A stretch of 25,162 nt of DNA, taken from NCBI GenBank assembly GCA_002269645.1, contig NIVC01005137.1, positions 1 to 25,162 on the forward strand. Direction: 5' to 3'. This stretch comes from Macrostomum lignano. Lineage: Eukaryota. Below, in pieces: positions 1 to 25,162 of this stretch. A model generated the notes under the pieces. It searched no databases, was not told the DNA's origin, and saw nothing but the letters and a program-made list of their open reading frames with translations. Both the position numbers and the translations under genes were made by a program. Within the stretch, counting starts at the first letter, position 1, and every line of letters begins with the position of its first letter.

Positions 1-792
1 AATTGATTGCAAGTTTGATAATTCAACATATGCTCAAAATTTATTTGCGTACTTTAAATGTGCAGGATTTATCTCAAGACAGGCTAAATTAGTTATTTGC
101 AGTTAATTTACTTTCATATCAAGTCTTATAAAGTGCATTAATTAATTTTATGTATGACGAGTACAATTCATTCAGTTCTGAATTGTTGTCTTTTTGTTGA
201 AAAGTACTTTGCAGTAATGATTTATTGTCTACTTGCAATGTTGTTGGAATATTTTAGGATGAATAAAATAAGGCATAAGATACTCATAGTTTCTGCTCAG
301 TGAGTGAGAGAATTCAAGATAACCAAATGAGTTTAGATAATTGAAAAGTATTTGGCCAAATACATTTGTTGTCTTTTTTCATTCAGCCTTCGCCAAATTT
401 GTCCATGTTGAATTTCTGTCGCCGAATTTGCATGCATCCATTAACTATTATGATTATTTCAATAAAATATATGCAAAATAGTTCCAATGATTATAATTTA
501 ACAGGTTCAACATCCAAAATGTGCAGGTTTCAATAGCTTGTTATCTTATAATGATGGTATTGCTTTAAAAATTTGAAACTATATTAAATTGATACTTTCT
601 TTCTTTTACTAAAGGCTACCACACTAGTTTATAATCAAATACATTTGATACATTTTGATACATTTGATTAAAACATTTGATGTGATACCCTAAATTATGT
701 CAGAAGTACAACCACAATGTACAATTTTTATTAGAAAAAGATAGTGGCTATCCTAAAGTGAATTCTATAAATATAAAATTAAAAATAATATG

Positions 793-1254
793 TAGGCCTA
801 TGTTCATATAAAGTTTTGTCTATATCAAAAAATCTATAAAATCTACAATATAAAAGCTGTTGCCAGATCATCTGTTTCTAATTTGACTGCCACTGGATCA
901 TCTGTCACTAAATTGTCAGTCACCAGATTGACTAGAAGCCAATCTTTATTAGGCCTATATAATGACATTGTATATAATATATAATCACCTAATATAGTAT
1001 CCAAGGCAAAAAAAGAAATGAATTGTAGACATAAGACATAGACATGGCAATGAGAAGTAGTAGGTAGGCCCTAGGTATGAGTTATGAAAAAATTTAATAT
1101 TAATATAAATTTATAATTATATAGGCCTATTATTTTTTGGTAGTAGGCCTAGGAGTCTAGGAGAAAATGATAAAGCTTTAATCAATTTTCTTTAAGTTCA
1201 AGACAACTATTATGAAATGGTTTAAATTATGCCTAAAAATACCAAGTAGGCCTA
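793..1254. repeat. Cluster of five exact TAGGCCTA palindromes in an AT-rich region
   Basis: Exact copies at 793-800, 950-957, 1122-1129, 1144-1151 and 1247-1254. Confidence 0.85.
862..936. repeat. Degenerate 15/30-bp tandem repeat
   Basis: GCCAGATCATCTGTT / TCTAATTTGACTGCC / ACTGGATCATCTGTC / ACTAAATTGTCAGTC / ACCAGATTGACTAGA; GATCATCTGT recurs at a 30-bp spacing (866, 896). Confidence 0.5.
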
Positions 1255-1904
1255 TATTTAGTATAAGCTTAGTTAAGCCAACCAAAGTTTTATTGAAAAA
1301 ATATATACATAACACATTGTACCCGTACAATTGATTGCTCAGTTCAACTAGTTCAATTTCAGTGCTTTTAATTTTTCGTACCAATCTGGGTCTTAGACTC
1401 AGAATTAGTTAGTTCTGGTGTTGACTGGGTTTTCAACATCTGGACTGGACTGGTTTGACTGGATTTGACTGAATGGTGTCAGTGTGTCGTGTCGTGTCAC
1501 GTGCGTCAAGAAATTGACATCCATTTTTATACTAATTCAAAATAAAGTAAGTTTCTCTGAATTTTGACGTTTAATTGCAGTTATTAAAACACTGGATTTA
1601 CATGTAAAATTTAACAAACATCTCAAGACAGTATTAGCAAATACAGTTGATTAAGTGTCTTTTTACGATAAGCATCGATGCGTAAGCAGAGTATACTTAT
1701 TATTAATATACTCAACTTCTAAGCGTAGCAAGGTCCAAAGAAATCTTTTTTAAATATTGCTTTGTATAGCTTTTCTAGACGGTTTTTCTCCACTTATTTT
1801 ATCTACGGCGCTTGTACTTGTACGTCAAATTTATTGTAAAATTCTATAATGCTTCAATATTTACAAAAACTAAGCAAAATCTGAACTATTATTGATCACT
1901 TTCA

Positions 1905-2060
1905 CAAGGACTTCTAGACTAGACTAAGGGGTCGTACTATAAAGCTATAAAGCGTAAGTTGTATCGTACGTCGGAACTTTTACACTGCGGAGATAGGGGC
2001 TAAGAACGATCTTATCTTACGATGGCTTTATAGAATGGGGCCTAAGTCTGGAAGTCCTTG
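1905..2060. mobile_element. 156-bp non-autonomous DNA transposon (MITE), hAT- or P-superfamily-like
   Basis: 16-bp TIRs CAAGGACTTCTAGACT (1905-1920) and AGTCTGGAAGTCCTTG (2045-2060) match at 15/16. A perfect 8-bp direct repeat CACTTTCA abuts both ends (1897-1904, 2061-2068). An 8-bp TSD with a CAAGG terminus fits hAT (YARNG) or P-like elements. Confidence 0.8.
1928..2042. mobile_element. Probable nested 115-bp PIF/Harbinger-like MITE
   Basis: Imperfect 18-bp TIRs GGGGTCGTACTATAAAGC (1928-1945) and GCTTTATAGAATGGGGCC (2025-2042) match at 13/18, with the inner 9 bp perfect. TAA flanks both sides (1925-1927, 2043-2045). GG termini and a TWA TSD are PIF/Harbinger hallmarks. The alternative is one long imperfect TIR of the outer element. 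Confidence 0.5.
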
Positions 2061-2096
2061 CACTTTCATTTGCGAACACAAGAGCTAGACATCATT

Positions 2097-2270
2097 ATTT
2101 GCATTTGCCGGGACTTCAAGTGTAGATTAGTCACTCATTGTCAGCCAATCATGTATGTCAGCGTTACCTAGCTAACTTTAATTGGCCCTGTTTTGGAGTG
2201 GGGTGGTGGGGCAGAGGATTGGCAGTGGGTGCAGCAGGGTTGGTATAGCTGTGGGTGGCTCTTTATACCC
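2097..2270 (+). promoter_or_regulatory. Possible promoter/enhancer motif cluster upstream of the 2683 gene
   Basis: Octamer ATTTGCAT (2097-2104), three CCAAT/ATTGG boxes (about 2146, 2181, 2219) and a GT/CACCC box TGGAGTGGGGTGG (about 2194-2206) that also occurs upstream of the 5214 gene (about 5393-5405). Motif-level evidence only. Confidence 0.25.
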
Positions 2271-2573
2271 GAGTTTTTTGTTTGCAGGCTTGTACTTCGC
2301 TCTCTCGTTCATCTAATTTTTTTTGCCTTTGTCTCTATCTACACTGTACCGGAATAATTCTTTTTTAATCAGATCTAACGTTATTCCTAGATAAATTCAT
2401 AATGCATGCAAGTTGATATCTTTATTATCTTTCCATACATGTATATATTCTTTAGAAATATTTCATTACAGCTGCTTATAAACGTTACAAAACGCTTCTT
2501 CTGTCTTCAAAATACTTTTTGCATCAATTGATGTATTGGGGGGGGAATAGCTAATGTAAAATTTACACACAGC

Positions 2574-2658
2574 AGGGAATGATGCTGAGAGGGAATGATG
2601 CTGAGAGGGAATGATGCTGAGAGGGAATGATGCTGAGAGGGAATGATGCTGAGAGGGA
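2574..2658. repeat. 16-bp minisatellite (AGGGAATGATGCTGAG) x5 plus a partial copy
   Basis: Five perfect units at 2574, 2590, 2606, 2622 and 2638, followed by AGGGA. Confidence 0.95.
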
Positions 2659-2682
2659 CTGTATTCAAAGATACATGTAACA

Positions 2683-3252
2683 ATGAGGGCTCTTTGCGTC
2701 TGCCTGCTGGTGTCTCTGGCCCTGTCCGTAAACTAAATTAACTCCGCCGTGACGCCTCGCAGTGCGGCAGACAACAGGCAAGAGGTTCGGATCTGATCTA
2801 CAGCGTTGCAAATGGCGATTATTTGTTCGTCAGCAAGGACAAGAGGGGCAGCGCGCCGGACAATTTGGTCAAGAGAACATCGTTGAGAACATCGGCGAGT
2901 CGAGCAAATCGGTTCCTCCTGCAGCACGGCGGCAATAACCGCTACGGCATCTACAACCCGAGCTCCGATGGCTCACGTGGTCCTGCCTCACCCAAGAGAA
3001 GCCGGGGCTGAGCGCATCAAGCAGAGGAACGAGTTCGTATTTGAGAGCGTCGGGCACAATCGCTCTGTGATATTCAACCCCAGCTATGGTAAATATCTGT
3101 TTGCGTCAAAAAGCCTTCACAACGTAGACAATAACCTTGTGCTCAGTCATAAATCTTGGTTCGATTGCCGCAACAAGTTTCACTCTGATTCTGCACGACG
3201 AGCCTTGTTCCTAGTCTGTATAAATGGAGAGAACTTCATTAAGTGCACCTGA
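2683..3252 (+). pseudogene. Disabled gene for a secreted protein of about 190-200 aa with a three-fold internal repeat (beta-trefoil/ricin-B-like fold suspected)
   Basis: The signal peptide MRALCVCLLVSLALSVN is followed by an in-frame TAA (2734-2736). A 5-bp duplication GATCT-GATCT (2790-2799) shifts the frame; removing it gives QEVRIYSVANGDYLFVS. A second shift near 2967 joins the track ORFs 2823-3011 and 2968-3252. Internal repeats: IYSVANGDYLFVS vs IFNPSYGKYLFAS, and NRFLLQHGGNNRYGIYNPS vs NEFVFESVGHNRSVIFNPS. Confidence 0.7.
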
Positions 3253-3674
3253 GCTCTCGCACCTGATCAGAGACCGAACGATGCATCTGATAACTTTCAG
3301 ATTGGGAATTTTCAGATTGGGTTAAATCCAGGACTAATTAATGACTTAATGCTTAACCATTTTTTGATACCTACATGTAAGCAAGTTAAGATGACTACTT
3401 TGATGCAGTGTAATGTAGATTGATCTGATACGTTGTCTACGGTATAGAGCTTCTCGATGAATTTAGGCTCAATTAGTTCGCTTTTATACCGAGTTGTTGC
3501 AAACAGAACGAAGATTTGCATGGATTACACGTCTGTATTGGCTCCTGCTGCTTTTCCAGAATATACATGTAGGGAACAGCTTTTTGTCTATGGGGAGTCT
3601 GGAGAGCAGCAGAAATGCTTGAGTTCGATGTCTGATTCAAATAGAACCAAATGTTGGTCTTAACCTACCTGTTT

Positions 3675-4026
3675 CTGATTCAGGAAAAAAGAACACAGCT
3701 ACTATATACGTTATAATTAGGCAGTTTCCGTTTTTTATTCACAAAAATCAACAAAATCTTACCTTTAGAACTCTTGTGGATCGCAACTGGCTTTACTATG
3801 ACCAGGTGGCAATGCTGACAAATGTTTAATTTGTTTCCTGAAACTTCGTTTGGCTTGTACAAGCTGGCCCTTGGCGGGTTTGGCCCATAGATTTTTGGGC
3901 ACTGGAAGCAATATATAGATATGTCTATGCTTCCTAGGCCGAAACGCGGCACAAATACCTTATTGTAACATATGTAATTTGTCAATGCAACAACAGCATC
4001 AGCAACAACAATAACAACAACAACAT
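3675..4026 (-). other. Possible cryptic or degraded multi-exon gene for a secreted Cys-containing protein
   Basis: ATG at 4026 opens MLLLLLLLLMLLLH (a TTG repeat), then TGA. There is a GT-AG 57-nt intron (3958-3902, ending TTGCTTCCAG), a 139-nt exon (3901-3763) ending AAAG|GTAAGA, and an 88-nt intron (3762-3675) ending TTTTTTCCTGAATCAG. GC boxes lie upstream (about 4142 and 4178). No intact ORF without indel correction. Confidence 0.25.
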
Positions 4027-4031
4027 CACAA
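3988..4031. repeat. Imperfect (CAA)n microsatellite
   Basis: CAACAACAGCATCAGCAACAACAATAACAACAACAACATCACAA. Confidence 0.8.
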
Positions 4032-4485
4032 TATACTGTCAGGTCTTATAAAATACGCGTCTCTGGACTGGGTCGTCTAGATCTTTAGTCTTGTAGTCCT
4101 CCGTAAATACAGAAGACAACGACAGGCAACACGAGCCGTTTGGGCGGACAGATAAGAGGGCTCTGGGTGTGCAGGACGGGCGGGTGTGCAGAAGAAGAAT
4201 TGCATTCAATCAAAGATTAATTGAAATCTTGAACCTAGAATTTACATGCGCATCTACGAGATACATTAATTTCGTAGTTTTTGTTTACTACTACTTTCTA
4301 GTCAGTAGGCGGGGATCGCTTAAAACGGTAAAATGAATGCTGGTTAAATACCACAATACAATTAAACTGCTCAGTCAGCCAGCACGCGGAGGCGAAATAA
4401 TATAGACACTACTTAGTCATCGTATGATTATTCACGGTTATCAACCCATCCCATCCAAAAACCTGATTTGATCTGTCTATCTATC

Positions 4486-4656
4486 CTAGCTTCAGCAAAA
4501 AAATTATGCTATTTACGTTTCTTGCTTTGAGAACTATTGTTCTTTTTAGTAAATATACCATCGAATCCTTCTAGCTTCAGCGATAAAAATATTTTATGCA
4601 ATTTACGTTTCTTGCTGTGAGAACTATTGTTCTTTTTAGTAAATATACCATCGAAT
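4486..4656. repeat. About 85-bp tandem duplication
   Basis: CTAGCTTCAGC...ATTTACGTTTCTTGCT(T/G)TGAGAACTATTGTTCTTTTTAGTAAATATACCATCGAAT at 4486-4566 and 4571-4656. Confidence 0.9.
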
Positions 4657-4896
4657 TGTACAATTTTGCAGACTATTAGCAGAGCCTTTCAAACGGATGC
4701 TTGAAAAAAATAGTCGACGATATAGAATCAGAATCAACGATACACTATTTGTGGGATAATGTACAAATTAAATCCAGAATGAATTTCTTCGATAAAACTT
4801 GGTCTTTGCCTAAAACTAGCAAAAATAAAGTTGCAAGCCACTGAACGCGCAAAGGAGTTGCTAGAATTGTAGCAGTCGATTACGAAGCTATTAGTA

Positions 4897-4902
4897 TTTA
4901 TT
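4897..4902 (-). terminator. Candidate polyadenylation signal AATAAA for the 5006-5214 gene
   Basis: TTTATT on the + strand, about 100 nt downstream of the corrected stop codon. Confidence 0.4.
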
Positions 4903-5005
4903 TTGGTACCAAATTAATTGACAATTAAAACCATAAAACTGAAATGGATGATGCATCGTTCAGCCTCTGATCAGGTGAGAGCCGCCCGGGTCAGTCAGCG
5001 AGCGC

Positions 5006-5214
5006 TCAGGTGCAGCGGTACATGCGGGGATTGTAGCAGTGCGTGCCGCACTTGCGATGACGACCGGGCACAGGAAGTAGCCATTGATGCAAGTGTGCGT
5101 CCTCGGGCTGTAGCAGGTGCCGCCGCAGGACCGGTCGCCGCCACCGCAGGCGTCAGTAGAGTTCACAGACACGGCCAGCAGAACCAGCAGGCAGACGCAG
5201 AGAGCCTTCATCAT
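5006..5214 (-). CDS. Small secreted cationic 8-Cys peptide, CBM52 (PF10645 Carb_bind)-like, with a 1-bp frameshift at about 5061
   Basis: The signal peptide is MMKALCVCLLVLLAVSVNSTDA. Restoring one G (GTC GT CAT to GTC GGT CAT) gives the mature peptide CGGGDRSCGGTCYSPRTHTCINGYFLCPVGHRKCGTHCYNPRMYRCT-stop (TGA at 5008-5006), a two-fold repeat C-xx-G-x-R-x-CG-xx-CY-x-PR-xxx-C. Codons are C/G-ending, and TATA, CCAAT and polyA motifs are appropriately placed. The track's 84-aa version is the frameshifted read-through. Confidence 0.85.
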
Positions 5215-5354
5215 CTTGAGTAGAGGTGTTGATGCGGTGAGTAGTGGAATGCTGCAGAACCGATGCGGACTTTTATTCTGTAGGGCCTCTGGTCGGTGCT
5301 TGCTGAGTTGCTAAGTGGCTGCTGGCTTGCACCGTCGCCTCAGTCCGCCGCTTG

Positions 5355-5453
5355 TATTTATAGACTGCGGCCAGAGGCTTGGGGTTGAAGGGTGGAGTGG
5401 GGTGGGGGCCATCAGAACACGAAAAACCCCCTCTGTGAAACCCGCCAGCCAAT
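5355..5453 (-). promoter_or_regulatory. Core promoter of the 5214 gene (TATAAATA, CACCC box, CCAAT)
   Basis: TATAAATA on the - strand at 5362-5355, about 140 nt upstream of the ATG; CCACCCCACTCCA at about 5405-5393; CCAAT at 5449-5453. Confidence 0.55.
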
Positions 5454-5788
5454 CAAATTTTGTTTTAAAGACAAGAGCAGACTGTGGTGAGGGGGGCGGG
5501 GTGCTGGGTCAGCTAGTAATTGATCCAAGCCCCTGGTGTGTGTGCACATCTACAAATACTATAGTAAAAGCTTATCTTGGTTGGTTAGTACAGCCCTGGC
5601 TTAAGCGTTGACGATCGCGTTTTCATTCTCTGCTAAGTAAATATTGATAGTTTGCAAACGTAAACAAGCTCGTCATTCTTGCATTCAGCTCAATATAATT
5701 ATAGCTGATACTCGTATTACGCAATAGTCACCCAAGTTAGGCTTCGCAAATTCAGAATGCTCTATATGATAATAAATAAATGCAGCTA

Positions 5789-6055
5789 CACTCAGCAACA
5801 TCGAAAAGTCGCCATCACAGAAGATTCCTTTTTGAGAGGGCGGCAGGTAAAGTCTCTCAATCTTTGCGAGTGACGCAACTCAGCTACGCCGCGGCAGACT
5901 TGAGTTGAGGAATGAAGTGGGGGGGGGAGCGGTGTGCGAGGGTTGGACGGATCAAAGCTACCCCGATCAGTTTTCTCGTCTATTTTATTTCATAATAGTC
6001 CAAGAGAAATTGCTCACTGGCGCATAGAGTGGCGACTTTTCAACGTTGCTGAGTA
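5789..6055. mobile_element. 267-bp MITE with TA target-site duplication (Tc1/mariner- or animal CACTA/CMC-like)
   Basis: TIRs CACTCAGCAACATCGAAAAGTCGCCA (5789-5814) and TGGCGACTTTTCAACGTTGCTGAGTA (6030-6055) match at 23/26. TA lies at 5787-5788 and 6056-6057. Confidence 0.75.
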
Positions 6056-6227
6056 TACATGTATATTTAAACCCAACGACAGGACAAGATTGTTGCCAAT
6101 TTCAAAGATCAAAGTCCAGCGCAGATGGTATATGCAGCTGATGCTCAGCTCGTTCTTCATCAAAACATTTCTCATCGGATTCACTGGATTCTTCGTTACT
6201 TATTTTATAAGATGAATATAGTGGAAC

Positions 6228-6471
6228 GAAGGGATCGGGGTGATGGGATGAAGGGGATCAGAGTCAGTGGATGAAGGAATCAGAGTCCGTGGATGAAGGA
6301 ATCAGGGTCCGTGGATGAAGGGATCGGGGTGATAGGATGAAGGGGATTAGAGTCAGTGGATGAAGGAATCAGGGTCCGTGGATGAAGGGATCAGGGTCCG
6401 TGGATGAAGGGATCAGGGTCCGTGGATGAAGGGATCAGGGTCCGTGGATGAAGGGATCAAGGTCAGCGGGT
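6228..6471. repeat. 22-bp minisatellite (GAAGGGATCAGGGTCCGTGGAT) x11
   Basis: Eleven units of 22-23 bp. Two variant units recur as a pair 89 bp apart (6228 and 6317). Confidence 0.92.
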
Positions 6472-7346
6472 GAGGGGCACGTTAGCGCCTCTCTGAAGCA
6501 CATTTAAGCGCCAACTGAAGGTCATCACAGCATAATTAGAAAGGGCCCGTCGTGCGCTTTCTAAGAAAGTTGCCTGCATCAACAGCGGCAGCACCGATGA
6601 CGCAACAGGTCGCTTGGACGTACCAGCTGCCGGCGCGGCGCATCGTCCAATTCTGGGTGTCGATGAGCCAGATGGCGTCTTCTTTTTTCAGAGCTGCAAA
6701 CTTTCAGAAAATTGAAACGAGCGCACTGCGCCACTCCATTGCTAATCAACGAAATTGCTTTTTTTTACTTTTCGTAATTAAGAAAGCGAATTGAGGCCAA
6801 CTACGCCGTGCTGTGCAGCGGAGAGGAGCTGAAGGGCGAATCAAATTAGCTCATAATTAAAACATGCCCGAACTGCCATCGGGCCAGCCGGTAGGCCCAA
6901 TCGCTAATTGATGCGCCTAAAATGGCGGATTAAGCAAAAAAGGTCCTGAGAATTCGGAGATCCATTTTGCATAATTGAAACTCGCTCGAGCTGTCACTCT
7001 GGCTGATCGCCCCGAGACTTGGTCGACCTTTCGCTGCCGACAGGCTCCATTGCTCAGCTGCTCAGCCTGCAGTGTGCTCAGGTGGCGCCGGCTGCAAGCA
7101 AAGCCGATGCGATGGCGACATGGGCTGTAAATGCAGCTGGAGAGCAGCTTATCGCAATTCGCAGGTAGAGCTCTGAAAAATTGCATGTCACCGGCTCTGC
7201 TCGAAATCGGGGGCAGCTGAACGGCTCGCTTTGTGGCCGGCAATTCAAAAGGCGCTGATGGGCTTTGACGGGCGAGCTGAGAGTCCGCTGTGCTCAGTTC
7301 TGGAGCGATGCGGCGTTTGCTCAGGGGTAGCAGGTGGGATTCCAGA

Positions 7347-10300
7347 ATGATGCTGTGTTGTTTGAGCTGTAGAGATGATGCTGTGAGCTGTAGAGATGAT
7401 GCTGTGTTGTTTGAGCAGTAGAGATGATGCTGTGTTGTTTGAGCTGTAGAGATGATGCTGTGAGCTGTAGAGATGATGCTGTGTTGTTTGAGCAGTAGAG
7501 ATGATGCTGTGTTGTTTGAGCAGTAGAGATGATGCTGTGTTGTTTGAGCAGTAGAGATGATGTTGTGAGCTGTAGAGATGATGCTGTGAGCTGTAGAGAT
7601 GATGCTGTGAGCTGTAAAGATGATGCTGTGTTGTTTGAGCTGTAGAGATGATGCTGTTTGAGCTGTAGAGATGATGCTGTGTTGTTTGAGCTGTAGAGAT
7701 GATGCTGTTTGAGCTGTAGAGATGATGTTGTGTGAGCTGTAGAGATGATGCTGTGAGCTGTAGAGATGATGCTGTGTTGTTTGAGCAGTAGAGATGATGC
7801 TGTGTTGTTTGAGCAGTAAAGATGATGCTGTTTGAGCTGTAGAGATGTTGCTGTTTGAGCTGTAGAGATGATGCTGTGTTGTTTGAGCAGTAGAGATGAT
7901 GCTGTGTTGTTTGAGCAGTAGAGATGATGCTGTTTGAGCTGTAGAGATGATGCTGTGAGCTGTAGAGATGACGCTGTGAGCTGTAAAGATGATGCTGTGT
8001 TGTTTGAGCAGTAGAGATGATGCTGTTTGAGCTGTAGAGATGATGTTGTGAGCTGTAGAGATGATGCTGTGCTGTTTGAGCAGTAGAGATGATGCTGTGT
8101 GAGCTGTAGAGATGATGCTGTGAGCTGTAGAGATGACGCTGTGAGCTGTAGAGATTATGCTGTGAGCTGTAGAGATGATGCTGTGAGCTGTAGAGATGAT
8201 GCTGTTTAAGCTGTAGAGATGACGCTGTGAGCTGTATAGATGATGCAGTGAGAGCAGTAGAGATGATGCTGTGTTGTTTGAGCTGTAGAGATGATGCTGT
8301 TTGAGCTGTAGAGATGATGTTGTGAGCTGTAGAGATGATGCTGTGTTGTTTGAGCAGTAGAGATGATGCTGTTTGAGCTGTAGAGATGATGCTGTGAGCT
8401 GTAGAGATGACGCTGTGAGCTGTAGAGATGACGCTGTGAGCTGTAGAGATGATGCTGTGAGCTGTAGAGATGATGCTGTTTAAGCTGTAGAGACGACGCT
8501 GTGAGCTGTAGAGATGACGCTGTGAGCTGTAGAGATGATGCTGTGAGCTGTAGAGATGATGCTGTTTAAGCTGTAGAGATGACGCTGTGAGCTGTAGAGA
8601 TGACGCTGTGAGCTGTAGAGATGATGCTGTGAGCTGTAGAGATGACGCTGTGAGCTGTATAGATGATGCAGTGAAAGCTGTAGAGATGATGCTGTGTTGT
8701 TTGAGCTGTAAAGATGATGCTGTTTGAGCTGTAGAGATGATGTTGTGAGCTGTAGAGATGATGCTGTGTTGTTTGAGCTGTAGAGATGATGCTGTGTGAG
8801 CTGTAGAGATGATGCTGTGAGCTGTAGAGATGACGCTGTGAGCTGTAGAGATGATGCTGTGAGCTGTAGAGATGACGCTGTGAGCTGTATAGATGATGCA
8901 GTGAGAGCAGTAGAGATGATGCTGTGTTGTTTGAGCTGTAGAGATGATGCTGTGAGAGCTGTAGAGATGATGCTGCGTGAGCTGTAGAGATGATGCTGTG
9001 AGCTGTAGAAATAATGCTGTGAGCTGTAGAGATGATGCTGTGTTGTTTGAGCTGTAGAGATGATGCTGTGAGCTGTATTGATGATGCTGTAAGAACTGTA
9101 GAGATGATGTTGTGAGCTGTAAAGATGATGTTGTGTTGTGTGAGCTGTAGAGATGATGCTGTGAGCTGTAGAGATGATGCTGTGAGCTGTAGAGATGATG
9201 CCGTGAGCTGTATAGATGATGCAGTGAAAGCTGTAGAGATGATGCTGTGAGAGCTGTAGAGATGATGCTGTTTGAGCTGTAGAGATGACGCTGTGAGCTG
9301 TATAGATGATGCAGTGAGAGCTGCAGAGATAATGATGTGAGCTGTAGAGATGATGCTGTTTGAGCTGTAGAGATGATGCTGTGAGCTGTAGAGATGATGC
9401 TGTGAGCTGTAAAGATGATGCTGTGTTGTTTGAGCTGTAGAGATGATGCTGTTTGAGCTGTAGAGATGATGTTGTGAGCTGTAGAGATGATGCTGTGTTG
9501 TTTGAGCAGTAGAGATGATGCTGTTTGAGCTGTAGAGATGATGTTGTGAGCTGTAGAGATGATGCTGTGCTGTTTGAGCAGTAGAGATGATGCTGTGTGA
9601 GCTGTAGAGATGATGCTGTGAGCTGTAGAGATGACGCTGTGAGCTGTAGAGATGATGCTGTGAGCTGTAGAGATGATGCTGTGAGCTGTAGAGATGATGC
9701 TGTTTAAGCTGTAGAGATGACGCTGTGAGCTGTATAGATGATGCAGTGAGAGCAGTAGAGATGATGCTGTGTTGTTTGAGCTGTAGAGATGATGCTGTTT
9801 GAGCTGTAGAGATGATGTTGTGAGCTGTAGAGATGATGCTGTGTTGTTTGAGCAGTAGAGATGATGCTGTTTGAGCTGTAGAGATGATGCTGTGAGCTGT
9901 AGAGATGACGCTGTGAGCTGTAGAGATGACGCTGTGAGCTGTAGAGATGATGCTGTGAGCTGTAGAGATGATGCTGTTTAAGCTGTAGAGATGACGCTGT
10001 GAGCTGTAGAGATGACGCTGTGAGCTGTAGAGATGATGCTGTGAGCTGTAGAGATGATGCTGTTTAAGCTGTAGAGATGACGCTGTGAGCTGTAGAGATG
10101 ACGCTGTGAGCTGTAGAGATGATGCTGTGAGCAGTAGAGATGATGCTGTGTTGTTTGAGCAGTAAAGATGATGCTGTTTGAGCTGTAGAGATGATGCTGT
10201 TTGAGCTGTAGAGATGATGCTGTGTTGTTTGAGCAGTAGAGATGATGCTGTGTTGTTTGAGCAGTAGAGATGATGCTGTTTGAGCTGTAGAGATGATGCT

Positions 10301-13300
10301 GTGAGCTGTAGAGATGACGCTGTGAGCTGTAAAGATGATGCTGTGTTGTTTGAGCAGTAGAGATGATGCTGTTTGAGCTGTAGAGATGATGTTGTGAGCT
10401 GTAGAGATGATGCTGTGCTGTTTGAGCAGTAGAGATGATGCTGTGTGAGCTGTAGAGATGATGCTGTGAGCTGTAGAGATGACGCTGTGAGCTGTAGAGA
10501 TGATGCTGTGAGCTGTAGAGATGATGCTGTGAGCTGTAGAGATGATGCTGTTTAAGCTGTAGAGATGACGCTGTGAGCTGTATAGATGATGCAGTGAGAG
10601 CAGTAGAGATGATGCTGTGTTGTTTGAGCTGTAGAGATGATGCTGCGTGAGCTGTAGAGATGATGTTGTGAGCTGTAGAGATGATGCTGTGTTGTTTGAG
10701 CAGTAGAGATGATGCTGTTTGAGCTGTAGAGATGATGCTGTGAGCTGTAGAGATGACGCTGTGAGCTGTAGAGATGACGCTGTGAGCTGTAGAGATGATG
10801 CTGTGAGCTGTAGAGATGATGCTGTTTAAGCTGTAGAGACGACGCTGTGAGCTGTAGAGATGACGCTGTGAGCTGTAGAGATGATGCTGTGAGCTGTAGA
10901 GATGATGCTGTTTAAGCTGTAGAGATGACGCTGTGAGCTGTAGAGATGACGCTGTGAGCTGTAGAGATGATGCTGTGAGCTGTAGAGATGACGCTGTGAG
11001 CTGTATAGATGATGCAGTGAAAGCTGTAGAGATGATGCTGTGTTGTTTGAGCTGTAAAGATGATGCTGTTTGAGCTGTAGAGATGATGTTGTGAGCTGTA
11101 GAGATGATGCTGTGTTGTTTGAGCTGTAGAGATGATGCTGTGTGAGCTGTAGAGATGATGCTGTGAGCTGTAGAGATGACGCTGTGAGCTGTAGAGATGA
11201 TGCTGTGAGCTGTAGAGATGACGCTGTGAGCTGTATAGATGATGCAGTGAGAGCAGTAGAGATGATGCTGTGTTGTTTGAGCTGTAGAGATGATGCTGTG
11301 AGAGCTGTAGAGATGATGCTGCGTGAGCTGTAGAGATGATGCTGTGAGCTGTAGAAATAATGCTGTGAGCTGTAGAGATGATGCTGTGTTGTTTGAGCTG
11401 TAGAGATGATGCTGTGAGCTGTATTGATGATGCTGTAAGAACTGTAGAGATGATGTTGTGAGCTGTAAAGATGATGTTGTGTTGTGTGAGCTGTAGAGAT
11501 GATGCTGTGAGCTGTAGAGATGATGCTGTGAGCTGTAGAGATGATGCCGTGAGCTGTATAGATGATGCAGTGAAAGCTGTAGAGATGATGCTGTGAGAGC
11601 TGTAGAGATGATGCTGTTTGAGCTGTAGAGATGACGCTGTGAGCTGTATAGATGATGCAGTGAGAGCTGCAGAGATAATGATGTGAGCTGTAGAGATGAT
11701 GCTGTTTGAGCTGTAGAGATGATGCTGTGAGCTGTAGAGATGATGCTGTGAGCTGTAAAGATGATGCTGTGTTGTTTGAGCTGTAGAGATGATGCTGTTT
11801 GAGCTGTAGAGATGATGTTGTGAGCTGTAGAGATGATGCTGTGTTGTTTGAGCAGTAGAGATGATGCTGTTTGAGCTGTAGAGATGATGTTGTGAGCTGT
11901 AGAGATGATGCTGTGCTGTTTGAGCAGTAGAGATGATGCTGTGTGAGCTGTAGAGATGATGCTGTGAGCTGTAGAGATGACGCTGTGAGCTGTAGAAATG
12001 ATGCTGTGAGCTGTAGAGATGATGCTGTGAGCTGTAGAGATGATGCTGTTTAAGCTGTAGAGATGACGCTGTGAGCTGTATAGATGATGCAGTGAGAGCA
12101 GTAGAGATGATGCTGTGTTGTTGAGCTGTAGAGATGATGCTGTTTGAGCTGTAGAGATGATGTTGTGAGCTGTAGAGATGATGCTGTGTTGTTTGAGCAG
12201 TAGAGATGATGCTGTTTGAGCTGTAGAGATGATGCTGTGAGCTGTAGAGATGACGCTGTGAGCTGTAGAGATGACGCTGTGAGCTGTAGAGATGATGCTG
12301 TGAGCTGTAGAGATGATGCTGTTTAAGCTGTAGAGATGACGCTGTGAGCTGTAGAGATGACGCTGTGAGCTGTAGAGATGATGCTGTGAGCTGTAGAGAT
12401 GATGCTGTTTAAGCTGTAGAGATGACGCTGTGAGCTGTAGAGATGACGCTGTGAGCTGTAGAGATGATGCTGTGAGCTGTAGAGATGACGCTGTGAGCTG
12501 TATAGATGATGCAGTGAAAGCTGTAGAGATGATGCTGTGTTGTTTGAGCTGTAGAGATGATGCTGTGTTGTTTGAGCTGTAGAGATGATGCTGTTTGAGC
12601 TGTAGAGATGATGTTGTGAGCTGTAGAGATGATGCTGTGTTGTTTGAGCTGTAGAGATGATGCTGTGTGAGCTGTAGAGATGATGCTGTGAGCTGTAGAG
12701 ATGACGCTGTGAGCTGTAGAGATGATGCTGTGAGCTGTAGAGATGACGCTGTGAGCTGTATAGATGATGCAGTGAGAGCAGTAGAGATGATGCTGTGTTG
12801 TTTGAGCTGTAGAGATGATGCTGTGAGAGCTGTAGAGATGATGCTGCGTGAGCTGTAGAGATGATGCTGTGAGCTGTAGAAATAATGCTGTGAGCTGTAG
12901 AGATGATGCTGTGTTGTTTGAGCTGTAGAGATGATGCTGTGAGCTGTATTGATGATGCTGTAAGAACTGTAGAGATGATGTTGTGAGCTGTAAAGATGAT
13001 GTTGTGTTGTGTGAGCTGTAGAGATGATGCTGTGAGCTGTAGAGATGATGCTGTGAGCTGTAGAGATGATGCCGTGAGCTGTATAGATGATGCAGTGAAA
13101 GCTGTAGAGATGATGCTGTGAGAGCTGTAGAGATGATGCTGTTTGAGCTGTAGAGATGACGCTGTGAGCTGTATAGATGATGCAGTGAGAGCTGCAGAGA
13201 TAATGATGTGAGCTGTAGAGATGATGCTGTTTGAGCTGTAGAGATGATGCTGTGAGCTGTAGAGATGATGCTGTGAGCTGTAAAGATGATGCTGTGTTGT

Positions 13301-16300
13301 TTGAGCAGTAGAGATGATGCTGTTTGAGCTGTAGAGATGATGTTGTGAGCTGTAGAGATGATGCTGTGCTGTTTGAGCAGTAGAGATGATGCTGTGTGAG
13401 CTGTAGAGATGATGCTGTGAGCTGTAGAGATGACGCTGTGAGCTGTAGAGATGATGCTGTGAGCTGTAGAGATGATGCTGTGAGCTGTAGAGATGATGCT
13501 GTTTAAGCTGTAGAGATGACGCTGTGAGCTGTATAGATGATGCAGTGAGAGCAGTAGAGATGATGCTGTGTTGTTTGAGCTGTAGAGATGATGCTGTTTG
13601 AGCTGTAGAGATGATGTTGTGAGCTGTAGAGATGATGCTGTGTTGTTTGAGCAGTAGAGATGATGCTGTTTGAGCTGTAGAGATGATGCTGTGAGCTGTA
13701 GAGATGACGCTGTGAGCTGTAGAGATGACGCTGTGAGCTGTAGAGATGATGCTGTGAGCTGTAGAGATGATGCTGTTTAAGCTGTAGAGATGACGCTGTG
13801 AGCTGTAGAGATGACGCTGTGAGCTGTAGAGATGATGCTGTGAGCTGTAGAGATGATGCTGTTTAAGCTGTAGAGATGACGCTGTGAGCTGTAGAGATGA
13901 CGCTGTGAGCTGCAGAGATGATGCTGTGAGCTGTAGAGATGACGCTGTGAGCTGTATAGATGATGCAGTGAAAGCTGTAGAGATGATGCTGTGTTGTTTG
14001 AGCTGTAGAGATGATGCTGTTTGAGCTGTAGAGATGATGTTGTGAGCTGTAGAGATGATGCTGTGTTGTTTGAGCTGTAGAGATGATGCTGTGTGAGCTG
14101 TAGAGATGATGCTGTGAGCTGTAGAGATGACGCTGTGAGCTGTAGAGATGATGCTGTGAGCTGTAGAGATGACGCTGTGAGCTGTAGAGATGATGCTGTG
14201 AGCTGTAGAGATGACGCTGTGAGCTGTATAGATGATGCAGTGAAAGCTGTAGAGATGATGCTGTGTTGTTTGAGCAGTAGAGATGATGCTGTTTGAGCTG
14301 TAGAGATGATGCTGTGAGCTGTAGAGATGACGCTGTGAGCTGTAGAGATGACGCTGTGAGCTGTAGAGATGATGCTGTGAGCTGTAGAGATGATGCTGTT
14401 TAAGCTGTAGAGATGACGCTGTGAGCTGTAGAGATGACGCTGTGAGCTGTAGAGATGATGCTGTGAGCTGTAGAGATGATGCTGTTTAAGCTGTAGAGAT
14501 GACGCTGTGAGCTGTAGAGATGACGCTGTGAGCTGTAGAGATGATGCTGTGAGCAGTAGAGATGATGCTGTGTTGTTTGAGCAGTAAGATGATGCTGTTT
14601 GAGCTGTAGAGATGATGCTGTTTGAGCTGTAGAGATGATGCTGTGTTGTTTGAGCAGTAGAGATGATGCTGTGTTGTTTGAGCAGTAGAGATGATGCTGT
14701 TTGAGCTGTAGAGATGATGCTGTGAGCTGTAGAGATGACGCTGTGAGCTGTAAGATGATGCTGTGTTGTTTGAGCAGTAGAGATGATGCTGTTTGAGCTG
14801 TAGAGATGATGTTGTGAGCTGTAGAGATGATGCTGTGCTGTTTGAGCAGTAGAGATGATGCTGTGTGAGCTGTAGAGATGATGCTGTGAGCTGTAGAGAT
14901 GACGCTGTGAGCTGTAGAGATGATGCTGTGAGCTGTAGAGATGATGCTGTGAGCTGTAGAGATGATGCTGTTTAAGCTGTAGAGATGACGCTGTGAGCTG
15001 TATAGATGATGCAGTGAGAGCAGTAGAGATGATGCTGTGTTGTTTGAGCTGTAGAGATGATGCTGTTTGAGCTGTAGAGATGATGTTGTGAGCTGTAGAG
15101 ATGATGCTGTGTTGTTTGAGCAGTAGAGATGATGCTGTTTGAGCTGTAGAGATGATGCTGTGAGCTGTAGAGATGACGCTGTGAGCTGTAGAGATGACGC
15201 TGTGAGCTGTAGAGATGATGCTGTGAGCTGTAGAGATGATGCTGTTTAAGCTGTAGAGACGACGCTGTGAGCTGTAGAGATGACGCTGTGAGCTGTAGAG
15301 ATGATGCTGTGAGCTGTAGAGATGATGCTGTTTAAGCTGTAGAGATGACGCTGTGAGCTGTAGAGATGACGCTGTGAGCTGTAGAGATGATGCTGTGAGC
15401 TGTAGAGATGACGCTGTGAGCTGTATAGATGATGCAGTGAAAGCTGTAGAGATGATGCTGTGTTGTTTGAGCTGTAAAGATGATGCTGTTTGAGCTGTAG
15501 AGATGATGTTGTGAGCTGTAGAGATGATGCTGTGTTGTTTGAGCTGTAGAGATGATGCTGTGTGAGCTGTAGAGATGATGCTGTGAGCTGTAGAGATGAC
15601 GCTGTGAGCTGTAGAGATGATGCTGTGAGCTGTAGAGATGACGCTGTGAGCTGTATAGATGATGCAGTGAGAGCAGTAGAGATGATGCTGTGTTGTTTGA
15701 GCTGTAGAGATGATGCTGTGAGAGCTGTAGAGATGATGCTGCGTGAGCTGTAGAGATGATGCTGTGAGCTGTAGAATAATGCTGTGAGCTGTAGAGATGA
15801 TGCTGTGTTGTTTGAGCTGTAGAGATGATGCTGTGAGCTGTATTGATGATGCTGTAAGAACTGTAGAGATGATGTTGTGAGCTGTAAAGATGATGTTGTG
15901 TTGTGTGAGCTGTAGAGATGATGCTGTGAGCTGTAGAGATGATGCTGTGAGCTGTAGAGATGATGCCGTGAGCTGTATAGATGATGCAGTGAAAGCTGTA
16001 GAGATGATGCTGTGAGAGCTGTAGAGATGATGCTGTTTGAGCTGTAGAGATGACGCTGTGAGCTGTATAGATGATGCAGTGAGAGCTGCAGAGATAATGA
16101 TGTGAGCTGTAGAGATGATGCTGTTTGAGCTGTAGAGATGATGCTGTGAGCTGTAGAGATGATGCTGTGAGCTGTAAAGATGATGCTGTGTTGTTTGAGC
16201 TGTAGAGATGATGCTGTTTGAGCTGTAGAGATGATGTTGTGAGCTGTAGAGATGATGCTGTGTTGTTTGAGCAGTAGAGATGATGCTGTTTGAGCTGTAG

Positions 16301-19300
16301 AGATGATGTTGTGAGCTGTAGAGATGATGCTGTGCTGTTTGAGCAGTAGAGATGATGCTGTGTGAGCTGTAGAGATGATGCTGTGAGCTGTAGAGATGAC
16401 GCTGTGAGCTGTAGAGATGATGCTGTGAGCTGTAGAGATGATGCTGTGAGCTGTAGAGATGATGCTGTTTAAGCTGTAGAGATGACGCTGTGAGCTGTAT
16501 AGATGATGCAGTGAGAGCAGTAGAGATGATGCTGTGTTGTTTGAGCTGTAGAGATGATGCTGTTTGAGCTGTAGAGATGATGTTGTGAGCTGTAGAGATG
16601 ATGCTGTGTTGTTTGAGCAGTAGAGATGATGCTGTTTGAGCTGTAGAGATGATGCTGTGAGCTGTAGAGATGACGCTGTGAGCTGTAGAGATGACGCTGT
16701 GAGCTGTAGAGATGATGCTGTGAGCTGTAGAGATGATGCTGTTTAAGCTGTAGAGATGACGCTGTGAGCTGTAGAGATGACGCTGTGAGCTGTAGAGATG
16801 ATGCTGTGAGCTGTAGAGATGATGCTGTTTAAGCTGTAGAGATGACGCTGTGAGCTGTAGAGATGACGCTGTGAGCTGTAGAGATGATGCTGTGAGCAGT
16901 AGAGATGATGCTGTGTTGTTTGAGCAGTAAAGATGATGCTGTTTGAGCTGTAGAGATGATGCTGTTTGAGCTGTAGAGATGATGCTGTGTTGTTTGAGCA
17001 GTAGAGATGATGCTGTGTTGTTTGAGCAGTAGAGATGATGCTGTTTGAGCTGTAGAGATGATGCTGTGAGCTGTAGAGATGACGCTGTGAGCTGTAAGAT
17101 GATGCTGTGTTGTTTGAGCAGTAGAGATGATGCTGTTTGAGCTGTAGAGATGATGTTGTGAGCTGTAGAGATGATGCTGTGCTGTTTGAGCAGTAGAGAT
17201 GATGCTGTGTGAGCTGTAGAGATGATGCTGTGAGCTGTAGAGATGACGCTGTGAGCTGTAGAGATGATGCTGTGAGCTGTAGAGATGATGCTGTGAGCTG
17301 TAGAGATGATGCTGTTTAAGCTGTAGAGATGACGCTGTGAGCTGTATAGATGATGCAGTGAGAGCAGTAGAGATGATGCTGTGTTGTTTGAGCTGTAGAG
17401 ATGATGCTGTTTGAGCTGTAGAGATGATGTTGTGAGCTGTAGAGATGATGCTGTGTTGTTTGAGCAGTAGAGATGATGCTGTTTGAGCTGTAGAGATGAT
17501 GCTGTGAGCTGTAGAGATGACGCTGTGAGCTGTAGAGATGACGCTGTGAGCTGTAGAGATGATGCTGTGAGCTGTAGAGATGATGCTGTTTAAGCTGTAG
17601 AGACGACGCTGTGAGCTGTAGAGATGACGCTGTGAGCTGTAGAGATGATGCTGTGAGCTGTAGAGATGATGCTGTGAGCTGTAGAGATGACGCTGTGAGC
17701 TGTAGAGATGACGCTGTGAGCTGTAGAGATGATGCTGTGAGCTGTAGAGATGACGCTGTGAGCTGTATAGATGATGCAGTGAAAGCTGTAGAGATGATGC
17801 TGTGTTGTTTGAGCTGTAAGATGATGCTGTTTGAGCTGTAGAGATGATGTTGTGAGCTGTAGAGATGATGCTGTGTTGTTTGAGCTGTAGAGATGATGCT
17901 GTGTGAGCTGTAGAGATGATGCTGTGAGCTGTAGAGATGACGCTGTGAGCTGTAGAGATGATGCTGTGAGCTGTAGAGATGACGCTGTGAGCTGTATAGA
18001 TGATGCAGTGAGAGCAGTAGAGATGATGCTGTGTTGTTTGAGCTGTAGAGATGATGCTGTGAGAGCTGTAGAGATGATGCTGCGTGAGCTGTAGAGATGA
18101 TGCTGTGAGCTGTAGAAATAATGCTGTGAGCTGTAGAGATGATGCTGTGTTGTTTGAGCTGTAGAGATGATGCTGTGAGCTGTATTGATGATGCTGTAAG
18201 AACTGTAGAGATGATGTTGTGAGCTGTAAGATGATGTTGTGTTGTGTGAGCTGTAGAGATGATGCTGTGAGCTGTAGAGATGATGCTGTGAGCTGTAGAG
18301 ATGATGCGTGAGCTGTATAGATGATGCAGTGAAAGCTGTAGAGATGATGCTGTGAGAGCTGTAGAGATGATGCTGTTTGAGCTGTAGAGATGACGCTGTG
18401 AGCTGTATAGATGATGCAGTGAGAGCTGCAGAGATAATGATGTGAGCTGTAGAGATGATGCTGTTTGAGCTGTAGAGATGATGCTGTGAGCTGTAGAGAT
18501 GATGCTGTGAGCTGTAAAGATGATGCTGTGTTGTTTGAGCTGTAGAGATGATGCTGTTTGAGCTGTAGAGATGATGTTGTGAGCTGTAGAGATGATGCTG
18601 TGTTGTTTGAGCAGTAGAGATGATGCTGTTTGAGCTGTAGAGATGATGTTGTGAGCTGTAGAGATGATGCTGTGCTGTTTGAGCAGTAGAGATGATGCTG
18701 TGTGAGCTGTAGAGATGATGCTGTGAGCTGTAGAGATGACGCTGTGAGCTGTAGAAATGATGCTGTGAGCTGTAGAGATGATGCTGTGAGCTGTAGAGAT
18801 GATGCTGTTTAAGCTGTAGAGATGACGCTGTGAGCTGTATAGATGATGCAGTGAGAGCAGTAGAGATGATGCTGTGTTGTTTGAGCTGTAGAGATGATGC
18901 TGTTTGAGCTGTAGAGATGATGTTGTGAGCTGTAGAGATGATGCTGTGTTGTTTGAGCAGTAGAGATGATGCTGTTTGAGCTGTAGAGATGATGCTGTGA
19001 GCTGTAGAGATGACGCTGTGAGCTGTAGAGATGACGCTGTGAGCTGTAGAGATGATGCTGTGAGCTGTAGAGATGATGCTGTTTAAGCTGTAGAGATGAC
19101 GCTGTGAGCTGTAGAGATGACGCTGTGAGCTGTAGAGATGATGCTGTGAGCTGTAGAGATGATGCTGTTTAAGCTGTAGAGATAACGCTGTGAGCTGTAG
19201 AGATGACGCTGTGAGCTGTAGAGATGATGCTGTGAGCTGTAGAGATGACGCTGTGAGCTGTATAGATGATGCAGTGAAAGCTGTAGAGATGATGCTGTGT

Positions 19301-22300
19301 TGTTTGAGCTGTAGAGATGATGCTGTGTTGTTTGAGCTGTAGAGATGATGCTGTTTGAGCTGTAGAGATGATGTTGTGAGCTGTAGAGATGATGCTGTGT
19401 TGTTTGAGCTGTAGAGATGATGCTGTGTGAGCTGTAGAGATGATGCTGTGAGCTGTAGAGATGACGCTGTGAGCTGTAGAGATGATGCTGTGAGCTGTAG
19501 AGATGACGCTGTGAGCTGTATAGATGATGCAGTGAGAGCAGTAGAGATGATGCTGTGTTGTTTGAGCTGTAGAGATGATGCTGTGAGAGCTGTAGAGATG
19601 ATGCTGCGTGAGCTGTAGAGATGATGCTGTGAGCTGTAGAAATAATGCTGTGAGCTGTAGAGATGATGCTGTGTTGTTTGAGCTGTAGAGATGATGCTGT
19701 GAGCTGTATTGATGATGCTGTAAGAACTGTAGAGATGATGTTGTGAGCTGTAAAGATGATGTTGTGTTGTGTGAGCTGTAGAGATGATGCTGTGAGCTGT
19801 AGAGATGATGCTGTGAGCTGTAGAGATGATGCGTGAGCTGTATAGATGATGCAGTGAAAGCTGTAGAGATGATGCTGTGAGAGCTGTAGAGATGATGCTG
19901 TTTGAGCTGTAGAGATGACGCTGTGAGCTGTATAGATGATGCAGTGAGAGCTGCAGAGATAATGATGTGAGCTGTAGAGATGATGCTGTTTGAGCTGTAG
20001 AGATGATGCTGTGAGCTGTAGAGATGATGCTGTGAGCTGTAAAGATGATGCTGTGTTGTTTGAGCAGTAGAGATGATGCTGTTTGAGCTGTAGAGATGAT
20101 GTTGTGAGCTGTAGAGATGATGCTGTGCTGTTTGAGCAGTAGAGATGATGCTGTGTGAGCTGTAGAGATGATGCTGTGAGCTGTAGAGATGACGCTGTGA
20201 GCTGTAGAGATGATGCTGTGAGCTGTAGAGATGATGCTGTGAGCTGTAGAGATGATGCTGTTTAAGCTGTAGAGATGACGCTGTGAGCTGTATAGATGAT
20301 GCAGTGAGAGCAGTAGAGATGATGCTGTGTTGTTTGAGCTGTAGAGATGATGCTGTTTGAGCTGTAGAGATGATGTTGTGAGCTGTAGAGATGATGCTGT
20401 GTTGTTTGAGCAGTAGAGATGATGCTGTTTGAGCTGTAGAGATGATGCTGTGAGCTGTAGAGATGACGCTGTGAGCTGTAGAGATGACGCTGTGAGCTGT
20501 AGAGATGATGCTGTGAGCTGTAGAGATGATGCTGTTTAAGCTGTAGAGATGACGCTGTGAGCTGTAGAGATGACGCTGTGAGCTGTAGAGATGATGCTGT
20601 GAGCTGTAGAGATGATGCTGTTTAAGCTGTAGAGATGACGCTGTGAGCTGTAGAGATGACGCTGTGAGCTGCAGAGATGATGCTGTGAGCTGTAGAGATG
20701 ACGCTGTGAGCTGTATAGATGATGCAGTGAAAGCTGTAGAGATGATGCTGTGTTGTTTGAGCTGTAGAGATGATGCTGTTTGAGCTGTAGAGATGATGTT
20801 GTGAGCTGTAGAGATGATGCTGTGTTGTTTGAGCTGTAGAGATGATGCTGTGTGAGCTGTAGAGATGATGCTGTGAGCTGTAGAGATGACGCTGTGAGCT
20901 GTAGAGATGATGCTGTGAGCTGTAGAGATGACGCTGTGAGCTGTAGAGATGATGCTGTGAGCTGTAGAGATGACGCTGTGAGCTGTATAGATGATGCAGT
21001 GAAAGCTGTAGAGATGATGCTGTGTTGTTTGAGCTGTAGAGATGATGCTGTTTGAGCTGTAGAGATGATGTTGTGAGCTGTAGAGATGATGCTGTGTTGT
21101 TTGAGCTGTAGAGATGATGCTGTGTGAGCTGTAGAGATGATGCTGTGAGCTGTAGAGATGACGCTGTGAGCTGTAGAGATGATGCTGTGAGCTGTAGAGA
21201 TGACGCTGTGAGCTGTATAGATGATGCAGTGAGAGCAGTAGAGATGATGCTGTGTTGTTTGAGCTGTAGAGATGATGCTGTGAGAGCTGTAGAGATGATG
21301 CTGCGTGAGCTGTAGAGATGATGCTGTGAGCTGTAGAAATAATGCTGTGAGCTGTAGAGATGATGCTGTGTTGTTTGAGCAGTAGAGATGATGCTGTGAG
21401 CTGTAGAGATGACGCTGTGAGCTGTAGAGATGATGCTGTGAGCTGTAGAGATGATGCTGTTTAAGCTGTAGAGATGACGCTGTGAGCTGTAGAGATGACG
21501 CTGTGAGCTGTAGAGATGATGCTGTGAGCTGTAGAGATGACGCTGTGAGCTGTATAGATGATGCAGTGAAAGCTGTAGAGATGATGCTGTGTTGTTTGAG
21601 CTGTAAAGATGATGCTGTTTGAGCTGTAGAGATGATGTTGTGAGCTGTAGAGATGATGCTGTGTTGTTTGAGCTGTAGAGATGATGCTGTGTGAGCTGTA
21701 GAGATGATGCTGTGAGCTGTAGAGATGACGCTGTGAGCTGTAGAGATGATGCTGTGAGCTGTAGAGATGACGCTGTGAGCTGTATAGATGATGCAGTGAG
21801 AGCAGTAGAGATGATGCTGTGTTGTTTGAGCTGTAGAGATGATGCTGTGAGAGCTGTAGAGATGATGCTGCGTGAGCTGTAGAGATGATGCTGTGAGCTG
21901 TAGAAATAATGCTGTGAGCTGTAGAGATGATGCTGTGTTGTTTGAGCTGTAGAGATGATGCTGTGAGCTGTATTGATGATGCTGTAAGAACTGTAGAGAT
22001 GATGTTGTGAGCTGTAGAGATGATGTTGTGTTGTGTGAGCTGTAGAGATGATGCTGTGAGCTGTAGAGATGATGCTGTGAGCTGTAGAGATGATGCCGTG
22101 AGCTGTATAGATGATGCAGTGAAAGCTGTAGAGATGATGCTGTGAGAGCTGTAGAGATGATGCTGTTTGAGCTGTAGAGATGACGCTGTGAGCTGTATAG
22201 ATGATGCAGTGAGAGCTGTAGAGATAATGATGTGAGCTGTAGAGATGATGCTGTGAGCTGTAGAGATGATGCTGTGAGCTGTAGAGATGATGCTGTGTTG

Positions 22301-22449
22301 TTTGAGCAGTAGAGATGAGGCTGTGAGAGCTGTAGAGATGATGCTGTGAGCTGTAGAGATGATGCTGTGAGAGCTGTAGAGATGATGCTGCGTGAGCTGT
22401 AGAGATGATTCTGTGAGCTGTAGAGATGATGCTGTTAGAGCTGTAGAGA
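7347..22449. repeat. 15.1-kb satellite array; core monomer GAGCTGTAGAGATGATGCTGT (21 bp) with 23- and 28-bp variants and nested higher-order repeats
   Basis: A continuous head-to-tail array with variants ending GT, TT or GTTGTTT and an ATGACG variant. The diagnostic GTATTGATG recurs at 9075, 11421, 12946, 15840, 18182, 19706 and 21970. Confidence 0.99.
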
Positions 22450-23079
22450 CTTCTCCAATCGCACACATTTCGGAGATAGAGTGAGATGCAGATTGGAGTT
22501 GGTCTGAAGTAAATTTCGCACCTACAAATGCTAGGCAGCCGCTGACAAGGCTCGATGCCAGCCTCTGCATGGCAAACCCAATTCTGCATGGGTTTAAGCA
22601 CCGCTTAAAGAATGCAAGAAGTCGTGGCGGCGCGAGTTGCTTGCTGACACAGAAGGAACAAGAACGAGCAGTTTTTTATTAACTGAAGCGATAGACTCGG
22701 CCGCAGGGGACGAGGAAGGAAAAGTGCGTCATCGGTCGAACAAGAGTGAAATAAATTAAGGTCTGCGAATGTGGTGTAATTCTGCTTCAAAATAAGCACA
22801 GATCTGCAGTAGCAACAAGAAGAGATCGGACACAAAAAGCACAAAACAACGAATCTTCTGCTGCGTCACTCTGAAGATTGGAACAACAGTCGACAAAAGC
22901 GAAGCTCAGAGGAATTCCAGCTTCAGCCGCTCCTGACTCAGCTGGTCTATCAGGTGATAAGCGGCGATTTTGGGCGATTTTAAAGTTTGCAGTCTTTGGG
23001 TAACATCAAGTTTACGACAGCTGGTACTGATTTAGTGAGTGACGAATGTCTGTTGCCATAGCAATTAGCCCAGAGGCTG

Positions 23080-24846
23080 TCAGACCCCGGCATCCTGGAC
23101 GACGCGGGCTCCGTCGCGATGCTCGCCGCCAAGCCGCTGGTCCCCGTCCTCCTCCGCGTCTCTGGCCTTCCCGCCAGCTCCGCGCCGCGCGCGACAAAAG
23201 CCGAACAGCCGGCGCTGCAGTCGGACGTGCAGGTTGGGATTGGCCAGGATGTAGATGAAGAAGTTCATGGCCGAGTCCAGGATAGTCATGATGTTCGCCA
23301 GCTTCATCAGGCAGGCGCTGGCCGGACCGCTGGGATCCAGGATGACGAAGGCGGCGTCCAGCTTGGACAGGAAGGTGGGGAACTCGAACAGGAAGAACAC
23401 AATGGACAGCGCCACCACCGTGCGGTTGGCCGGCGAGATGGAGAAGCGGCGACGGCGCTGGCGGCGAAGGCCAGACGCGATGCTCTCGGAGTCGCTGACA
23501 CGAGGCTGCGCCGGAGGCGGGCGCGGCGGCGGCGGCGGCGGAGACCTGCAGCTGGCGCTGGCGCCTCCTGTCGCGCGGATGACGGCCCAGGAGATGACGG
23601 CGGAGGAGGCGGAGACGATGGATGATGGGGCCGCCGGACTGCAGCAGGAACAGCAGCACGGTCAGGTAGGCCACCGAGTAGGCGGGGCTGAGCAGCAGCG
23701 GCGAGGGCAGCTGGTCGCGAACTGGCCCGAGTCCAGGCAGAACACGTAGACGAACTCGAAGGCCCGCCGCGCAGGCCCCAGGAAGAAGGCGAGGCCGGTG
23801 GCCAGGGGAAACACCGGGCAGTTGAGCCGGCGGCTCCAGGTGTGGTACAGGCGGTGCGCGATGCCACGGCGGCCAGGCGCAGCAGGGCGATGAACACCAC
23901 CGTCCAGTTGCGGAGGCACTGCGACCAGCGACCAGCGGCACGCTGAGGCTCATCAGCACGGCCAGGAAAGCGCGCCAAGCCGGATGAGGGCACCTGGCGC
24001 GGTGCGTGGTTAGTGACATGTACTTTACGTTGCGCATGCTCTAGGCATTAGAAAGTGTTCATATCGAACTTTTGCTCTTCAATCGCATCCGAAGCTACGC
24101 AACGATAGGCGGATTTTGCATGATAGGCTTCAACAGTTCATGTACCGATATATGTTGCACAGTGCAGTTTTGCAGCTCTATGGTAGATAATTCTAAAGTA
24201 AGGTGGCTTTATTGAATGGCCAATGCTCTACATGCAGTGCTAAGTCAGTACTCTCTGGTTCTCAGCCAATGTCCTGTATTGAGGAAAATCCACTCTCCTC
24301 AAGGCTGAGCTGCAATTTTCGCATTTTATTCATTTTCCTAAGGCCCGGCCTCCCATATCATGGATGAAAAACTGCTGATACGTGTCTGGAACCATGCGTT
24401 TGGAAGTGACTTTTCAATTTCCCAGAAGACAACCCAAGCTAAGCATAATAATTTAGTAATTCTTCACACCTGAAGCCGCTGCGTGAGCAGCAGCAGGTAG
24501 AGGAAGAAGTGCAGGAACAGCGCCAGGTTGAAGGCGATCTCCACGGCGGCCAGGCGGAGGCAGCAGCCGGAGTTTTCGGCGCAGTCCGCGTCCGCGGCCC
24601 CGTTGCCGACGGCGCCCCCGCCGACCCTGGCGCGCAGCTGTCGATGGCACAGGGCGAGGCCCCAGGCTTGACCAGCACGTTGACGACGGCCAGGCCGGGG
24701 GTGGAGAAGTTGTACAGCCGCTCCAGGTTGTGCAGAGGCTGGCGCTGGCTCAGGTTGGCGCAGGAGACGCCGCGGGACCACAGGTCCTCTGCGTCCGAGG
24801 AGTTGTCGACCAGCAGCAGCCACTGGCCCAGCGATAGGTCTGACAT
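23080..24846 (-). CDS. Two-exon class A (rhodopsin-like) GPCR, FMRFamide-receptor/srw-like orphan, about 430 aa, interrupted by about 6 frameshifts (sequencing error or young pseudogene)
   Basis: Exon 1 is 24846-24470 (GCCATG start) and exon 2 is 23993-23080. Seven TM segments can be stitched across frames: PGLAVVNVLV..LALC; CLRLAAVEIAFNLALFLHFFLYLLLL; AFLAVLMSLSVPLVAWSQCLRNWTVVFIALLRLAAV; FPLATGLAFFLG..RAFEF; AYSVAYLTVLLFLLQSGGPIIIV; NRTVVALSIVFFLFEFPTFL; LANIMTILDSAMNFFIYILANPNL. Strong GC3 bias and no stop in the stitched frames. Confidence 0.85.
23994..24469 (-). other. 476-nt spliceosomal intron of the GPCR
   Basis: Donor TTCAG|GTGTGA at 24469, branch point CACTAAC at 24015-24009, acceptor CCAG|G at 23995-23994. 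The intron is AT-richer than the exons. Confidence 0.75.
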
Positions 24847-25162
24847 GGCTTTGGAGTGCTTGGCGGTAGAGAATCCACTTTGTCTGCCTGCGATCTCAGC
24901 AGCAGCTCAGACTCGCAGCTCCCGTTTTTTTTCGCTACGGATGCCGCCCACCTGGCGCTGACAGCCGGGGATTGGCGGATCGGCCGCGGCCAACGGAAGC
25001 CGGACCTGCAGCTGCTTGCGCTCGATTGTTTTTCCCACCGGCAGAGGCAACAGCAATTTTGCTCAGTTTCATTTGATGCCGTTGAAAGTAGCGCGTGAAT
25101 CTGGGATGCAGATTCTGCGAAAGCAATTTCCCCCAGCTTCTTTGAAACAAATTTGCTGTTTT

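Follow-up and report, generated by a model that had tools for sequence, protein, structure and literature searches.

A probable chimeric fusion pseudogene beside its parent, a gene for a small secreted CBM52-like peptide, in the flatworm Macrostomum lignano

The locus and the ends common to its two genes

The DNA under study is contig NIVC01005137.1 of assembly Mlig_3_7 of the flatworm Macrostomum lignano, and the whole of its 25,162 nucleotides is referred to here as the window. Two genes, A on the plus strand and B on the minus strand, are convergent and face each other 1.7 kb apart. The locus is also present as two collinear sister copies on contigs NIVC01001342.1 and NIVC01004792.1 (L001/L002), with 98.6-99.6% identity across the A/B region; M. 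lignano is a recent hidden polyploid, the assembly of which is highly duplicated (PMC10468722). Elsewhere in the window, GC-rich ORFs at 23-25 kb gave no match in Pfam.

The ends of A and B are alike and form the arms of an inverted repeat. On the 5' side, 2683-2745 pairs with 5149-5211 (63 nt, 78%), at the stop codons 3244-3260 pairs with 4998-5014 (17 nt, 94%), and on the 3' side 3256-3287 pairs with 4950-4981 (32 nt, 91%). The first-pass annotation of this DNA had reported 42/51 ungapped identities for the signal block, 16/17 for the TGCACCTGAGC.CTCGC endings and 26/28 for the UTR block, and an independent recount returned the same values for all three. Local alignment placed the signal block at 2683-2734 versus 5211-5160 (52 nt) and lengthened the 3' block to 3256-3303 versus 4981-4936, such that the similarity around and past the stop codon amounts to ~60 nt. 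Within the window, the signal and UTR blocks occurred only at these two sites, with 0 expected by chance according to shuffled sequences.

Two further resemblances had been proposed. An echo between CINGENFIKC of A and CINGYFLC of B did not hold up, as the underlying 9/11-nt match was equalled in 26% of shuffles, i.e., at chance level. Continued similarity to B at 2750-2772 of A can still be drawn, but it is explained at least as well by homology to the linker of a trefoil gene described below, which A matches here without gaps and in phase (AVTPRSAADNRQ vs AVTPGSAAASGQ).

The sequences between the shared ends had been taken to be unrelated, and our results bear this out: B matches the Carb_bind family of Pfam, and A carries a three-fold-repeat beta-trefoil. 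The possibility that the two cores are diverged paralogues was rejected on the basis of their different folds and different nearest relatives.

Gene B

The coding sequence of B (BOX15_Mlig018268g1; 5006-5214, minus strand) specifies a secreted, CBM52-like peptide of 69 aa with 8 Cys, as determined with Pfam and by comparison with P0001, the NCBI-annotated 69-aa B protein of a sister copy, which is 97% identical to B of the window and carries a precomputed PF10645 match. The proximal 3'UTR (4936-5005, minus strand), delimited by local alignment, includes the block in common with A. Inspection of the sequence revealed an AATAAA at 4897-4902 on the minus strand, beyond the part of the 3'UTR shared with A, and this is the likely poly(A) signal of B.

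In the window, B lacks one nucleotide between positions 5061 and 5062; this 1-nt deletion shifts the frame and produces a different C-terminus, and the ORF annotated there accordingly extends over 4960-5214 (84 aa). This deletion is not found on either sister contig, where B is intact, and only one difference in 371 nt separates B of the window from that of L001/L002. Thus, the earlier description of B as a gene for an 8-Cys peptide is correct for the two sister contigs, but the ORF of the window itself is broken, and the annotation of this contig carries a frameshifted product. The effect of the deletion was also evident in the profile scores. The frame-corrected peptide scored 32.2 bits against PF10645 (E=1.3e-7, profile positions 1-45 of 49), which is above the Pfam gathering cut-off of 25 bits and covers most of the domain, as expected of a family member; the 84-aa ORF scored 23.9 bits over profile positions 1-26 of 49, below the cut-off. 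The UniRef cluster that covers B is named 'Endo-1,3(4)-beta-glucanase'. A sequence search for solved structures related to B found none, and a literature search with the gene id of B found nothing specific.

Altogether, B is a genuine gene of M. lignano with transcript support, and it encodes a small secreted peptide of the Carb_bind/CBM52-like type. Its sequence suggests that this product may bind glycans (of the beta-glucan type) and serve in defence or in the matrix. That an animal secretes a fungal-type CBM52-like module as a peptide on its own is perhaps of modest interest in itself.

Gene A and its beta-trefoil relatives

Gene A begins with a block from B that comprises the start codon and signal-peptide codons (MRALCVCLLVSLALSVN; 2683-2734, plus strand), and tblastn with B as the query aligned this block at 82% identity over 17 aa. 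It ends with a second block from B, TGC ACC TGA followed by ~50 nt of 3'UTR (3244-3303, plus strand), which was delimited by repeat search and local alignment and has a deletion of ~21 nt relative to B. Between these lies a captured beta-trefoil core, consisting of a linker that begins AVTP and three repeats with broken frames (2745-3199, plus strand; HMMER, DNA alignment and tblastn), followed by a short tail of uncertain origin that reads ...LVCINGENFIK in frame 0 (3200-3243, plus strand). In sequence comparisons, the similarity of this tail to the B coding sequence and to the 3' flank of the trefoil gene on contig L003 did not rise above chance.

An exhaustive HMMER search with the A core yielded 18 matches, the best of which was P0003 (E=1.3e-27, 52% identity). 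The closest intact relative lies on an environmental contig, L003, and the core of A is 69% identical to this gene at the nucleotide level and about 52% identical at the amino acid level. In the L003 gene, the trefoil is preceded by a signal peptide particular to that gene (MLLSQVACTIALSAALLAFSG) and by a 50-aa linker, and a stop codon follows it immediately. The alignment of the trefoil family showed a three-fold repeat motif, and an AF2 model of P0003 based on an alignment of 16 sequences had a pLDDT of 90.4. With this model as the query, the top Foldseek matches were Symfoil, Mitsuba, ThreeFoil, 30K lipoproteins and ricin-type lectins (E about 1e-8). The alignment shows three repeats, and the model and its Foldseek matches agree with a beta-trefoil, a fold defined by three tandem repeats of ~40-45 aa with 12 strands in all. 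Six of the 7 family members matched RicinB_lectin_2 weakly (best E 5.9e-5), and the scores listed for relatives against this profile (PF14200) were 24.6, 17.7 and 17.1 bits, all under the 25.6-bit cut-off; A itself gave no match to RicinB_lectin_2, and no QxW motif was found in the family alignment. Hence neither the A core nor its relatives qualify as RicinB_lectin_2/R-type lectins. The proposal that both payloads have folds of a class in which carbohydrate binding is common nevertheless stands, given that B scores above the PF10645 threshold and that the relatives of the A core are trefoils with weak RicinB_lectin_2 matches.

In several relatives of the A core, the trefoil is joined to aerolysin-type, PI-PLC-X or EEP domains. 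This beta-trefoil family, which may likewise be of modest interest, has no Pfam model and recurs in front of aerolysin-type pore-forming domains; a literature search for a link between flatworm trefoils and aerolysins found nothing specific.

The conceptual A protein matched nothing in Pfam or among PDB sequences, its AF2 single-sequence model was unusable (pLDDT 35), and a word-seeded homologue search returned no match, the relatives having surfaced only in the exhaustive HMMER search. The DNA of A holds a series of lesions. The first, evident from the frame-0 translation, is an in-frame TAA directly 3' of the signal peptide (2734-2736, plus strand), which is present in the window, L001 and L002. 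The second, located by DNA alignment, is a 5-nt insertion relative to L003 (2782-2786, plus strand, approximate placement), which changes frame 0 (signal and INSAVTPRSAADNRQ) to frame 2 (DLIYSVANG...) and leaves the trefoil out of frame with the signal and linker. The third is a -1/+1 indel pair (2874-2905, plus strand; DNA alignment with L003), between the members of which the frame is not the ancestral one; it destroys a repeat-1 motif, VE(A/T)H...RN, that is conserved as judged from the trefoil family alignment. The fourth is a 35-nt deletion at 2968-2969 (plus strand), identified by family alignment, DNA alignment and tblastn, through which repeat 2 loses its conserved strand (L)WLFVSNDxx and frame 2 gives way to frame 0. 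As a result, one part of the trefoil is read in frame 2, which runs up to a TGA with its last base at 3011, and another in frame 0 (2887-3252). The tblastn alignment was broken into an HSP at 2793-2966 and a second one, in a different frame, at 2974-3180, a split found in all three copies. With the WLFVSND strand of repeat 2 deleted, and with its frameshifts and stop codon, A of the window does not encode a complete trefoil.

The stop codon, 5-nt insertion, -1/+1 pair and 35-nt deletion are common to the window, L001 and L002, and the L002 copy has a 12-nt and a 1-nt deletion in addition. An extra T in a run of T (3178-3180, plus strand) is found only in the window and L001, and it brings the B-like Cys-Thr-stop tail into frame with the preceding ORF. 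The L002 copy retains the L003-like AGG-TTCAC, and its trefoil frame stops at a TAG (3212-3214). The first-pass annotation had regarded Cys-Thr-stop as a C-terminus shared by A and B; it is not an ancestral one, as in L002, which has the outgroup state, the trefoil frame ends before the tail is reached. Likewise, A cannot be read as an open gene in any of the three copies, with its stop after the signal, frameshifts and lost beta-strand. The NCBI annotations of L001 and L002 contain no protein model over A, and no intact A-type protein was found in a collection of 5.8 billion proteins. The pairwise dN/dS of A and the L003 gene was ~0.58, as expected if one lineage had drifted, although a value from a single pair is weak and only suggestive. 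In sum, A is homologous both to B and to the L003 gene, which is intact, its disabling lesions are shared among its copies, and it has no annotated product, all of which marks it as a probable pseudogene.

Origin of gene A and comparison with known systems

A has two parents, and its lesions are present in three genomic copies. These observations are best explained if A is a chimeric fusion pseudogene, the relic of one duplication and fusion that occurred beside its parent B, and we regard this explanation as likely. The start codon, signal sequence, last two codons and proximal 3'UTR of A would have come from a local, inverted, partial copy of B, and its middle from a fragment of an unrelated ricin-B-like trefoil gene that included the linker and three repeats and extended past the position of that gene's own stop. 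The fusion of signal to linker is in frame, such that the product of A may at one time have been a secreted trefoil protein, and the in-frame junction and the close match of the signal block to B are compatible with a past functional period or with a very recent death of the gene. The order of these events is probable rather than directly visible, and the fusion may have proceeded via repair of the non-homologous or microhomology-mediated kind; both parents contain TGACGCC close to the 5' junction of A, and A showed no poly(A) tract, target-site duplication or transposon signature. The reading frame appears to have been lost before the three genomic copies diverged, and because of this the shared ends of A and B are leftover homology from the fusion event and not a selected secretion/UTR cassette.

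The first-pass annotation had suggested that an unrelated fold was captured inside a conserved expression/secretion cassette. The capture is borne out, in that a beta-trefoil lies between ends derived from B, but A offers no working cassette. We considered it unlikely that A is the relic of a real domain capture in which the signal and UTR of B were reused to secrete a trefoil lectin, with intact versions or further cores surviving elsewhere in M. lignano or Macrostomum. If true, such genes would make up a small modular family, specific to this lineage, of secreted effectors that bind glycans.

A broader version of this idea, an undescribed functional family in which a conserved intronless signal/3'UTR cassette is reused to secrete unrelated carbohydrate-binding domains, appears quite improbable. 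It is true that the ends are common to A and B and the cores are unrelated folds, that the signal-to-linker junction of A is in frame, and that B is a genuine gene for a peptide of the secreted type. However, all three copies of A are disabled by a stop codon, by two frameshifts that nothing compensates and by the loss of a beta-strand; the Cys-Thr-stop ending that A has in common with B comes into frame in just two of the copies, owing to a derived 1-nt insertion; and the closest intact trefoil gene has a signal and stop of its own. Searches for other members were also negative. Words from the signal and peptide of B recovered 2 candidates among the 5.8 billion proteins, both of which were copies of B, and no intact A-type protein was recovered there; neither the 24-nt signal block nor the 28-nt UTR block had an exact match among JGI metagenome contigs (0 each), a weak test in that these are not a flatworm genome. 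Thus, neither the protein collection, nor the metagenome contigs, nor the three M. lignano contigs contained another locus that pairs these ends with a different core, an absence that the first-pass annotation had itself named as a refutation of its proposal. With only A and B found, and A disabled in three copies, there is no sign of a superfamily with a conserved signal and hypervariable core. Because the gene with the large payload is multiply broken, A is better regarded as an ordinary relic of duplication and fusion than as part of a new modular effector family.

It is similarly improbable that A is still expressed in reduced form, either as a secreted product of ~98 aa with ~1.5 trefoil repeats, after splicing of a 35-nt intron (2728-2762), or as a non-coding or antisense-type transcript convergent with B. 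The candidate intron has GT(A/G)AAC...CGCAG boundaries in all three copies, and its removal restores the frame across the TAA and the 5-nt insertion; however, such restoration has a 1-in-3 chance, the removed sequence is homologous to coding linker in L003, and, because of the 35-nt deletion, the spliced product would still terminate at the TGA in frame 2 (last base 3011) and could not form a trefoil. Furthermore, there is no gene model over A in the L001 or L002 annotation to suggest expression, and the M. lignano genome papers provide no evidence for 35-nt introns; these papers (including PMC10468722) give only means, with a mean intron length of about 1.1-1.4 kb. The single intron of ~880 nt in a neighbouring gene of L002 is uninformative on typical sizes, and a tblastn search for intron sizes in M. 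lignano with an approximate human RPLP0 query returned no match. A second short intron near 2965, which would take frame 2 to frame 0, was rejected, as the GT...AG pairs of the right phase found by hand span 19-25 nt and would delete conserved sequence; the frame break at this position is explained by the 35-nt deletion instead.

Finally, misassembly or long-read indel error as the source of the A/B resemblance or of the lesions is extremely unlikely, for although Mlig_3_7 is PacBio-based and highly duplicated, and the deletion in B of the window (a G lost from a GG pair) resembles a typical consensus error, a substitution-type stop, a 5-nt insertion and a 35-nt deletion are not typical homopolymer errors, and misassembly was rejected because three separately assembled contigs agree on the architecture of A.

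As a probable chimeric fusion pseudogene, A would represent a clean, datable case in which partial duplication gave rise to a gene fusion, in the genome of a flatworm that became polyploid recently. At present the locus bears chiefly on annotation, given the frameshifted product annotated for B of this contig and the fact that A, being unannotated, could mislead screens for domain shuffling or effectors.

Several known systems invite comparison. Similar to conotoxins and amphibian skin peptides, A and B are more alike in signal and UTR than in their mature regions; however, those families comprise many intact paralogues with homologous, diversifying mature regions, whereas here there are two genes with non-homologous cores, one of the genes probably dead. 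The mature peptide of B matches PF10645/CBM52 almost end to end, with the 8-Cys pattern. The endo-1,3-beta-glucanase Eng1 of S. pombe carries three CBM52 modules (PMC9609564). Unlike the CBM52 modules of glucanases, B is a free-standing flatworm protein of 69 aa without a catalytic domain, and its glucan binding is putative. The relatives of the A core resemble R-type trefoil lectins, including those located N-terminal to aerolysin/ETX-MTX2 pore-forming modules, in their three-fold repeat, trefoil model and Foldseek matches to lectins. They differ in that their repeat motif is YNPSYxEYLFVSNDKxxGDxVVEAH...RNxF rather than QxW and in that they match RicinB_lectin_2 only below threshold, and the A copy is, in addition, one strand short and frameshifted. 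A also resembles chimeric fusion pseudogenes and dead-on-arrival gene fusions that arise by partial duplication and ectopic repair: A has two unrelated parents, one of them next door, and disabling lesions in all copies, with decay ongoing in one copy. What distinguishes A from these is the neat bracketing of its foreign core by ends of ~50-60 nt from the parent, which start exactly at the ATG.

Shared ends of genes A and B and the surrounding contig

To the plus-strand locus A (2683-3303) and the convergent minus-strand gene B (5006-5214), whose product is the NCBI protein BOX15_Mlig018268g1 of Macrostomum lignano, a repeat finder assigned the three inverted arms described in the first-pass annotation, with lengths of 63 nt (78%), 32 nt (91%) and 17 nt (94%). 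The identity counts given in the first-pass annotation were reproduced (42/51 in the signal block, 16/17 in the stop region and 26/28 in the UTR block), and local alignment extended the shared 3' block to 48 nt. Degenerate searches with the signal and UTR blocks matched these two places only, with 0 matches expected in shuffles. The ends are genuinely shared. The proposed echo between CINGENFIKC in A and CINGYFLC in B proved to be at chance level, as it is a match of only 9/11 nt that 26% of shuffles also reach.

By exact match, the 84-aa ORF of B in the window identifies the window as the complete 25,162-nt contig NIVC01005137.1 of assembly GCA_002269645.1 (Mlig_3_7). The gene pair is also present on two further Mlig_3_7 contigs, NIVC01001342.1 (L001) and NIVC01004792.1 (L002), which are collinear with the window and show 98.6-99.6% identity across the pair. 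Three near-identical copies of the locus are expected from the hidden and recent polyploidy of M. lignano and the high level of duplication in Mlig_3_7 (PMC10468722). The spacer between A and B contains a 90-nt direct repeat (two copies, 91%; 4486-4656) and a CAA-type microsatellite (3987-4028), and an indel of ~170 nt near 3565 distinguishes L001 from the window. Directly 5' of the ATG of A lies a 16-nt tandem repeat, AGGGAATGATGCTGAG (2574-2661), with about 5.5, 2.5 and 1.5 copies across the three contigs. It has a ATGATGCTG core in common with a 15-kb satellite array (7363-22449) that makes up 60% of the contig. In this array a 21-nt unit, TGAGCTGTAGAGATGATGCTG, recurs about 660 times, the higher-order period is 72 nt and the GC skew is strong, at about 0.57. 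Ahead of this satellite lies a smaller 22/89-nt array (6228-6464). The block at 23000-24900 is GC-rich (55-67% GC, the left part of the contig having 28-45%) and carries long overlapping ORFs on both strands, none with a Pfam match at E<=0.01; one minus-strand ORF includes a NFFIYILANPN stretch reminiscent of 7TM receptor helix 7.

Gene B as a CBM52-like peptide

The earlier reading of B as an eight-cysteine peptide ending in RCT-stop requires a change of frame, since its ATG ORF in the window encodes 84 aa with an unrelated C-terminus. This frameshifted ORF (4960-5214, minus strand) is the protein product listed in the public annotation of the contig. L001 and L002 encode an intact 69-aa peptide, MMKALCVCLLVLLAVSVNSTDACGGGDRSCGGTCYSPRTHTCINGYFLCPVGHRKCGTHCYNPRMYRCT (P0001), and relative to them the window lacks one base in 371 nt, between 5061 and 5062 (GTCGGTCAT to GTCGTCAT), which reflects an error in the long-read consensus or else a null allele of very recent origin. 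Misassembly is possible for this single-base deletion alone; as a source of A it was excluded, because the architecture of A agrees across the three contigs.

The frame-corrected B peptide matched Pfam PF10645 (Carb_bind) nearly end to end at 32.2 bits (cut-off 25), and the uncorrected 84-aa ORF matched in its first half only, at 23.9 bits. PF10645 represents the CBM52 modules of the fission-yeast Eng1 glucanase, and B is thus a small secreted CBM52-like peptide, which may bind glycans. The module stands free and secreted in a flatworm (5006-5214, minus strand; P0001); CBM52-like modules are otherwise known from fungal Eng1-type glucanases. Its presence in the flatworm may stem from horizontal transfer or from convergence on a Cys-rich pattern. 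Eng1 itself carries three CBM52 modules (PMC9609564).

A beta-trefoil fragment between B-type ends

No relatives of the A core were found by Pfam, PDB sequence search or word-seeded search. When 1.84 billion representatives were searched exhaustively with HMMER, 18 matches emerged, the best of which was P0003 (E=1.3e-27, 52% identity), encoded as a complete ORF on a 1-kb environmental contig, L003. The relatives have in common a three-fold motif, YNPSYxEYLFVSNDKxxGDxVVEAHxxxExRNxFxL, and a confident AF2 model of P0003 (pLDDT 90.4, from 16 sequences) falls among beta-trefoils by Foldseek. RicinB_lectin_2 was matched below threshold by six of seven family members and not by A itself. The initial description of a three-fold-repeat, carbohydrate-binding-like fold is fair for the family. 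In several relatives the trefoil domain precedes aerolysin/ETX-MTX2, PI-PLC-X or EEP domains; such proteins occur in bacteria (e.g. a hypothetical protein of Streptomyces), in metagenomes and among the transcripts of marine eukaryotes. No Pfam model scores above threshold on this family (P0003-P0020; L003; L004).

The L003 ORF opens with a signal peptide of its own (MLLSQVACTIALSAALLAFSG...), which a 50-aa linker joins to the trefoil; the stop codon comes immediately after RNRFTLVLP, and B-like sequence is absent from both ends of the ORF. The alignment of A with this ORF, in which 69% of nt are identical, extends from the linker (AVTP...) to slightly beyond the L003 stop position. On the plus strand, A is divided into a B-type 5' end (2683-2734, by similarity to B), a trefoil fragment (about 2745-3199, by alignment to L003), a stretch of about 44 nt that resembles the B coding sequence and the L003 3' flank at no more than chance level, and a B-type 3' end (3244-3303, by similarity to B). 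Since the L003 trefoil lacks B-like ends and A aligns from linker to stop, A is a chimera of B-type ends and a trefoil fragment. The proposal of a captured foreign fold was structurally right. The A linker (INSAVTPRSAADNRQ) shares its reading frame with the signal peptide, so the original fusion was in frame.

Lesions in A and alternative readings

A does not survive as an open reading frame, contrary to the earlier reading: its signal peptide, MRALCVCLLVSLALSVN, is followed immediately by a TAA (2734-2736), and the repeat domain is split between frame 2, closed by a TGA whose last base is 3011, and frame 0 (2887-3252). Judged relative to L003 and the trefoil family alignment, A has further plus-strand lesions. 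An insertion of 5 nt vs L003 near 2782 moves the reading from frame 0 into frame 2. A pair of indels, -1 and +1 (about 2874 and 2905), disrupts the conserved VEAH...RN motif in repeat 1. At 2968/2969, 35 nt have been deleted, which costs repeat 2 its WLFVSND strand and changes the frame a second time. Additional 1-nt insertions lie near the end of A. In each of the three contigs, tblastn with the L003 protein split the trefoil into two HSPs that differ in frame and have the same gap, and the L002 copy has further 12-nt and 1-nt deletions of its own. At 3178-3180, L002 has the L003-like state AGG-TTCAC, and its trefoil frame runs through ...RNRFTLILHDEPCS to a TAG that lies upstream of the CINGENFIKCT tail. 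Only the window and L001 have the additional T by which this tail comes into frame. The Cys-Thr-stop of A is therefore a remnant of B's last codons in the former 3' flank, and not a functional C-terminus in common with B.

The NCBI annotation of L001 and L002, which derives from a transcriptome-guided pipeline (PMC5730564), has no protein model across A, and no intact A-type protein was found in the protein collections searched. A single pairwise comparison of A with L003 gave a dN/dS of about 0.58, a value that fits constraint on one lineage and drift on the other but is weak evidence by itself.

Splicing of a candidate 35-nt GT...AG intron (2728-2762) would bypass the TAA and the first frameshift of A. 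This intron would consist of former coding linker, and the 35-nt deletion would still cut the spliced product to about 1.5 repeats, making this explanation unlikely. The one remaining novel reading, with intact fusions or other cores of this cassette elsewhere in Macrostomum, is improbable. A functional cassette family forming a new modular effector system, as first envisaged, is not supported, as a word-seeded protein search with the B signal and peptide returned two candidates only, both M. lignano copies of B, and both end blocks had 0 matches in metagenome contigs. A is instead most probably a chimeric pseudogene beside its parent gene B, a known kind of object.

Follow-up and report, generated by a model that had tools for sequence, protein, structure and literature searches.

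A probable redundant copy of a flatworm gene for a secreted, single-domain CBM52 peptide

The C-terminal CBM of S. pombe Eng1, founder of the CBM52 family, is built from repeats of about 50 residues and is required for two things: targeting to the septum, and activity on insoluble beta-1,3-glucan (as stated in the passages of PMC3627985 that cite Martin-Cuadrado 2008). M. oryzae GBP consists of a signal peptide plus CBM52, and its authors conclude that it binds beta-1,3-glucan specifically (bioRxiv 10.1101/2025.07.03.663104). CBM52 is treated as fungal in the literature found, yet a flatworm and a tardigrade encode CBM52 in ordinary nuclear contexts.

The flatworm locus lies in the Mlig_3_7 assembly of Macrostomum lignano (GCA_002269645.1). 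The window, meaning the whole stretch of DNA that was analysed, is the entire 25,162-bp contig NIVC01005137.1. Taken together, the evidence makes it likely that the locus is a redundant copy of Mlig018268.g1, a transcribed single-exon gene for a 69-aa secreted CBM52 precursor, with its frame broken by a likely consensus error and a product predicted to bind glucan.

Read on the minus strand from 5214 to 5006, the locus comprises a signal peptide and one four-cysteine unit, a frame break at 5061, and a second four-cysteine unit one frame over. Its features are these:

5355..5362, minus strand: TATA-box-like element TATAAATA, 141-148 nt upstream of the ATG; two matches occur in the window, against 0.36 expected.
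5149..5214, minus strand: start codon and signal peptide MMKALCVCLLVLLAVSVNSTDA (aa 1-22), with Lys3, a 12-residue hydrophobic core and small residues at -3/-1.
5071..5148, minus strand: first four-cysteine unit CGGGDRSCGGTCYSPRTHTCINGYFL (aa 23-48), matching PF10645 profile positions 1-23 and holding invariant Cys columns.
5060..5070, minus strand: opening residues of the second unit (CPV), with the site of the frameshift; the C at 5061 (plus strand) is CC in both intact copies.
5006..5059, minus strand: remainder of the second four-cysteine unit, HRKCGTHCYNPRMYRCT, with the stop codon TGA (5006-5008); it matches PF10645 positions 30-45 and is out of frame with the start codon here.
4897..4902, minus strand: AATAAA poly(A) signal, about 105 nt past the stop and the sole such hexamer on the minus strand between 4700 and 5010.

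As it stands, the open reading frame at 4960..5214 (minus strand) encodes MMKALCVCLLVLLAVSVNSTDACGGGDRSCGGTCYSPRTHTCINGYFLCPV, followed by a cysteine-poor tail that ends at 4960. The neighbouring frame, at 5006..5092 (minus strand), runs into GRHRKCGTHCYNPRMYRCT and the stop at 5006-5008. The two cysteine-rich halves are 50% identical to each other over 18 aa (E 1e-4 to 5e-4, tblastn against the window). With one C in place of CC at 5061, the Gly52 codon is reduced from GGT to G-T. A single exon makes up the gene, with 63% GC overall and 84% at third positions in the N-terminal part. Its signal peptide was called from sequence features, with a putative cleavage site; a promoter role for TATAAATA at 5355..5362 is presumed from its position.

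Intact versions of the gene are present on two other contigs of the same assembly, NIVC01001342.1 and NIVC01004792.1 (310 kb and 35 kb), in both cases 7-9 kb from the gene for RPLP0 (ribosomal protein P0). Their 69-aa product, P0001, is MMKALCVCLLVLLAVSVNSTDACGGGDRSCGGTCYSPRTHTCINGYFLCPVGHRKCGTHCYNPRMYRCT, entered in GenBank as 'hypothetical protein BOX15_Mlig018268g1'. Across 371 aligned bases, both UTRs included, the sole difference among the three copies is one G: the site reads GTCGGTCAT in the two other contigs and GTCGTCAT in the window. An earlier note on this DNA had proposed that a one-base repair yields a second four-cysteine copy, and the intact copies encode exactly the reconstruction it offered. 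The note had also entertained a deletion without any intact paralogue; intact paralogues lie on both contigs. Its expectation that automated annotation would miss the peptide proved mistaken: the intact copies are annotated as BOX15_Mlig018268g1, and P0001 is already tagged PF10645 in Pfam and UniRef, so that the NIVC01005137.1 copy alone was missed. UniRef gives P0001 the automatic name 'Endo-1,3(4)-beta-glucanase', a misleading over-transfer from CBM52, since the protein has no catalytic domain.

The GenBank annotation of Mlig_3_7 was built from a genome-guided RNA-seq transcriptome (PMC5730564), so the gene model Mlig018268.g1 implies transcript support. To judge by this annotation pipeline, the CBM52 gene is probably transcribed. 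The identifier Mlig018268 was not found in the full texts or supplements of the M. lignano papers searched, nor were expression data for it there.

Membership of the family was assessed with the PF10645 profile, whose gathering cut-off is 25 bits. P0001 passes this threshold with 36.3 bits and E 6.6e-9, its match covering positions 1-45 of the 49 in the profile. Searches with the broken frame used either its separate pieces or the pieces joined by XX, and the intact sequence was taken from the database protein; the window pieces score 21.5 and 23.8 bits alone, just below the cut-off, and 43.3 bits when joined. The CBM52 assignment of the flatworm peptide, which the earlier note had suggested and for which it had proposed this same Pfam comparison, is thus supported at the level of sequence. 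The unit has the pattern C-x6-CG-x2-CY-x-P-x4-C, and two units in tandem make one PF10645/CBM52 domain with an eight-cysteine framework. In an alignment of 43 family domains (A2), C10, C22, C29, C36, C40 and C48 are invariant, and C3, C14, Y15, Y41 and P43 are conserved in 90% or more of the sequences. The flatworm peptide has every conserved residue, including the invariant cysteines.

An exhaustive HMMER search of 1.84 billion representatives returned 187 proteins at E<=1e-3, of which 34 reach E<=1e-10; many have several repeats. The named relatives come from three fungi (Mycena latifolia; Piromyces finnis, with a GH16 domain; and Chytriomyces hyalinus), the tardigrade Hypsibius exemplaris (OWA54156.1), a EukProt protist, and the myxobacterium Nannocystis pusilla, whose protein is 73 aa long. 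The remaining relatives are metagenome or SRA contigs. Word-indexed homologue searches, with the N-terminal piece and with a 43-sequence profile, found only the gene itself, one SRA peptide and one Nannocystis protein. Galaxin-like repeats (PF24748, cut-off 28 bits) gave no match to P0001 at E<=0.01; sub-threshold matches to that profile are seen in the tardigrade relative (18.1 bits) and the Nannocystis relative (17.7 bits). A toxin reading was also considered, and was dropped when no toxin family matched.

Among the 148 matches listed, 31 are no longer than 130 aa, and in 22 of these 31 a signal-like N-terminus is followed by only two to four units. Secretion of the domain on its own is therefore a frequent arrangement in the family and no novelty. 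P0001 has the same simplicity: apart from its signal peptide it consists of one domain, and the glucanase catalytic domain (GH81 in Eng1, GH16 in Piromyces) is absent. Linkage to a catalytic domain is not obligatory in the CBM52 family, in that M. oryzae GBP and many of the matches are described as, or appear to be, stand-alone. The earlier suggestion of a stand-alone secreted peptide in an animal holds for P0001, and the intact contigs carry RPLP0 as well.

A second gene lies tail to tail with the CBM52 gene:

2683..3252, plus strand: convergent sister gene, with the same signal peptide, first residues, CING motif, ..CT* stop and 3' UTR.

The DNA of the signal-peptide region (5149..5214) is 86.8% identical to the start of the sister gene (E 1e-10, blastn). 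At the other end, 3256-3287 and 4950-4981 are 90.6% identical (E 7e-7, blastn), and the two genes read ..KCT*ALAPDQRPNDA and ..RCT*ALAD*PGRLSPDQRLNDA through the stop. That the stop is common to both genes had been noticed in the earlier note, and both the ..CT* ending and the 3' UTR match. Between these shared ends lie about 450 bp of unrelated internal sequence, and the middle of the sister gene is internally repeated: ..YLFVSKDK..NRFLLQHGGNNRYGIYNPS.. / ..NEFVFESVGHNRSVIFNPSYGKYLFASKS.. On all three contigs, the window and the two others (L002 and L003), the sister gene meets a stop just past the signal peptide unless a 35-nt GT..AG intron (2728-2762) is spliced. A second frame change falls near 2977-3024, and L003 has extra indels. 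For this second change no canonical GT..AG intron was found, the options being 22-25 nt or in the wrong phase. The sister gene has no homologues in the libraries searched, no Pfam family and no PDB match, which leaves a beta-trefoil or FGF-like identity, also considered, unsupported. It appears to derive from the CBM52 gene, by decay or as a chimera.

Whether the frame break in the CBM52 gene belongs to the genome or to the assembly was addressed by a three-way comparison of the window, L002 and L003 over 3580-6220, with these private events:

3580-6220, window: two substitutions (3964, 4211), four one-base run-length indels (4182, 4703, 5061, 5730) and one complex indel (4302-4311).
3580-6220, L002: four substitutions and no indels.
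3580-6220, L003: no substitutions and two one-base homopolymer indels.

Over 1-2597, nine single bases present in L003 are missing from the window, almost all of them from runs of one base. Mlig_3_7 is a Canu assembly of PacBio reads, with Pilon used for polishing (PMC5730564). Its duplicated blocks of at least 95% identity amount to 180 Mb, because the sequenced line carries extra chromosomes (PMC5730564). Short reads are not uniquely placeable in triplicated sequence, so residual long-read indels are to be expected. The error-like indel spectrum of the contig, together with the redundant PacBio/Canu assembly, favours a long-read consensus error as the source of the missing base at 5061; this is probably what happened, and a real pseudogene is the less likely case. 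Polishing would have been unable to mend such an error in a triplicated region; the missing base breaks the frame between the two units. The earlier note had treated the frameshift as a masking of interest in itself, but it has the appearance of a homopolymer consensus error, one of several that only NIVC01005137.1 carries.

Should the missing base be real, which is unlikely though worth weighing, this copy would be a null allele or pseudogene of very young age, belonging to a set of three that the recent whole-genome and chromosome duplication left in the DV1 line, with the other two functional. The duplicated, neopolyploid genome supplies the redundancy that such a loss would need, and gene decay does occur at the locus: the sister gene next door is broken in all three copies, more so in L003. 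Moreover, the private substitutions at 3964 and 4211 and the complex indel at 4302-4311 point to NIVC01005137.1 as a distinct molecule. The two substitutions look true and argue against plain double assembly, so the contig is not simply one molecule assembled twice. However, a single frameshift is the only sign of decay in this copy of the CBM52 gene, with no further change in 371 bp, UTRs included. In addition, private run-length indels stand to private substitutions as 4:2 in the window and 0:4 in L002, a bias typical of uncorrected long-read consensus. A consensus error is thus the preferred reading of the break at 5061.

A 15-kb tandem array fills 7363-22449, with a 21-bp unit (TGAGCTGTAGAGATGATGCTG) in about 660 copies, 82% matches and a strong GC skew of 0.57. 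The unit is stop-free in all three minus-strand frames and so produces open reading frames of up to 659 aa, in which the heptads QHHLYSS, SIISTAH and ASSLQLT alternate; the array resembles satellite DNA more than a repeat that codes for protein. The same 21-bp array, at about 87% identity, also adjoins the CBM52 gene in L002 and L003. The sister ATG is directly preceded, at 2574-2658, by a perfect 16-bp tandem repeat (AGGGAATGATGCTGAG) of 5.3 copies; its copy number is about five in the window, about two in L002 and about one in L003. The 16-bp repeat and the 21-bp satellite have the core GATGCTGAG in common. Other repeats are a 22-bp unit at 6228-6464 (10.7 copies, with a 44-bp length difference from L003) and a 90-bp unit at 4486-4656 (two copies). 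L002 carries an extra stretch of about 170 bp between the sister and CBM52 genes (about 11660-11830, minus strand; at window 3568/3569), absent from the window and L003, which fits L002 being the more diverged copy. On the minus strand, 23000-24850 is very GC-rich (67% over 23001-24000), with overlapping open reading frames in several frames. Within it, the translation of 23080-23418 resembles the final transmembrane helices of a receptor of the rhodopsin type (..SAMNFFIYILANP..), and several N-glycosylation-like sites lie in 24439-24846. No piece of these GPCR-like reading frames at 23.0-24.8 kb has a Pfam match, and the frames in 23000-24850 may be broken by the same kind of indels. The window contains no Rfam families or tRNAs that could be found.

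The mature peptide would have 47-49 aa, with eight cysteines, three histidines and a pI of 8.7. The eight cysteines and the charge of about +5 given in the earlier note agree with the intact product: net charge is +4 for DAC...CT, and +5 if cleavage follows TDA. With a charge of +4 the peptide ranks in the top ~3% among 130 domains of the family (mean -1.2, SD 3.0). This unusual charge may reflect a move to a different task, and would be compatible with an action like that of antimicrobial peptides or with attachment to anionic matrices. An AlphaFold2 model made from the 43-domain alignment has a mean pLDDT of 95.1 and a pTM of 0.68, with six short strands, three per unit. No relative was found in the PDB, either by sequence search or by Foldseek with the confident model (best E 3.5), and the CBM52 module appears to be without a solved structure. 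The conserved cysteines, eight in the mature peptide, suggest four disulfides in the modelled fold. Once secreted, the peptide would then fold into six short strands arranged as a compact all-beta knot.

Homology makes binding of beta-1,3-glucan, after secretion, the most likely activity of the flatworm peptide. It would in this resemble the Eng1 modules of S. pombe and the GBP that M. oryzae secretes, although glucan binding is reported for fungal members only, and these are at most about 45-55% identical to it over 49 aa. Chrysolaminarin is the beta-1,3-glucan store of diatoms. Candidate ligands would include the chrysolaminarin of diatoms eaten by the worm, or, in defence, fungal and oomycete walls; the positive charge of the peptide could add affinity for anionic surfaces. 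The antifungal, pattern-recognition and adhesive functions put forward in the earlier note are candidate roles at most. In culture, M. lignano is fed the diatom Nitzschia curvilineata (PMC7053086). A broader proposal, put forward here as a speculation that would be somewhat surprising if it held, is that animals such as flatworms and tardigrades own CBM52-type modules, and that one of these, cut down in Macrostomum to a lone, highly cationic secreted domain, is a beta-1,3-glucan immune effector against fungi and oomycetes, or a gut lectin for diatom chrysolaminarin. If true, this would define an animal class of glucan-recognition peptides unrelated to betaGRP/GNBP or Dectin-1.

It is doubtful that the peptide is instead mainly a cationic antimicrobial, acting on microbial membranes or anionic surfaces with the CBM52 scaffold as a disulfide knot only and no glucan binding. 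A small, secreted, disulfide-rich peptide with a charge of +4/+5, three histidines, a pI of 8.7 and a rank in the upper ~3% of the 130 family domains by charge would suit that role. Charge alone is weak evidence, however, and the family signature is kept, CG..CY.P occurring twice, with tyrosine aromatics typical of sugar-binding sites. Furthermore, no likeness to a known antimicrobial peptide family was seen in Pfam or the PDB. Glucan binding thus remains the preferred function for this peptide.

The earlier note also raised horizontal acquisition, for which no positive evidence emerged. That the Macrostomum lineage obtained the gene from a fungus or other microbe is very improbable: most named relatives are fungal (Mycena, Piromyces, Chytriomyces), CBM52 was met only from fungi in the literature found, and the gene has no intron, but relatives occur also in a EukProt protist and a myxobacterium, the best matches are just 45-55% identical, the signals are of animal type (TATA and AATAAA), and the GC content of 63% is close to the 65% of the GC-rich reading frame at 23080-23418 on the same contig. 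The tardigrade gene for OWA54156.1, with its 16 repeat stretches, weighs in the same direction. It lies on a 52.8-kb contig, adjoins a zf-C4 nuclear receptor and has an intron, and this neighbour and intron identify it as a genuine animal gene. A 49-aa domain dominated by cysteines holds little phylogenetic signal and gives no reliable tree. Transfer is neither needed nor shown, with the family present in fungi, protists, bacteria and another animal.

Together, these results recast the locus. The 'masked' peptide is not hidden; its gene is annotated and probably transcribed, and no biological meaning should be given to the frameshift in the absence of reads. The flatworm version is a minimal, unusually cationic, secreted single-domain member of a known module family, already in databases but uncharacterised. 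M. lignano is well established in the laboratory and can be made transgenic (PMC5730564, PMC7053086), which makes it convenient for studying the function of a stand-alone CBM52 in an animal. At 49 residues, the peptide also offers a convenient route to the first structure of a CBM52 module.

Secreted animal proteins that recognise microbial wall polysaccharides include the beta-1,3-glucan recognition proteins of invertebrates (betaGRP/GNBP, CBM39) and sugar-binding antimicrobial peptides of the hevein/tachycitin type, which are possible functional analogues of the flatworm peptide. They are unrelated to it in sequence and fold, and the Pfam search gave no match to them.

With S. pombe Eng1 the relation is closer: a common sequence family (36.3 bits, cut-off 25), the double C..CG..CY.P....C framework, and a domain of about 49 aa. 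Eng1 combines three repeats of about 50 aa with a GH81 catalytic domain, and its site of action is the fungal septum, as described in the cited passages of PMC3627985. The flatworm peptide, unlike Eng1, is a single domain alone behind a signal peptide, belongs to an animal and is strongly cationic. In general architecture it is like M. oryzae GBP, which as described has a secretion signal plus CBM52, with no catalytic domain mentioned; GBP, in contrast, is a fungal protein that acts on the fungus's own wall.

Small stand-alone proteins of CBM52 units, known from metagenomes and SRA data (P0026, P0044 and P0146 are examples), have the same layout of signal plus units as the flatworm peptide, whereas most of them are neutral or acidic. 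The best-scoring relative is the Hypsibius exemplaris protein BV898_18572 (OWA54156.1; E 1.5e-41, 41% identity per repeat), the product of an animal nuclear gene. This protein, which UniRef names 'Tenascin-X', differs in scale: it is 664 aa long and has 16 matched stretches of repeat, in place of the one domain that makes up the mature flatworm peptide.
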